A stretch of DNA of 64,000 bases, taken from Fibrobacteria bacterium (lineage in GTDB: Bacteria > Fibrobacterota > Fibrobacteria > UBA11236). The position numbers and the translations under genes are program-made. The stretch covers positions 1 through 64,000 of the forward strand of contig JAYTHY010000059.1 of the NCBI GenBank assembly GCA_043732185.1, read 5' to 3'. Shown here in pieces: positions 1 to 64,000 of this stretch; the first letter of the stretch is position 1; each line of letters starts with the position of its first letter. The notes under the pieces were generated by a model. That model had not been told where the DNA came from. It was given only the letters and a program-made list of their open reading frames with translations, and made no database searches.

Positions 1-497
1 AGCGAACGCTGTTGGCCCAATCCAGGACTCGACAGGAAATGAAATCGGCCAAGGTAGGAACCTTCCAATTTGGCGGAAAGAACACCGTAACCATAGGTCT
101 GTGCTTTAGGGATGGAATCCTGGCCTAAAACTGTTGCGTAAAAATCCGCACCGGCGCTGAGATCGAAGTTTTCGTCACGGTAGGTGATTGGCCGATAATG
201 GGTTTCTTCAGAGGCAATGAAGCCAAATTCACGCCGATAGCCGAGGAGACGAACTTTTTCTCCATCCGATAGGGAAGCCGTATGACCTGCGGCTTCTTCA
301 AGCAGCGTCCCGACGAGCGATTTTGGCAGCGGTATGGTATTGAGAAATCCAGGCGAAATGCAGCCTTCTAATTCCATTCGTCGTAAGAAGCCATACACCG
401 GGTCGTTTATGTCCACGGGCGTAGCGGTGGCGGTAAGCACGAACGAAAAGAATAGCGCAATCCCAATTGCTCTGGGGCGAGTGAGTACGGGAAGCAT
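1..497 (-). CDS. Secreted outer-membrane protein, capsule assembly Wzi-like N-terminus (runs off the window edge; missing from the ORF track)
   Basis: Manual translation from ATG 497 is open to base 1: MLPVLTRPRAIGIALFFSFVLTATA-TPVDINDPVYGFLRRMELEGCISPGFLNTIPLPKSLVGTLLEE. Signal peptide followed by a 'PVYxFLxR..G...P' helical cap resembling Wzi-family proteins. Starts 16 bp after the upstream stop. Confidence 0.6.
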   Translation of the reverse strand, partial: MLPVLTRPRAIGIALFFSFVLTATATPVDINDPVYGFLRRMELEGCISPGFLNTIPLPKSLVGTLLEEAAGHTASLSDGEKVRLLGYRREFGFIASEETHYRPITYRDENFDLSAGADFYATVLGQDSIPKAQTYGYGVLSAKLEGSYLGRFHFLSSPGLGQQRS

Positions 498-513
498 GAT
501 TCTCTTAAAAATA

Positions 514-1818
514 TCAGACAGACGTTTTTGACTTCTTAATCTTGACGTAGTCTTCTAGGCTATAGGACCTTTCCGCTTCATCCGGAACCGGATTTGGTTC
601 AAGTTCCGGTTCAACGGACGCTTGGGGGTTCTCATGGGAAGCAACTTCAAACCCGTGATTATACTGGGCTTCCAAGCCTTCCTGATGTCTCTGTCTGTCA
701 CTACCGTGTAAGTTCGCTGTGGATCCGAACAGGTCAATTCCATCCAGTGCAGACATGTCCAAGGTTGGCATTTCCTGCTGAAACTTTTGCGCTAAATTCA
801 TGCCTTCTGAAGTCGCTTCCATCAACATTTCTTGAAGTCGGATCGGAATAGTTAATCGTCCCAACATCGTGCTGATTTTAATGGTTTCCGAATTTGCAAG
901 TTCGTAAATCCCGAAATAGCAAGTGGCGCCATTGGTTAGCAATTTGAATTCCTCCCCGAGCATGTTCAAAAACTGGCTGGACGTTTGCTTAAGGACTGCC
1001 TCTGGAGCATAGATGCTTATGGCACCGCAAGCGGCCGTAGCCAGGTTGAAGCCGTCAGCCATTAATGGGCCAGCGGACCAAATTTCTCTAAGGCGCGGAA
1101 GGATATCGTCCAAAGACTTGATCTGGCTGACGGGCACTTCCGTTTCTCCGAAAATCAGAATGCCTCGGGAAAGGAGTACTTTACGGAAATCTTCATTGTC
1201 AAAACTAAGGAGGCTGCGCGAAGAATATTCCGTCGTGGTAGAATTGAAATTATTAAAAGTCTTGACCACATATTCATTAGCCTGGGGATAGAAGGCGGAC
1301 AAGTTGCTATTCGGGAATTGGACCAGGATTTTATGATTATCGACGATGATGCAGGAATCGAAGTTTTCCGCTATGAGACCGTTGATGGCGCGAAGGGCAT
1401 TGATTTTGGAAAGTGCAGATTCTTCATTGGTAGGAATCGTGACCAAAGTCAAAATGGGAAGATTGAATCGCTTCAAGACATTACCAAGCAGCGCGATGTT
1501 GCTGCCCGTACCACCACCCAATCCCGCAGTAATTAGCACAGCCTCGGCACCGATCAGAAATTGTTCAATGTCGGTGAGTATATTGGGAAGGTGGGAGATA
1601 ATCGCTCGTTCTCCAATGTGTGGGTCTTTTCCAGCGCCGTCGCTGTCAGGAAGTGGGGTGTACACTTTCCGGTTTTCCGGAATATTGGCCAAGTCCTTCA
1701 AATCCAGAATGGAAGTATTGATGGCCATGGAGGGATACCCATATTTGGCAAAGGTATTCGCCAAGTTACCACCGCATTGCCCTAATCCGATAACTGCTAA
1801 TTTAATTCTGTTTGTCAT
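514..1818 (-). CDS. Divergent tubulin/FtsZ-family GTPase (TubZ/CetZ-like, not canonical FtsZ)
   Basis: T1 GLGQCGGN, INT..DL, GAGKD, signature GLGGGTGS, IIVDN, T7-like SFDNED. SD AAGGA upstream. Confidence 0.9.
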   Translation of the reverse strand: MTNRIKLAVIGLGQCGGNLANTFAKYGYPSMAINTSILDLKDLANIPENRKVYTPLPDSDGAGKDPHIGERAIISHLPNILTDIEQFLIGAEAVLITAGLGGGTGSNIALLGNVLKRFNLPILTLVTIPTNEESALSKINALRAINGLIAENFDSCIIVDNHKILVQFPNSNLSAFYPQANEYVVKTFNNFNSTTTEYSSRSLLSFDNEDFRKVLLSRGILIFGETEVPVSQIKSLDDILPRLREIWSAGPLMADGFNLATAACGAISIYAPEAVLKQTSSQFLNMLGEEFKLLTNGATCYFGIYELANSETIKISTMLGRLTIPIRLQEMLMEATSEGMNLAQKFQQEMPTLDMSALDGIDLFGSTANLHGSDRQRHQEGLEAQYNHGFEVASHENPQASVEPELEPNPVPDEAERSYSLEDYVKIKKSKTSV

Positions 1819-1907
1819 GAAATTCCTTGCGTCGTTTGGAATGAATCAGGGACGTCATGCCCTTATCCAGGCCCAGCAATAGTGTCCAGGGGTAATCTAT
1901 AAATCCG

Positions 1908-1922
1908 GCAACCGTGCTGCCA
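1908..1922 (-). promoter_or_regulatory. Putative sigma54 (-24/-12) promoter of the tubulin-like gene
   Basis: Minus strand reads TGGCAGCACGGTTGC (TGGCA-N6-TTGC), giving exact GG-N10-GC spacing, in the 120-bp gap after sufU. Confidence 0.55.
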
Positions 1923-1938
1923 TGAAAAAAGTCGAGTG

Positions 1939-2394
1939 CTATGCTTCCGTCGAGGTGCTGGACTGCTTGTCCATGGCGCCAATCAGGGCATGCCAAGGTA
2001 GGGAGGCGCATTTAATCCGGGAGGAATACTCCCGCACTCCCTTGAATAGCGTCAATTTTCCCAAATGATGTGCTTGGGTGTCTGTATCGAGTTCGCCCAG
2101 TACCATTTTGTGAAATTCACTGAAAAGTAAGCGGGCCTGATCGATGTGGATCCCTTTTAGGAACACAGTCATCATGGAGGCGCTGGCTTTGGATATGGCG
2201 CAGCCATTGCCTTGAAAACTTAAATCCGTAATCGTTCCGGTTTCATCCACTTGCAGGTATACGGTGATATGATCGCCGCATAATGGGTTATGGCCTTCAC
2301 AAACCAAAGAGGCTTCGGGCAGAGCACGGTAGTTTCGGGGATTCTTATTGTGATCGAGAATCACCTGCTGATACAGCTCATTGGCGCGCGACAT
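1939..2394 (-). CDS. sufU: SufU Fe-S assembly sulfurtransferase/scaffold
   Basis: LYQQVILDH, NPLCGD, GCAISKAS, RIKCASLPW. Start MSRANE at 2394 overlaps the sufS stop; the ORF track over-extends it to 2526. Confidence 0.93.
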   Translation of the reverse strand: MSRANELYQQVILDHNKNPRNYRALPEASLVCEGHNPLCGDHITVYLQVDETGTITDLSFQGNGCAISKASASMMTVFLKGIHIDQARLLFSEFHKMVLGELDTDTQAHHLGKLTLFKGVREYSSRIKCASLPWHALIGAMDKQSSTSTEA

Positions 2395-3623
2395 CAGGCA
2401 AACATCTCTATTACTTTGCGAATCCCGGTGGCCAAGGCATCCAGATCCGAACGTTGGTTGTACGGTCCCAGCGAAGCCCGGGCAGTGGCGGGAACTCCAT
2501 ACCGGTCCATGGTGGGTTGGGCGCAATGGTGTCCGGCGCGGATGGCAATGCCTTCGGCATCGAGCAAGGTTCCAATATCATGGGGGTGAATTCCAGCTAG
2601 GGTAAAAGCCAATATCGAAGCCTTATGCGGTGCCGTTCCAATGAGTTTGAGTCCAGGGATGTCCTGCAAGAGCGCCGTTCCATATTCGAGAAGGTCGTTC
2701 TCATGTGCGGCAATTCGATCGAGTCCAACTTTGTTTAGGTACTCAACCGCGGCCCCAAGGCCAACCACTTCTACAATGGGGGGCGTCCCGGCCTCAAACC
2801 GATACGGTGGGGCCTGGTAGGTGGTGTTGGCGAAGGTGACTTTTTGAATCATATCGCCACCGCTTTGGTACGGGGGCATTTTTTCCAACAGCGCCATTTT
2901 CCCGTAAAGGATTCCAATGCCGGTGGGGCCGAACATTTTATGTCCTGAGAATGCGAAAAAGTCCGCGTCGAGGGCTTGCACATCCACTGCCATATGGGCG
3001 ATGCTTTGGGCTCCATCAATCAGGACCACGGCTCCGACGGCATGGGCCATTTTTATGATTTCGCCAACTGGATTAACCGTCCCTAGCGCGTTGGAAATCT
3101 GGTTAACCGCCACGATACGGGTGCGCGGCGTGAGCAATTTAGCGTATTCGTCCATCCGCAAGGTGCCGGCATCATCTACTGGAATGACTTTGAGGACAGC
3201 GCCGGTCATGGCCGCCGCTATCTGCCAAGGTACGATGTTGGCATGATGTTCGATCTGGGACACAATGATTTCATCCCCGGATTTCAGAAATGGACGGGCA
3301 AAACTATGGGCAACCAGATTGATACTTTGCGTGGTGCCGCTGGTATAGATGATTTCCCGTTCGCTGGCGGCATGGATAAGCCCTGCAATCTGTTTGCGGG
3401 TATTTTCATAGGCTGCCGTCGCCTTTTCACTCAGTCGGTACACGCCCCTACGCACGGTGCCGTAGCTTTCCAGGTAGAATTGATGCATGGATTCGATGAC
3501 CACCAAGGGCTTTTGCGTCGTGGCAGCGCTGTCGAGATAGTAAAGGGGCTGATCAGCATTCACCCGGTTAAGCAGGGGAAAATCGGATTTGATATTGAGC
3601 AGTGGCAGTGTATTGTCAGGCAT
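2394..3623 (-). CDS. sufS: Cysteine desulfurase SufS
   Basis: YLDSAATTQKP, PLP-lysine motif FSGHKM, RAGHHCA (group II). Confidence 0.96.
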   Translation of the reverse strand: MPDNTLPLLNIKSDFPLLNRVNADQPLYYLDSAATTQKPLVVIESMHQFYLESYGTVRRGVYRLSEKATAAYENTRKQIAGLIHAASEREIIYTSGTTQSINLVAHSFARPFLKSGDEIIVSQIEHHANIVPWQIAAAMTGAVLKVIPVDDAGTLRMDEYAKLLTPRTRIVAVNQISNALGTVNPVGEIIKMAHAVGAVVLIDGAQSIAHMAVDVQALDADFFAFSGHKMFGPTGIGILYGKMALLEKMPPYQSGGDMIQKVTFANTTYQAPPYRFEAGTPPIVEVVGLGAAVEYLNKVGLDRIAAHENDLLEYGTALLQDIPGLKLIGTAPHKASILAFTLAGIHPHDIGTLLDAEGIAIRAGHHCAQPTMDRYGVPATARASLGPYNQRSDLDALATGIRKVIEMFA

Positions 3624-5091
3624 GGATTTTTGAGCTCTCCCCGGCTATGGAAGGCAAATGCAGTTTTAATGTATCGATGAGGGCGCGATCCAAAAGGGTA
3701 CGGAAGCTGCCGGGGCTGGTTTTGTTCAGGATTTCCGCTATGAAGGCCACAGTCATTAGCGTTCGCGCCTGCGCCACGGTAAGCCCGCGTGATTCCAGGT
3801 AAAATTGCTGCGCGGGGTCGAGCTTGCCAATCGTCGTGCCATGCGTGCACTTCACATCGTCGGCATGGATCATCAGTTGGGGTTTGCTGTCGGTGCGTGC
3901 CTCATCGGAAAGCATTAGGTTGTTGATCAGTTGGTTGGCATTGGTGCCTTGGGCATCTTGGGCTACAAAAATAGTGCCATCCACACTGCACCGGGATGTA
4001 CCTGCGACAACGGACTTGAAATGTTGGCGGCTGGTGCAATGGGGGACCAAGTGACGGACACGCAAAAAATTATGGCTTTGATTACGACCTGTCAAAACCG
4101 TGGCGCCATTGACTTCCGCATCTGCGCCTTCTCCCTCTAAATCGATGGCAAAACTATTGCGCATAAGCCGCGCACCGGTATGGGCTGAGACGGCAAGTAC
4201 GTGGCTGTTGCGTTCAAGACGGGCAGTCAGTTTTCGGAAGTGGAAACCTTCAGCTTGGCCTGCGGCAATCGCCGAGGTTTGTGATTCGATTCCCGTATCT
4301 AAAAAATGCAACCTAGCTCCTTCTTCAAGGAGCAAGACGGTATGCACATTGATCAACGCATCCGATGTTTGATTGGAGGCTGTCGCCGCTTGATCGGCTG
4401 CTTTGGCTGCTTGAAAATGTCGGACGAGTATGCGGCCTTCCGAAAGCATTCCGGCTGCGATTACCGTAAAAGAATCCGTTCTACTTCCGGATTTGCCTTC
4501 TACAGGCGAGATCACTTCGCTGGAAGCTCGTGTATAATAGTGCAGGATTTGTAACGGAGATAGGGGCGTGGCCTTTGGAGCGATTTCGATGAACACGGGT
4601 GCGCGGGAAAAAAGCATTGCCAACGCCGCGGCGGCATCGGTTTCATCCGCAAGCACTTTAGACAATGCCACCCAATGCTCGCCATTCCATGCCTTGATTT
4701 TGAAATTTGGCCCGATGTGTGAAAGGGAAGGAACATAAATTCCATCAACCAGCACGACATAACTTTCCAGGCATTCTGGGAAAATCAGGGACTGGATTTC
4801 AGCTAAGGATGGAAGCGTCAGACCCGTATCTGCTTTGTCGGTCGTAGGTCCAAAATGGGGAAGCAACTCGCCAACCCTAAGGAAAGTGAACTCTTCCGAA
4901 CCCGAGTGGGGCAGGCCGATATTTTTCAAAGTTGAAAAAGCGGCGGCCCGCATATCTGACAGAGGCGATCCCGGTCCGTTCGCGGATTGGAATATCCACT
5001 CAGCTGCCGCGCTTTCCAACGGAGCAGGCAGCTGGGGCGTCCAAACGTCCCGCATGAAAACCGGTTTGTCGATACTTTGAATGTCGGTCAT
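3616..5091 (-). CDS. sufD: Fe-S cluster assembly protein SufD
   Basis: KPQLMIHADDVKCTHG, FYLESRG; lies between sufC and sufS. Confidence 0.92.
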   Translation of the reverse strand: MTDIQSIDKPVFMRDVWTPQLPAPLESAAAEWIFQSANGPGSPLSDMRAAAFSTLKNIGLPHSGSEEFTFLRVGELLPHFGPTTDKADTGLTLPSLAEIQSLIFPECLESYVVLVDGIYVPSLSHIGPNFKIKAWNGEHWVALSKVLADETDAAAALAMLFSRAPVFIEIAPKATPLSPLQILHYYTRASSEVISPVEGKSGSRTDSFTVIAAGMLSEGRILVRHFQAAKAADQAATASNQTSDALINVHTVLLLEEGARLHFLDTGIESQTSAIAAGQAEGFHFRKLTARLERNSHVLAVSAHTGARLMRNSFAIDLEGEGADAEVNGATVLTGRNQSHNFLRVRHLVPHCTSRQHFKSVVAGTSRCSVDGTIFVAQDAQGTNANQLINNLMLSDEARTDSKPQLMIHADDVKCTHGTTIGKLDPAQQFYLESRGLTVAQARTLMTVAFIAEILNKTSPGSFRTLLDRALIDTLKLHLPSIAGESSKIHA

Positions 5092-5098
5092 GGCACTT

Positions 5099-5872
5099 TT
5101 ACTTCAGCCAATCGTAGCCAAGTTTTTCCACTTCCAAGGCCAGCTCTTTGCCGCCGGACTTGATGATTTTGCCGCCGCTTAAAACATGGACAAAATCGGG
5201 TTGTACATAATCCAGCAGACGTTGATAATGGGTGATAAGGACAATGGCTTTATCCGGTCCACGCAGGCGATTGATGCCGCCGGCCACCACTTTTAGCGCG
5301 TCTACATCCAAACCGGAATCGGTTTCGTCCAATATCGCCAGAACGGGATCCAAGATGGCCATTTGCAATATTTCATTGCGCTTTTTTTCGCCGCCGGAAT
5401 AGCCTTCATTGATGGCTCTATCCTTGTACCGGTCGTCCATGTCCAAGGCTTTCATTTTGGCATCCAGGATGTCTTCAAAATCAAGCGGGTCCGCGGCCTC
5501 TCGACCGAGATGTTTTTGCCGCGCATTGTAGGCCATGCGAAGAAATTCAGCATTGTTCACGCCTGGAATTTCCACCGGATATTGGAAGCCCAGAAAAATG
5601 CCCTGCCGTGCCCGTTCATCTGCCGCCATTTCCAGAATGCTGTTTCCCTGGAAAAGCAGCTGACCCTGAGAAACTTTATAGGATGGATGCCCGGCGATGA
5701 CTTTGGATAAAGTGCTTTTACCCGATCCATTCGGTCCCATGATGGCATGGACCTCGCCCGCTTTGACGCTGAGATGGATCCCTTTAAGAATTAGGGTTAG
5801 GCCCTGGCCTTCGGAATCGGCTATGCCCGCTTCCATGTTTTTGACTTCCAACATCGCTATGCCTTTATCCAA
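5099..5872 (-). CDS. sufC: Fe-S cluster assembly ATPase SufC
   Basis: [41 protein letters not shown]. Confidence 0.96.
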
Positions 5873-7337
5873 CGCTGTGCTCCAGTTTCATGGCCAATAA
5901 TTTTTGTGCTTCCACTGCAAACTCCATCGGCAATTGTTGAAAGACTTCCTTGCAGAAACCGTTGATGATCATGCTGATGGCTTCTTCTCTATCAATGCCG
6001 CGGGATTGAAAGTAGAACAACTGCTCTTCGCTGATTTTGGAAGTGGACGCCTCATGCTCTACCTGGGCTTGTGAATTGGCGGATTCGATATAGGGAAAAG
6101 TATGGGCACTCGAGTTCCTGCCGACCAGCATGCTATCGCATTGAGAGTAATTGCGCGCGTTTGTGGCGTTCTTGGCGATGCGCACCAAGCCGCGGTAGGC
6201 ATTGCTGCTGTGGTCGGAGGAAATGCCTTTGGAAATGATGCTGGACTTGGTGTTTTTGCCCAGATGGATCATCTTGGTGCCGGTATCGGCCTGCATATAC
6301 CCGTTGGTCATCGCAACGGAATAAAACTCACCCACCGACCCATCCCCAACCAAAATGCAACTTGGATATTTCCAGGTGATGGCAGATCCTGTTTCAACTT
6401 GGGTCCAGGAAATCTTGGATTTTTTTCCCAAGCACTTTCCACGTTTGGTCACAAAATTATAGATGCCGCCCTTGCCGGTTACCGGATCACCTGAATACCA
6501 ATTCTGAACCGTGCTGTATTTGATCTCCGCTTGATCCAAAGTGATCAATTCCACCACGGCCGCATGCAGCTGATTGGTATCGAACTTCGGCGCCGTGCAG
6601 CCTTCCAGGTAGGACACATAGCTGCCTTCGGCACAGACGATAAGGGTGCGTTCAAATTGACCGGACTCTTCCGTATTGATGCGAAAGTAGGTCGAAAGCT
6701 CCATGGGGCATTTGGTGTTAGGAGGAATGTAGACAAAGGAACCATCCGTAAACACAGCCGAATTCAAAGCCGCATAAAAGTTGTCGCCGATGGGAACCAC
6801 GCTACCGAGATAGGTTTCGATGAGCTCCGGATATTCCTGCACGGCATCGGAAAAGGAGCAGAAAATAACGCCGTGTTCCAAAAGTTTCTTCTTATGCGTG
6901 GTGGCCACGCTAACGCTGTCGAAAATGGCATCAACGGCCACATTGGACAGATGCTTTTGCTCATCGAGGGGGATGCCTAGCTTAGCGAAAGTTTTGAGAA
7001 TTTCCGGGTCGACTTCGTCCAGGTTGGCCAGCTTGGGCCTGACTTTGGGCTGCGCCAGATATTGGATGTCTTGATAGTTGATGGGTGGATATTTGACATG
7101 CGCCCAATTGGGCTCCTTCATCGTCAGCCATTTGCGATAGGCTTTGAGTCGGAACTCCAGCAGAAAGGCCGGTTCCTTTTTTTTCAAGGAGATGGCGCGG
7201 ACGACCTCTTCACTGAGTCCCTTTGCGAAGGACTCCATTTCAACCTTGGTGGTGAATCCGTACTTGTATTCCCCTGTTGCCGCTGTTACGGCTGCGGTAT
7301 CGGGTGTACTTGCATTGGAAGCTTCTGGTTGCGTCAA
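5865..7337 (-). CDS. sufB: Fe-S cluster assembly protein SufB
   Basis: [45 protein letters not shown] start. Confidence 0.96.
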
Positions 7338-7340
7338 TTG

Positions 7341-8288
7341 TCAGTCCTCAACCGGGATGACCTGCATGCCGCCAAAGATCTGGCGCCGCAGTGCGTCCTC
7401 GATAAAAGCCAATGTAGCACCTGTAGAAGACCCGCAGCTGCCGCAAGCGCCTTGATACTTGATTTTCAAGCGATGGCCTTCTTCCAAATCCCGGATTTGC
7501 AAATCCCCGCCATCCATATTGAGTCCGGGTCGAACATCGCGGTCAATGATGGCGTCAATGGCTTCGATTTGTTCTTCCTTGGACTTTTCCAACCATACTT
7601 TGTCTGCCTCGGTCAGGCTTTCAAAACTGGTTTTGCGGGGCTGACCATCTTGACTGGCTTTTAAGGCTAAAGTGGCGAGGGCGAGGGTTTTGGCCGAGGC
7701 ATACATTTCTAGGGCATGGGCAAGCAATGGCGGTAGGGAAGCGAAAGCCTCATCGGCAGGGGTAGCGGTAGCCGGCCAGCCATCTTCATCACGCAGCAAG
7801 GCTTCAATTTGGGAAATGGTTATCGCACAAGCCGATTCAATTTTCATGCCCTTGACCAAGGTGCAGAGTGTTTCCCCCAAGGCCATGGACACGGGTCCAC
7901 CGTAGGAAAAAAATTTAGCATCGTAGATAAGGTCGCTTTGTGGGTCAATGAGCCAGTAGGTTTTGATATCCTTATATTTGGCCGTGGCTAATGCCAATCC
8001 TTTGCTGGAAGCATCTTCGGTAAAAAATGCGCCGCGGTGCTTGGGTTGGGCTGCCAAGGTTGCCACTTTTTGGGAAAACTTTCGATCCGCGTTGACCGGA
8101 GGTTGATTAGAAACCGAGTTTGAGGCAGGGGTTGAAGCAGATGTTGGAACCGGGTTTGAAGTAGGTGTTGGAGCAGCACTTGCAGTTTGCCCAATTTCAG
8201 CCGCGGCAGGCTGACTGGCTGTGATGGGCTGAAATCCTCCAGGTTTATAACTGAGCGGGGCGGAGGGGTTTTCGGCTTCCGGGGCCAT
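7341..8288 (-). CDS. NifU-like protein: P/S/T-rich linker, Cys-poor IscU-like domain, C-terminal Nfu domain
   Basis: C-terminal VRPGLNMDGGD..YQGACGSC (Nfu CxxC). N-domain YWLIDP..IYDAKFFSYG. Start placed at ATG 8288 behind GGAAGGA. Confidence 0.85.
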   Translation of the reverse strand: MAPEAENPSAPLSYKPGGFQPITASQPAAAEIGQTASAAPTPTSNPVPTSASTPASNSVSNQPPVNADRKFSQKVATLAAQPKHRGAFFTEDASSKGLALATAKYKDIKTYWLIDPQSDLIYDAKFFSYGGPVSMALGETLCTLVKGMKIESACAITISQIEALLRDEDGWPATATPADEAFASLPPLLAHALEMYASAKTLALATLALKASQDGQPRKTSFESLTEADKVWLEKSKEEQIEAIDAIIDRDVRPGLNMDGGDLQIRDLEEGHRLKIKYQGACGSCGSSTGATLAFIEDALRRQIFGGMQVIPVED

Positions 8289-8381
8289 ATCCAAGTGTCC
8301 TTCCAGGCAACCTAACCGTATAAGGGTGAGAAGCAAAGTGGCTCAAATTGCAAGCGCAACCGACTAAGGTCAATATAACAT

Positions 8382-8406
8382 ATTATCTACCAAAATGATA
8401 GATAAT
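8382..8406. promoter_or_regulatory. 25-bp palindromic operator upstream of the nifU-suf operon (Rrf2/IscR-like geometry)
   Basis: ATTATCTACCAAAATGATAGATAAT, with 10 of 12 positions pairing. Adjacent to an extended -10 TGTTATATT on the minus strand (8380-8372). Confidence 0.6.
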
Positions 8407-8566
8407 CTAAAAGACTCCTATTTTGCCCTTGTTCCTTACGGTTTTATTTAGTTTTTCCCACACTAACAGAATCGAGTTTAAGAAATAAAATTAATAAATG
8501 GCATTAAGTTATATAGTTTAAATCATTTAATTAGAATGACTTATATAAACTAAAGATAAGGATTAT

Positions 8567-9973
8567 ATGCTGCGATCGACACTATTCAAAAAGGTCAAAG
8601 ACATCTTAACCGAACCCCAAATCGGGACGGAAGTATTGGTGCAAGGCTGGGTGAGAACCAAGCGGGAATCGAAGGCCGGTTTTGCATTTTTGGAAGTCAA
8701 CGACGGGTCGTATTTCCAAAATCTTCAGGTAGTGATTCCGGGAGAATTGTCCAATTATACGAGTGAGGTGCCCAAGCTTTTTTCGGGTACTTCCGTATTG
8801 ATTCGCGGTCACATAGTCGCTTCGCAAGGTGGGAAGCAAAGTGTGGAAGTTAAAGCCGTGGAAGTTGCCTTGTTGGGACCATGTGATCCGCTGGTTTATC
8901 CCATCGGCAAGCAAAAAATGTCCTATGAATATTTGCGGGATTATACGCATCTACGCTCCCGCACCAATACCTTTTCCGCTATCGCCCGGGTTCGCAATGT
9001 TCTGTCCATGGCCATCCATCAGTTTTTCCAGCAGCGCGATTTCCTGTGGCTGCATACGCCCATCATCACGGGCAATGATGCAGAGGGTGCCGGGAAGATG
9101 TTTCGGGTGACCACGCTCGATCTGGAGAAGCTGCCCCGCAGGGAGGAAGGCGGCATCGACTTCTCGCAGGATTTTTTTGGGAGTAGCGTCAACCTTACGG
9201 TTAGCGGTCAATTAGAGGCAGAAGCGTATGCCTGCAGCATGGGCAACGTGTACACATTTGGCCCTACTTTCCGAGCCGAAAATTCGCATACCTCCCGGCA
9301 TCTGGCCGAATTTTGGATGGTGGAACCGGAAATGGCCTTTGCAGATTTAGAAGATGATGCCAACTTGGCTGAAGACTTTCTCAAATATTTGCTCAAAGCC
9401 GTGCTGGAAAAGTGTCCCTTGGAGATGGAGTTTTTTAAGCAGAGAGTAGAGCCGGGTATCATGGATACCCTCAAATCCGTTCTAGATAACCCCTTCAAAC
9501 GTCAGACCTATACTGAAGCCGTAGAGGTACTGAAATCGAGCGGTGAAACATTTAAGTATCCTGTGGAATGGGGCATCGATTTGCAATCGGAACACGAGCG
9601 CTATTTAACGGAAAAAGTCTATCATGCCCCCGTTATTTTGACGGACTATCCAAAAGGCATCAAAGCATTTTATATGAAGGTCAATTCGGATGGGAAGACG
9701 GTGCGGGCCATGGATGTGCTGGTTCCCGGCATCGGTGAAATCATCGGTGGCGCGCAGCGCGAGGATAGGGAAGAGGTGCTCATTGAACGGCTTCACGAGA
9801 TGGGCATGCATGAGGCTCCGCTGCAATGGTACATGGATCTAAGGCGTTTTGGTAGCGTTCCCCATGCGGGTTTTGGATTGGGCTTTGAACGCCTGGTGCA
9901 ATTTGTAACCGGAATGGGCAATATTCGCGACGTGATTCCCTTTCCCCGCACGCCGGGATCGATTCGAATTTAG
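8567..9973 (+). CDS. asnS: Asparagine--tRNA ligase
   Basis: GWVRTKR OB fold, LTVSGQL, FGPTFRAENS, HLAEFWMVEPE, WGIDLQSEHER, GLGFER. Confidence 0.97.
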   Translation: MLRSTLFKKVKDILTEPQIGTEVLVQGWVRTKRESKAGFAFLEVNDGSYFQNLQVVIPGELSNYTSEVPKLFSGTSVLIRGHIVASQGGKQSVEVKAVEVALLGPCDPLVYPIGKQKMSYEYLRDYTHLRSRTNTFSAIARVRNVLSMAIHQFFQQRDFLWLHTPIITGNDAEGAGKMFRVTTLDLEKLPRREEGGIDFSQDFFGSSVNLTVSGQLEAEAYACSMGNVYTFGPTFRAENSHTSRHLAEFWMVEPEMAFADLEDDANLAEDFLKYLLKAVLEKCPLEMEFFKQRVEPGIMDTLKSVLDNPFKRQTYTEAVEVLKSSGETFKYPVEWGIDLQSEHERYLTEKVYHAPVILTDYPKGIKAFYMKVNSDGKTVRAMDVLVPGIGEIIGGAQREDREEVLIERLHEMGMHEAPLQWYMDLRRFGSVPHAGFGLGFERLVQFVTGMGNIRDVIPFPRTPGSIRI

Positions 9974-10046
9974 GAATGCCGAAATTTTACCTAGGTTCGA
10001 AGGATTAATACAATCCAATTTGCCCACATAAAACTATACTGTTGCC

Positions 10047-11519
10047 ATGATAATTTTAGGCATAGATTTGGGTACTTCCGGCGTTAAGGCTGTGCTGGTA
10101 GATGAGTCCCAAAACATCATCGATCAAGCCACTGCTCCTTTAAATGTTTCCCGTCCTCAGCCCCTTTGGTCCGAACAGGATCCGGAGGAATGGATCAAGG
10201 CCACGGATTTGGCCATCAAAATGTTGCGGGAATCCCGTCCACGTGAATTCGCGACTGTCACAGGCATTGGTCTTTCCGGCCAAATGCATGGAGCCGTCCT
10301 TCTCGGTAAGGGAGACCGTGTCCTACGGCCTGCTATACTTTGGAACGATGGTCGCAGCGGGGAGGAATGCGCGGAGCTGGAAAGGCGCGTGCCTCAAAGC
10401 CGAAAAATTACCGGCAACCTTGCCATGCCGGGTTTCACTGCGCCCAAATTGATGTGGGTGGCCAAACACGAGCCTGAAATTTTTAAACAGGTTGAAAAAG
10501 TTTTACTTCCCAAGGACTTCTTGCGCCTGCGAATTACCGGTGACTATGCATCAGAAATGTCCGATGCTGCCGGAACTTTATGGCTTGACGTAGGCCGTCG
10601 GGCTTGGTCGGAAGAAATGCTCAGCGGCACGGGACTTAAATTATCGACGATGCCGAAATTATACGAGGGTTCACAAGCGACCGGAACCTTGCGCAAAGAT
10701 GTGGCCGCTGCCTGGGGACTTTCCCCTTCCGTTAAAGTAGCCGGCGGCGCAGGCGACAATGCGGCGGGTGCGGCCGGCATGGGCGTGGTTCGACCCGGTG
10801 AAGCGTTTCTCTCACTAGGCACCTCCGGAGTCTATTTCGTATCCGCTTCGGAATATTCCGCCAATCCAGAAGGAGCCGTTCACACGTTCTGCCATTGCCT
10901 ACCTGGGGTCTGGCATCAAATGTCCGTGATCCTTAGCGCAGCCAGCTGCCTGAGCTGGGCCGTGCAAGTCACCGGAGCTGCAGACGAAGTTTCTTTGCTG
11001 GCCGAAGCCGAAGCCTGCCAACCCGGTGATTCGATTCCGATTTTCCTACCGTATCTTTCGGGTGAACGGACGCCACACAATAATCCCATGGCCAAGGGCG
11101 TCTTTTTCGGCATGACGCATGCCACAACGCGCGGGGCCCTTGGACGAGCTGTGCTGGAAGGCGTTGCCTTTGCCTTTAGGGATGGACAACATGCGCTGAG
11201 CGATGCGCGCGCAAACATTAAGGAAGTGAGTGTGATAGGCGGAGGAGCCCGGAGTGGTCTTTGGGGCGAAATTTTGGCTTCTACATTGGCAAGGCCTCTC
11301 CTTTATCGGAAGGGCGGTGAATTGGGACCGGCTTTTGGAGCTGCGCGTCTAGGCCGATTGGCCATAACCGGCGAGTCCCCGGAAGCGGTATGTACCGCAC
11401 CTGCTATTGACCATGTGGTTGAACCCAACGCGAACTGGGCGGAGATATATTCCCGGAAGATCGCCATCTATCGTAGTTTGTATCGTGACCTGAAGCCGCA
11501 TTTCGCGGCTCAGATTTGA
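10047..11519 (+). CDS. xylB: Xylulokinase
   Basis: [43 protein letters not shown]; adjacent to xylA. Confidence 0.95.
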
Positions 11520-11535
11520 AGGAAAGGATTTTTTA

Positions 11536-12852
11536 ATGGCTGACACTAATTTCGAACGCATCCCGAAAATTCGCTTTGAAGGGCCGGATTCTGAGAATCC
11601 ACTAGCCTTCAGGTATTACGAGCCCAATCGCATGGTACTGGGCAAGCGCATGGAAGATCAATTGCGCTGCGCCGTTTGTTATTGGCATACCTTTGCCGGT
11701 GATGGCTCGGATGTGTTCGGTGCGGGAACTTTTGCGCGTTCATGGCATCAAATATCCGATCCCTTGGAAGCGGCTTTGGCCAAACAGCAGGCCGCATTCG
11801 CTTTCTTTGAAAAGTTGGGCGCGCCCTTTTACACTTTCCACGATCGTGACATGTCTCCTGAACAATCTACACTGAAGGCCAGCCATGATATGCTGGACCG
11901 TTTGGTGGCAGGTGCAGAAAAGGAAATGGCCAGAACCGGCACCAAATTGCTGTGGGGAACTGCCAATCTATTCAGCCATCCCCGCTATATGAGCGGAGCG
12001 GCCACCAATCCGGATCCGGAAGTGTTTGCGTATGCCGCATCCCAGGTTCGAAAAATGATGGACGTCACCTTGCAATTAAAAGGTGAGAACTATGTCCTTT
12101 GGGGCGGCCGCGAAGGTTATGAAACCTTGCTCAACACCGATATGCGCCGGGAATCGGAACAATTGGGCCGCTTCCTCTCCATGGTCGCGGAGCATAAACA
12201 TAAAATTGGTTTCAAAGGTTTGTTGCTGATCGAGCCCAAGCCCAAGGAACCGACCAAGCATCAATACGATTTCGATACAGCTACTGTATACGCTTTCCTC
12301 CAACGCTACGGCTTGGAAAAAGAATTCAAGGTCAATATCGAAAACAACCATGCCACCCTTGCTGGTCATAGCTTCCAGCATGAAGTGGCCTATGCCTTGG
12401 CCAATGGACTTTTCGGTAGCTTAGATATTAATCGCGGTGATGTTTTACTGGGCTGGGATACCGATCAATTCCCGAATGATCCTTTGGAAACCGCACAGGT
12501 ACTGTTCACACTCATGCAGGGCGGCGGCTTTACCTCCGGTGGCATGAATTTCGACGCAAAATTGCGCCGACAGAGTGTGGATATTGAAGACCTATTCCAC
12601 GCACATATCGGTGGAATGGACGTTTTGGCCCGTGGGCTGCTCATCGCTGAAAAGATGATCAACGACAAGGCTTTGGGAAACCGCGTGGAACAACGCTATG
12701 CGGGTTGGAAGGAAAGCATGGGAACGCAAATTCTGCAGGGTAAGCTGACTTTGGCTGAATTGTCCGACTTGGCTTTGGCCAAGGGTCTCGATCCCAAGCC
12801 CCGTTCCGGTCGTCAAGAAAGTCTGGAAAATCTGGCCAATCGGTATATCTAA
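11536..12852 (+). CDS. xylA: Xylose isomerase (class II)
   Basis: [38 protein letters not shown]. Confidence 0.97.
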
Positions 12853-12911
12853 GATTGCCTGTAGCACCATAGTTGCAGGTGAGTTAAAAATCCACCGAGC
12901 AGCTTTTTTTC

Positions 12912-12940
12912 GGCTCCGCAGTCATGCGGGGCCTTTTTTT
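12912..12940 (+). terminator. Rho-independent terminator after xylA
   Basis: GGCTCCGCA-GTCA-TGCGGGGCC followed by T7. Confidence 0.8.
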
Positions 12941-12944
12941 GCTT

Positions 12945-15332
12945 TTAGATTTTCGTGCGTTCTTCCAGATAACCAATAATCATTGGCATAAATAAAAGCG
13001 GTGCCAATAAGCTCATCCCCAGTCCAATTAAGGCAGTTTGTCCCAGTGACGCCAAACCTCGGTGCTGAGAAAAAGCCAATGCCAAAAATCCTGCCATGCC
13101 TACAAAAGTGGCTACTGCCGTTGTTTCACCCGTACGTCGCAGGACAAAACGTAGTGAGCCGCGTCCTTCCTCCTGATAACGATGATAGAGGTGCACGCCG
13201 TTATTGATTCCAAAGGCCAACATCGCTGGGAAAGCCACCAGATTGTACCAGCTTAATTTGATCCCAAATATTTTGAGCAAACCCAATGTCCAGAGTAAAC
13301 TGAAAAGTAAAGGGAGCACTAATACGGCAGTACCCCTGAAAGATTTCACGTGGATAAAAACCAAAAAAGAAATGGTGAGTATGGCCAGAATTAAGGCTCG
13401 TTGGCTATCGGGAATGATTAGGCCCAATAAATCGGCCTGAACGACAGGAAGCCCCGAGGCCCGGAATTCTTGGCCGCTAGCCGTTTTGATATTTCGGACA
13501 TCCTCGGCAAACGCAATATTATTCCAGCCGGAACGAAGATTCACGGAAGGGAAGATGAAAGTAAATTGGCCGGATAAGGAATCGCGCCCTAGAAATTTCT
13601 TTTTATAGGTTTCGGGCAAATCCAACGGTGTCAGCGCTCGTTTTTCCCATGAATTGCGCAACTTTTCCAAATTCGTGCGCAAGGGCTCAGGGGCATTGTC
13701 CACTAAGGCTGGAGTAACCGCTTTTCGGATTTTATTGATGATGATAAGTTTTTCTTCCTGGTCAGCAGGAAGCAAATCGGTCATGGTCATTACGGATTGG
13801 ATAGTGGGCGTTAAGGTATCGGCGCGCATGTGGGCACGTACTGCGTCCGCTACCTGTTGCGCTTCCTCATAATTTTTAGTCAATACTACCGCGGGTGGAA
13901 CAATGGCTTCCCCGGCTGCCTGGATTAAACTATCCGCTTCCAGATTGCTATTGGGAAAAGTCAATTTGTCGAAGTTGAATTGAAACCCAACCTGAATTCC
14001 GCGGTGTAAAGTAACCAACGTGATCAACAATACAGCCACTATATGCCATCGCCAGTGCCCATATTTTCGGCTGCGGAACAAATTGAAATTGTACATGCGA
14101 CTCCCCAATACTGGCAACAATCCGTAAGGTTCGACCAGAATGAGAATGCATGGAAAAACCACAAGTACGGCCACCAATGTGCATAGCAGGCCGATGCCCG
14201 CCATCCACCCAAATTGTGCAAATCCTTTGAAGTCCGTTATCATCAAGGTTAAAAAAGCCGAGGCGCAAACCAGCACCCCCGTAGTTATCGCGGGCCCCGT
14301 TTCCAGGATAATGGTTTCGAAAGCAACATCCGCGCTGAAATTCTTCCGGCGTTCTTCACGATAGCGCGCCAAAAGCTGGACGACTGATTCGAGTCCAATT
14401 CCTACAAGTAACAGGCTTAACGGCGCAGTGATTAGGCTTAAGTAACCGACCCATGCGGAGGTCAAGGCCAGAGTCCAGATTCCGGCCATAGTCAAGGGAA
14501 TGATGGCCAAGAGAACACCGAAGGGAATGCGGATGAAGTAGAGCAAGAGCAATAGACCGGTTAGAAGCAGGGAGCGTTTGGCTGAATCGATGATTTGGGA
14601 GTAAAGCCTCCCTTCGTTTTGAATATTTCTCATCATATCACCGGTTAAAAGCACTTCCGGTTTGCCCAAACCATTTTCCCGCAATTGCTGAAGGACTGTT
14701 TTTACGTCCTTGTGAAAGGCTCTACAACGTACGATGTCGTTGATGTCGAATTTTGGATAGACGCGGAGCACCATGGTTTTGCCATTAGGCGTGCCAAGGT
14801 ATTCCTGCAGACGCGAAAAATATTTATGCTCCAGATCTTCAAAACTGGTGGCTTCAATGGAGCTTTCTCTTTCGTCCTCGTCCAAAAGATCCAGAATGAG
14901 GGGGTTGCGCTTTTTCTTACTCAGCCAAAATCCGGTTTCAATCCGTTTGTCGATTTCTTGCAAATCCTTTAAAGAGATGTACAACAGTTTATGGGCCTTG
15001 TAGAATTCGGCTTCAGTGCGGTACTCGAGGAAGTTAAGATCTGGATGTTTGGCCAAATGGTCGGCCAGAAACCGGATGCTGGCTAGATTCGCGGCTGAGT
15101 CGTCGGAATGGATAACAATGGCAAGATGGCCCAATCCCCCAAATTTCTTTCCGATTTGTTCCCATAATTTAATGCTTTCAAATTTTTCAGGAAGCAAATC
15201 CGACATCGACATGCGAATTTGTAGTTGCTTGATGGGGAAGAGGGCGCCGATCGTAATGAAAAAAGCAACTAGCAAAACTGTGCGTGGTCGCGCATGCAGG
15301 TGGTGGAATAGTTTGCAGAGGTAGGTAAACAT
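12945..15332 (-). CDS. MMPL/RND family transporter (HpnN-like lipid exporter)
   Basis: Two repeats of TM + periplasmic loop + TM bundle; GIG..VQLLARYREE, HLYHRYQEE. Start placed at MFTYL because the longer ORF-track start overlaps the divergent gene. Confidence 0.85.
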   Translation of the reverse strand: MFTYLCKLFHHLHARPRTVLLVAFFITIGALFPIKQLQIRMSMSDLLPEKFESIKLWEQIGKKFGGLGHLAIVIHSDDSAANLASIRFLADHLAKHPDLNFLEYRTEAEFYKAHKLLYISLKDLQEIDKRIETGFWLSKKKRNPLILDLLDEDERESSIEATSFEDLEHKYFSRLQEYLGTPNGKTMVLRVYPKFDINDIVRCRAFHKDVKTVLQQLRENGLGKPEVLLTGDMMRNIQNEGRLYSQIIDSAKRSLLLTGLLLLLYFIRIPFGVLLAIIPLTMAGIWTLALTSAWVGYLSLITAPLSLLLVGIGLESVVQLLARYREERRKNFSADVAFETIILETGPAITTGVLVCASAFLTLMITDFKGFAQFGWMAGIGLLCTLVAVLVVFPCILILVEPYGLLPVLGSRMYNFNLFRSRKYGHWRWHIVAVLLITLVTLHRGIQVGFQFNFDKLTFPNSNLEADSLIQAAGEAIVPPAVVLTKNYEEAQQVADAVRAHMRADTLTPTIQSVMTMTDLLPADQEEKLIIINKIRKAVTPALVDNAPEPLRTNLEKLRNSWEKRALTPLDLPETYKKKFLGRDSLSGQFTFIFPSVNLRSGWNNIAFAEDVRNIKTASGQEFRASGLPVVQADLLGLIIPDSQRALILAILTISFLVFIHVKSFRGTAVLVLPLLFSLLWTLGLLKIFGIKLSWYNLVAFPAMLAFGINNGVHLYHRYQEEGRGSLRFVLRRTGETTAVATFVGMAGFLALAFSQHRGLASLGQTALIGLGMSLLAPLLFMPMIIGYLEERTKI

Positions 15333-15425
15333 CCGTGGGGGTATGCCTGCGCTTAATTTAGCATAAATACCGGCGTGTAACCGTACTTCCAGTTGCGGAT
15401 TACTTTGATAAATTGAAAGCTGGGG

Positions 15426-16286
15426 ATGGGACCGGCCTTGGCTAGAAAAAGCATACACTTATTCGACTTGGACGATACTTTGATCACCACTTCAGCTCGA
15501 ATTTGGGTCGTCGACGGAGATGGAAAACCCATAAAGTCGTTGCTACCTGCCGAATTTACTGGCTACCGTCCGAAAATGGACGAAGCCTTCGACTTCCATG
15601 AATTTTCGGATTTGGGCATTCTATCCCGTGGTATTGTCGTTAAATACACCAAATCCATCATCGATGCTATTTTGAAGCATGGCACTCGCAGTTATTTTGG
15701 CATACTCACAGCCCGCCCAGAAAAAAATTTACACGCCGCTTTTTTGATTCGACTTTTCCGTTCTCTGTTCGGCATCCAACTGGCAAAGGAGCATATCTTC
15801 GCTGTTTCGGACGAGCGATTCGCGGCCTATAAAGACAAGTCTTTTCAGGATTTCGGGTCCGATCCAAGCCTACCTTCAGGACGTTTTTCTTCACTTTCTG
15901 TGGCACAACGGAAGGCCTTAGTCATTGCCCAGGATCTGGTTGGGCGAGGCTTTAACGACATTTCCTTCTACGACGACAGCAGGGAAAACCTGAACAGTTT
16001 CAAGGTTCTGGTGGAAGCCTATCCCCATGTGGTTTACAAACCACATTTTATCGATCCCACTTGGGCGCACCGTCTTGCTGAATTTTGGGAATCCAATATT
16101 GAAAGCAAATTACTAATCCGTGGGGCTGGCTCCGTTCGCATACTGCTTGAACATCACGCTTTTGTAGATCAAAATTTGGAGGAAGCGCTCAGTACACTGC
16201 AAAATGGAACGGCCATTCCATTGAATACCTACCCCATTTTTTTGGTTTTTGAAAACGGAAAGTATTTTTTACGGCGTCACCGTTGA
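15426..16286 (+). CDS. HAD-superfamily phosphatase-like protein
   Basis: Motif I FDLDDTL, motif II ILTAR, candidate motif III Lys (QRK), motif IV FYDDS. Confidence 0.75.
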   Translation: MGPALARKSIHLFDLDDTLITTSARIWVVDGDGKPIKSLLPAEFTGYRPKMDEAFDFHEFSDLGILSRGIVVKYTKSIIDAILKHGTRSYFGILTARPEKNLHAAFLIRLFRSLFGIQLAKEHIFAVSDERFAAYKDKSFQDFGSDPSLPSGRFSSLSVAQRKALVIAQDLVGRGFNDISFYDDSRENLNSFKVLVEAYPHVVYKPHFIDPTWAHRLAEFWESNIESKLLIRGAGSVRILLEHHAFVDQNLEEALSTLQNGTAIPLNTYPIFLVFENGKYFLRRHR

Positions 16287-16321
16287 AGTTTCACTAAAAG
16301 TGATGGCACGAGAGAATTGTG

Positions 16322-17227
16322 TTAAGTAGAGGTCATTTTATAAGCAATGCGTTGTGCAACGCCCGTTACCAATCCTATAGCCAGATATGCCGTGGCAAGT
16401 GCCGCCAGGGATAAGGTATGCATTCGTTTTCCCGGAATTCGCGTATGGAACTCCAAGAAATTTTTTAGTCTGAATAGGCAACTTGGTAGGCTAAAGAGTT
16501 GACCTTGCCTTCCAAAAAACAATCCTTGGTTATACACATGATCCAAAAAAAAGTGTTTTCGAAAATGCGGTGCCCGACAGCCACCTTCCACTACCTTCAA
16601 GTGAAAAATACGAATGCGTGGATCCGCCACAATTCGCTGGCCTGCAGCCCGTATACGCAATGCGAAATCAATTTCTTCACCTTGTGAGGCGCCCCGAAAG
16701 GATGCGCAAAAAAAAGGGGGTGCAGGCAAGCAAGCTCTTGGGATCAGTACCAGTCCTCCAGGAAAAAAGGCTACATCTCCCGTACAAGCCCGAGTGAAAT
16801 TGGTTCGAATTTCCCCGGTTTTTAAATCAACAAATCCAGGTGTCGGTATGCTCTCAACCTTGTCTTCCTGGTCGACGATGCCGGTCAGAACACAATTCGG
16901 GTTTTCGTCCGCCAGCTGCTTGAAGTTGGCAAGGAGCAAGGGATCCGGGACGATATCATCGTCCAGAAAAACAATTCGATCCCAGCGTGCCGCGGCAATG
17001 CCGAGATTGCGGGCCTTAGTCAGGGAAGGAGTAGACTGGTGAATAAGCCGAAACCGGACATTTCTCATGTCTGCAGGTGGAACCAGGGGTGGAGTATTCT
17101 GATCCACTAGGATCAGTTCATCCTCCGTTTCCATTTGCAATAGCAAATCGGACACCGTATTCCATAGCGCCTGATTCCGCATATAAGTGGGAATGATTAT
17201 GGAAAGAGGGCGTGTCACTTTAACCAT
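16322..17227 (-). CDS. Glycosyltransferase family 2
   Basis: SIIIPTYMR, ARNLG, FLDDD, GEEIDF. Confidence 0.9.
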   Translation of the reverse strand: MVKVTRPLSIIIPTYMRNQALWNTVSDLLLQMETEDELILVDQNTPPLVPPADMRNVRFRLIHQSTPSLTKARNLGIAAARWDRIVFLDDDIVPDPLLLANFKQLADENPNCVLTGIVDQEDKVESIPTPGFVDLKTGEIRTNFTRACTGDVAFFPGGLVLIPRACLPAPPFFCASFRGASQGEEIDFALRIRAAGQRIVADPRIRIFHLKVVEGGCRAPHFRKHFFLDHVYNQGLFFGRQGQLFSLPSCLFRLKNFLEFHTRIPGKRMHTLSLAALATAYLAIGLVTGVAQRIAYKMTST

Positions 17228-18870
17228 AAGCTGGACTGGCGTGCAGTGATGCTTTTCCGTTTAAATCGAAAGTTGCCTTCTAAGAGGAGGTTCGAGTCCG
17301 CAGGCACGAAAGTGGATGTAAGAACGTGACAGTGGCCTTGGATTTGGCCCAATGCAAAAGTGGGATCTGAGGATGGGCTTAGGCGGATAACCAAATCGTT
17401 GGTGGGCTGAGCCTTACACGTGAATTTCCCTAGGGATTGCGTGCGACCCTCCATTAAATAACGGAAGCCGACTTGACTGCTTTGGAAACTTTCTTGACCT
17501 GGATTTATACGAAGCGTCAACCAGGAACTGTCGAGTGGATTCTGATTCTGGATTTCAAATTCTTCCGGGTTTACGTTCATATAATTGACGGAAAAGTAAT
17601 AGCGCAAGGTATCCATTCCCAAAATGATATGGGCATAACTTGCTTGATCAAATCTTTCTAGGGGATGCTCCGCGTATCGACTGGCGTCGACCTTAGTCAT
17701 ATACAGCTGCGTTGATAAAAGTAAAACTCCGGTTGCAACCGGGATCAGTTTCAAGGTTTTTGGAATTGTGGTATCCACTTTGAATTTGGTCCCGCTTACC
17801 CCTGTTCCCGACATAATTAATAAACCGTTGTCGATACTCCAGGATTGGAATCTCGGCAAGCTCGCCATATTAGTTTGGGTCAAAATGGTGTGGTCTTCGC
17901 CAAACTCCAAATCAAAAAATCGCCCAAAGTGATTTACCAATCGAGTTCCTGGATCCAGCATGCTATCGGTACGCACATGGCCCAAGAACGGGTGCAGATC
18001 CAAATCGAATCGATGCGGTCGACTAGTTCTGGTATAGGTATCAAAACCGGAGTCCGGTTTGCCCGATACGAGCGGCCATACCCGCAAAGTATCCTTGGTA
18101 ATGAGGTCGACAAAAAATTCACGACTGCCAATTGCGTTGGTCCAAGTCCATTTTCTACCTGAGCGTGACAGCTTTTCGGCATCCGTCCTGAATACTCCGT
18201 TGCTGTGTTGATCGCGAAAAATGGAATCCGATTTTATTCTGAGGTATGAGAAATCCCGGGTCAAGGGTTCTATAAGCAAAGACTCTTGGTTCACTCTATG
18301 GCTTTTGAGCAGCCATAAACTGTCTCTCAAGAGGGAATCCTGCGCCACCGAATCCAAAAATCCATGCTTATGGAAAAAAGTGGACCGTTGATCGAATGGG
18401 TGATCGAGTTCCAAGTAATTCCCAAGAAAACGAAGTTTGACCAGAAAGGTGTCGGCTAGCACGGATGCTGTGGGTAAAGAGCGCGTTGCTGCTTCAATAA
18501 ATAATGTATCGGCCTTAAGGTGAAAGCGAGCGGAAATTTTTCCTGAGAAGGCGATATTTTGGGTATCCAATGCCAACAAGGTGGTGTCCGAAAACAGTTC
18601 TAGTTGGATCCCACGGTCACGTAAAAGCGTAGACTTGGTGTCGAACACCGTATAGGTGGAATCAACGTCCCAGCGGCCTTCCAGAGCAGCGAAAGTTGTG
18701 GGTACGATTTTAGCCAACTTTTTTCGGGCATCGTCTTCCGGGTTTTCCAGGCTGAGCGAGCAATGCGTAAGATAAAGCCCAATCATACCTAGGCTAAGTA
18801 GCCATAGGCCGTGAGACCGTAGTTGGGAACGGAAGGTTGAGCGTGTATGCATGTAGTCCAATTTTATCAT
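17215..18870 (-). CDS. Hypothetical lipoprotein, beta-rich, possibly tandem lipocalin-like domains
   Basis: Hydrophobic stretch ending in LTHC; LEGRW-type repeat starts; overlaps the GT2 start. Confidence 0.6.
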   Translation of the reverse strand: MIKLDYMHTRSTFRSQLRSHGLWLLSLGMIGLYLTHCSLSLENPEDDARKKLAKIVPTTFAALEGRWDVDSTYTVFDTKSTLLRDRGIQLELFSDTTLLALDTQNIAFSGKISARFHLKADTLFIEAATRSLPTASVLADTFLVKLRFLGNYLELDHPFDQRSTFFHKHGFLDSVAQDSLLRDSLWLLKSHRVNQESLLIEPLTRDFSYLRIKSDSIFRDQHSNGVFRTDAEKLSRSGRKWTWTNAIGSREFFVDLITKDTLRVWPLVSGKPDSGFDTYTRTSRPHRFDLDLHPFLGHVRTDSMLDPGTRLVNHFGRFFDLEFGEDHTILTQTNMASLPRFQSWSIDNGLLIMSGTGVSGTKFKVDTTIPKTLKLIPVATGVLLLSTQLYMTKVDASRYAEHPLERFDQASYAHIILGMDTLRYYFSVNYMNVNPEEFEIQNQNPLDSSWLTLRINPGQESFQSSQVGFRYLMEGRTQSLGKFTCKAQPTNDLVIRLSPSSDPTFALGQIQGHCHVLTSTFVPADSNLLLEGNFRFKRKSITARQSSLWLK

Positions 18871-18913
18871 TAGTTAGTTGGAACCTACCCAAGATTTCTT
18901 ACTTTTCAACCTT

Positions 18914-18950
18914 CCCTGACTATCGGAATCGAGCCCCTGACCATCGGAAT
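18914..18950. repeat. 16-bp direct repeat with a 21-bp period in a divergent promoter region
   Basis: CCCTGACTATCGGAAT (18914) and CCCTGACCATCGGAAT (18935), 15/16 identical. Confidence 0.8.
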
Positions 18951-19014
18951 AGGGTCCTTGGCCAGTAGTACTGCCGCTACCCAGCAGGGCAAAATGCCCA
19001 ATCGGAAGATGAGA

Positions 19015-19701
19015 ATGGATTTCCGCCAAGCCTCTGTCATCCTCATTCCCGCGTATAATGCGGAGGCCTATCTGTCTTCCATCCTAAAGGCACTTCTGCC
19101 GTTGGTTCCGCCGGAAAAAATCGTTGTCATTGACGATGGGTCCCAGGATAAAACCGAAGCCGTTGCCAGGTCAGTTGGGGTAACTTGCCTGCGACATGAA
19201 ATAAATATGGGAAAGGGTTCTGCCTTGATGACAGGCTTGCTCTGGGCGCGCGTACAAGGCTGGGCTTGGGCAATAACTATGGATGCTGATGGACAACATG
19301 CACCCGCTGATTTGCTTTCCTTTTGGAATTCGAAAATTACCGACGACATCGGGATTCTTGTGGGTCGCCGTGCAATAAAAGGCACTTCCATGCCCTTGCA
19401 TAGACGCTTAAGCAATACTTTGACCACCCATATGATTTCCACCTTGGCAGGTAGACCCATCTATGACGCACAGTCTGGATTCCGAATGTATCGCATAGAG
19501 GCGGTGACTGCGTCGGCCTTTCCGCGGTATGGGCGGTTCGAATGGGAAGCGCAAGCGCTGGTATTAAATTGCCGGCGTGGATTCTCAGTGCAGCCGGTTA
19601 ACATTGGGACGTTGTATACGGACAACGGGAGCCATATGCATTTGCTCCGTGATACGTTGCGTTTTCTCAAAATGTACGGGAGGCTGGTTTGGACGCGGTA
19701 A
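19015..19701 (+). CDS. GT2 glycosyltransferase, DPM1-like (polyprenol-phosphate type)
   Basis: ILIPAYN, IDDGSQD, NMGKG, MDADGQH, DAQSGFR. Start uncertain (18958-19015). Confidence 0.88.
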   Translation: MDFRQASVILIPAYNAEAYLSSILKALLPLVPPEKIVVIDDGSQDKTEAVARSVGVTCLRHEINMGKGSALMTGLLWARVQGWAWAITMDADGQHAPADLLSFWNSKITDDIGILVGRRAIKGTSMPLHRRLSNTLTTHMISTLAGRPIYDAQSGFRMYRIEAVTASAFPRYGRFEWEAQALVLNCRRGFSVQPVNIGTLYTDNGSHMHLLRDTLRFLKMYGRLVWTR

Positions 19702-20333
19702 CTACGGCACGTCGCCAGATGGTCGAGTCCATTTGGAAACGCTTGGGCTTGGACGATGAGACGCTAAAAGCCGTCATGTCCGCGGTACCGCGCCACCTTT
19801 TTGTGGATTCCGCATTGGCGGGAAAAGCCTATGCGGATATGTCTATGCCAATTGGATCGGAACAAACTATTTCTCAACCCTCCATGGTGGCCATGATGAG
19901 CCATGCTTTGGCCTTGAAAAAGGATCTGAAAATTCTGGAGATTGGAACCGGTTCTGGCTATCAAACCGCGATATTGGCGCATTATACCCCGCGTCTTTAT
20001 TCGGTGGAAAGGATTGCCGCCCTATCGCGAAAAGCCCAGGGGCTTTTGGAACAGCTTGGCTTTCGAAACATTATTTTCAAGGTAGGGGACGGTAGTTTGG
20101 GTTGGGAAAGCTGGGCACCCTATGATCGCATCATTGTTACGGCTGGGGCGCCAGTGGTATCGGAAAAACTGAAATTGCAACTGGCGGATGGTGGTCGCAT
20201 GCTGATCCCATCCGGCGGCCGGGAAACGCAAAAGTTGCTTTGTGTTGATAGGTCTGGCCATGGCTTCCGCGAAACCGATTTGGGCGACTGCCGCTTTGTT
20301 CCGCTTCTTGGAAAAGAGGGCTGGGAAAAGTAA
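19689..20333 (+). CDS. pcm: Protein-L-isoaspartate O-methyltransferase
   Basis: VPRHLF, QTISQP, LEIGTGSGYQ, APYDRIIVTAG, RFVPL. Confidence 0.95.
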   Translation: MDAVTTARRQMVESIWKRLGLDDETLKAVMSAVPRHLFVDSALAGKAYADMSMPIGSEQTISQPSMVAMMSHALALKKDLKILEIGTGSGYQTAILAHYTPRLYSVERIAALSRKAQGLLEQLGFRNIIFKVGDGSLGWESWAPYDRIIVTAGAPVVSEKLKLQLADGGRMLIPSGGRETQKLLCVDRSGHGFRETDLGDCRFVPLLGKEGWEK

Positions 20334-20511
20334 ATCCCGGCCTAACTCGGCCTAATCCGGTCATCAGTCCGTTCTAGGCCTCATTCCTGGCAATTTGGAA
20401 AAATTTCCGGGCGGAATAAGTATTCGATGACCGATTTAATATCTTTTTCAATAGAATTCGGATATTGTTTGGATAAACCGACTCTGGGCACATCGATAAT
20501 TCAGTTGTCGA

Positions 20512-20539
20512 TTGACATAGCGTAAAATCGGCTTATTTT
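20512..20539 (+). promoter_or_regulatory. Putative sigma70 promoter
   Basis: TTGACA-N16-TATTTT upstream of ATG 20579. Confidence 0.45.
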
Positions 20540-20578
20540 GAGTACAGGCGTTCTTTGGAAAGGTGGCTTGATTTGGGC

Positions 20579-21235
20579 ATGAAATTTCCCCTGTATCTGA
20601 TTTTATCCCTATCCTGCATGGGTAGCGCGTTGGCCCAATATGAAGATATGGTGGATTTCGAGGATGCTCCAACTCGCTCGAAAGCTGAAGAAGGTGTGAT
20701 TTGTACTATCGAAGGCGTTCAATTCTCCAAGAAGCCTGGACCAACGGAAGGTTCCAAGGATTTGAATGTGGTTTTTTTGTTAACGGAGAAACCATCGGCT
20801 TATTTTAATTATTACGATGCCGTCAAAAAAGCCGTGATCTTTGATTTTTACGACACACACATCGGAGAAAGCATCATGGAGCAAATCCATGAGCATCCCA
20901 TCACTAACAGCACTGTTGAGCTTTTCAAATTGGATTTAAATAAAGACGTCGAAGGTCTTAAACCGGATGTTCGCGATGTTGTCCGCGTGAGCTTGTTTAC
21001 TCCCTATGACATTGAATATGACCTGCAAGAAGACTTCGGCGTTATTACCATGAATTTTAAATGGAATAAAAAAATAGAACGCGGCTTTTCGCGCAGAAAA
21101 AATGCCATCTACTGGCAGCTTCCCTTGGCATTGGCTGTTTTAGGCGGTGGTGGTTACGGTGCCTATCACTATTTCTATAAACCGGCTGTGGCTCCGGTTG
21201 ATTTCTTAGCCTGTTGCCCGGTTGATCATCCCTAA
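20579..21235 (+). CDS. Exported protein with an AMIN-like beta domain and a C-terminal TM anchor
   Basis: Signal peptide ending in ALA; VIFDFYDT and VVRVSL strands; TM LPLALAVLGGGGYGAY. Confidence 0.6.
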   Translation: MKFPLYLILSLSCMGSALAQYEDMVDFEDAPTRSKAEEGVICTIEGVQFSKKPGPTEGSKDLNVVFLLTEKPSAYFNYYDAVKKAVIFDFYDTHIGESIMEQIHEHPITNSTVELFKLDLNKDVEGLKPDVRDVVRVSLFTPYDIEYDLQEDFGVITMNFKWNKKIERGFSRRKNAIYWQLPLALAVLGGGGYGAYHYFYKPAVAPVDFLACCPVDHP

Positions 21236-21405
21236 CTTTATTTCTCCATTCCTGGTTTTTGGTCTGTCCTGAAATAATCCTACAGCCTGCATGCATATTG
21301 CAGGCCCCCGACTACTTGGCTATGTTTGCTCCTCTCCGGCCACCTTAATAGGTTGGAATTTTCCGGAATAACCACCGTCCCTGTGAATTCAGAGAAGGAA
21401 TACGG

Positions 21406-22593
21406 ATGCCTTTCAAGATAAAGACCCTCAATAACATATCCCCCCAAGGCCTTAAACTTTTTGGTGACAATTACACCGTTGCCGGAGATTCCGCCTCACC
21501 AGATGCCGTTTTGGTACGCAGTGCCATTGTGGACACGGACGACATTCCCAGCATGCTGGCGATTGCCCGTGCGGGCGCTGGTGTCAACAATATCAGTATT
21601 GAAAAGGCCACGGATAAAGGCGTTTGCGTTTTCAATACGCCTGGGGCAAATGCCAACGCCGTAGCGGAATTGGTCTTTATCATGCTTGGAATTTCTGCGC
21701 GCAAAATTCATAAAAGCCTAGAATTTACCCAGTCCTTGGCTGCCGAAGCGGATGATAAGGCCATCTCGGAAAAAGTGGAAAAAGGCAAAGCCAATTATTC
21801 TGGATTTGAATTGGCTGGCAAGACTTTAGGAGTGATAGGTCTAGGCAAAATAGGCGTTCTGGTTTCGAATGCGGGCGTGGAGCATGGAATGACCGTGATT
21901 GGTTACGATCCATTTCCCACCATCGCAAATGTGCATTTGCTCAAGCCTAAGGTGGAAATTGCCCATAAACTAGATGACGTCCTGGCCCGAGCCGATGTGA
22001 TTTCTGTACACGTCCCTCTATCCGATAAAACCCGTAACCTTATTGGTGAGGCCCAGCTGAAAAAGGCTAAACAGGGTGTCATTTTGATGAATTATGCCCG
22101 CAAAGGAATTTATGACGATGCGGCCGTGGCGGCTGGGCTAGATTCCGGAAAGGTTGGCTCCTACATCAACGACTTTCCATCAAAAGTTTTTCTGGGTCGG
22201 CCCAATGTGATTTGCACGCCCCATCTTGGTGCCAGTACCGCCGAGTCTGAAGAGAATTGCGCGGTTATGGCGGTCAACCAGTTGCGCAATTATTTGGAAT
22301 ACGGTATTGTCGCCAATTCGGTCAACTTCCCTATGATTGAGGTGTATCCGGAACAGTCTGTTAAAACGCGGGTAGTCGTGATAAACAAAGACGTACCGAA
22401 TATGATTGCCCAGATCACGCAAGTTATCGGAAAAGCAGGACTGAATATTGTTTCCTTTACGAATACCAGCAACGGCAAAATCGGATACAACATCATCGAT
22501 TTGGAAAGCGATTTGCCGGAATCGATGGTGGAATCGATTAAAGGAATCGGCAACGTGGTTCGCGTTCGTGTCTTGCGTTTTGGACTGCGGTAA
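21406..22593 (+). CDS. serA: D-3-phosphoglycerate dehydrogenase (SerA type, C-terminal ACT domain)
   Basis: RAGAGVNNI, NTPGANANAVAE, GLGKIG, TPHLGAST, ACT domain. Confidence 0.9.
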   Translation: MPFKIKTLNNISPQGLKLFGDNYTVAGDSASPDAVLVRSAIVDTDDIPSMLAIARAGAGVNNISIEKATDKGVCVFNTPGANANAVAELVFIMLGISARKIHKSLEFTQSLAAEADDKAISEKVEKGKANYSGFELAGKTLGVIGLGKIGVLVSNAGVEHGMTVIGYDPFPTIANVHLLKPKVEIAHKLDDVLARADVISVHVPLSDKTRNLIGEAQLKKAKQGVILMNYARKGIYDDAAVAAGLDSGKVGSYINDFPSKVFLGRPNVICTPHLGASTAESEENCAVMAVNQLRNYLEYGIVANSVNFPMIEVYPEQSVKTRVVVINKDVPNMIAQITQVIGKAGLNIVSFTNTSNGKIGYNIIDLESDLPESMVESIKGIGNVVRVRVLRFGLR

Positions 22594-22600
22594 AGACTCC

Positions 22601-22620
22601 TCTCGCCTGTAAAGGCGAGA
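22601..22620 (+). terminator. Hairpin after serA, possible terminator
   Basis: TCTCGCCT-GTAA-AGGCGAGA; weak U tract. Confidence 0.5.
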
Positions 22621-22669
22621 ACGTTTGCCGTTTAATATCCGGTTTTTTCTCGATATTCGAGGTACGGCT

Positions 22670-22699
22670 TTGCTTTCGACCTTGCGCTATTCTTATAAT
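22670..22699 (+). promoter_or_regulatory. Putative sigma70 promoter of the TPR/signalling operon
   Basis: TTGCTT-N18-TATAAT. Confidence 0.45.
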
Positions 22700-22748
22700 G
22701 GGGTCAGTTCCGGCATGGTGTCGGAATGTATCGCGGCAAAAATTGTTG

Positions 22749-24782
22749 ATGCAAACTAGTACGGTACCCAGTTCCTCCAAGCAAAAAAAGTGGTGCCTAG
22801 CGGTAGCCTTGAGTTTGGCTTTACTAACGGGAAGGACGTGGAGCAAAGAAAGCGATGTCCGCCTGGAAGTTGCGCGTACCTTGTCCGAGAAAGGCGAATA
22901 CGACAAAGCCGTTTTGGAATTGCGTCGCTACTTAAACGAGCATCCAGAAGCGACGGATATTTATGCCCGTATCGGCAGGTTGCGATTCAAGCAAGGCAAT
23001 TTCAAGTTGGCTAGTGAAAACTTCAAAATCGCTTTGACCAAAAATCCCAGTCTTTCGGAAGCGCGTGAAGGTTTGGCACTGGCTTATGAAAAGTTAGGCG
23101 ATAAAGCCAAGGCCTCGGAAGTACGACAACAGCTAACGAAATCTGTCCAAAAGCCTGTTCAGGCCACCTCACCGGCTTCCCACACTACTCCCGTGCCACC
23201 CAGTGAAGCCACCAATTTTTCTCCAGCGCTGGATTCGCTTACAACCTCCGGCCCTGCTGGCATTTATGCACAAAAGGAATTTTTGGATGCCCTGCGTTTA
23301 TATCGGGAGAAGAAGTCCGATTCTGCCTTAGTCGCATTACGCAAATGTTTGTCTAAAGCCCCCAAGCACCCTGGGGCCTATTACTTGGGCGGTGTCATTC
23401 GCTATGAAAAAGGGGATTATGCCAAATCCGTTTTCAATTTCAAACGGAGCTTAACGTATCCCGATCGCGGTTATAATGCCAACTATTATCTGGGGCGCAT
23501 TTACCAAAAACAAGATCGGCACAACGATGCCATTGAGGCATTTGAAAAATACCTGCCGTTGACAAAGTCGGAGGTGGGAAAGAAACAAGTTGAGGGCTTT
23601 CTAAAACAAATGGGCGCCGCTCCAGAGGCCAGCCATGAACCCGTCCATCAACCCGCCCATGTACCCACCCACGAAGCCTCCACCGAAGCCACCCACGATA
23701 CCACCCATAAAGAACCTCAAATCCCCGTCCATGCTGCTGCCGAAGATACCGTCCACCAACCCGCCCATGTGGCTAGCCATCCTCCTAGCCAGGATTCTAG
23801 CCATTCTGGCACAGAAACCCAGGTCAAACCCCTTTTACTGGGTGGAAATGGGGCAATGTTCTTCATTATTCCGGATAAATCCTCCGCTTCTGGTCAAAAG
23901 CTGCTGGAAGCCTGGGACGCCTGCAGGAAGGAAAAATATGAGAAGGCTGAAAATGGTCTAAAGGAAACGGTTATGGATTATGGGGGATCGGATAATGCAG
24001 AAGCCGCAAATCTCGATATGGCTTCCGTTTATCTTCAACTGGGCTTATGGGAAAACGCTTTAAACAGGCTTTCGGATTATTTGAGGAGGGATAGCAAGGA
24101 TTCCGCCAAGTATTTGGATGCAGCCTATTATTTGTCCGCACTCGCCGAATTAGGCCACAAGAACGGGGAGAAGGCGGAAAAAAATCTCCTGAAAATTAAG
24201 GTTGGAGGCCTCTATGCGCCTTCGCAGGAAGAAATTGACTATCGCTTGGCGTTGGCGGGCGAATTGCTAAAGGACAATAAAAAGTGGGCCGCCTATTTGG
24301 AAAAGGCCTCCTCAAGCGCCAAGAGTGCGCCGCGAAAAGCGGAATTGACCCAAAAACTTGGCTTCTTGCATTCTCAATTCGGGAGTACGGATCGGGCCAT
24401 CGAATTTTTCCGTTCCTCCATTCAGGATTGTCCCGATTCCGCCATGGGCGCGGGAACCGTGTCCGATAAGCCAGGAATACCGAGTGCATTGTGCAGTGAA
24501 TCGCGGCTTCGATTAGCAGATTTGGCCTTTAAAAAGAAGGATTGGAAAGCAGCTTTAGCAGCTTATAAGCAATTTGCGCAGTTTTATCCCGATCACAAAG
24601 AATCGGCATGGGTTCACTACCAAATCGCCAATATTTATAAGGTGACGAACAATTTTGAGTCGGCCTTGAACGAGTATAAGCGCGTAATTGATAATTACCC
24701 AGATAGTTATTGGGCATCCCAAGCCAAATGGAAAAGAGAAGACACCATTTGGCAAAAGGAATACGAGGAGGTTTTGGATTAA
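22749..24782 (+). CDS. Exported tetratricopeptide repeat protein (CpoB/BamD-like C-terminus)
   Basis: Signal-like hydrophobic segment, many TPRs, ends YKRVIDNYPDSYWASQA; His/Pro linker. Confidence 0.85.
   Translation: MQTSTVPSSSKQKKWCLAVALSLALLTGRTWSKESDVRLEVARTLSEKGEYDKAVLELRRYLNEHPEATDIYARIGRLRFKQGNFKLASENFKIALTKNPSLSEAREGLALAYEKLGDKAKASEVRQQLTKSVQKPVQATSPASHTTPVPPSEATNFSPALDSLTTSGPAGIYAQKEFLDALRLYREKKSDSALVALRKCLSKAPKHPGAYYLGGVIRYEKGDYAKSVFNFKRSLTYPDRGYNANYYLGRIYQKQDRHNDAIEAFEKYLPLTKSEVGKKQVEGFLKQMGAAPEASHEPVHQPAHVPTHEASTEATHDTTHKEPQIPVHAAAEDTVHQPAHVASHPPSQDSSHSGTETQVKPLLLGGNGAMFFIIPDKSSASGQKLLEAWDACRKEKYEKAENGLKETVMDYGGSDNAEAANLDMASVYLQLGLWENALNRLSDYLRRDSKDSAKYLDAAYYLSALAELGHKNGEKAEKNLLKIKVGGLYAPSQEEIDYRLALAGELLKDNKKWAAYLEKASSSAKSAPRKAELTQKLGFLHSQFGSTDRAIEFFRSSIQDCPDSAMGAGTVSDKPGIPSALCSESRLRLADLAFKKKDWKAALAAYKQFAQFYPDHKESAWVHYQIANIYKVTNNFESALNEYKRVIDNYPDSYWASQAKWKREDTIWQKEYEEVLD
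23628..23786 (+). repeat. Coding 12-nt-period His/Pro/Thr repeat linker
   Basis: ASHEPVHQPAHVPTHE...DTVHQPAHVASHPP; the 20-mer gtcca(t/c)caacccgcccatgt occurs twice. Confidence 0.75.
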
Positions 24783-24796
24783 CGATCAATTCCCCT

Positions 24797-25227
24797 TGGA
24801 TACGCTGATAGGACTGCTGACAAAGCATTTGCAAACATTCCGAGCATTGGACGGGTTGCAGGTTAGTGCATTGCATGCCGTTAAAAACCAAGTGCTCGAG
24901 GGATTGCCGGAATTATTGACAAAGCAAAGTGATATTATGTCCGCTATTGCCAAGGAAAAGGCGGAATTGCGCCCCTATCTGGACCAATGGGAACTCCTTA
25001 AACCAGAAGTTCGGCAAACAATGCGCAATGGCCGTGCTGGTGAAATCCAGTTGGAATTGGAAAAGGTGGCGCATGCGATTCAGGCGCGGCACCAGGAAAT
25101 GTTTGGCGCTGACGAAGGCGGTTCCAATCAAACAGGGCAAGCTCAGGCAGGGCTCAAAGACAAGGCACCTGCAGCCCCAACGCCGGACCTATCCCAGACC
25201 ATCAATAGCTATCGCGCCTTACTGTGA
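24797..25227 (+). CDS. FlgN-like helical protein (flagellar export chaperone-like)
   Basis: About 140 aa, all helical, with 'LLTKQSDIMSAIAKEKAELRPYL'; precedes the HK/sigma54 pair. Start uncertain (TTG 24797). Confidence 0.5.
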
Positions 25228-25230
25228 AAG

Positions 25231-26493
25231 ATGGTCCGGCAGGGCATGGGTGAACTCCTAAATGAATTTCCGGAAGAAACACGGGCCCAACTCAATCAAG
25301 TATTCGATTGGTTCAACACCAATGTCGCCAAACTGGAGGCAGCTTATCAAGAATTGGGAGTCAAGTTCGACAAGGTCAGTCAGGAACTGGAAGAAAAGAA
25401 CCAGAAACTTGTGGCCACTTTACTTGAACAGGAAAGAGTCGAGAACCAGCTGCGTTCCGTATTGGAAAGCTTGGACTCCAGCGTGGTCATGATCGATACC
25501 GAGGAACGTATCACCTTATTCAATCCTTCCGCCGAGCGCATTTATGGACTGGATTCCGGGCATGCGATGGGATTGCCTTATGCCAAAGTTTTTCAGGCCC
25601 AGGCGGACTCCCATTACCCCTTAATTGAAACACTCAAGCACAACCATCCCATGCTCGGTCATGAAAAATATTGGAAAGTTGGAACAGCTCTCAAGCCGAT
25701 TGGATATACCACCAGTGTGGTCAAGGATCATAATGGCCAAATTCTGGGCGCAGTGGAAATCTCCACTGATTTGACGCAGATCAAGCAGCTTCAGAATCAA
25801 ATGCAACACTCAAAAACGTTGGCCGCATTAGGGGAAATGGCCGCGACTGTGGCGCATGAAATTCGCAATCCACTGGCTGGTATAGGCGGTTTTGCCGGAT
25901 TGTTGGAACGTGATTTGGAAGGCGATGATCCGCGCCGGGCCTTGGTCAAAAAAATCGTTCAGGGTGTTTCCAGTTTGAATAAAATCGTATCCAACCTCCT
26001 TGTTTATACACGCCCAATGGAACTGCAAATGCAGCGCGTGGATTTTATCGAATGGATGGAAGATATCCTCCGCTATGCAGAACTGGAAATCGAAAAGGAA
26101 CACAAGGAGATTGAGATCAAGCGTGAATACGGCTTTACGCGAATAGAAGCCCGAATTGATCCGGAAAAATTTCAGCAAGTTTTTTTAAACCTCATTTTCA
26201 ACGCCATCCAAGCTATTGAGGGAAAGGGCTGCATTACCCTGCGAATCGATTTGGATTCCGATGATTTTCTGCGCGTGGCCATCCGCGACACTGGCAAAGG
26301 CATACCTAAGGATATTATCGATAAAATTTTCAATCCTTTTTTCACCACCAAGGAACAAGGGACAGGATTGGGTCTGGCGATAGTCCAGCGAATTGTGACA
26401 TTGCATGGCGGAACCATTACCGTGACAGGTGAACCCGCACTATACACCCAATTTGAAATTCGGTTGGATTCGCGAGGGAGTGTACATGGCTGA
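25231..26493 (+). CDS. Cytoplasmic PAS sensor histidine kinase (FlgS/FleS/NtrB-like)
   Basis: Coiled coil, PAS, AHEIRNPL, NAIQA, DTGKGI, FFTTK, GTGLGL; no TM segment. Confidence 0.92.
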   Translation: MVRQGMGELLNEFPEETRAQLNQVFDWFNTNVAKLEAAYQELGVKFDKVSQELEEKNQKLVATLLEQERVENQLRSVLESLDSSVVMIDTEERITLFNPSAERIYGLDSGHAMGLPYAKVFQAQADSHYPLIETLKHNHPMLGHEKYWKVGTALKPIGYTTSVVKDHNGQILGAVEISTDLTQIKQLQNQMQHSKTLAALGEMAATVAHEIRNPLAGIGGFAGLLERDLEGDDPRRALVKKIVQGVSSLNKIVSNLLVYTRPMELQMQRVDFIEWMEDILRYAELEIEKEHKEIEIKREYGFTRIEARIDPEKFQQVFLNLIFNAIQAIEGKGCITLRIDLDSDDFLRVAIRDTGKGIPKDIIDKIFNPFFTTKEQGTGLGLAIVQRIVTLHGGTITVTGEPALYTQFEIRLDSRGSVHG

Positions 26494-27838
26494 TATTTTG
26501 GTGGTGGATGATGAATCTCTGATCCGCGATCTCATCACGACAAGCCTGTCGAGGCTGGGGCATAAGCTGAAATCCGCCAAGAATGGACCGGAAGCCTTAG
26601 AAATCTACGATCAAGGCCGATTTGATTTGGTCATTTCCGATTTTAAAATGCCGAATATGACTGGATTGGAATTGGCGGAAAAGATCCTGGCTTCTGACCC
26701 CACTGCCAGCATCATTCTTATGACGGCGTATGGGACAATTGAAACTGCCGTGAAGGCCATGAAAATGGGCGTTCTGGACTTTATTGAAAAAGACGTGGAA
26801 AAGGGCTTTCGCGTAGAGATGCTGGAACATACCGTTTCCCAAGTCTTGCAACTGAGTAGCCTCAAAGGTGAGAACCGTCGACTGCGGGAAGCCATGTCGG
26901 AGCGTTATAAGATTATCGGGGCGAGTATGTCCATGGGGTTATTGAAAACGGTGGAAGAAGTGGCCGGTTCCAATTCCACGGTTATGATCACCGGGGAGTC
27001 CGGTACAGGCAAAGAATTGTTAGCCCAGGCGATTCATTCGCAAAGTCGTCGCAGTGCTTTGCCCTTCGTCAAAATCAATTGTGCGGCCATTCCAGAAAGT
27101 TTGATTGAAAGCGAGCTTTTTGGTCATGAAAAGGGTGCCTACACAGGCGCGATTAAAACCAGAATGGGAAAGTTTGAATTGGCAAACGGTGGAACCCTGT
27201 TGTTGGATGAAATAGGGGAGATGCCCATTTACGCTCAATCAAAATTGTTGCGTGTTTTGCAAGAAAGAGAAGTCACCAAAATTGGTGGTAGCGACGAAGT
27301 GGCCATTGATGTACGCATCGTGTGTACCACCAATCGCAATCTACAGGAGGAAGTCAAGAAAGGGACCTTCCGTGAGGATTTGTACTACCGATTGAACGTC
27401 ATTCCGCTGGAAGTGCCGCCGTTGCGGGAAAGGATGACCGATATCGAAGCGCTGGCCTACCATTTTATCGCCAAGTACAATAAGGAAAATGGATTCACTG
27501 TAACGGGAATCAAGCCAGAAGCATTGACCCGGGTGAAATCCCATAGTTGGCCTGGAAATATCCGTGAACTGGAAAACGTCATTCAGAGGGCCGTGGTCTT
27601 CGCCAAAAATCAGGATATTGGATTGGAGCACCTGCGCTTGGATGGGTCTGGTCAAAAGACCAGCCCGGTGGATTCCGGCCTTACCGCCGGCATGAGTGTG
27701 GCGGAAGCGGAGCGGTTGCTCATCATAAAAACGTTGGAGGCTTGCGGTGACAATCGCACCAAAGCTGCGGAAATGTTGAATATCAGCATTCGCACCTTAC
27801 GAAATAAACTCCATGAATATAAATTGCAGGAATCATAA
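26486..27838 (+). CDS. Sigma54-dependent response regulator (NtrC/FleR/FlgR family)
   Basis: Receiver VVDDE...ISD; GESGTGKE; ESELFGHEKGAYTGA; WPGNIREL; Fis-type HTH. Confidence 0.95.
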   Translation: MADILVVDDESLIRDLITTSLSRLGHKLKSAKNGPEALEIYDQGRFDLVISDFKMPNMTGLELAEKILASDPTASIILMTAYGTIETAVKAMKMGVLDFIEKDVEKGFRVEMLEHTVSQVLQLSSLKGENRRLREAMSERYKIIGASMSMGLLKTVEEVAGSNSTVMITGESGTGKELLAQAIHSQSRRSALPFVKINCAAIPESLIESELFGHEKGAYTGAIKTRMGKFELANGGTLLLDEIGEMPIYAQSKLLRVLQEREVTKIGGSDEVAIDVRIVCTTNRNLQEEVKKGTFREDLYYRLNVIPLEVPPLRERMTDIEALAYHFIAKYNKENGFTVTGIKPEALTRVKSHSWPGNIRELENVIQRAVVFAKNQDIGLEHLRLDGSGQKTSPVDSGLTAGMSVAEAERLLIIKTLEACGDNRTKAAEMLNISIRTLRNKLHEYKLQES

Positions 27839-27867
27839 GAGGCCATAAAATTGAAGGACGATCACTT

Positions 27868-29397
27868 TTGTTAAAAGGCAGCGCCGAACCGCCTAAGCTT
27901 TTGATTGTGACGCACGACCCGGCTTGGGAGGCGCATTATCGAAAAGCGCTCAGCACCTTTCCCTATGCGGAATCGGGCACCCAGGCAGGCGGAAATCTTA
28001 ATCAAGTCTATTTGGTTGATGCGCGCATGGCGCGGGAATTTCCCGGCCTCTTGGCGCCTGGTGCAGATATCCTTTACGTGCTTTCGAGTTCCGTGACATT
28101 GTCTCCGGATAGCATCCCTGTGGAAGAAAAGTTGGAATATTTTGAAATGGGATATTCCATGGTCGCCGAAGGCAAAGATTCCATGCCCTCCGTGCGCATT
28201 AGACTGCAAGGGTTATTGGCATCCAAATCCAAAATTCTCACCCAGCAAATCGTCAATCATCGCTTGCGGGCTAGGGTCGAAGCCCAGGGCGCCAATCTAA
28301 AACATCAAAATGATTTCTTACACATGGCAGTCCATGACCTGCGTTCACCATTGGCCGCGATGATTTGCTACGCCGAGCTCTTGATCGAAGGCGTATTGGG
28401 TAACCTGCAAACGAGCCAGCTGGAACCGATTCGGACCATTCATCGAAACTGCCAATTTTTGATCGACATGGTGACCGATCTTCTTGATTCCGCAAAAATA
28501 GGTGCGGGAAAATTACAGCTCAAACTTGATAAGGTGGATTTCAACAAAGAGGTGGAATTGGCCGTCGAGTCCTTGCGGGGCCTTGCCAATGCAAAAAATC
28601 TTCAAGTGCAAACCAACCTTGTTGAAGTTCCAGAGATGTATTTGGATATCCAAAAAGTAAGCCGCGTACTCTCCAATATTTTAGGCAACGCCATCAAATT
28701 CACCAAGGCCAACGGCAAAATCATCGTCCGATCCTTGCAACAGGAAAACTATTTGGCTCTTTCCATACAGGATACCGGGCCTGGTATTGAACCGGCGGAT
28801 TTAGAAGGCATCTTTGAAAAGTTCCAAATCGGAGATGGCAGCAACATGGCTGGTAAGGGTCATGGCTTAGGATTGGCAATCAGTAAATCATTTGTAGAAC
28901 TCCATGGCGGTAGGCTATTTGTCGAGTCAACGCGTCATAAAGGTTCCGTATTCATCGTTCATCTGCCTGTGGAAAAAAGAAAACAGTCTGCGCTGCGCCA
29001 GGTTAAACCAAAGTTGGTCATTTTAGATCTGGGGCACGATATTCCCGATCTTAAATCAGCTCTCTCCGAGGTTGAAATCACCAACTTTCACATCAATTAT
29101 GTTTCAGCACCCTTGAGAGATTGGAACAAGACGGCATTGCCGCGATTTGACTTCCTGCTCATCAACGAAGCATTGGCTTTTGAGGAATTTGGACGGGACT
29201 ATTACTTGCTGGGACTCAGCGAACTTAAAGCAGATGCCAAATGCGCTTTGCTGATTAATTCAGGCATGAGTGAGGAAGATAAGGAAGTGCGTCGTTTCCT
29301 TGGCTTCACCCTGATAGAAAAACCTTGCACCCCAAAGGAATTATTCGATAAACTTCAGGGAATTGTAGGATTGGATAGACGACAAAGAAACCCCTGA
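27868..29397 (+). CDS. Histidine kinase flanked by degenerate receiver-like domains
   Basis: HDLRSPL, NAIKFT, DTGPGI, GHGLGLAI; C-terminal receiver-like region ending IEKPCTPKELFDKL. Confidence 0.88.
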   Translation: MLKGSAEPPKLLIVTHDPAWEAHYRKALSTFPYAESGTQAGGNLNQVYLVDARMAREFPGLLAPGADILYVLSSSVTLSPDSIPVEEKLEYFEMGYSMVAEGKDSMPSVRIRLQGLLASKSKILTQQIVNHRLRARVEAQGANLKHQNDFLHMAVHDLRSPLAAMICYAELLIEGVLGNLQTSQLEPIRTIHRNCQFLIDMVTDLLDSAKIGAGKLQLKLDKVDFNKEVELAVESLRGLANAKNLQVQTNLVEVPEMYLDIQKVSRVLSNILGNAIKFTKANGKIIVRSLQQENYLALSIQDTGPGIEPADLEGIFEKFQIGDGSNMAGKGHGLGLAISKSFVELHGGRLFVESTRHKGSVFIVHLPVEKRKQSALRQVKPKLVILDLGHDIPDLKSALSEVEITNFHINYVSAPLRDWNKTALPRFDFLLINEALAFEEFGRDYYLLGLSELKADAKCALLINSGMSEEDKEVRRFLGFTLIEKPCTPKELFDKLQGIVGLDRRQRNP

Positions 29398-29404
29398 GGT
29401 CTAG

Positions 29405-30718
29405 GTGCTTGGAATTCGCAGGAACTCGCTTTCATATAAGACAGCGATTCTATACATAGTCCTCACGGTGCTCATCACTTCAATATTCAATTTCATCATT
29501 TGGGAAAATCAAAGCGATTTGATCACGCGGAATCAGCAGTTGATTTCCGAGAATCAAAGCGTAAGATTCAAACATATTTTCGCTCGTGAACGCGACCAGC
29601 TTAAGGATAAGCGCAATCCCGAACCCTATAAGCGAGTGGCTGCCGCTGTGGCCAAGGAAGGCGTGACGGAAATGTCCGTCTTCACTGAATCCGGTGAAGT
29701 ACTTTTTCATTCCGGAACCGCAGCTGTGGCCAAACCGGATGGCGAAGAAAAATTGGTTCTGAACCGTGTCATCGCAAAATCGGAACTTGAAGACAAGGAG
29801 TTTTATCACGATATCCACATTCAGGAAAGATTGATTAACCTGTATATTCCCCTGGCCCTCGAAAACGGCGAAGTCGTCATCGCCAAATTCCCGATTCATA
29901 TTCAAAGTCTTGAATCCGAAAAAAATGTGCTTTTGCGACTTTGTCTCTTGGTTACTGTGATCGTTATTTTTCTGCAATTCATCTTCGCCTTGTTCCTGCG
30001 CAACATGGTGATTGTGCCCATCACTAAGTTGGAGAAAATCACCCATGAAGTTTCTAAAGGTGATTTCAACGTGGCCATTGATATCAAGCAAGAGGATGAA
30101 ATTGGTTTACTAGCAAATGCGTTTAAAGAAATGACCTTGAGCCTTGTGCGCATCCGCGAAGAAGCCAAGGGTGCGAACCCGCTTTCCGGTTTGCCTGGAA
30201 ATAATGTGATTGTGAAAAAAATTGATGACATGATCAACGCCAAGAAGGAATTTTCTGTCATTTACGGAGATTTGGATAATTTCAAAGCATACAATGATAA
30301 ATACGGATTTTCTAAAGGCGATGACGCCATTCTCTATACGCGGGACTGTTTTCAGGATGCGGCCAAACGCTTTGGAGACGATTCCACCTTTGTAGGTCAT
30401 GAAGGTGGAGATGACTTTGTGGTAGTGACAGGGTTCCATAACTGGGAAGAAATTAGCAAGGCGATTGTAACCGGATTCGACAGCGATGTGAAACAATTTT
30501 ACAACGATACGGATGCCAAATCTGGTTTCATCGAATCCTTGGATCGCCAAGGCCGGCGCATGCGATTTCCGCTAATGTCCATTTCGCTGGCAGTAGCCAG
30601 CAACCACTATCGCCCTATCACCGATCACCGTGCGATTGTTTCTATCGCAGCCGAAATGAAGAAATATGTCAAGAAAGTCGAAGGCAGCAATTACGCCATC
30701 GATAAACGGATCAACTGA
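29405..30718 (+). CDS. Membrane sensor HAMP-GGDEF diguanylate cyclase (GGDDF variant)
   Basis: Two TM segments, HAMP (DEIGLLANAF), ANPLSGLPGN, DLDNFKAYNDKYG, GGDDF. Confidence 0.9.
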   Translation: MLGIRRNSLSYKTAILYIVLTVLITSIFNFIIWENQSDLITRNQQLISENQSVRFKHIFARERDQLKDKRNPEPYKRVAAAVAKEGVTEMSVFTESGEVLFHSGTAAVAKPDGEEKLVLNRVIAKSELEDKEFYHDIHIQERLINLYIPLALENGEVVIAKFPIHIQSLESEKNVLLRLCLLVTVIVIFLQFIFALFLRNMVIVPITKLEKITHEVSKGDFNVAIDIKQEDEIGLLANAFKEMTLSLVRIREEAKGANPLSGLPGNNVIVKKIDDMINAKKEFSVIYGDLDNFKAYNDKYGFSKGDDAILYTRDCFQDAAKRFGDDSTFVGHEGGDDFVVVTGFHNWEEISKAIVTGFDSDVKQFYNDTDAKSGFIESLDRQGRRMRFPLMSISLAVASNHYRPITDHRAIVSIAAEMKKYVKKVEGSNYAIDKRIN

Positions 30719-30760
30719 AGCCTTTCGAGAGTTGGGTGCAGTGAATATGGGGACAGGGGC

Positions 30761-32371
30761 ATGAGCGACAATAAAAGCTCAAGCAACTTTGGCAGTCTTT
30801 CGGAATTATGGTTCCATTCCAAGCCGATCATACTGATTGCATGCCTCATTTTATTCAGCCTCTATACCAACGAAGCGGTTATTCAATATAGGATGAACGA
30901 ATACAATCGGGCTATGGAAACCCTTTCACAAACCTACAACTCCAGTCATGCACTTAATATGTTGGCTCGCTTTGAATTGATTAAAAAGCGACAAAACACC
31001 CCAGATGAAGATGAGACGGCCTTGGAACTCAAATTGCAGTCTTTGGGATCCAATAAATTGTTAGTTACCGAGACGCATACGCGCGGGATAAAATCAAAAA
31101 TTATTGGCACCGTCATCAGTGGCGTGGGATTTGTCCTTGGTAAAAAAAAATCACAGACGGATGTCCCTAACAAAATCATCAACGGTTTAGAAGCCGCCTA
31201 TTTTTACGAACGCTCCCGAAAATACGATAAGGCGATTGAAATCTATACACAGAGCTTGAACGATAAAAGCATTCCTGCCGAGGTTACGGCTACGTTACTC
31301 TTGCACCGCGGATTCTGTACCAGCCTCATGGGCGAATACAAGAAAGCCATTGTCGATTTTGAAAAAACATCCGACCTTGTGCCCCAATCGGAAGAAGCGC
31401 AAGTTGCCATCAAACTGAAAGAGTTGACGCAAGGGCTGGAAAACCAGGTCAAGCTTGCCCGCGACGCCAAGCTGAGTCCGTTTGAGGCTGGGCGCCAGAT
31501 GTTCCTGCTTGCCAATTATGCCGAGGCGGCAAAAAGTCTACAGAAAATTCTCGCTAACCCGGCATCGGATTCATTGGAGCGTATTCAAAGTCGTTATCTC
31601 TATGGAAGGTCTCAAGAGGAACTGGGACAAGATAGTGATGCGGTGCTCACTTATCGCTCCGTTATCCAGCAGGCTCCCAATTCGGAAGAAGCCAAAAAAT
31701 CGAATCGCCGACTTTATGTGCTGGGAAAATTCTATAGCCATGATGAAGATTTGGCCAAGGCAGCCCTTAAAAAAATGGAGAAGTATCAGGATTTTAAATT
31801 CATCAACAGCTTAAAATCATTGGCTGTACCTAAGGCTAGGGAATCCGCTCCAGGCACAGGAGCCGGTAGCGGTGAGGACGTGTCCACAAATACCGAGGAG
31901 CATGCAGCCCAAAAATTGGAAAAAGTGGATGTCGCAGACCTTAAAGGCGATGCGAAAGCCGTTCAAGAAGCCCTGAAAGCCGTGGATAAGAGTGAACCAG
32001 AGAAACTTTCCGCCACTCTCAAGACGGATGTTAAAGCCCGGCGCGCCAATGCTCGAATTATTGCCGATCCCTTACGGCAAGAGTCGATATTCGCATCCAT
32101 CGAGAGCAATATGAGCGAAATGGAGTTTATCTACCAGAAGTTTATGCGAAAGGGAGTTGTATTTGAAGGTAATCTTACCATTCGCATACTTATTGACCCG
32201 GCCGGTAAAGTAAAGGACGCCCGCATCGTCAGCGAAAAGAGTACCATTGACAATGCCTCCTTCGGTTCTGAAATCCTGCAAAACGTCAAAAAATGGCGGT
32301 TCCGGGAAGACCCACAGGCAAATGGGGACATTCCCGTTTCCTTTCCCTTAAGGTTTGTAAATAAGGAATAG
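30761..32371 (+). CDS. Membrane-anchored TPR protein with an AgmX/PglI-type TonB C-terminal domain
   Basis: N-terminal TM, TPRs, C-terminal EGNLTIRILIDPAGKV...VKKWRF...VSFPLRF. Confidence 0.8.
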   Translation: MSDNKSSSNFGSLSELWFHSKPIILIACLILFSLYTNEAVIQYRMNEYNRAMETLSQTYNSSHALNMLARFELIKKRQNTPDEDETALELKLQSLGSNKLLVTETHTRGIKSKIIGTVISGVGFVLGKKKSQTDVPNKIINGLEAAYFYERSRKYDKAIEIYTQSLNDKSIPAEVTATLLLHRGFCTSLMGEYKKAIVDFEKTSDLVPQSEEAQVAIKLKELTQGLENQVKLARDAKLSPFEAGRQMFLLANYAEAAKSLQKILANPASDSLERIQSRYLYGRSQEELGQDSDAVLTYRSVIQQAPNSEEAKKSNRRLYVLGKFYSHDEDLAKAALKKMEKYQDFKFINSLKSLAVPKARESAPGTGAGSGEDVSTNTEEHAAQKLEKVDVADLKGDAKAVQEALKAVDKSEPEKLSATLKTDVKARRANARIIADPLRQESIFASIESNMSEMEFIYQKFMRKGVVFEGNLTIRILIDPAGKVKDARIVSEKSTIDNASFGSEILQNVKKWRFREDPQANGDIPVSFPLRFVNKE

Positions 32372-32388
32372 ACGGCAGAAAAAAATGC

Positions 32389-32416
32389 TTGACAATCCTG
32401 ATTCCCAAGATATATT
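32389..32416 (+). promoter_or_regulatory. Putative sigma70 promoter
   Basis: TTGACA-N16-TATATT. The ORF-track TTG start at 32389 coincides with the -35 box. Confidence 0.5.
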
Positions 32417-32451
32417 TGCACCAAATTGCGGAAAGAATGCAGGAAGATAAT

Positions 32452-32664
32452 ATGGAATTGAGTCAGGCGGATAAATGGGATTGCGGAAGACGTCCGAAAC
32501 ACGACGACTTTGACGATTTAGAGCCTTTTGAAAATGAAGACGAAGAGGCTGATGAAGCGGACAGTGAAGAGGATGAAAACGAAGAAGTAGACTTCGATAA
32601 TCCTAAGTTTAAGAAAACCGATATTTGGAATGACTACGCCGAGGATTTGGATTTCGAGGAGTAA
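32452..32664 (+). CDS. Small very acidic protein
   Basis: SD AGGAAG; 70 aa, 31 of them D/E; ends 6 bp before the MltD-like gene. Confidence 0.65.
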   Translation: MELSQADKWDCGRRPKHDDFDDLEPFENEDEEADEADSEEDENEEVDFDNPKFKKTDIWNDYAEDLDFEE

Positions 32665-32670
32665 GGCTGC

Positions 32671-34893
32671 TTGTCGCCTAAGCCGTCATTACTGGTTTTA
32701 GGCTTGCTTTTTCTGGTAGCCTGTACCAGTACCAAGCCTACTAAGCCCTTAACCACTGAAAACAAAGCCGATTCTGGTCAGGGGGTATTGCATTCTCCTG
32801 GCCTTGTCCCCGAAGAGGAAATGCTTTTTTCGGAGGTGACCGAGTTCATAAACTTGGGGTTAGAAAGCATTACCGATTCCTTATGGTTCCAGGCTGGTGA
32901 AGATTTCGATAGCGCCCTGATTAAATTAGCTGGGCTGGAAGCAACCGATTCTTTGAGTCCCAGCGTGTTAACCAAGATTAAGGTATACCGGGATAGCGTA
33001 CAAAATCTACTGATTGGTACCGTTGCCAAGACCAGTCAAATGTCCCAACCGGTACCCTTGACTGAGCTGTTTGACCAAGAAATGGAAGGCGTTTCCGATT
33101 CCTCCGTACACGCAATCGATTCCATCACGCATTACATCAATCCAAAAGCCTATGACCTGCCCTTGACTTCACCCCTGGACCCTAGAGTCCTCCAGGCTAT
33201 TTCGGTCTTCATGGGGCCCGGGAAGGGCTATTTTGCCAAATGGCTAAATCGCAAATCCAGGTACGAAAAAATCATCCGGACGAAACTGGCTGAACGCGAT
33301 ATGCCCAAAGATTTGATGTACTTGGCGATGGTAGAGAGTGGCTTCAATCCAAAAGCCTGGTCCAAGGCCTCTGCCAGTGGTATGTGGCAATTTATCAGCG
33401 GCACAGGCCGTCGTTATGGACTGCAGGATGATTGGTGGTATGATGCGCGACGCGACCCAATAATGGCTACCGATGCGGCCTTGGATTATCTTGGGGATTT
33501 GAACGACGAATTCGAGGACTGGCATCTGGCAATGGCCGCGTATAATTGCGGCGAAGGTCGAATCCGCCGTTATCGCAGCCAGGATTCGAGTTTAACCTAT
33601 TGGAAGATGCCGTTGCCGCAGGAAACCCGTTTTTATGTACCCAAGATTCTGGCCGCCATGATTATCGGGCATAATCCAGAGCGTTATGGATTTGTCGTGG
33701 ACAAACCTGAGTTACCTTTGGAATTCGATACGGCCTCTGTTCATGATTGCTTGTCCATCCGTGCTATCGCCCAGGCGGCTGGCGTGAGTGAAGATACCAT
33801 CATCAGTTTAAATCCTGCGTTGAGACGCTGGTGTACGCCCCCTGACCAACGTGAGTATCAGGTAAATATTCCTACTGGGACTAGGGACGTCTTTCTTCAG
33901 AATTATGCGTTGTTGGATAAAAGCCAACTTGTCACTTGGCACCATCATATTGTCGGCAGAGGCGATAATATCAACTCAATAGCGTCCCGGTACCGCGTTT
34001 CCGTGGCGGCCATTAAAGCCACAAATAAGATTAAAGGAAATAAACTGCATAAGGGCCAAAGCTTATTGATTCCCCTTGCGCCGGTGGACGCTGTGAAATA
34101 TGCCGAAAAAGATGAGCCGGGACGCAGCGAACGCAGCGGAGGCCGAAGGGGAAATAGTTTCCAAAGGGGCACGTATAAAGTACGCAGTGGGGACAATCTT
34201 TTTGACATTGCCCGTCGCTTCAATACCACCGTATCGCAATTAAAATTGGCCAACCACTTACGTTCTGGCACTGGCATTAGGCCAGGGCAAAAGCTCCGTC
34301 TTGGGACCAAACCCGCATTGACTCGTGAGGATGATATGGAAGACCATCATGAACCAGAAGCCCGAAATGCCTTGAAAAAGGTCGATGAAACCGTGGAAAC
34401 TTCACTCCGTACAGGAACCAAACCAGGGTTAAGTAACAAGTTTCAAGTTTATCGCGTGACGGCGAATGAAAATATTTTTTCCATTGCCATGAAGCTGGGA
34501 ATAAGCGAAAACAATTTGCGCAAATGGAACGGCATCCAAGGTAACCGAATTTTAGTTGGGCAAAAATTGAAATATTTGGGGACACGGCGGACGGATCAAC
34601 GTGCGAATGATCAAGATGAGCCTGGCTCGGATGGGGAAGAGGAGGCTGTAGTCGCTGGTTCATCAAAAGATTCACCCTCTGGAAAATCAACTTCACTCGC
34701 AGCCAGTATGGCTATTGAAGCGACAGGCAACAGCCAAAACAAGGTTACCGAAAAGCAATATTACCTGATTAAAGGCGGCGACAGCCTATGGGATATTGCC
34801 GTAAAATACCGTAGCACCGTGCAAAGACTCAAGGAACTAAATGGCCGCTTGCCAGCAGTGCTTAAACCAGGAACACGGATCAGGGTCAAATAA
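32671..34893 (+). CDS. mltD: Lipoprotein lytic transglycosylase with four LysM domains (MltD-like)
   Basis: Lipobox LVAC; catalytic AMVESG, GMWQF, AAYNCGEG, ETRFYVPK; LysM repeats. Confidence 0.9.
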   Translation: MSPKPSLLVLGLLFLVACTSTKPTKPLTTENKADSGQGVLHSPGLVPEEEMLFSEVTEFINLGLESITDSLWFQAGEDFDSALIKLAGLEATDSLSPSVLTKIKVYRDSVQNLLIGTVAKTSQMSQPVPLTELFDQEMEGVSDSSVHAIDSITHYINPKAYDLPLTSPLDPRVLQAISVFMGPGKGYFAKWLNRKSRYEKIIRTKLAERDMPKDLMYLAMVESGFNPKAWSKASASGMWQFISGTGRRYGLQDDWWYDARRDPIMATDAALDYLGDLNDEFEDWHLAMAAYNCGEGRIRRYRSQDSSLTYWKMPLPQETRFYVPKILAAMIIGHNPERYGFVVDKPELPLEFDTASVHDCLSIRAIAQAAGVSEDTIISLNPALRRWCTPPDQREYQVNIPTGTRDVFLQNYALLDKSQLVTWHHHIVGRGDNINSIASRYRVSVAAIKATNKIKGNKLHKGQSLLIPLAPVDAVKYAEKDEPGRSERSGGRRGNSFQRGTYKVRSGDNLFDIARRFNTTVSQLKLANHLRSGTGIRPGQKLRLGTKPALTREDDMEDHHEPEARNALKKVDETVETSLRTGTKPGLSNKFQVYRVTANENIFSIAMKLGISENNLRKWNGIQGNRILVGQKLKYLGTRRTDQRANDQDEPGSDGEEEAVVAGSSKDSPSGKSTSLAASMAIEATGNSQNKVTEKQYYLIKGGDSLWDIAVKYRSTVQRLKELNGRLPAVLKPGTRIRVK

Positions 34894-34910
34894 CCTGATA
34901 GGAGAAATTC

Positions 34911-35828
34911 ATGTCCAGATTTTTTAAGACCATGTCCGTGTTGGCCGTGGTTGCAATTATCGCCTTTATCTTCTTTTTAAATTCATTGGTAGGCTTATTT
35001 GGCCGACTTGCCGATGGGGGAACCGTCGGCGGGATGGGAAATAAGCCCCATATCACGGTGCTGAAAGTCGATGGCGTCATCATGGAATCAGATAAATATT
35101 TGGAAAGCATACAGAGGATTTCTGAAGATGGGTCATGCAAAGGTATTCTGTTGCGAATCGATTCGCCTGGTGGCGCGGTGGGCGCGTCACAAGAAATTTT
35201 GTCAGCCTTGCAGGGATTAAAATCCAAGGGACTCCCAATTGTAGTAAGCCAAGGGAATTTGGCGGCTTCGGGTGGATATTACATCTCCTTGGCGGGAAGT
35301 AAAATTTTTGCCAATCCTGGCACCTTGACCGGCAGCATCGGTGTAATCATGCAGTTTCCTGAAGCATCCAAGCTCATGGAAAAAGTGGGAATTGGGCTCA
35401 ATACTGTTAAAAGCGGAGCGCTTAAAGATGTGGGCAATTTTTCCCGCGCCTCGACTCCGGAGGAAATTCGATATTTACAATCCGTCATCGACAACACGTA
35501 CAACCAGTTTTTAGACGATATTCTGGCGAGCCGAAAAGTAGCCCGCGCTGACCTTTTAAAAATTGCCGATGGAAGGGTAATGACAGGAAGGCAAGCGCTT
35601 GCCTCTGGCCTGATAGACACTCTAGGCGGATTCCAAGAAGCCAAAGCCTACTTGGCCAAACTGGTCCACTTGGATGAGCATGCCGCAATCGTCAATGAAC
35701 CTCCTGTCAAACATTGGATGGAATCCTTTATCGAGTCCAATTCTTCAACTTCTCTTGGGATTTTGGGACAAGCGGCCAAAACCCTTTTGCCACAGGTTCG
35801 CCAAGGCACTTTTTTCATCTGGAAGTAA
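34911..35828 (+). CDS. sppA: Signal peptide peptidase SppA (36K type)
   Basis: RIDSPGG, AASGGYY, TGSIGVI, KSGALKD, ADGRV. Confidence 0.95.
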   Translation: MSRFFKTMSVLAVVAIIAFIFFLNSLVGLFGRLADGGTVGGMGNKPHITVLKVDGVIMESDKYLESIQRISEDGSCKGILLRIDSPGGAVGASQEILSALQGLKSKGLPIVVSQGNLAASGGYYISLAGSKIFANPGTLTGSIGVIMQFPEASKLMEKVGIGLNTVKSGALKDVGNFSRASTPEEIRYLQSVIDNTYNQFLDDILASRKVARADLLKIADGRVMTGRQALASGLIDTLGGFQEAKAYLAKLVHLDEHAAIVNEPPVKHWMESFIESNSSTSLGILGQAAKTLLPQVRQGTFFIWK

Positions 35829-35961
35829 AGCGCAGCACATAATTCAAGTTTGGCACTGGATCCCGCGAATTTCTTTCCCATTTCTATCCGACTTTGTAAA
35901 TATATAGGCACGACCTCGGATTGGTTGTTTAACAATTGATGGACAGTTCTGGGCAAAATAA

Positions 35962-38900
35962 ATGAAGCCAACAAGCAAGCAGTTTCCGATGACCTTACGG
36001 TTTGTGCTTATTCTTTTTCTGCTGATTTTCTTGGCCATTCCGGCTTTAGCGGAATCCCCATTGTCCCAACACCAATTTGAACGCGTATTGGAAGACACTC
36101 CCGAAAAACTGGTATTAGAAATTTCCAATCCGGACTTTAACTTAGTTCGCGTAGATGAGGCAGGTACCTTTCAAGTGACCTGTAACGGGTGTTCCCGATC
36201 TGGAATTCCCGGTTCCCCAGATTTGCCAGTATATCGATTTGACGTGATTACAGGTACTTCCGCCCCACAAGTAAAAATCAATATTCTTGAGACAGAGACG
36301 CGCACAGTGATGGGGGGTATTTCGCCCTATCCGAATTTCTTATCGCCCACAAAAATGGAATACCACGCGGACGTCCGCCTCTTCCGCGAGGCAGCCAATC
36401 TAGAGCCACAATTGCTCAATGTCCGCACGCTCAGAGGCGTGCCCATTCGAGGCATTGAAACGCCTTTGACACTTTGGTCCGAATCTGGTAAAACTTTAAC
36501 CTTGATCAAAAGAATGCAAGTAGAAGTTCGGTTTGCGGGAGTTTTTGGCCAACGAGCGACAAATAGGTTGTCGGGTTCTTTCGCCGCAGCGGTAAAAAAT
36601 CCTCTCGGAGGTGCGTATTTGTACCGATCCAATTCACCGGTTGCCTTGCGTAAGAACTCGGCTGCACATTTCGAATTGGGAAATCGGTTTATCCGGTTTA
36701 AAATTGGTGACCGCAATTTGGAAAATTTGGATGAGGACCGCGTCTATGGCGTTTCCTTTTCGGATTTGGTACGTGTCGCGACGGATTTGAATGGAGTGAG
36801 CGTTTCCAATTTGAGAATGTATACGGGTCCAAACGATAGTTTATCGCGTGACATGCAAGCACAAATTCTACCCGGTACTTTGCGGGAAATCCCCATTGAA
36901 GTTCTGGATAAAAACGGGAATAAAACCTTCGATGAAGGGGATTCGGTTCGCTTCTTTGCGCATGGAACCAGCCTCTGGACGCGGCTTCCTGGAAACCGTG
37001 GCCCCATTCGTTATGAATTCACATCAGATCCCTATTCGTTTGAGAATTATTATTTCCTCGATTTTTCTGAAAGTGGGAAAACGGGGGCTGCCTTGCGACT
37101 CAGCGAATCCGCTTCGGTACCGGTGGTTTCTCCTGTTAAAACCTCTTCATATAGTTACCTGCGCGCTGAAAAAGATTTGCAAACTGCAGCTTGTGATCCC
37201 AGTGGTCATAAAGATGAGGAAACCGGTTTTGATTGGTATTGGTATTGGAAGGGCAACGGTTGTGAAGGAGACAATGGGACTACTTTGTCCAAGTCCCAAC
37301 TCGCCAGTGATGAAACCGACTCCCTTCCTGATCTCGACCGAAGCATACCCGGAGACTCCATTTTCGTTGGTTTCTATGTTGCTCAGCTTGTTCAGGATAG
37401 TGGCTTCACAGTTTACTTTGGTGGCAACGGTGATGCACTAGACATTTTGCGAGTGCCAATTCAAGATACATCCGTGCACCCTCTACCAAACTATTCGCCA
37501 GGCAGCTACTATGTTTGGACAAAACCTGTAAAAGACGCTCCAGTATTCCAACTGGACTCTCTAAAGTGGCCGCGGGAACGTCGCTTCGAGGGGTATACAG
37601 TGAGTTATCGGCGTAATCACGTTTTTTCTGGGAAGCCGCTTTGGATATACCCTACGGAATTTGGGAAGCCTGTATCCTATAAAGTAAGTGGTGGGGAGGG
37701 CAAGCAGTGTTTGCGCATCGAAGATGGTGTGGCAGTTCGGCGGATGGTTCTGGATGGCTCGGAAACATTTACTGACAGCCTATCAGTGGGAGCGAATGCG
37801 AGATATTTTATCTACTCCAATGCAACAGGATTATCTCCAGCCAGCACTGAGTTTCAATCCCTACCCTCAACCGGTACATCGCTCCGAAATTTGGAAACAG
37901 GAGATGGCGAAAATCCGGAATATATTATCGTAACACCGGCTTCTCTCCTTCATGAGGCTCTAGAGCTTAAAGACTACCGAAACAAAGTTTCACGCAGCGT
38001 GCACGTGCGCACCTCCGTTGTTCAAGTGGAGGACATCTATCGTCAGTTCTCAAGCGGTCGGTTATCAACGGTAGCCATTCGCGATTTTCTGCGTTGGGCG
38101 TATTCAGGTTGGGGCACCAAGAGTAGCGATTCTCATGCGCTCAAATATGTGCTTTTATTTGGAGATGGAAATTATGATTTTCGGAATATAAAGGCATCGG
38201 TGATGAAAGCGGCTCCGCCAAATTTAATTCCGCCCTTCGAGTGCTTTCCTTTTGACAATGATGAAATTGCAACCGATGATTTTTACGCAGCGCTCGATTC
38301 GAATGAAAATGACTTGCTCAATCTCGGTCTAGATGTTTCCGTTGGTCGACTCCCGGTACAGTCAGCGGATCAGGCCAAGGCATATCTCCAAAAAATTAAG
38401 GACTACGAAGATCCTACAAAGGCTGGGGAATGGCGCTCGCGTGTTATTATGGCCGCCGATGACGCCACCCAACGCGGCGCGAATGGTGACTATGACCCAA
38501 TTCCGCGCGGCCATACCACCGATTCTGATAACCTAGGCAAAGACATTAATGGGAATGAGCCTGCGGTTTCCGTGGACAAAATTTATCTACTGGATTACCC
38601 GATGAATTCGTCGTACCACAAACCTGAAGCGACGCAAGACTTGCTTTCCCTTATTAACCGCGGTGCCGTTATGGTCAACTATGTGGGGCATGGGGCGTCT
38701 AACCAGTGGGCGGATGAAGCCTTGCTTTTGACAAATGACGCTCTTTCGAGGATGCATAATGAAGGCCGCACTCCTATGATAAATGCTTTTTCCTGCACAG
38801 TGGGTCGATTTGAAAGTTTAACTGGGGAAGGAATGAGTGAGCAATTTGTTAAACAAAAAGGTGTGGGGGCGATTGCAGCGATCTCATCTACTCGCGAATC

Positions 38901-40212
38901 CTATCCCGAAGTCAATATTGCTTTAGCAAGCGCCTTTTATCGACGAGTCTTTCCAGCAGATTCATCTAGTGAGGAGCAAACCATTGGCCAAGCTTTACAA
39001 TTAGCTAAAAATAGTTCTGAAACCAATGCTCCCGGTGGTAATCGCAATGACCTCAAATACGCGCTCTTGGGCGAGCCAGTTATTATGCTACGTAAGCCAA
39101 AGTTGGGAATCACAATTACCCAAGCTCCGGACACCCTTAAAGCATTGGATTGCAACTCTATCACAGGAAAGATTACCGGTGGCAGTGGGGCTGGTTTTGT
39201 AAACATTAAAATAGTTGCGGGTTCGATCCATAAGACATACGTCATCGGTCATGGCATGGTAGCCCAAGAAGTCGATAAGCGTGGAAATATTCTTTTCGAA
39301 AGGACCTTTCCGTATAAGGACTTCACCTTTTCCAGCGACTACTTTATCCCTAAACAAATTTCCTTTGGGGATTCTACAGCTCAAATTCTTTTTTTCGCCT
39401 GGGATGGAAAAGAGGAACGCGAGGGTCTAGCCGCCAGGCAGAATCTCCGTATTACTGGAACCGCCACTAGTGCCTGCGCTACCGACACGGACGGAAAAGG
39501 CCCCCGCATTCAAATCACCGGCTGCCAGAAAAAGGAAACCGATGCAATTGACTTTCCCGATCGGGTGAAGCTGCCTATACCGTATTGTCTGCAGGTCCAG
39601 GTGCAAGATTCAACAGGCGGTGTGCTGACTGGTCAGGGGCCGGATGAGGGCACAACGCTCGAAATTCCCGGTATCCTTGAGCCATTTCATCCCCAGCCTG
39701 GCATCGATGAACTCTATTACAAAACCTATCAGATTTCCCTCGACAAAAAAACCTTTAGGCCCGGCCAGCATTTGCTCAAAGTTTCGGCTCGGGACGGGTA
39801 TGGCAATATCAGCGCGCGACAGATGGTGATGGATCTGACGGCAGATAGTTCATTGCAAACCGTGTCGGCCTACAACGTGCCCAATCCTATGAAACGAAAC
39901 GGCACCACCTTTTACTTTTCCACCATCTTGCCTACGGAAGACGTCGACTTTGCCGATTTAAGCAATGCCGCGGATAGGGTAGGGTTTGAAATCCGGGTGT
40001 TTAATCAATCTGGAAAATTGGTTAAAGTTTTTCAGCACGCTTTAAGCGGTGAAATCCGCTGGGACGGGCATGATGAATGGGGCCAACTTTTGGCCAACGG
40101 GGTGTATTTCTACAAAATCACGGCGAGGCAGAGTTTGGCCAGTTTGGCTGGTGCTCGGCCAAGTTACCGTACTCTCAGTTCCAAGCGCAATGTCCTGATT
40201 ATTTCGCGCTGA
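35962..40212 (+). CDS. porU: Type IX secretion system sortase PorU-like C25 peptidase
   Basis: Signal peptide; C25 propeptide-like region; YVLLFGDGNYD, TDDFY, VGRLP; catalytic NYVGHG and FSC; C-terminal YNVPNP...WDG...ANGVYFYKI. Confidence 0.85.
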   Translation: MKPTSKQFPMTLRFVLILFLLIFLAIPALAESPLSQHQFERVLEDTPEKLVLEISNPDFNLVRVDEAGTFQVTCNGCSRSGIPGSPDLPVYRFDVITGTSAPQVKINILETETRTVMGGISPYPNFLSPTKMEYHADVRLFREAANLEPQLLNVRTLRGVPIRGIETPLTLWSESGKTLTLIKRMQVEVRFAGVFGQRATNRLSGSFAAAVKNPLGGAYLYRSNSPVALRKNSAAHFELGNRFIRFKIGDRNLENLDEDRVYGVSFSDLVRVATDLNGVSVSNLRMYTGPNDSLSRDMQAQILPGTLREIPIEVLDKNGNKTFDEGDSVRFFAHGTSLWTRLPGNRGPIRYEFTSDPYSFENYYFLDFSESGKTGAALRLSESASVPVVSPVKTSSYSYLRAEKDLQTAACDPSGHKDEETGFDWYWYWKGNGCEGDNGTTLSKSQLASDETDSLPDLDRSIPGDSIFVGFYVAQLVQDSGFTVYFGGNGDALDILRVPIQDTSVHPLPNYSPGSYYVWTKPVKDAPVFQLDSLKWPRERRFEGYTVSYRRNHVFSGKPLWIYPTEFGKPVSYKVSGGEGKQCLRIEDGVAVRRMVLDGSETFTDSLSVGANARYFIYSNATGLSPASTEFQSLPSTGTSLRNLETGDGENPEYIIVTPASLLHEALELKDYRNKVSRSVHVRTSVVQVEDIYRQFSSGRLSTVAIRDFLRWAYSGWGTKSSDSHALKYVLLFGDGNYDFRNIKASVMKAAPPNLIPPFECFPFDNDEIATDDFYAALDSNENDLLNLGLDVSVGRLPVQSADQAKAYLQKIKDYEDPTKAGEWRSRVIMAADDATQRGANGDYDPIPRGHTTDSDNLGKDINGNEPAVSVDKIYLLDYPMNSSYHKPEATQDLLSLINRGAVMVNYVGHGASNQWADEALLLTNDALSRMHNEGRTPMINAFSCTVGRFESLTGEGMSEQFVKQKGVGAIAAISSTRESYPEVNIALASAFYRRVFPADSSSEEQTIGQALQLAKNSSETNAPGGNRNDLKYALLGEPVIMLRKPKLGITITQAPDTLKALDCNSITGKITGGSGAGFVNIKIVAGSIHKTYVIGHGMVAQEVDKRGNILFERTFPYKDFTFSSDYFIPKQISFGDSTAQILFFAWDGKEEREGLAARQNLRITGTATSACATDTDGKGPRIQITGCQKKETDAIDFPDRVKLPIPYCLQVQVQDSTGGVLTGQGPDEGTTLEIPGILEPFHPQPGIDELYYKTYQISLDKKTFRPGQHLLKVSARDGYGNISARQMVMDLTADSSLQTVSAYNVPNPMKRNGTTFYFSTILPTEDVDFADLSNAADRVGFEIRVFNQSGKLVKVFQHALSGEIRWDGHDEWGQLLANGVYFYKITARQSLASLAGARPSYRTLSSKRNVLIISR

Positions 40213-40236
40213 AAATAATTATCGTCTCGTATTTAA

Positions 40237-40550
40237 TTAGAGTCCATATTTTCTGAAAACCATTCCATTGGGTTCCACTCCAACCGGGATATTTTTTATC
40301 AGACTTTTAGGTGGAATTTTTAGGACGCTAACTGTGCCTGCTCCTTGGTTGGTAGCATAGCCATAAAGAACCCTGATCTGGACTTTTAGGTTAGGTGATG
40401 GGTAAATGGAGCCTCCTTGAGCGCAATGGCACGTGCTACTTCGTTTGTGATGGTAGCGATGCCTTTTTGCCCGACATTCCAAAACAAAGTTGAGACTTCG
40501 GCAATGTTTAATAGTGGAGAGGATCCATTCGCCACGGATGCTAACTGCAA
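40237..40550 (-). pseudogene. Decayed YncE/YVTN beta-propeller gene
   Basis: Fragments in three frames: VANG...TNEVARAIALKEAPFTHHLT* / SPDQ / YATNQGAGTVSVL...KNIPVGVEPNGMVFR*. Confidence 0.65.
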
Positions 40551-40706
40551 CAGATGAATAATTCACCAGTGACCCGCACCAAAATGTGCAGGGTTGACAG
40601 TCTTGCATGAATCGTGGGCCTTCTCAGGATAAAAATTAAGCCTGTTATTTTCTCCACTAGATATCGCATGCGTGCAAAAGAGAACCGATGAATCCCAATA
40701 TTAAAT

Positions 40707-40737
40707 GGAAACTCCAACTCAAATCGCTGGAGTTTCC
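40707..40737 (-). terminator. Hairpin downstream of the lipoprotein gene
   Basis: GGAAACTCCA-N11-TGGAGTTTCC, a perfect 10-bp stem. Confidence 0.6.
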
Positions 40738-40751
40738 GAACAGAAGTTCAA

Positions 40752-41762
40752 TTAAGGCAAATACTTGCGGGTGGTACCCGATTCCGATTTAAACTCAATA
40801 AAATAAGGTTCTGTGCCGGTTGGGTAAGTGAAAGTTAGCCCGCCGACTTTAGACTCATCACCTTTGCCAACTTGATCCTTATCGCTGAAATGCCCAATTT
40901 TGGCGGTGGGTTTGAAAATATTTCCTTGACGATCAACTAAAGTAAACCCTTCGCTGGTAAATAGGATTGGGCCGGAAGAGCCGTTAAAGGCCCGAACCTG
41001 CACCTTCAAAGAGGTCGCACCCGGTTCCAATTTTACGATTCCCAGCAATATTCCATATTTGTTGATCCGGAAATCAGGACGTTCCCCTAAATCCACTTCA
41101 TCGTTATCATACATCAGATAGGTATTGAGATTGAGTTTTCGAATTTGGGACCAAAGATCCTTCATCTCTGCAGACTCTCCTCCCATGATCAAGGCGAGCT
41201 TATTCATTTTATAATCGGCAACGATTCCCGCTGTCGGTTGAGTAGCAGCATCCTTAAAAGTCGCGGCAATTTCGGAAAGTTTTTTAGCTGCGTATTCCTT
41301 GCGAATTCCAGCGACTTTGGATGTTGCTGAACCGTGTCCTCCGCCAAGGCTTTCGGCAGTTTGAAGAAAGCGGAAGCCGCTTTCAGCTTCTTCACTGCTG
41401 CCCAATTTCAATCTTTGCATGCCGATGTCTTCCAAAGTCTGCGTGAACAATGCCTGATTGGCAGGATCCGGATTCTGGGTCAAAAGACTTGCGACCGTAT
41501 CTTTGAGAATATCCAGAAACTCTGCCGTGGGATCTTCCTTTGCGCGCAATGCCATCGCCTGAATATTGACCAACGTGTAATTTTTAGGAAATTCCGGGGA
41601 TACTTTGCCTCTTTTCAAGGCCTCTTCATATTGCATTAAGGCGCGCAGCGGGTCCCCGGCCTTGCGGTAAGTATCACCAGAAGCTTCTTGGCGTGACCGG
41701 CAACCCGTCAGGAAAAAAGCCAGCATCAGAGTGCTCCATAGCATTGCCTTGGTAGTCTTCAT
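40752..41762 (-). CDS. Lipoprotein with a helical TPR-like N-part and an Ig-like (DUF4352-like) C-domain
   Basis: MKTTK...FLTGC lipobox; FTLVDRQGNIF; LTFTYP. Confidence 0.7.
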   Translation of the reverse strand: MKTTKAMLWSTLMLAFFLTGCRSRQEASGDTYRKAGDPLRALMQYEEALKRGKVSPEFPKNYTLVNIQAMALRAKEDPTAEFLDILKDTVASLLTQNPDPANQALFTQTLEDIGMQRLKLGSSEEAESGFRFLQTAESLGGGHGSATSKVAGIRKEYAAKKLSEIAATFKDAATQPTAGIVADYKMNKLALIMGGESAEMKDLWSQIRKLNLNTYLMYDNDEVDLGERPDFRINKYGILLGIVKLEPGATSLKVQVRAFNGSSGPILFTSEGFTLVDRQGNIFKPTAKIGHFSDKDQVGKGDESKVGGLTFTYPTGTEPYFIEFKSESGTTRKYLP

Positions 41763-41961
41763 CTTTTTTCCTTTTGTTTTCCACCGCGTTCGGAGCGTGC
41801 CAAAGTCGGTTGGGTTTTTAATAGTAGGCCGAGCCTTAGAACGAGAGAAAAAATAATCGAAGCTGGCCACCTTTTGTGTGAGTTTTTCCAGCTTTTTTCT
41901 TGTGAAAGGGAGACTGGATACTTGCCAAGGCCTTCATGCTTTGAATAGCTTTGCAGCCTCC

Positions 41962-42035
41962 GGGCCCATAGCTCAGTTGGTTAGAGCAAGCGACTCATAA
42001 TCGCTTGGTCCTTGGTTCAAGTCCAAGTGGGCCCA
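41962..42035 (+). tRNA. tRNA with CAT anticodon, most likely tRNA-Ile2 (lysidine type)
   Basis: GGGCCCA/TGGGCCC acceptor stem; arm GCGACTCATAATCGC as in ileX-type tRNAs; GTTCAAG T-loop; CCA not encoded. Confidence 0.9.
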
Positions 42036-42057
42036 CTTTAACCGCCGGGCGGGAATA

Positions 42058-42672
42058 GTGAAGAAGATTATTTTTTGGGGCGATAGCTTATTGGCGGGAT
42101 CCAATGGATTCGCGGAGCTTTTGTCGCTACACATTTTCTTGCATCATCCTCAAGCCAACATTGTTACCAGTATTTATGGGGGTGGCCCCGTTACCTGGCA
42201 GGAAACGCTTCCAGAAGCCCCGCTGCATGTTATTGGAAAAGCGCCTGATCTGGTAGTTTTGGGATTTGGCAGTGCGGACCTTATGCTGGGGAAGACCCCA
42301 GAAGTGGTTTGGACGGATGCCCAAACCAGTTTGGCATTGATGCTTCAAAAAACCCATAGCCGCATTTGCTTGATCTCCTTGATTTCCAGCTTCTTTATGG
42401 AAGAACAGGAGCGTGAAGCGTGTCGGGCCATTAACGATAGAATGCGTGCATTAGCCGTAAACCGAGTGGAATGGATTGAATTGGATGCACCGGTAGAAAA
42501 CTTTCTTATTCAACACCGCCAGGGAACAGGGGAGAAGCATTCCTTGCATTTGGACAATACGCGATTGACGCCCCTGGGAAGGCTATTTCTGGCGCACCAC
42601 GCCTTTCGCCTCATTTCCTGGCCCGGATTGTCAGGGCACGGAATTTTTCCTATATCCCAGGACCATTCTTAA
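42058..42672 (+). CDS. SGNH/GDSL-fold protein, possibly inactive
   Basis: Block I FWGDSL; PDLVVLGFGSAD; block V DNTR. Confidence 0.75.
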   Translation: MKKIIFWGDSLLAGSNGFAELLSLHIFLHHPQANIVTSIYGGGPVTWQETLPEAPLHVIGKAPDLVVLGFGSADLMLGKTPEVVWTDAQTSLALMLQKTHSRICLISLISSFFMEEQEREACRAINDRMRALAVNRVEWIELDAPVENFLIQHRQGTGEKHSLHLDNTRLTPLGRLFLAHHAFRLISWPGLSGHGIFPISQDHS

Positions 42673-42689
42673 AGCGGCCTGGAGGACAG

Positions 42690-43022
42690 ATGGCAGAAGA
42701 TGACAACCACTCGCGATTCCTCCGTAAAAATCTGGCGCTAAGCAAAGCCTACGAAATTGAGAAGAAGGACAAATTCAAGGATAAGTCCTCGCGCGGTGAA
42801 ATCAAGCCGGATACAGTCGCTTGCTATCGTTGCAAAAAACTCCGGCCTTGCCTGAAGTTCGGCATCATGGAAACAGGCCGCGCAGAGGGTGCGGTTTCGG
42901 TTTCAAACGAATATGTCCCGTTATGCGAAGAATGCGCCCCAAAGCGCAAAAAAGATCCGAATGAATTGAATGCCAAGCAAATCAGCTCCCTTTTACGGGG
43001 TGCCCGCCGCGGACGTTTATAA
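42690..43022 (+). CDS. Small basic putative zinc-binding protein
   Basis: SD GGAGG; CYRC and CEEC pairs. Confidence 0.65.
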   Translation: MAEDDNHSRFLRKNLALSKAYEIEKKDKFKDKSSRGEIKPDTVACYRCKKLRPCLKFGIMETGRAEGAVSVSNEYVPLCEECAPKRKKDPNELNAKQISSLLRGARRGRL

Positions 43023-43095
43023 GATTCTTGATTAATTTAAAATCCGGATTTATTTAAAGTCCGATAATCCTGATTTTAACGATGAGCCGCTGGAA

Positions 43096-43554
43096 TCAGG
43101 TATAGCTTTGCTTCATTTCGCTGATCTCGGATAGGAATTCCTTTATCTCTTGGAACTTCCGATAAACCGAAGCGAAGCGGATATAAGCGACTTCATCAAC
43201 CGGAAATAGGCCTTTCATCGTGAGCTCACCGATGGTTTTGCTACTGATTTCGCCTTCAGCCATTCCCTGGATTTGATTTTCAATACTATCGACCATCTGA
43301 TCGATTGTCTCAACGGAAATGGGGCGCTTTTTACAAGCCATATGCAGGCCAGACAGGATTTTCTGGCGGTCATAGGGTTCGCGTCGACCATCTGCCTTAA
43401 CAATGGTTAAGGGAATCGTTTCCACATATTCATACGTGGTGTACCGCTGACTGCAGCTCAGGCATTCTCGGCGCCGGCGAATAGCCTTTCCCTCGCGGCT
43501 ACTTCGGGAGTCCACCACTTTATCTTCTTCACAATTACAGAAAGGACATTTCAT
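43096..43554 (-). CDS. nrdR: Transcriptional repressor NrdR
   Basis: MKCPFC, VVDSR, IRRRREC, ATP cone, AYIRFASVY. Confidence 0.97.
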   Translation of the reverse strand: MKCPFCNCEEDKVVDSRSSREGKAIRRRRECLSCSQRYTTYEYVETIPLTIVKADGRREPYDRQKILSGLHMACKKRPISVETIDQMVDSIENQIQGMAEGEISSKTIGELTMKGLFPVDEVAYIRFASVYRKFQEIKEFLSEISEMKQSYT

Positions 43555-43659
43555 AGAGCTTTTTAGGAATATATCCAGATCTCAACAACTAATCAACAGA
43601 TTTTGTTGAAAACCGCTTAAAAACGCCACTTTTCGTGGAACTCGTGACGTAAAAGGGAG

Positions 43660-45333
43660 TTATCCCTGTTCCAGTTCTAATGTTTTGGTAATGGCATCAC
43701 AGACTTCAGTCGGGCCAAAATATTGTATGGGACCAGGATAAATAAAGGCATCTTCTAGCTCCCATTTGGTCTGACCGGCCTTTAGCGCTCGAAATGCAGG
43801 ACCTTCCAGGTCCACTAGGGCTTTTTGAATCACCGGTTTTAGGTGGCCGTGACGCGTTTCCATGTTGAAAAGCATGGTGATGGGAATGCCTCCCGCAGCC
43901 CATTGGTCGATGCCCTTGGACACTCCGCGGATGGAAGCCATGTAGCCAGTTTTTCCGGAACGAACCAAAACCGCGGCCACGCAGCCGAGGCTGTAACAAT
44001 AATCTGCGTCGAAATTGGATGGGGCTGCAGCCCGGCCTTCATAGCCAAAGAAATGCCGCTGGCTGGCGAACTTTCCTGAAAATTCCGGGGAACTTTTGAG
44101 CTTTCGTCCGACTAATTCCGCGAGTAGCGCATCGGTTTCAATTAAGGAAACCTGTACGTTACCGTGGGGATCGCGGTCCAACAGAAGTTGCATTTGAATA
44201 TTCTGTGGAAGCGACGCAAAGGTGCCTTTAAGATCGTCCGCGAGCCAACCGGTCATTGCAGAAATCTTGGCGGCCAGTGATTCCAATTTCGCAAAAGTGG
44301 CTTCATGCTTGGCAAGCAAATCATTGAGGGTGCCGATTAATTTTTTGAAAGATGGAATAAATTCAATCAGTCCTTCCGGGATCAGGACGACGCCATAGTT
44401 TTTTCCAGCTGCAGCGCGGGCAGAAATCACCCTCGCAATATCTGCCACGATTTGTTCCAGACTTAGATTGGTTTTCTCAACTTCTTCGGAAATCAAGGTT
44501 ACATTCGCATGCGTTTGTAAACCTGCTTCCAAGGCAATATGGCTAGCGGAACGCCCCATCAGTTTCACAAAATGCCAGTACTTCTTAGCTGATCCAGCAT
44601 CCCGGGCAATATTTCCGATGAGTTCGGAATAGGTCTTAACGGCTGTGTCGAAACCGAAAGAAATGGGGATGTACGAATTTTTTAGGTCGCCATCGATGGT
44701 TTTGGGCACGCCGATAACGGAGGTGGTCAATCCTTTGCTTTGTAGGTATTCTGCCAAGATAGCGGCATTGGTATTGGAATCGTCCCCGCCGATAATGACT
44801 ACCGCATTCAATTCCAACCGCTTGATCACTTCAATGCAACGGTCAAATTGTTCCGTGGTTTCCAGCTTGGTCCGGCCAGAACCAATGATGTCAAATCCAC
44901 CGGTGTTTCGATACGCGTCCATAATTTCGGCTGAAATAATTTGATATTTGCCTTTCTCAAGTCCGCCGGGTCCAGCTAGAAAGCCGTATAGCTGGCTATC
45001 AGGATGGATCGCACGAATGCTGTCAAATATTCCAGCGATAACATTGTGACCACCGGGGGCTTGGCCTCCGGAGAGTACCACGCCAACTCGGAGTGGTTTG
45101 GCAGCGGCGCTGTTTTCATTCGTAGCTTGAAAACTTAAAATCGGTTTGCCGTAGGTATGGGGAAAGCTCTTCTTGATCAGATCCTGATCTTTCGCAGCCT
45201 CAGCCGCAGCGCCCTCAACAACTTGCACCTTGGCAATGCCGTGTCGTAGCGAGGTGGGAACTTTGGGATGGTACTGTTGCCGGTGCTTTTCAAGAGTCGA
45301 GATTTGTAACACGCTGTTCCTTTGGTCGATCAT
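43660..45333 (-). CDS. pfp: Pyrophosphate-dependent phosphofructokinase (long clade)
   Basis: SGGQAPGGHNVI, GGDDSNT, PKTIDGD, MGRSASH, DPHGNV. Confidence 0.95.
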   Translation of the reverse strand: MIDQRNSVLQISTLEKHRQQYHPKVPTSLRHGIAKVQVVEGAAAEAAKDQDLIKKSFPHTYGKPILSFQATNENSAAAKPLRVGVVLSGGQAPGGHNVIAGIFDSIRAIHPDSQLYGFLAGPGGLEKGKYQIISAEIMDAYRNTGGFDIIGSGRTKLETTEQFDRCIEVIKRLELNAVVIIGGDDSNTNAAILAEYLQSKGLTTSVIGVPKTIDGDLKNSYIPISFGFDTAVKTYSELIGNIARDAGSAKKYWHFVKLMGRSASHIALEAGLQTHANVTLISEEVEKTNLSLEQIVADIARVISARAAAGKNYGVVLIPEGLIEFIPSFKKLIGTLNDLLAKHEATFAKLESLAAKISAMTGWLADDLKGTFASLPQNIQMQLLLDRDPHGNVQVSLIETDALLAELVGRKLKSSPEFSGKFASQRHFFGYEGRAAAPSNFDADYCYSLGCVAAVLVRSGKTGYMASIRGVSKGIDQWAAGGIPITMLFNMETRHGHLKPVIQKALVDLEGPAFRALKAGQTKWELEDAFIYPGPIQYFGPTEVCDAITKTLELEQG

Positions 45334-45535
45334 TCATGCAGGATACTTATGCCGAGAAATTCGGTGAACTCAAGGGGCTAAAATTAATTTGCTTGGCGGC
45401 GAAATACGAGCCAGTCGGGCTCTGAATTGCCAGAATGCAGCTAAGTTCGTTTGGTTCTTTCACCCAGGTTGCATTTCATTGACGGAAAGCGAGCGGTTTT
45501 GGTAACTTTACCCCCTTCGACCAAAAAATTGGTAA

Positions 45536-45612
45536 CGGGATGTGGCTCAGTCTGGTAGAGTACCTGAATGGGGTTCAGGTGGTCGTGGGTTCGAATCCCG
45601 CCATCCCGACCA
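45536..45612 (+). tRNA. tRNA-Pro(GGG)
   Basis: CGGGATG/CATCCCG acceptor stem; CCTGA-ATGGGGT-TCAGG arm; GTTCGAATC; CCA encoded. Confidence 0.95.
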
Positions 45613-45652
45613 ATGGGGGGATCCTGTGAAAACGGAATCTCCCCATTTTTTT
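45613..45652 (+). terminator. Terminator after tRNA-Pro
   Basis: ATGGGGGGAT...ATCTCCCCAT followed by a T run. Confidence 0.7.
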
Positions 45653-45943
45653 ACAATTCACCTACTTTTTTGCCCAATCTTCTTAGCCAAATGTCTTTAG
45701 AATGTAGGGACTATTTGACAAATAGGGGACGACTCGGCACCGGTTTTCACTAGCATCTATCGGCCTTTCGAGCCCCATATTGCGCTGTGCGGATTTCATA
45801 CCTGAATCCGCGTAATTATTACTGGCAAAGGATTGGATTCGGGCATAAATATTATCTATCGTTTGAGAGTTATTTTGTTTTGATAGTACCGCGATAGTCC
45901 AAATTTGAATTCCGACGCAGTTTGCGTTTGCATGAAAGGCAAT

Positions 45944-46750
45944 ATGAAATCTTTATTTTATTCTAAATCCGCTCTTTTTGGGGCAGCCACCTTGCTTCTG
46001 GCTGCAGTTACGGCCCCATCCTCCCAGGTTACGGCTCCACCCTTTCGCATAAATTGTGGCGGACCGGCTTTCACGGACTCCAAAGGAATGGAGTGGGAAG
46101 CTGATAGCCACTACACTGGTGGAGATACATATGTAACAGGTGAAATGATTTCCTTGACCGACGAAAGCACTCTCTATCAAACCGAACGCTGGTTTGATCC
46201 AGCTCGTGATCCTTTGAAATATGATTTTACTGTACCCGATGGCAGTTATATGGTGCGATTGCATATGGCTGAGATATATGCACCTTGGTTCTTCGTCGGG
46301 GGTCGCGTTTTTAACATTGCTATAAACGATGTCACTGTGGCAGAAAACTATGACATTTTCGCTGAAGTCGGCGGCAATGTCGCTTCGATTAAGGAATATC
46401 CAGTCACGGTGACGACAGGAGCAATTTCAATTTCCTTTACCAATATTGCCCAACATGCCAAGGTTAATGCAATTGAAGTACTCGACGCGTCTACGGTTCA
46501 TTCAATGTTGCACGGCAAGGTGAACAATTTCCTTAATATCAAATCCACCGGCGCAACTATTTCTGTGTTGTCCGCGTTTCCTTCCGCTTATTCCGTTGCA
46601 TTGCGGGATATAACGGGAAGTAAGCTAGATCAGAAGTCTGGAATGGGTGCAGGTGAACAACGCTTTAATAACTTGCATCCCGGTGTTTATTTTGTGGATG
46701 CCAAATCTGGCAGCACAATGTTCACCAAAAAAGTGTGTGTCCTTCCTTAA
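45944..46750 (+). CDS. Secreted malectin-domain carbohydrate-binding protein with a T9SS-like CTD
   Basis: Signal peptide; RINCGG, LYQTER, LHMAEI, RVFNI, DIFAEVG; C-terminal DITG...LHPGVYFV. Confidence 0.88.
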   Translation: MKSLFYSKSALFGAATLLLAAVTAPSSQVTAPPFRINCGGPAFTDSKGMEWEADSHYTGGDTYVTGEMISLTDESTLYQTERWFDPARDPLKYDFTVPDGSYMVRLHMAEIYAPWFFVGGRVFNIAINDVTVAENYDIFAEVGGNVASIKEYPVTVTTGAISISFTNIAQHAKVNAIEVLDASTVHSMLHGKVNNFLNIKSTGATISVLSAFPSAYSVALRDITGSKLDQKSGMGAGEQRFNNLHPGVYFVDAKSGSTMFTKKVCVLP

Positions 46751-46841
46751 TCGATCAGCAAGTTGACTCTTTAGACTTTTCAGCGCCGCGAGACATCGCG
46801 GCGGAACACATCGAAAGGTCTACCTCCTCAAGCTCTAAAAT

Positions 46842-48332
46842 TCAGAATCCTAGGTTGGTTTGAGCTGTTGGTAAAGTCAACTTTTTAATCCAAACCTTGC
46901 GGAAGCGCACGTCTCTGCCCTCGCTTTGCAGCTTAAGTCCATACAAGCTTGGGTCCAAATGCTCTTCTCCACTATGGTTTGCAAGTCCAGATGCTCCAGC
47001 CCCTAGCAGTTGGTTATTGTGTACCAGCGTACCGTTCCACCAAACCGTCATGTAAGGAGCAGTGGTCATGGTTGACCCAGTAAATCGTGCGCTTCGATAC
47101 GTGATATCAAATGCCTGCCAAGTACCATTGGCCTTATTCTGATTCGCTGTTGGCGTGAACTGATCGACAATTGCACCCATATCATGTGTGCCGGGGATAC
47201 TGGTAGAAGTCGTCGACCAGGATTGGATCTGAATTTCATATCGGCTGGCTATGTACACCCCACTGTTGATGTAACCGGGCTGTCCTGCGGCAAATGGATC
47301 GGTGGCGTTGGCGTTTGGATTCACAGGGTCATATGCAGGCGTGTCATATGCGCCCATGCCGATAAATTCCACGTGGATCTGAGCATCTTGAAAAAGACCT
47401 ACAGTCGCTTGAATATCGTCATAGCCCCAGTTGGTATTGCAACAGCTTTGCAAGGCAACGTGGTTGGTATCGCTTAGGAATTGGGGATCCCGAGCGATGC
47501 GAAACATGATGGGGGAAGGTGTAGAAAATCGCGGCCAGTCCTTCCATTTGAGTTGCAATTCAGCGGTTGCGTCTGTCCTACCTTGCGAGCCGTCGAATAG
47601 CGTGGTGGTTCCCCAGGGCATGCGTGCGCCTACACCAATGGTTTGGCGCATTGGATAACCCAGTACAATATCACCCACGTTCATGGAATCGCTAGTGGCG
47701 ACCGCCGAACCTGGATTGAGTCCGGATTGGGAAACATTTACAATGCCTGCCACTAACCTGGCTGTGACCTTTCGTGTTTTCGGAAGAAAGGCAGCAGTGG
47801 ATAGGAGGATGGGATTTTTCTGATGCAGGACCTTAAAGCAATAAGTTTCTGATTCGCTGTGCACGGCAACGAATCCAAGAAAAAGTCTATTCATTTCTGG
47901 TGAAATGTTCAAATCCTGCCAGCCCACTCGAGTGAATTTATACTTGAGAGTGGAAAGTGTTTTTCCCTGCGTGTTGAAAAAAGTTACCGTAACGATTTGC
48001 GGAGACTTTTTTGTGGCAAACCGAAAATGTCCTGCCGAAAGATAGGGTGGGGAAAAATGGATCAGAGAAGTAGAATCCATTGCGAGAGCGGTAACCGGGC
48101 CGCTAAGGGTGAAAAATCCTTGGGCATCGGTCGTAGTTATAATTGTAGCTGTAGCTGCGGGCATTCCGTCATTCCATTTTACAGTAGCACCCGGTACGGG
48201 TTCACGATTGATGCTATCTATCACACGACCGGTTATATGTATCGGCTGACTTTGGATCTGTATCGGTACCAATAAAAGGACAAAGGCAGTGATCGTGAAA
48301 ATGGATAATTGTGAAAAGGAAAATGCAGGCAT
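46842..48332 (-). CDS. Secreted protein: carboxypeptidase-regulatory-like domain, internal CTD-like domain, DUF1080 (3-keto-disaccharide hydrolase family)
   Basis: ITGRVIDS..PVPGATV; LFDG, IHVEF, NSGVY..RYEIQI, WQAFDI, WNG, LQSEG..VRFRKVWIK. Confidence 0.82.
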   Translation of the reverse strand: MPAFSFSQLSIFTITAFVLLLVPIQIQSQPIHITGRVIDSINREPVPGATVKWNDGMPAATATIITTTDAQGFFTLSGPVTALAMDSTSLIHFSPPYLSAGHFRFATKKSPQIVTVTFFNTQGKTLSTLKYKFTRVGWQDLNISPEMNRLFLGFVAVHSESETYCFKVLHQKNPILLSTAAFLPKTRKVTARLVAGIVNVSQSGLNPGSAVATSDSMNVGDIVLGYPMRQTIGVGARMPWGTTTLFDGSQGRTDATAELQLKWKDWPRFSTPSPIMFRIARDPQFLSDTNHVALQSCCNTNWGYDDIQATVGLFQDAQIHVEFIGMGAYDTPAYDPVNPNANATDPFAAGQPGYINSGVYIASRYEIQIQSWSTTSTSIPGTHDMGAIVDQFTPTANQNKANGTWQAFDITYRSARFTGSTMTTAPYMTVWWNGTLVHNNQLLGAGASGLANHSGEEHLDPSLYGLKLQSEGRDVRFRKVWIKKLTLPTAQTNLGF

Positions 48333-48428
48333 AAACAACTCCTCCAAAAATCCGGTACTCGTCCTAGACTAAAAAAGTAACCCAATAGGCACTTTGGGAT
48401 GAATCCATCAGTATGGAAGATCCACAGG

Positions 48429-49139
48429 TTAGCCGTATTTTTTCCGGTAATCGAATGGCCTAATGCGAAGGTGGCTGTAGAATCGCTTGGTAAAATAGCT
48501 CTGATCGGAATAGCCGCATTGGATCGCAATCTGCCCAATGCTTAAGTCGGTGTGGAGCAACAGCCCGCAGGCCGCGCGAATTCTAATTCGATTTAGATAT
48601 TTGAGTGGCGTTTCGCGCAAGATTTTGCGAAACTTTCTTTCAAAATGAACGATGGATAGGCCGGCGATTTTTGCCAAACCGACGACAGTTAAATGTTCAC
48701 TGTATTTGCGATGAATGTGATCAATAGCTCGGTCCATTCCATGAAGCGGATTTTTTGCATCTTGCACCGGAAGGATTCGGCGTGTAATGCCTGCCGTCCC
48801 AATGATTTGGGCTTTTCCATCGCGCAGCGGTGTTTTAGTAGTAGCGTACCAATTTAAACTTTGGTCTTTTTCCTGCACCAATTCCATTTTTTCCGGCATT
48901 GTAGCGTTGGCATGGAGCACTGCCTTATCGTCTTGCATATAGTCGCGGGCTAGGTGACCGGGTGAAATATCCAAGTCCGTCTTCCCTTGCATTTCAGTAA
49001 ATGATTTCATGCCAAAATGATTGAGAAAGGCTTTGTTCGCGGCCAGGAATCGACCCTCTTTATCCTTAATCCAGAACTGAACATCAGCAAGATTCTCAAA
49101 CAATCCGGCCAGATCCGCTAGATTTCCAAGGTCGGACAT
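48429..49139 (-). CDS. AraC-family regulator with an N-terminal PAS domain
   Basis: FWIKDKEGRF, GKTD (PAS); FERKFRK; CGYSDQSYF. Confidence 0.93.
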   Translation of the reverse strand: MSDLGNLADLAGLFENLADVQFWIKDKEGRFLAANKAFLNHFGMKSFTEMQGKTDLDISPGHLARDYMQDDKAVLHANATMPEKMELVQEKDQSLNWYATTKTPLRDGKAQIIGTAGITRRILPVQDAKNPLHGMDRAIDHIHRKYSEHLTVVGLAKIAGLSIVHFERKFRKILRETPLKYLNRIRIRAACGLLLHTDLSIGQIAIQCGYSDQSYFTKRFYSHLRIRPFDYRKKYG

Positions 49140-49224
49140 TCTTCGGTTCCTATGGCTTAGTTAGGGTAGACATTTATGGTTAAATAGTACCAATTTCAAC
49201 TGCACCTTGCCCACTTCTCTTATT

Positions 49225-50163
49225 TCACACCAATCGGTTTCTAGGATGGAAACTTTTGTGAACTTCCTGTAAGTAAGCGGCATCCAAATGGGTATAGATC
49301 TGTGTGGTGCTGATATCAGCATGACCCAACATTTCCTGCACGGAGCGCAAATCGGCGCCGGCATCGATAAGATGGGTGGCAAAAGAATGGCGAAAAGTAT
49401 GCGGAGACACGGGCGTTTTAATGTCAGCAGTTTCGCATATGGCACGGACGATTTTCCATGCGCCCATGCGCGAAAGTGGTTTTCCAAATCGATTAAGTAG
49501 AAGCGTGTCGGAGGTGGTTCGCGAGGCATCCCTCTCCAATTGCAAATAATTTTTCAGGGTCTGGGCCACTTTTGAACCAAGGGGAACCATGCGCTGTTTG
49601 CTGCCTTTACCTTGGACTAAGACAATTCCATCTTGAGTCTTTACCTGATCCAGTTTTAAACCAATCGCTTCCGATATCCTTAAACCCAATCCATACAACA
49701 GTTCCACCATACAAAGGTTGCGCCACGATCCCTTGGCCTCCAGTTTTACGGAATGCTCCAAGGAGGCGTAGAGTGATTCGATTTCCGCTCTGGTGAGGCT
49801 CGCCGGTTTGTATTTCTGTTGCCGCGGCCCTTCCAGGCCTACCGTGGGATCAATGACAAGAAGGTCTTCATCGGCTAGAAAAGTGGCGTAGCTTTTTAGC
49901 GTCGAAATATATCGGGAAATACTGGTGGCTGCAAATCCCAGATCGATCAGACTCTGGATGAACGCCCTCAGATTATTGAGATTCAGGTCATCGGGAATCA
50001 AATCCCTGTCCATATTTTTCCGGGCATGCCGCACAAATAAATTTAAATCAGAACGATAGGCGGAAACAGTTTCTGGGCTTAATCGCCTTTCCAATTGCAG
50101 ATGGGCTAAATAGCCCTCCTCGTAGGGAATGATAGGTTTGTAATTGGCTAGACCTTCTCGCAT
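49225..50163 (-). CDS. xerD: Tyrosine recombinase XerD-like
   Basis: LERRLSPETVSAYRSDL, GLRISE, GKGSKQRMVP, SPHTFRHSFATHL, LRSVQEMLGHADISTTQIY. Confidence 0.85.
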   Translation of the reverse strand: MREGLANYKPIIPYEEGYLAHLQLERRLSPETVSAYRSDLNLFVRHARKNMDRDLIPDDLNLNNLRAFIQSLIDLGFAATSISRYISTLKSYATFLADEDLLVIDPTVGLEGPRQQKYKPASLTRAEIESLYASLEHSVKLEAKGSWRNLCMVELLYGLGLRISEAIGLKLDQVKTQDGIVLVQGKGSKQRMVPLGSKVAQTLKNYLQLERDASRTTSDTLLLNRFGKPLSRMGAWKIVRAICETADIKTPVSPHTFRHSFATHLIDAGADLRSVQEMLGHADISTTQIYTHLDAAYLQEVHKSFHPRNRLV

Positions 50164-50222
50164 GGGATCCTGAAGCTAAACAATTGAAAAAATATTCCAA
50201 TGGTGTTAATTTAGACCCCTTC

Positions 50223-50295
<73 letters not shown>

Positions 50296-50326
50296 AAAAA
50301 ACCTCAACTTCGGTTGGGGTTTTTTT
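50296..50326. terminator. Bidirectional terminator between tRNA-Lys and SRAP
   Basis: A run, CCTCAAC-TTCG-GTTGGGG, T run. Confidence 0.85.
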
Positions 50327-50351
50327 GTTTTGTCGATTTCACCCCAGGCTG

Positions 50352-51125
50352 TTAGAGGAATAGGTTGCCTTGCTGGCTTTCCGGCCTTGGATCGGCCGGT
50401 TTTTTTTCCACCTCGACAATTTCCATTCTTTCCTCATGGAGTGGTCTACACAGCTGTAAAGCTTCCTCCGGAGTGGTTTTCGGGTCCAACCAGCGCAAGG
50501 CTTCCTGTTCAGTCAATATTAAGGGAATGCGTTCATGCCATATCCCCTCGATTTTGGCATTTCCGCGGCTGCTCATGGTAATAATGGAGCAAGAATCGAG
50601 TCTTTCTGCATTACGCACCCAGGTGTCATAAACGGCTCCTAAATAATAGGTCCCGTCCAATTGGACCTTGTACTCTTTGCCTTTGAATTCCGGGGGTGCG
50701 CCATCCATATTCGGGCGCTCCTTAAACGCATGGCTTGGCAGAACACATCGCAAGCCTTCCTGCCAAGGTTTCTTGAAAGAGGCCAATGAGCGAATTGTTT
50801 CGACACGGGCATTGTAGGAGTCAAAGCCCCACGACTTACCGGTTAAGGGATTTTTGGAACGGGAATTTTTCTTTTTAAGGACTTGGGTAAGGGATAGTGT
50901 CGGTTCGCCAATAAGAAAATCACGTGGCACCAAATCCCAGCGAAAGGGCCGAGTTTGGAAGCGATGATCCTGGAAAAGTACCGCGCCAACCGTGTCTTTG
51001 GCATAGTGAAAGCCATCCTTGCGAATGACGATTTTCCCCTCGCGTTCCAGTCGGAAAAATTCGGCGCGATCTACCCAATCAGTGCCCCCTTCCGTTCCTT
51101 GGACTGGATAAAACCCATAACACAT
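50352..51125 (-). CDS. SOS response-associated peptidase (SRAP/YedK/HMCES family, abasic-site protein)
   Basis: Cys2, RWDLVP, YNARVET, RCVLP..FKE, HERIPLIL, WLDP. Confidence 0.88.
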   Translation of the reverse strand: MCYGFYPVQGTEGGTDWVDRAEFFRLEREGKIVIRKDGFHYAKDTVGAVLFQDHRFQTRPFRWDLVPRDFLIGEPTLSLTQVLKKKNSRSKNPLTGKSWGFDSYNARVETIRSLASFKKPWQEGLRCVLPSHAFKERPNMDGAPPEFKGKEYKVQLDGTYYLGAVYDTWVRNAERLDSCSIITMSSRGNAKIEGIWHERIPLILTEQEALRWLDPKTTPEEALQLCRPLHEERMEIVEVEKKPADPRPESQQGNLFL

Positions 51126-51139
51126 AGGGGTAATCTAAG

Positions 51140-51352
51140 TCACTGCATGACCCGTTTCAACAGCTCAACCCGGTCAAAGGTGAGCTTTAGGGTTTCCTGG
51201 GCTTCGCCAACACTTTGAAAATGCTTTCCAGATTCAGGATGGACTTGGCCTCCATAAAATGGCATAACCAGACTTCGCTTGCCGGGAGACCAAGCAAGAA
51301 CAAGAGTTAATTCCAACCCATCTTTTCTAACAAGCAAGTGGTCTTGAATCAT
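51140..51352 (-). CDS. Small hypothetical protein upstream of SRAP
   Basis: 70 aa, 14 bp from the SRAP start; TATACT-N6-ATG upstream. Confidence 0.55.
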   Translation of the reverse strand: MIQDHLLVRKDGLELTLVLAWSPGKRSLVMPFYGGQVHPESGKHFQSVGEAQETLKLTFDRVELLKRVMQ

Positions 51353-51546
51353 GGTTCAAGTATAGCCCCTGGCAATCAGGAACTTCTAGTTTTTGGCCAT
51401 TATGGCAAGGTAGCTTGCCGAATTTATACACGCTATTTAGATGTTTTTGTGCTTGATTCAACCTTGGCAACGGCGCCTATGCGGACCCTAAAAATGGACA
51501 TGGGGCGTTTAAACTACTTTTTTCAGATTAGAAGAGGATTACCATC

Positions 51547-53286
51547 ATGAAAATCGAAATGTTCTTCAGAAAAAACTTTTGGTTCATTCCAAGTTTTTTG
51601 TTGGTGGTTTTCCTGGGTCGAAGCGAGGCCGCTTTCAGTTATCCGGGTTGCGCTGATTTGGTGGCAGCGGATTTCAAAGATGTGGTGTTGGTAAATACTG
51701 CCAAGGATCCCAGCTTATCTGAACCCGTGGGCATGAGCATCGGAAAGGATGGGCGGGTCTTTTTTACGGAGCGTGGAACTGGAGTCATGAAAATGATCGA
51801 TCTGGACGGCTCCATCAAGAAAATGGGCACCTTTGCGGTGTATAATCAAAATGAATTGGGTTTACGATTTGTTATCCCGGACCCCAATTTTGCGACGAAT
51901 CGGTGGCTCTTTTTTATGTGGGCTCCGACTACTCCAAAAGTGAATCGTCTTTCGCGTGTCCATGTCAATCCAGATTGGACTTTGGATATGGCTACAGTCA
52001 AAACCATTTTGGATATGCCGTGGAGCTATGAAATCTGCTGTCATCAAGGTGGTGCGTTGGCATGGGATGCTTTTGGTAATCTATTTGTATCAGCAGGCAA
52101 TAACAAAACCAATTCCGACCAGTTTTCTGTGACCGATGAACGCACATTTGTTTCCGACAATCAGGCCGGCTCAGCAAATACCATGGACTTCAGGGGAAAA
52201 ATTCTCCGGATCAAGCCTATTTACTTTCCAGATTCCGCCTCACCGACTTTCGGTGTCGGCAGAACATATTCCATTCCATCCGGGAATCTCCGTGAATTTT
52301 ATACGGCCTCTGGTTATTATGGGGCTGCCGATCAGTCTAAAATTTTACCTGAACTGTATACCATGGGCCATCGCAATCCCTATACCATCAATGTGGATCC
52401 ATATACGGGCTGGTTATCCTGGGGAGATATTGGCCCAGATGCAGGGAGTGTGCAAGCAGATCGGGGACCGGCCGGCAATGATGAATTCAACCTAGTCAAA
52501 GCGCCGGGATTCATGGGCTGGCCCTATTTTGTGGGGGCCAACCAGGCATATGTCAAATGGGATTATGTCAATGATAAGAGCTTAAATGTGAAATGGGACG
52601 TAAACAGTCCAATGAATACGTCACCCTTAAATACGGGCGTACAAAAACTCCCTCCGGCACATGGAGCCATACTGCCGGAAAGCAAACAACCAAACTTTAC
52701 ACCCCTGTTACCCCAAGGCGGGGGAACGTGTGCCATATCGGGTCCCGTGTACCGTTATGACGGAAGCAATCCTTCCACCATTAAGCTCCCTCCGCATTTT
52801 AACGGGAAATGGATTGTCGGTGAATTTTCTAAAAACTGGTTGAAGGTTGCGAGTGTCGATACGGGGCTAACAAGAGTTACGGATCTTCAGGATTTTCCGA
52901 CCGCTATTCCAGGTCAAAATTCCATGCTTGGCCTACAACTAGGTCCCGATGGCGCATTGTACTATCTCAATTATGCGGGCTGGTTCAATTCCAGCACCTC
53001 GACAAAGATTGGACGATTGGAATATGTCGGCAAGTGTTTACCGTCTACACCCGTTCCTGTGTTGCCGACGGCCATTCAACCTCCCGCGGTCAAAAGGGGA
53101 ATGGTAATGCCTTTAACCTCTGGTAATGCGTTGACCTTACCACGAGGTTATAGCAACGTGGAGTTGTACACCCTTTCGGGTAAGCGGGTTTTTCAGGGGA
53201 CAATAAAAACCGATGCGCAAGAGCGCACTATAGACCTGCCTGCAAATTTGAAATTGGGACTCTTACATGCGCGGTATCTGCGCTGA
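51547..53286 (+). CDS. Secreted PQQ-dependent sugar dehydrogenase-like (GSDH) protein with a CTD-like tail
   Basis: SD AGAGG; signal peptide; DPNFATN, CCHQGG, RGKILRI, MGHRNPY, GPDGALY; tail ELYTLSGKRV. Confidence 0.88.
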   Translation: MKIEMFFRKNFWFIPSFLLVVFLGRSEAAFSYPGCADLVAADFKDVVLVNTAKDPSLSEPVGMSIGKDGRVFFTERGTGVMKMIDLDGSIKKMGTFAVYNQNELGLRFVIPDPNFATNRWLFFMWAPTTPKVNRLSRVHVNPDWTLDMATVKTILDMPWSYEICCHQGGALAWDAFGNLFVSAGNNKTNSDQFSVTDERTFVSDNQAGSANTMDFRGKILRIKPIYFPDSASPTFGVGRTYSIPSGNLREFYTASGYYGAADQSKILPELYTMGHRNPYTINVDPYTGWLSWGDIGPDAGSVQADRGPAGNDEFNLVKAPGFMGWPYFVGANQAYVKWDYVNDKSLNVKWDVNSPMNTSPLNTGVQKLPPAHGAILPESKQPNFTPLLPQGGGTCAISGPVYRYDGSNPSTIKLPPHFNGKWIVGEFSKNWLKVASVDTGLTRVTDLQDFPTAIPGQNSMLGLQLGPDGALYYLNYAGWFNSSTSTKIGRLEYVGKCLPSTPVPVLPTAIQPPAVKRGMVMPLTSGNALTLPRGYSNVELYTLSGKRVFQGTIKTDAQERTIDLPANLKLGLLHARYLR

Positions 53287-53335
53287 TGGAATTGTGCGCG
53301 CTTAATGCGTCACAAGTACACCTAAAGGTTGGCGG

Positions 53336-55234
53336 CTATTCAAGGTACGTATAGCCGTATAGGCCAGACCGATAGATTGCTAAAAACTCCCGGCCTTCTT
53401 GCTGGGTAATTTTGCCCTCTTTGACGGAAGCGGACACCCACGCTTCCATGGTTCGAACCAAGTTTTTGTCGCTGAACTGGACATAATCCAGTACATCGGC
53501 AACCGACTCCCCGTCGATAACCTGATCAATGCTATAGCCTTCCTTGCCTCTACACGTTATATGCACCGCATTCGTATCGCCGAACAGATTGTGCAAGTCG
53601 CCGAGAATCTCTTGATAGGCCCCGACCAAATAAACACCAAGGTAATAGGGCTCGTCCGGTTTAAGTGCGTGCACGGGCATGCTGCGGGCCATTTCACCTT
53701 GGCCGATAAAGTGATCGATCTTTCCATCGGAGTCGCAAGTGATATCCTGCAAGGTTGCGGATTGGGTTGGTTCTTCATCGAGTCTCTGCAAAGGCAACAC
53801 TGGAAAAATCTGGTCAAAGGCCCAGGAATCCGGCAGGGATTGGAATAGTGAAAAGTTGCAGAAATATTTTTCCGTCAATAATTTTGCGATGCCGGTCAAT
53901 TCCGTAGGAAAGTGTTTCATTTCCCGTGCTTGACGATCAACCTTTTGAGCCAATGACCAGAAAAGTCGCTCAGCCATAGCCCGCGTTTTGAGATCGATAA
54001 TTCCGAGATTAAATCGCTCGAGCACTTCTTCGCGGAGTTGTACGGCATCATGCCACGTTTCCAGCATATTGTTATGCCCAAGGTTTTTATAAAGGGTGTG
54101 CATCTCACGCAAGGTTTCATGGTCTTTGTCGCCGATGACATGCGCCTGATCGTCCCAGAATGGCGGTTTGCCCACTTCCAAAACATTAAAAACCAAAATG
54201 GAATGATGAGCTGTCAGGGCCCGACCGGATTCTGCGATGATGTTGGGGTGGGGTAGATTGTGCTTATCGGACACTTGGCAAATAGTGTAGATGACGTCGT
54301 TGGCATATTCCTGGATGGTGTAGTTGACGCTGCTATTACCTGTGGAGCGGGTACCATCGTAGTCGACACCAAGTCCGCCGCCAATATCGACGAAATCGAT
54401 TTTGAAACCCATCATCTGGATCTGAGCAAAGAATTGGGCAATCTCCCGCAAGCCGGATTTGATTTTTCGAATGTTGGTAATCTGGCTGCCGAGATGAAAA
54501 TGGATCAGCTTGATGCAATGGTCGATGCCTTCCGCCTTCGCGAAATCGAGCGCCTCTAGCAGTTCAGAAGAATTCAGCCCAAACTTGCTTTGGTCGCCAC
54601 CGGACTCTTCCCATTTGCCGCTTCCGCTACTGGCCAGCTTCACGCGGATTCCGATATTAGGGGAAATCCCCAACCGAGTCGCCAGGTTTTTGATAAGCCT
54701 GAGCTCGTTCAGCTTTTCCACTACGACGAAAATCTTTTTGCCCATTTTCTGCGCTAGCATAGCTAGCTCAATGAACTCCTCATCCTTGTACCCATTACAG
54801 ATAATCAGGGATTCCGGGTTGTCCATGATGGCGAGTACGGCATGCAGCTCTGGCTTGGAACCTGCTTCCAGGCCGATGTTGAACTTTTTGCCATGGCGAA
54901 CGATTTCTTCCAACACTGGGCGCTGTTGGTTCACCTTGATAGGGTACACGTTGTAGTACTTGCCCTTATAGCCATATTCCTTGGAGGCGGTGTCGAAGCA
55001 TTGGGAAATTTTTTCGATTCGATCGTCGAGAATATCCGGAAAGCGCAGGAGCACAGGCAGGGCGATGTCTCGAAAGGTCAATTCGTCCACGATCTCTTTT
55101 AAGTCGATCTGGAACCCTTTTTCCCTTTGGGGACTGACGGTTGCATGGCCTTTTTCGTTTACTCCGAAATAGCCGATTCCCCAACCATTAATGTTGTATA
55201 ACTCGCTTGAATCCTCAATCCGCCACTTGCGCAT
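53336..55234 (-). CDS. speA: Biosynthetic arginine decarboxylase
   Basis: YPIKVNQ, GLEAGSKPE, CNGYKD, DIGGGLGVDY, TCDSDG, GAYQEILG. Confidence 0.96.
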   Translation of the reverse strand: MRKWRIEDSSELYNINGWGIGYFGVNEKGHATVSPQREKGFQIDLKEIVDELTFRDIALPVLLRFPDILDDRIEKISQCFDTASKEYGYKGKYYNVYPIKVNQQRPVLEEIVRHGKKFNIGLEAGSKPELHAVLAIMDNPESLIICNGYKDEEFIELAMLAQKMGKKIFVVVEKLNELRLIKNLATRLGISPNIGIRVKLASSGSGKWEESGGDQSKFGLNSSELLEALDFAKAEGIDHCIKLIHFHLGSQITNIRKIKSGLREIAQFFAQIQMMGFKIDFVDIGGGLGVDYDGTRSTGNSSVNYTIQEYANDVIYTICQVSDKHNLPHPNIIAESGRALTAHHSILVFNVLEVGKPPFWDDQAHVIGDKDHETLREMHTLYKNLGHNNMLETWHDAVQLREEVLERFNLGIIDLKTRAMAERLFWSLAQKVDRQAREMKHFPTELTGIAKLLTEKYFCNFSLFQSLPDSWAFDQIFPVLPLQRLDEEPTQSATLQDITCDSDGKIDHFIGQGEMARSMPVHALKPDEPYYLGVYLVGAYQEILGDLHNLFGDTNAVHITCRGKEGYSIDQVIDGESVADVLDYVQFSDKNLVRTMEAWVSASVKEGKITQQEGREFLAIYRSGLYGYTYLE

Positions 55235-55355
55235 CGCGTTCCTATCACCATAATTGTGTAGGACAGCAACTTAATAATTTTCCGTGGAATCGGCCCAAAA
55301 ACAAAGCGCAAGCAGGGCCTTTCTATGCGCACCCTTTGCTGTTTTCGCATTCTGT

Positions 55356-56438
55356 TCAGGGCCACTGTAGCTGAACTGACACCTGATAAATGGAAGAACC
55401 CAAGTCGTGGTGACGGAAGGCGTAATGCACGGATGCCCACCGGTAGGCAAGAGACGCTCCGGCGCTCAAATAGTCGTCATCCACTCCGGCCCTGAGAAAA
55501 AGCAAATCATGAAATCCCCATTCCATCCCCGTAGCCGGATATTTCCCCTGTTCTGATTTCTGCGTAAATCCGATTGCCAAAGTACTGTTCCAGCGGGGAA
55601 AGCCTTCCTCCCAACTACCCGAAAAATGCCAACGACGGGAAAGGTCTTCATATACCGATACATTGCTGAATTCACTTTTTTGTTTAGTAGGTAGCAGTTC
55701 AAATCCGCTGGCCTGAAAGTTTATATTCCGGTCGGAAAGGTGAGTAATGGGATCGTAGCCCCACATAAACTTTACGGCCATACCCGCATCAACATTTAAG
55801 TTTTGCGATAGGTAATCGCCGCCTTCCAATTCCTCATAAAAGTATTTTGTTGTTATGCCCATGCTCACTTGTACCGGGATGGGCCGACTGGAAATATCGA
55901 TGCGAGGGAATTCCAAATCGTATTTCCGCATAAAATTAATATTGGTCATGTAGACCATATCCTGCATCTGCGGGCAGCCAGTACATGGAAGCGGCCGAAA
56001 ACTGGGGTCGTTCAAGCGATCCTCGCGCGTGCCTCTAAGTAGCGGCAGTAAGGAAATATCAGATGTGGCGACGGTCTGACCGAATATGTTAATCAGCGTA
56101 CGCGGGTCCAGGGCGTAGGTAAATGCCCCATTTAAACTTTGGCTCAAACCTCCAAACATGGGCAATGTGGCCATTTCCAGTCGAAAAAGTTTGGTATCGC
56201 CAAAATCTCCCGGATACTCTAGGTATTGCGTCGCAGTATAAAGTCGAGAGGGTAAAGACCCGGAAGTGCCATTGTTGCTCACGCTTGAGCCCAATAGATA
56301 GGCTTCCCCGCTAAAATCTTCAGCGTGGATGGCAGTAGCGGCCAGAAGGATTAAGCTAAATCGCAATACCACGTACCCGGGCTCCGTTCGGAAGCGGATG
56401 GGAATAAAATGCACGGTCTGCACTTGATTCCCGTGCAT
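55356..56438 (-). CDS. Outer-membrane beta-barrel protein, PorV/PorQ-like
   Basis: Signal ending IHA (probable start GTG 56372); alternating beta strands; C-terminal FLRAG..LSAGASL..VHYAF..HDLGS..YQVSV. Confidence 0.6.
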   Translation of the reverse strand: MHGNQVQTVHFIPIRFRTEPGYVVLRFSLILLAATAIHAEDFSGEAYLLGSSVSNNGTSGSLPSRLYTATQYLEYPGDFGDTKLFRLEMATLPMFGGLSQSLNGAFTYALDPRTLINIFGQTVATSDISLLPLLRGTREDRLNDPSFRPLPCTGCPQMQDMVYMTNINFMRKYDLEFPRIDISSRPIPVQVSMGITTKYFYEELEGGDYLSQNLNVDAGMAVKFMWGYDPITHLSDRNINFQASGFELLPTKQKSEFSNVSVYEDLSRRWHFSGSWEEGFPRWNSTLAIGFTQKSEQGKYPATGMEWGFHDLLFLRAGVDDDYLSAGASLAYRWASVHYAFRHHDLGSSIYQVSVQLQWP

Positions 56439-56457
56439 ACATGCACGTGGAAAGATT

Positions 56458-57432
56458 TTAATCTACGAGGATGCCGGAAGGCAAAATATATTTTTCGGGG
56501 TTTTGAGGGATGCCGTCGCGGTGGACTTCATAATGCAGGTGGGTTCCTGTGGCCCGCCCAGTATCACCCATATAACCTACCAGTCCGTATCGCTTTACCA
56601 ACTGTCCCTTTTCCACCATTACTTTGGCCATGTGGCCATATTTGGTCAGGTAGCCATTTCCATGATCGATAACCACCAAATTCCCAAAATTGCCGCTACT
56701 TGCACTGGAGGCCACAATACCGTCCGCACTGGCATAAATTGGCGTCCATTTGCTGTTCGCAATGTCCAAGCCCTCATGCACGGCTTTTTCACCCGTGACA
56801 GGGTGGAGGCGTGAACCAAATCCACTGGTGATGTTTCCCCTGGTGGGCAGGATGAATGGAGTGTGTTCCCATAGATTATGCCGATAGTGCACGAATTCTG
56901 CTATTTCCTGAAAACTGCCATTTGTGAACTTGATTTTACCTTGCAACTGGTGATTTTTAAGGCTTGAGTGCTGGATATTCTCTGCGACCTCCATGCCATA
57001 GGGTAGGTTTGCAGTTTCTGGGCGCCTTCCACCTACGCCAAAGGCTAGAAAATCTTTGTCATGGCTGTTCATGCCATACAATGCGCGAATTTTCTCTTCA
57101 AAGTGACTCAGGCTATCCAAGGTGGTTTCCATTCCAATTTGTTGCGTGATGACTTCGGAAAGGTCCTTTTTTAAGGCGGCATTTTTCTTTTCTCCATATT
57201 CCAGACTGGCTTCACGGTATAGCCAGGTTCCCGTCTCAGTCAAAAGACCCGCTAGACCAAGTGTCAGTACGCCTGTAATAAGCAGAAAAAGGTTTCTAAA
57301 GGTCGCGTTTAAGGGGAAGAATCGGGAGCGATTGCTCGACCTCCACTGCCAAGAAACCAGGTAGTTTTTCCCCGCAATAATGTTAAAAATCTTGGCGAAA
57401 AGAGCTTCCGCAAAGGTGACTTTGTGCTTCAT
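56458..57432 (-). CDS. M23 family peptidoglycan endopeptidase (TM + coiled coil + M23)
   Basis: ITSGFGSRLHP, HEGLD, YGH, TGTHLHYEV. Confidence 0.92.
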   Translation of the reverse strand: MKHKVTFAEALFAKIFNIIAGKNYLVSWQWRSSNRSRFFPLNATFRNLFLLITGVLTLGLAGLLTETGTWLYREASLEYGEKKNAALKKDLSEVITQQIGMETTLDSLSHFEEKIRALYGMNSHDKDFLAFGVGGRRPETANLPYGMEVAENIQHSSLKNHQLQGKIKFTNGSFQEIAEFVHYRHNLWEHTPFILPTRGNITSGFGSRLHPVTGEKAVHEGLDIANSKWTPIYASADGIVASSASSGNFGNLVVIDHGNGYLTKYGHMAKVMVEKGQLVKRYGLVGYMGDTGRATGTHLHYEVHRDGIPQNPEKYILPSGILVD

Positions 57433-57602
57433 CCTGTCCCGGTTTAAAGACTTTGAAAGTCTAGTGACTCCAAGGATAATAGTCAAGTGATAATGCACGG
57501 GCCTAAGTGAGCCTGGGACTTGGGTTTAGAAATCAGCTCAGTATGCGCGGAAACCTTGCGGAGGGGGTGGTTTTTTTAGTAGGATACGCTTACGGAACAA
57601 GC

Positions 57603-58511
57603 ATGAAATACTTGAGTATTCTCGCCTGGTGGCTATTGTTGTTGTTTTCCTGGCAGGTTTCCGCAGCCATTTTGGACGGTGCGCATTACCTTTTTTGGGG
57701 GATAGCGGGTATTTATTTCTTAAAAGCCGGCTACGTTGGGTTTGCCGGAATTGTTTATTTCCGATATTTAAGCTTTCGATCGCAAAAGTCCTATGAAACG
57801 ATGGTCGAATCTTTCAACCGCATTGCCGATCAGCCTATTCCTATTGAGAAACAACCTAAGATATCATGGGTTAACCCTTTATTAAATCTAATCTTAGTCA
57901 TTATCGCGACAGTCGATTTTTCCCTGGCCTTTATGTGGAATCAATCGATTTTTCTAGGGACGCTTTTATTGGATTTGTTCGTCTGGCTGTTAATTTTGCG
58001 TTACGTGGTTAGGACATACTGGTTAAAATCGGTGGGAAGAAGAGAAAAGATCAAAGAGTTCTTAGACAATTCCAGAAGTAAAATGCGCACAACTAGCCAG
58101 CCGCCCACCCAGATGGAAAAGCCAGCCCAGTCCCCGGCTCCCTTTTGGATTTTGACCGCATTTTCTTTGCTGGCCACCCTCAGCATTTTTGGATGGCGAT
58201 GGCAGGCCGCCGAACGAAATTACCGTGTCAATGACCTTAAAAATTGCATGGTCAAATGCATCGGCTTTGCCGCCGAACGTTTTTATCAAAATGGGCAAAA
58301 AGAAATGAAATTAGCCAAGGAAACGTGTGTCCAAGACTGGGGAAAAGAAATCAATTTTTCCCTGGATTTGCATGACGGCGAAATATTCCTTCGTGGCTCC
58401 GAAAAGGAGGGCATCGATTTTTTCGGTGATGGAACGTCAGGCAATGAAGGTTTGGTTTTGGATCCATCCGGCCGCTTTAGGAGCAACTGGGTTTTGCGCG
58501 AGGCCGAATAA
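57603..58511 (+). CDS. Hypothetical multi-pass membrane protein
   Basis: About five hydrophobic segments plus a soluble C-domain with three Cys; start placed at MKYL. Confidence 0.65.
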   Translation: MKYLSILAWWLLLLFSWQVSAAILDGAHYLFWGIAGIYFLKAGYVGFAGIVYFRYLSFRSQKSYETMVESFNRIADQPIPIEKQPKISWVNPLLNLILVIIATVDFSLAFMWNQSIFLGTLLLDLFVWLLILRYVVRTYWLKSVGRREKIKEFLDNSRSKMRTTSQPPTQMEKPAQSPAPFWILTAFSLLATLSIFGWRWQAAERNYRVNDLKNCMVKCIGFAAERFYQNGQKEMKLAKETCVQDWGKEINFSLDLHDGEIFLRGSEKEGIDFFGDGTSGNEGLVLDPSGRFRSNWVLREAE

Positions 58512-58529
58512 TGGGTGATGGTAAGCGTT

Positions 58530-59408
58530 TCAGGCTTGAAGTTTTGCGACTTTCATTTGATCGAGAACCTTGTACGGGACCCGGACGCTTCCAGGTGCAT
58601 TTCTGCCATCCGGCCGCTTAGTATGGAAGTCCGCCCCGCCTGAACAGATTAGTCCATGTTTTAGGGCAAAGGCTTGATACTTCTGACACGTTGCATTCGT
58701 TTGGCCGTGGCAGTAAGTTTCGATGCCCATTAGGCCGCATTCCACTAACATTTCCAGAAGATCGTCGCGGTTGGTCTTGGAGGGGTGTGCCAGCACAGGA
58801 ACGCCACCAGCATCTAAGATCAACTCTATGGCTTCCCGTGGAGTAAGCTTAACGGTATCGATATCCGTCATGCAATCGCTTTCATTTCCCAAGTATTTGT
58901 TGAAGGCTTCCTGAAAAGTTGAAACGTATTCTTCTTCAACCAGCTGGGTGGCGATATGGGCGCGACCCACACTACCCCCCTGCGCCCGGGCCATCACATT
59001 TTCATAATTCAGGGCGACGCCTTTTTTTTCAAGGTTGTTGACTATTTGCTTAACGCGATCGATGCGACGCGTACGCAATTCAACCAAAGTTCGGTTTAGC
59101 CTCAAGTGGGAAGGATCAAACAGGTAACCCAGGATATGAATGTCGCTTCTGTCTACTTGCGAGCTGATTTCGACGCCAGGAATATATTCGATGCCCAATT
59201 TAAGGGCGTGCTCGCGGCCCTCTTCAAAGGAATCGATATTGTCGTGATCGGTGATCGCGATGGCTGTCAGCTTCTGTTCATGGCAAAAATCGATCAGGTC
59301 ACGGACCTTCAGGGTCCCATCCGAAAAAGTTGAATGCATATGCAAGTCCACATACTCTTGGGAAGATGGTTTCTCACGAACCTTACCGGCGAATTTACTG
59401 GATTTCAT
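58530..59408 (-). CDS. PHP-domain phosphoesterase (TrpH/YciV-like)
   Basis: DLHMHSTFSDG, AITDHD, GVEIS, HILGY, LAHP, GGADFH. Confidence 0.93.
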   Translation of the reverse strand: MKSSKFAGKVREKPSSQEYVDLHMHSTFSDGTLKVRDLIDFCHEQKLTAIAITDHDNIDSFEEGREHALKLGIEYIPGVEISSQVDRSDIHILGYLFDPSHLRLNRTLVELRTRRIDRVKQIVNNLEKKGVALNYENVMARAQGGSVGRAHIATQLVEEEYVSTFQEAFNKYLGNESDCMTDIDTVKLTPREAIELILDAGGVPVLAHPSKTNRDDLLEMLVECGLMGIETYCHGQTNATCQKYQAFALKHGLICSGGADFHTKRPDGRNAPGSVRVPYKVLDQMKVAKLQA

Positions 59409-59579
59409 GGACTTTCCTAAGGGCAGAGCTCAAGCCATTAGGCAGAACTGCTCCTTTTATAATAGCACAAAGTCTACTCCAATACTACGCATCTCTTGTG
59501 GTGCAGATTACGGATGTGGGTCGGGGTTGGAATAACCCAGCTCGAGCAGTAAATTTACCCTTTTAAACGGAAAGAGAAT

Positions 59580-60677
59580 ATGTTGCATCCCATAGTCTTG
59601 GCTGGTGGTCGTGGTGAACGTTTTTGGCCTTATAGCAATGCCCAACACCCCAAACAACTCCTTCCCCTTGTGACTGAAAAATCCATGCTGGAAGACACTT
59701 TGGATAACCTGAGGAAATTCAAAAAAGATCTTAAGATACGGCTAATTATTGGAAAAAATTTAGAAAAGCCGGTAACTCGGTTGGTCGGGAAGCAGAAGGG
59801 CGTGGAGGTAGTGGCGGAACCGATCGGTAGAAATACCGCTGCGGCCATTGCTCTAGCTGCGCGACTCATTTCCCGAGTGGATCCCAAAGGGGTGATGCTG
59901 GTTTTAACCGCGGACCATGCTATTTCACCTGCCAAAAAATTTGCGCAGGCCATGCGCGCTGCCGCTAAAGTTGCGGCGCGGGGGGATTGCTTGGTTACTT
60001 TCGGCATTCAGCCCAACCGACCAGATGTGGGGTTTGGCTACATAGAAGTGGATACGACGGTTCGTTCCGGTCATGCCTTATCCAAAGTGGAAGGCCTAGC
60101 CAACTTTCCAGTAAAACGCTTTGTCGAGAAGCCGGACCATGCAGCGGCCAAGGCTTATGTGGAGTCCGGAAAGTTTTTCTGGAATAGTGGCATGTTTGCT
60201 TGGCGAGTGGATTATTTATGGGAGCAGTTTCGGAAACATCAGCCCAAAATAGCGGAAATTTTTGAATCAGCCGGAGATTTGAATCCTAAAAGTCCAACCT
60301 TTGCCGCGAAGTTGAAAAAGATCTACCGCGATTTGCCGGAGGTGTCCATCGACAATGGAATAATGGAAAAAGCCGAAAGTATTCAAGTGGTCGTACCTGA
60401 GTTTAGCTGGGATGATATCGGCTCATGGACGGCTTTGGAACGCCTACATAAAGCGGATGCGGCAGGCAATCGAACAGTGGGCGCCATTGTTACTTTGGAA
60501 TCCAACGGCAATACGCTTTTTGCGGAGCATGGGATGATCGCTGCCTTTGGAGTTTCGGATTTGCTGATCGTGCAAACCGGTGGGGTCACGCTAGTCCTTC
60601 CTAAAGACAAGGCGCCTCGTCTGAAGGAATTGGTAAAACGCGTTCAGCAAGATAAGGCGCTGGCCAAATACCTCTAA
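59580..60677 (+). CDS. manC: Mannose-1-phosphate guanylyltransferase
   Basis: LAGGRGERFWP, PKQ, EPIGRNTA, FVEKP, WNSGMF, WDDIGSW. Confidence 0.93.
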   Translation: MLHPIVLAGGRGERFWPYSNAQHPKQLLPLVTEKSMLEDTLDNLRKFKKDLKIRLIIGKNLEKPVTRLVGKQKGVEVVAEPIGRNTAAAIALAARLISRVDPKGVMLVLTADHAISPAKKFAQAMRAAAKVAARGDCLVTFGIQPNRPDVGFGYIEVDTTVRSGHALSKVEGLANFPVKRFVEKPDHAAAKAYVESGKFFWNSGMFAWRVDYLWEQFRKHQPKIAEIFESAGDLNPKSPTFAAKLKKIYRDLPEVSIDNGIMEKAESIQVVVPEFSWDDIGSWTALERLHKADAAGNRTVGAIVTLESNGNTLFAEHGMIAAFGVSDLLIVQTGGVTLVLPKDKAPRLKELVKRVQQDKALAKYL

Positions 60678-61768
60678 GGCTGCATATTTTCCGTCGACGG
60701 ATTTCGATAAACGACTCGCAGGCGCGGATTCAGAAACGAAGTGTCCCATGGGGCATCCTCTGGATCAAAATGCGCCTCTACATCCGTGTCCGCTAGGCTT
60801 GCAAGATGTAGCAATGGGCTCTGTAGTCCAATGCTCAGCGGTGTTTGATCAAAGAAACCCAGCAGTAAACCCGTCGAATCCGCTTCAAGGCAAGGTAAAC
60901 CTAAAGTGCATTCCGGCGGAGGGGGAGGGGCGGAAAAGGGTGCACTTGAGGACCAGAGGATAACCAAAGACTTTACGTTTCCGGTTGCTTTGTTTGCCTC
61001 CATGGCCTTCTGCAGAACGTCCTGCTGAAATGGAGATGCAAGGCCTGGCCATAGGAATATCTGGGTGTTTTCCGGTCGAAGTCCAAGCCCAGCCAATTTT
61101 GAGGAGGCTTCTTGTAAATGGTCCTTACCAGGCTTGAGGCGGGTCCATTTGCAAGCGATGCGGGTATTGGCAAAGCGCCATAAGGTGGTGGTCAATATCA
61201 TTCTGCGCAAATGATTGGACGGCGTTTGCGGCTTCAATATAATGTTTGCAGAAGGACTTTCGGCTTGTCTGGCAATTTCAATACGCAGCGGTGCCTGTGA
61301 AGACTGAACAAGGTGGCCCAGCAAAACAGGAGTAGACTCTCTAAGGTTTAAAACTAACTGCGGCTGAAAATCCACCATTTTTTTTTCTAATTCTTTGAAA
61401 TGCGTTTCTCCCCAGTAGAATTCTTCCGGCACTTGCTCCATTACGGAATTGGGTCCAAAAAGGCTGGTAAGAAAAGGTGTGAAACGATGATCGGCAAGAA
61501 GTCGCAGTTCCATTGCTTCTAAATCTTGGGCCAAGCATTGGAGCAGCGGCACCGCGACGAGAATTTCCACCAAAGTATCGGGGAGCAGCACCACTACCCG
61601 TCGAGCCTGAAAAATGGCGTTTCCAATGTGAAAAGGCGGTTCTACCCCTCGTCCCTTCGACTTCCAGGCCAGGTATTTTCGAACCTGTTGGTCGGTCAGA
61701 AAATTCAGGGCCTTATGGGGCCACCGTTTTCCAATTCGAGGAGAGCGGCCTAGAATTTTGAGGGCCAT
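60674..61768 (-). CDS. Degenerate glycosyltransferase family 9-like (heptosyltransferase-fold) protein
   Basis: RRVVVLLPDTLVEILVAVPLLQCL start; SIGLQSPLLHLA, compared with DSGxxHLA of GT9. Confidence 0.55.
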   Translation of the reverse strand: MALKILGRSPRIGKRWPHKALNFLTDQQVRKYLAWKSKGRGVEPPFHIGNAIFQARRVVVLLPDTLVEILVAVPLLQCLAQDLEAMELRLLADHRFTPFLTSLFGPNSVMEQVPEEFYWGETHFKELEKKMVDFQPQLVLNLRESTPVLLGHLVQSSQAPLRIEIARQAESPSANIILKPQTPSNHLRRMILTTTLWRFANTRIACKWTRLKPGKDHLQEASSKLAGLGLRPENTQIFLWPGLASPFQQDVLQKAMEANKATGNVKSLVILWSSSAPFSAPPPPPECTLGLPCLEADSTGLLLGFFDQTPLSIGLQSPLLHLASLADTDVEAHFDPEDAPWDTSFLNPRLRVVYRNPSTENMQP

Positions 61769-61793
61769 TGTAATATACTAGCAAAAGAAATTC

Positions 61794-63995
61794 ATGAAGG
61801 CATTATTTCCCATTCTTGAAGTTGTTCCGGCATTGCTCCTGTGCATTGTAGGTGTGAATTTATTTCCCAGAGCCTTTCCGTCTCATTACGAGGCTCTGCT
61901 GATTGGCGCTTTGATAACTCAAGCCGTCCTTTTTCTAGTTCTGACCCGGTCGCGAAAATCTCAATATCGGATGGGCAGCTTTACTCAAGTATTGTGGTTA
62001 TTCACTTTCAGCTGGGTGAGCATTCACCTACTGGGGGGAATACAGTTCCGTTTGAATTTGGTCTTGGCCTTTTCAGTTGCAGCGTTGATCGGCACCCTGT
62101 CCCATCCCGTGCATTCGCTTTACATCATCCTGCTTACAATTACAGCAACCATTGTTAGTGTTACAAATCGCCTCTATGGATTTTTACCAGGTTCAGTGGT
62201 AGCAACTCTTCCAAATATTCCTGAGTACGTTTTCTCGGTTTTCTTTCCGATAGTCAGCGTAGTCCTATTTCAAGTGGTGCTATTGGGTTTCAAGCGCGGT
62301 ACCCAGGCTTCACCTGCGCGTCCTGTTGCCGCTCCGGAGGCAACTACAGCTTTGATCAAAGGGCCGGACAGGCCCGTGCCAAAGAGTTCTGTCATCATGG
62401 CTATTGATGAGCAAAACCAGGATGAAGCGGCGGCAAGTCAGGCCTTGAGTCGTGTTTATTTAGAAACCCAAGGGGAGCAAGCCCTAAAGGACATGAAAGA
62501 TATTTTGAGTACGGTCGTCTATTTCATGAGCCGAAATTTTAAAGCCTATACGTCCATTGGATTCCTGATTACGGAACTCGGCGATAAATTGGCGATCAAT
62601 TCCGTTGTATCTAAAAGCCGTAATATCAACTATGACTGCCTCATCGATTTTGGCAAAGGTGTCATCGGATCCGTAGTGAATAAACCCGCAGGATTCATCA
62701 CTGGAAATTTGAAATCCTATACAGGTGAGCTGGAATATTATTCGGTGCAGGAAGGTATCAACTCCATAATGATTATGCGCATTGTGGATAATCAAACCAA
62801 GAGCATACAAGGTTTGCTGGTGGTGGATTCGGAGAGCCTCAGAGCCTTTACCGATGAGCATAAGGAACTAATGTACCGATTTACCCAAATCGCATCGGGC
62901 TTGATCACCAGCGCCAGGCTCACCTACCAGATGCAAAAGGTGGCCGAACAAGCCGATTTGCAATATGAGATTTCCAAAAAGCTTTCTGAGGCGCTTAAGG
63001 TCGAGGACGTGATTGAAGTTCTTACGCAGTCCTTATTGCGTTCCTTTGAGCATGAACGCATGATTATCTGCGCCTACAATACCGCCACGGCCAAGGGCGT
63101 GCTTTGGCGCGTTATAGGCAATGCCGGTGGACTTGCCGAAGGCATGGAATTCGATATCAATAATGAACGCAGTCTTTATGGAAGTATTTTCCGCAATCGT
63201 CGGTCCGTAGTGGTATTAGGCTTTAGATCCGAGCAGCGTTACATACGCTTCGACTATGACGAACCCGCCGAGGCAAGGCCGCAAGACATTTTGATGGCCC
63301 CGATTCATGATGATAGGCAGTCGGTTTGGGCCGTTATCGGTATTGAATCAAACCGTCCGGGCGTGTATTCCCAAACCGAGTTGCAGTTGCTAAAGACCAT
63401 TATGGCAAATGTGACCACGGCTTTAACCAAAGCCAGAATGTATACGGAGATGGAGAAGCTGGCCACCATTGATGGCTTAACTCAAATCGCCAACCACCGC
63501 AAGTTCCAGGATATTCTGACGCAGGAGCTGGAAAGATCGCAACGGTATAATTCTCCGTTAACCTTACTTCTGTTGGATATTGATCATTTCAAGAAGTTCA
63601 ACGACACGTATGGCCATCCGGTGGGAGATTTGGTATTGCAACAGGTGGCGAAAGCGCTGCAAGGATCTATTCGCACTACGGATTATTGCGCCCGTTATGG
63701 TGGTGAGGAATTCGTGGTGGTCTTAATCCAGGCTGATGAGGTTCAGTCACGGGTTCTGGCGGAACGTATTCGAGCCGCAGTCGAGAACCTACAGATTCCA
63801 AATGATAACCAAGTATTAAGGGTAACGGTCAGTATCGGCAGTGCAACTTGCCCCAATGATGCGGGCACCAAACAAGAGCTCATCGACAATGCCGACAAGG
63901 CCATGTATTTTTCCAAGCAAGGTGGGCGCAACCGGGTTTCCTATTTTTCCCAGATCAAGGGGACTGCTGCGGCCATTGCGCCGGGCGTCCATTAA
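61794..63995 (+). CDS. Membrane-bound GAF-GAF-GGDEF diguanylate cyclase
   Basis: N-terminal multi-TM region, two GAF-like domains, DGLTQIAN, DIDHFKKFNDTYGH, RTTD (RxxD I-site), GGEEF. Confidence 0.93.
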   Translation: MKALFPILEVVPALLLCIVGVNLFPRAFPSHYEALLIGALITQAVLFLVLTRSRKSQYRMGSFTQVLWLFTFSWVSIHLLGGIQFRLNLVLAFSVAALIGTLSHPVHSLYIILLTITATIVSVTNRLYGFLPGSVVATLPNIPEYVFSVFFPIVSVVLFQVVLLGFKRGTQASPARPVAAPEATTALIKGPDRPVPKSSVIMAIDEQNQDEAAASQALSRVYLETQGEQALKDMKDILSTVVYFMSRNFKAYTSIGFLITELGDKLAINSVVSKSRNINYDCLIDFGKGVIGSVVNKPAGFITGNLKSYTGELEYYSVQEGINSIMIMRIVDNQTKSIQGLLVVDSESLRAFTDEHKELMYRFTQIASGLITSARLTYQMQKVAEQADLQYEISKKLSEALKVEDVIEVLTQSLLRSFEHERMIICAYNTATAKGVLWRVIGNAGGLAEGMEFDINNERSLYGSIFRNRRSVVVLGFRSEQRYIRFDYDEPAEARPQDILMAPIHDDRQSVWAVIGIESNRPGVYSQTELQLLKTIMANVTTALTKARMYTEMEKLATIDGLTQIANHRKFQDILTQELERSQRYNSPLTLLLLDIDHFKKFNDTYGHPVGDLVLQQVAKALQGSIRTTDYCARYGGEEFVVVLIQADEVQSRVLAERIRAAVENLQIPNDNQVLRVTVSIGSATCPNDAGTKQELIDNADKAMYFSKQGGRNRVSYFSQIKGTAAAIAPGVH

Positions 63996-64000
63996 CTCTC

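Follow-up and report, generated by a model that had tools for sequence, protein, structure and literature searches.

The window, a stretch of 64,000 nucleotides from a Fibrobacteria contig, carries close to its first base a tubZ-like gene (tubZl) that lies between sufU and a gene labelled Wzi-like. The features of the locus are listed below in reading direction.

1939..2400, minus strand: sufU, last gene of an nfu-sufBCDSU cluster that extends to 8336 (144 bits for TIGR01994, cut-off 92.5)
1819..1938, minus strand: spacer between sufU and tubZl; it holds a ribosome-binding site, AAGGA, and in degenerate form a block that relatives conserve
514..1818, minus strand: tubZl, 434 amino acids plus stop, with a GTPase domain, a TubZ-type C-terminal domain, a linker and a tail peptide
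1765..1782, minus strand: T1 loop GQCGGN, residues 13-18; G13, G16, G17 and N18 invariant in 50 family sequences
1501..1524, minus strand: T4 tubulin signature GLGGGTGS, residues 99-106; G99 and G101 to S106 invariant in the same 50 sequences
1189..1206, minus strand: T7 loop SFDNED, residues 205-210; D207 and D210 are the catalytic positions, and D207, E209 and D210 are invariant
727..768, minus strand: motif PTLDMSALDGIDLF, residues 351-364, past the last helix; L353 and F364 at least 90% conserved in alignments
568..723, minus strand: linker, residues 366-417, acidic, disordered and of variable length (pLDDT below 50 at 369-417)
517..567, minus strand: C-terminal peptide SYSLEDYVKIKKSKTSV, residues 418-434; helix predicted at 421-432, pLDDT of the block 77
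3..497, minus strand: Wzi-like gene of outer-membrane type, N-terminal 165 of 559 amino acids, 16 nt downstream of tubZl

The product of the open reading frame at 514-1818 is a real and intact GTPase of the tubulin/FtsZ superfamily, which has kept all nucleotide loops and both acidic T7 residues. Its Tubulin domain (PF00091) scores 65.1 bits against a Pfam cut-off of 33, and the TubZ-like_C domain (PF22453) passes marginally, by about 1 bit (27.3 against 26). The motifs GQCGGN, GGGTGS and SFDNED reported in a preliminary description of this DNA are present at residues 13-18, 101-106 and 205-210, the first within GLGQCGGN (residues 11-18), and the T1, T3, T4, T5, T6 and T7 residues do not vary among 50 sequences whose identity to the query is 29-76%. 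The T1 Gln is also found in CetZ1 (GFGQAGG) and in one plasmid TubZ (GFGQYGG), RepX having GLGMGG. HMMER aligns D207 and D210 with both Asp of the FtsZ T7 motif NxDxxD, and the same positions with FDxxE of RepX. A beta-tubulin-like register that reads T7 as NxDFRK and puts Lys in the catalytic place was rejected since HMMER aligns SFDNED with NxDxxD. The family consensus of the motif at residues 351-364 reads LPxLD(L/I)SxxxxMELF. tubZl is under strong purifying selection: comparisons with three near relatives gave dN/dS values of 0.06, 0.07 and 0.09, the last of them spanning the tail half.

The TubZ-like protein is not the division FtsZ of this cell. It reaches 81.4 bits with the TIGR00065 ftsZ model, for which the cut-off is 295.2, Pfam finds no FtsZ_C domain (PF12327) in it, and tubZl has no dcw context, its neighbours being sufU and the Wzi-like gene. 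The canonical ftsZ of the genome, which codes for a protein with an FtsZ_C domain and 410 bits for TIGR00065, adjoins ftsA on another contig. tubZl is a second paralogue of the tubulin superfamily, as the preliminary description had proposed, rather than the sole ftsZ of its genome. It remains quite improbable that its product would serve division in an accessory manner, as a diverged FtsZ paralogue co-assembling with the Z ring or modulating it. Such a role would agree with the E-value of 7.7e-23 for the ftsZ model, with the label "cell division GTPase FtsZ" borne by relatives in several sources, and with an FtsZ-like architecture in which a disordered linker joins the core to a terminal peptide, beyond the superfamily, nucleotide loops and T7 Asp residues that both proteins share. 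However, the match lies far under the ftsZ cut-off, the FtsZ_C domain, PxFL peptide and division-gene context are all missing, the protein branches outside the FtsZ clade (100/99 in the tree presented below), and FtsZ folds stand about 10 Z units below those of TubZ. Furthermore, 274 of the 296 genomes in the phylum lack the gene, although these organisms must divide too.

By sequence and predicted fold, the nearest solved relatives are Bacillus TubZ/RepX, followed by CetZ, with FtsZ well behind. TubZ and RepX are the type III partition tubulins of plasmids and phages from Bacillus and Clostridium (PDB 4ei7, 2xka, 3m89, 4xcq), and CetZ proteins are cell-shape tubulin homologues of archaea (PDB 4b45, 4b46, 3zid). 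A sequence search of solved structures returned RepX/TubZ 4ei7 as the best match (2e-19), against 1e-14 for FtsZ. The AF2 model of the protein (pLDDT 85.4, above 90 for the core at residues 1-350) again retrieved 4ei7 first in Foldseek (E 2e-26, TM 0.72/0.81) and superposes on it with an rmsd of 2.4 over 340 residues. VIA-align Z scores were 39.1 (4ei7), 37.8 (2xka) and 37.2 for TubZ, 35.2, 34.6 and down to 33.2 for CetZ, at most 29.5 for FtsZ and about 27 for tubulins.

To place the family, a careful tree of 54 rows and a quick tree of 103 rows were built, neither including tubulins, BtubAB, artubulins or FtsZl1/2; 4b46 served to verify the CetZ references. The 54-row tree is split at 99/92 into FtsZ plus CetZ on one side and a TubZ-like supergroup on the other. 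Within the latter, a family clade of 26 rows that includes tubZl is supported at 98/94, the Fibrobacteria sequences and those bearing HEAT repeats group together at 99/95, and plasmid TubZ/RepX form a separate clade (99/94). The FtsZ and CetZ clades are supported at 100/99 and 100/100, and the TubZ-like protein lies outside both. The quick tree likewise recovers the family, as a clade of 43 rows with a support of 100. In the trees, tubZl belongs to a distinct and well-supported clade, apart from plasmid TubZ/RepX, CetZ and FtsZ. The groups on the TubZ-like side are joined by weak deep branches (values 40-82), and several rows are long-branched, which limits how closely the sister group of the family clade can be fixed. 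Sequence, fold and tree thus agree with the label TubZ/CetZ-like given in the preliminary description, and they contradict the grouping with canonical FtsZ that it had named as a possible refutation. Its suggestion of a new system must be tempered: the clade is undescribed, our literature search having found no paper on it, yet the family is widespread, with 93 cluster representatives at E <= 1e-30. Clusters of the Protein Atlas (Myxococcota, Bacillota, viral TubZ-like and CetZ) give the same picture.

The proximity to TubZ/RepX raises the question of a DNA segregation role. On plasmids or phages, tubZ normally adjoins the gene of TubR, a small adaptor that binds DNA, as well as a centromere. 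The likeness is real in several respects, namely the TubZ-like_C domain, the T7 form FDxx(D/E), the flexible tail with a basic end that comes after a long last helix, and the position on the same side of the main split of the tree (99/92), the branches in between being weak. The TubZ-like protein could have come to the chromosome as the motor of a type III (TubZRC-like) segregation system, and pull DNA through an unlinked or unrecognised TubR-like adaptor that binds its basic tail. In favour of this, TubZ/RepX are the nearest solved relatives by sequence and fold, and plasmid TubZ/RepX as well as gp138 of phage G also end in short basic tails, as the query does with KIKKSK. We nonetheless consider this scenario unlikely. 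All three plasmid TubZ genes that were fetched are directly preceded by an ORF of 105-111 amino acids, for which no Pfam family was found, whereas upstream of tubZl there is sufU across a spacer of 121 nt, with no small ORF. A profile built from these three ORFs in TubR position, weak and devoid of a positive control, gave zero matches in the genome. Identity to TubZ/RepX is only 22-27%, the clades are separate, and RepX carries an N-terminal extension of about 20 residues that, judging from alignment offsets, the TubZ-like protein lacks. Its tail peptide is also unlike theirs, and most clade members bear HEAT repeats, a protein-binding module, at the tail end.

The mobile context expected of such a motor is missing as well. 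tubZl lies on a chromosome, and its vicinity holds neither a TubR-like ORF nor a mobile gene, as had been noted from the window itself. Although the contig ends at base 1, within the Wzi-like gene, the DNA past this gene in the closest relative holds ordinary genes (TauE, BrkB-like, MgsA) and not the prophage or plasmid with tubR that might have been feared there. The viral contigs yielded 15 distant matches, at most 31% identical (36% in short fragments) and none close, the best being limited to the GTPase domain; PHROGs returned only a weak PhuZ match of 32 bits. The idea that the gene was domesticated from a mobile element finds no backing here: its clade is distinct from that of plasmid TubZ/RepX, and the viral contigs yielded no close relative.

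Close kin of tubZl are undescribed, HEAT-capped chromosomal TubZ-like proteins from Nitrospirae, Deltaproteobacteria/Myxococcales and other MAGs, which fall in the same clade (98/94, 99/95) and are 30-45% identical to the query over residues 1-370. They share GLGQ(C/A)GGN, GLGGGTGS, FDxEDFRK and LPxLDLSxxxxMELF with it, and their genes also stand alone, with no conserved neighbour in the five loci scanned. HEAT repeats are found at the C-terminal end of most clade members, which come from other phyla: precomputed Pfam lists hold a HEAT entry in P0045-P0073 and none in the Fibrobacteria rows P0001-P0044, and Pfam reported no HEAT family in the query. The Fibrobacteria branch differs in having a disordered linker and a conserved 13-residue peptide instead. 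A split-off HEAT partner was also sought with the 83-amino-acid HEAT tail of a relative, which gave no significant match in the genome (best E 0.4).

The Fibrobacteria tail is acidic and P/E-rich and ends in ...RSYSLEDYVKIKKSKTSV, its last six residues being KIKKSK. As first described, it lacks the FtsZ peptide, no PxFL(R/K) being found in YSLEDYVKIKKSKTSV, while the genome's own FtsZ ends in ...TPAFLRNQAD; the protein ends three residues past the end originally quoted. The linker differs in length and sequence between relatives, one of which has a far longer insert, and the terminal (R)xYSLE(E/D)YV(K/R)LKK is conserved throughout the Fibrobacteria clade. Neither the tail peptide nor the LDxS..LF motif was found outside tubZl in a six-frame regex search of the genome. 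A membrane-targeting helix was considered for the peptide and rejected (hydrophobic moment 0.1-0.3, negative mean hydrophobicity). Since the HEAT module holds the same position in sister lineages, the tail can be viewed as the adaptor end of the protein. It may bind a partner, as the C-terminal peptide of FtsZ and the tail of TubZ suggest by analogy.

Gene order points to no such partner. In 19 of 20 loci sufU lies directly upstream of tubZl, on the same strand and 74-321 nt away. tubZl could close the suf operon, its product working with the Fe-S cluster assembly machinery, a reading helped by this arrangement and by the failure to find a terminator-like site between sufU and tubZl. We give it very little credit. 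The link is missing in one Fibrobacteria genome (L023/G262) and in the four members scanned from other lineages (L026, L027, L029, L031), suf clusters are intact without tubZl, and the spacers of relatives contain a conserved promoter-like block; the pattern rather fits gene order inherited within one order. When 18 sufU-tubZl spacers were aligned, TTTG-N21-TAnnTTTA was detected in 6 of them, against 0.05 in shuffles, the window's own copy being devoid of the motif. A scan of positions 1-2600 for sigma-70 promoters and terminators found none between sufU and tubZl, other promoter types being outside its scope. For the conserved spacer block TGGC...TTGCA, a sigma-54 promoter was dropped because GG and GC stand 2 nt too far apart for the consensus.

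On the other side, the identification of sufU stands, whereas the label Wzi-like is weak: the orthologue of L006 alone matches Caps_assemb_Wzi (31.9 bits, cut-off 30.1), and Pfam matched no family in the 165-amino-acid piece of the window or in the full-length copy of L025, a 90% identical orthologue. Only in this genome and its nearest relative is this gene directly beside tubZl; in 11 other loci it lies 2.6-6.2 kb away with other ORFs in between, the first of which is an acyl-CoA dehydrogenase in both loci scanned. Nothing points to the role in envelope organisation, shape or motility that had been suggested. No conserved non-housekeeping neighbour was found in the Fibrobacteria loci or in five loci of other lineages, nor did PADLOC detect any defence system.

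tubZl is chromosomal and vertically inherited. A chromosome of 3.75 Mb and a contig of 389 kb carry family members, and identity to the TubZ-like protein of the window drops in step with SufS identity. The gene occurs in 22 of 296 Fibrobacterota genomes, all from one order; genus g6 has it in a single genome out of 12. Two g6 genomes that lack it have, directly after sufU, the acyl-CoA dehydrogenase gene that comes after tubZl in L006. Relatives with small genomes cleanly lack tubZl, and relatives without it have intact suf clusters. Since streamlined relatives lost it, tubZl can be regarded as an accessory gene.

Other non-canonical members of the superfamily resemble the TubZ-like protein less. 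CetZ provides the second-best folds, shares the T1 Gln and likewise comprises non-division tubulin paralogues; however, CetZ groups with FtsZ, and the bacterial protein studied here shows no CetZ_C match at E <= 0.1. FtsZl1 and FtsZl2 are presented by Makarova and Koonin (2010, PMC2875224) as non-canonical bacterial superfamily members obtained by genome mining, FtsZl1 being about 1000 amino acids long with a coiled coil and a T6-H7 region that is not recognisable, and FtsZl2 being restricted to Proteobacteria and having an unrelated C-terminal region of 300 amino acids. Santana-Molina et al. tied Pfam Tubulin_2 to both. The TubZ-like protein differs from them in architecture, and it scores 13.2 bits for Tubulin_2 (PF13809), against a cut-off of 27.

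Taken together, we propose, with a probability of roughly 0.7, that tubZl is an accessory, stand-alone chromosomal member of an undescribed TubZ-like clade, coding for a GTP-dependent filament that tethers through its tail and that is neither the division FtsZ nor a plasmid-partition TubZ. A partner-tethering cytomotive filament is the most likely reading of its function. The protein would bind GTP via its intact T1-T6 loops and polymerise head to tail, D207 and D210 of T7 completing the GTPase site of the next subunit, which would produce dynamic filaments of the TubZ type. The flexible linker of about 50 residues would then bear the terminal peptide YSLEEYVKLKK and couple the filament to a partner encoded elsewhere.

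Polymerisation would be lost if the protein had become a GTP-binding regulator or switch, which we hold to be highly improbable. The family has no characterised member, and a complex prediction with two copies of residues 1-370 and GTP scored 0.00 against a mark of 0.42, a result that gives no verdict either way. On the other hand, the T7 residues are invariant family-wide, and their sole known role, in tubulin and FtsZ, is to complete the active site of the neighbouring subunit in the protofilament. Moreover, the full two-domain polymer fold is kept, with Z scores above 35 to TubZ protofilament structures.

Few bacterial tubulin homologues have a known role: FtsZ in division, TubZ and PhuZ in the positioning of plasmid and phage DNA, and BtubAB. 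The TubZ-like protein would be a chromosomal, vertically inherited and strongly conserved homologue that has no DNA-adaptor gene, from a clade in which a HEAT module and a short peptide have replaced one another as tail. Together, these traits suggest filaments that serve another cargo. More tentatively, and at somewhat less than even odds, the whole clade might be a TubR-independent chromosomal tubulin-filament system with an interchangeable adaptor end, a HEAT cap in Nitrospirota and Myxococcota-type members and a short linear peptide in Fibrobacteria. In bacteria with larger genomes, its filament would position or organise not DNA but a cellular cargo, such as a protein or an envelope complex. 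The breadth of the family (the 93 cluster representatives) opens hosts more tractable than the uncultured Fibrobacteria, and the clean presence or absence of tubZl between sufU and the acyl-CoA dehydrogenase gene offers natural "knock-out" genomes for comparison. If true, the clade would be a bacterial counterpart, in role, of archaeal CetZ, reached from the TubZ side of the superfamily.

The tubulin-superfamily gene of the window, tubZl, begins with an ATG codon 6 nt downstream of an AAGGA ribosome-binding site. Residues 7-165 of its product match Pfam Tubulin (PF00091; 65.1 bits, cut-off 33) and residues 200-330 match TubZ-like_C (PF22453; 27.3 bits, cut-off 26). Every motif named in the preliminary description, which had proposed an orphan TubZ/CetZ-like tubulin, was found in the protein.

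Features of tubZl
514-1818, minus strand: tubZl open reading frame, 434 aa
Residues 11-18: GLGQCGGN motif
Residues 99-106: GLGGGTGS motif
Residues 205-210: SFDNED motif (T7)

The nucleotide loops and T7 are the invariant columns of a 50-sequence family alignment spanning 29-76% identity to tubZl: G11, G13, G16, G17, N18, G61-A62-G63, D65, G99, G101-S106, P129, E133, D160-N161, N181, D207, E209 and D210. In HMMER alignments, D207 and D210 line up with both aspartates of the FtsZ T7 motif NxDxxD and with FDxxE of RepX, which excludes a beta-tubulin-like T7 register placing a lysine at the catalytic position.

tubZl is clearly separate from the division protein. It scores 81.4 bits against the NCBIfam ftsZ equivalog, whose cut-off is 295.2. 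A search of the whole genome (4.46 Mb in 139 contigs, with the window occupying the initial 64 kb of contig C59) revealed exactly two tubulin-domain genes, tubZl and one on contig C96. The latter reaches 410 bits, contains an FtsZ_C domain, lies directly after ftsA and encodes a protein ending in TPAFLRNQAD. tubZl is therefore not the only ftsZ-type gene of the genome: the separate canonical copy that the preliminary description had suggested looking for exists, and tubZl is a second paralogue rather than FtsZ.

The top PDB sequence match of tubZl is Bacillus RepX/TubZ (4ei7, 2e-19), followed by FtsZ (1e-14) and CetZ1 (4b46, 7e-14), and its identity to plasmid TubZ/RepX is 23-27%. An AlphaFold2 model built from the 50-sequence alignment has a mean pLDDT of 85.4, exceeding 90 in the core (residues 1-350) and falling below 50 at residues 369-417, ahead of a terminal helix (421-432). 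Foldseek ranked Bacillus cereus TubZ first (E 2e-26, TM 0.72/0.81), then CetZ2, CetZ1, Bacillus thuringiensis TubZ and FtsZ, and structural alignment likewise placed Bacillus TubZ ahead. As judged from sequence and model, the tubZl product is a predicted GTPase of the tubulin superfamily, intact and under strong constraint, that adopts a TubZ-type fold.

VIA-align Z scores of the tubZl model
TubZ (Bacillus): 39.1 / 37.8 / 37.2 / 35.2
CetZ: 35.2 / 34.6 / 33.2
Phage c-st TubZ: 32.7
FtsZ: 29.5 or less
Tubulins: about 27

The family is large and layered. At E <= 0.001, a word-indexed search recovered 661 proteins from 8000 scored candidates; exhaustive comparison with 1.84 billion cluster representatives yielded 4171 matches at E <= 1e-3, 627 at 1e-10 and 93 at 1e-30. 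Homologues at 56-100% identity belong, wherever named, to Fibrobacteria or Fibrobacterota MAGs. Those at 38-45% have a length of about 450 aa and carry HEAT and HEAT_2 domains in their precomputed annotation, their names including Nitrospirae and Deltaproteobacteria, and those at 30-37% are 400-720 aa long, many with HEAT-like ends, with names including Myxococcales and Polyangiales. The core motifs GLGQ(C/A/G)GGN, G(L/M/F)GGGTGS and FDxEDFRK-like run through all 120 homologues listed. Matches in the phage collection were limited to phage G gp138 and a single record without annotation.

Phylogenetic references comprised six canonical FtsZ (the genome's own and five metagenomic proteins above the TIGR00065 cut-off), ten CetZ sequences 45-100% identical to one metagenomic CetZ1 orthologue (this orthologue and one other verified against 4b46, at 687 and 604 bits), three plasmid TubZ/RepX, phage G gp138 and phiKZ PhuZ. 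In a quick LG+G4 tree of 103 rows, the tubZl family (43 rows) has an SH-aLRT of 100 and stands apart both from FtsZ+CetZ and from a looser group containing plasmid TubZ/RepX. A careful LG+C20 tree has 54 rows: PhuZ (branch length 2.55 in the quick tree) was removed beforehand, as were every second "mid" row on average, two in three of the "deep" representatives, four rows each of CetZ and of metagenome sequences lacking a label, and a single FtsZ-like row with a low score. This tree splits FtsZ+CetZ from a TubZ-like supergroup at 99/92, within which the deeper groups are joined by weak branches (40-82).

Support for clades in the careful tree
tubZl family (26 rows): 98/94
Plasmid TubZ/RepX: 99/94
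Fibrobacteria: 100/100
Fibrobacteria plus HEAT-bearing sequences: 99/95

The two trees disagree on whether the HEAT group encloses the Fibrobacteria branch or forms its sister. These sequence trees, both built without tubulin, BtubAB, artubulin or FtsZl1/2, place tubZl in a clade of its own.

Beyond the globular part, the 42 Fibrobacteria-clade sequences share four elements.

C-terminal elements of the Fibrobacteria clade
Long helix: tubZl residues 326-347 in the AlphaFold2 model
LPTLD(I/M)SxL(D/E)xM(E/D)LF: after the long helix, shared by the entire family, with at least 90% conservation of L353 and F364
Linker: variable in sequence and length, with a far longer insert in one member
(R)xYSLE(E/D)YV(K/R)LKKxK: conserved end at the C-terminus

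The tail peptide has a hydrophobic moment of 0.1-0.3 and a negative mean hydrophobicity, and is therefore unlike a membrane-targeting helix. Neither it nor the LDxS..LF motif occurs a second time in the six-frame translation of the genome. The HEAT repeats of relatives occupy the same position, so that tubZl differs from HEAT-capped members of its clade in bearing a peptide tail in place of the usual cap. No split-off HEAT partner was apparent in the genome when the 83-aa HEAT tail of one relative was used as query (best E 0.4). In the HEAT-capped homologues P0073 and P0056, ...MLDYDKVVQYLKKE... immediately precedes the HEAT repeats and bears a faint likeness to the Fibrobacteria end YSLEEYVKLKK. 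The tail peptide might be what remains of a lost HEAT module's first helix, the similarity being very short.

Gene order was compared across 21 related loci of the genome collection, of which 20 include upstream DNA. sufU lies directly upstream of the tubZl homologue on the same strand in 19 of these 20, preceded by sufS, sufD, sufC, sufB and an Nfu-like gene as far as the contigs extend; the sole exception is the Fibrobacteria locus L023, where a GH57 branching enzyme and a DUF4912 protein are found instead. Five loci of more distant family members (L026, L027, L029, L031 and L033) share no neighbours with each other or with the window. Because other phyla, and one Fibrobacteria genome, lack the suf linkage, it is best read as inherited gene order. 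Downstream, a same-strand ORF of 634-671 aa follows tubZl in 14 of the 15 loci listed. In both loci scanned (L023 and another Fibrobacteria locus, L006) it is an acyl-CoA dehydrogenase, followed by an opposite-strand protein of ~510 aa (~517 aa) without assignment and by the Wzi-like gene, which is separated from tubZl by these two genes in most relatives. The window and its closest relative's locus, L025 (94% identical), lack both genes, the Wzi-like gene lying 16-20 nt after tubZl. Comparison of window 3-1818 with L006 9275-13531 shows that deletion of the intervening pair puts it at 16 nt.

Base 1 is a contig end, as the window starts contig C59. Past the Wzi-like gene, L025 continues with TauE, a BrkB-like protein, an ORF without assignment and MgsA, and no mobile genes were seen there; a tubR-bearing prophage or plasmid past base 1, the alternative raised in the preliminary description, consequently finds no support in that locus. 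Beyond base 8300, the other 41 ORFs of at least 100 aa are ordinary chromosomal genes, including those for a class II aminoacyl-tRNA synthetase, a sugar kinase, two-component systems, an SLT-LysM transglycosylase, NrdR, phosphofructokinase, a Xer-type recombinase and arginine decarboxylase, and base composition is flat over the whole window. Three of these genes deserve mention.

35962-40212, plus strand: 1416-aa protein combining a Peptidase_C25 (gingipain-type) domain with an FlgD_ig-like domain at its C-terminus, adjoining an S49 peptidase and the SLT-LysM transglycosylase
49225-50163 and 50352-51125, both minus strand: tyrosine recombinase (Phage_integrase plus SAM-like N-terminal domain, the XerC/D architecture) beside an SRAP peptidase, with no other phage genes seen around the pair

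All three plasmid TubZ loci carry an ORF of 105-111 aa directly upstream, at the TubR position, whereas the window has only a 121-nt spacer; tubZl is a TubZ-like protein without the TubR adaptor. On a Bacillus mycoides plasmid (L106, 2006-2341), the 111-aa ORF at this position before repX is annotated "cell division protein FtsZ", which looks like a misannotation. The distant TubZ-like gene of L033 (30% identity; its long branch falls outside the tubZl clade) lies between two small ORFs without Pfam family (202-552 and 1869-2285), with Flp-pilus genes (RcpC/CpaB) downstream. The first of these ORFs, upstream and 116 aa long, stops 3 nt ahead of the tubulin gene start and is a possible adaptor.

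A scan for sigma-70-type promoters, the only type sought, and for intrinsic terminators found neither between sufU and tubZl. Eighteen aligned spacers (window 1819-1938 and L005-L024) contain a conserved block of ~33 nt, 55-100 nt ahead of the start codon; TTTG-N21-TAnnTTTA fits 6 of the 18, compared with 0.05 on average after mononucleotide shuffling, and the window's own block is alignable but degenerate. The block resembles the Bacteroidota-type primary promoter (-33 TTTG, -7 TAnnTTTG), a sequence hint, not proof, of a separate tubZl promoter.

At E <= 1e-20, tubZl was detected in 22 of 296 Fibrobacterota genomes, in families f1 (20 of 31, the window's genome left out) and f3 (1 of 1) and in no other family (among them f6, 0 of 151, and f13, 0 of 46). 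All 14 genomes of the window's genus are positive, versus 1 of 12 in genus g6. These counts include the unpublished genome G254 (one of the 22, one of the 14 and the source of locus L118), and the distribution statements are unchanged when it is left out. The negative g6 genomes measure 1.9-2.7 Mb, five being 98-100% complete, and the single positive one 3.8 Mb. In two of them (L134 of G273 and L138 of G266), an acyl-CoA dehydrogenase gene 77% identical to the L006 copy follows sufU after ~0.3 and ~0.55 kb with no tubZl between, a clean absence at the equivalent site; in the seven other loci fetched from negative g6 genomes, neither tubZl nor the dehydrogenase gene was seen. These two small-genome relatives (2.2-2.7 Mb) present a natural presence/absence polymorphism at the sufU-acyl-CoA dehydrogenase site that could serve comparative work. 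Compared with its three closest relatives, tubZl has Nei-Gojobori dN/dS values of 0.06 (aa 1-277), 0.07 (aa 1-218) and 0.09 (aa 283-434, taking in linker and tail peptide). Identity to the window declines in parallel for tubZl and SufS (L005, 74%/85%; L006, 71%/81%; L019, 60%/68%; L021, 56%/64%), a pattern that fits vertical descent within the order. tubZl is chromosomal, vertically inherited within one order and dispensable in streamlined relatives.

In tubulin, FtsZ and TubZ, the T7 acidic residues activate the GTP of the neighbouring subunit upon head-to-tail stacking. By analogy, tubZl subunits would stack in the same manner, T7 activating the neighbour's GTP, and GTP-driven filaments are expected because the invariance of these residues is sensible only with such stacking. 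The flexible linker and conserved end may tether a partner, presumably as in the linker-plus-peptide layout of FtsZ and the TubZ tail; this reading is supported by the HEAT module, a repeat that binds proteins, which sister lineages carry at this position.

The literature compared comprised Santana-Molina et al. 2023 (PMC9871819), Makarova and Koonin 2010 (PMC2875224), the 2026 Asgard tubulin paper (PMC13394414) and Findeisen et al. 2014 (PMC4202323). The passages compared treat TubZ as a plasmid protein of Firmicutes and make no mention of Fibrobacter, Myxococc-, Nitrospir- or HEAT-tailed tubulin homologues. Across full-text literature, with subscription journals and supplements outside its scope, our search found no publication describing TubZ-like proteins of a chromosomal or HEAT-fused family, and we therefore call the tubZl family undescribed. 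The orphan tubulin of the preliminary description is confirmed as an observation, and its interpretation as a domesticated polymerising GTPase with a non-division role is supported in part. The present example comes from uncultured organisms; the tubZl family itself is real and unexplored.
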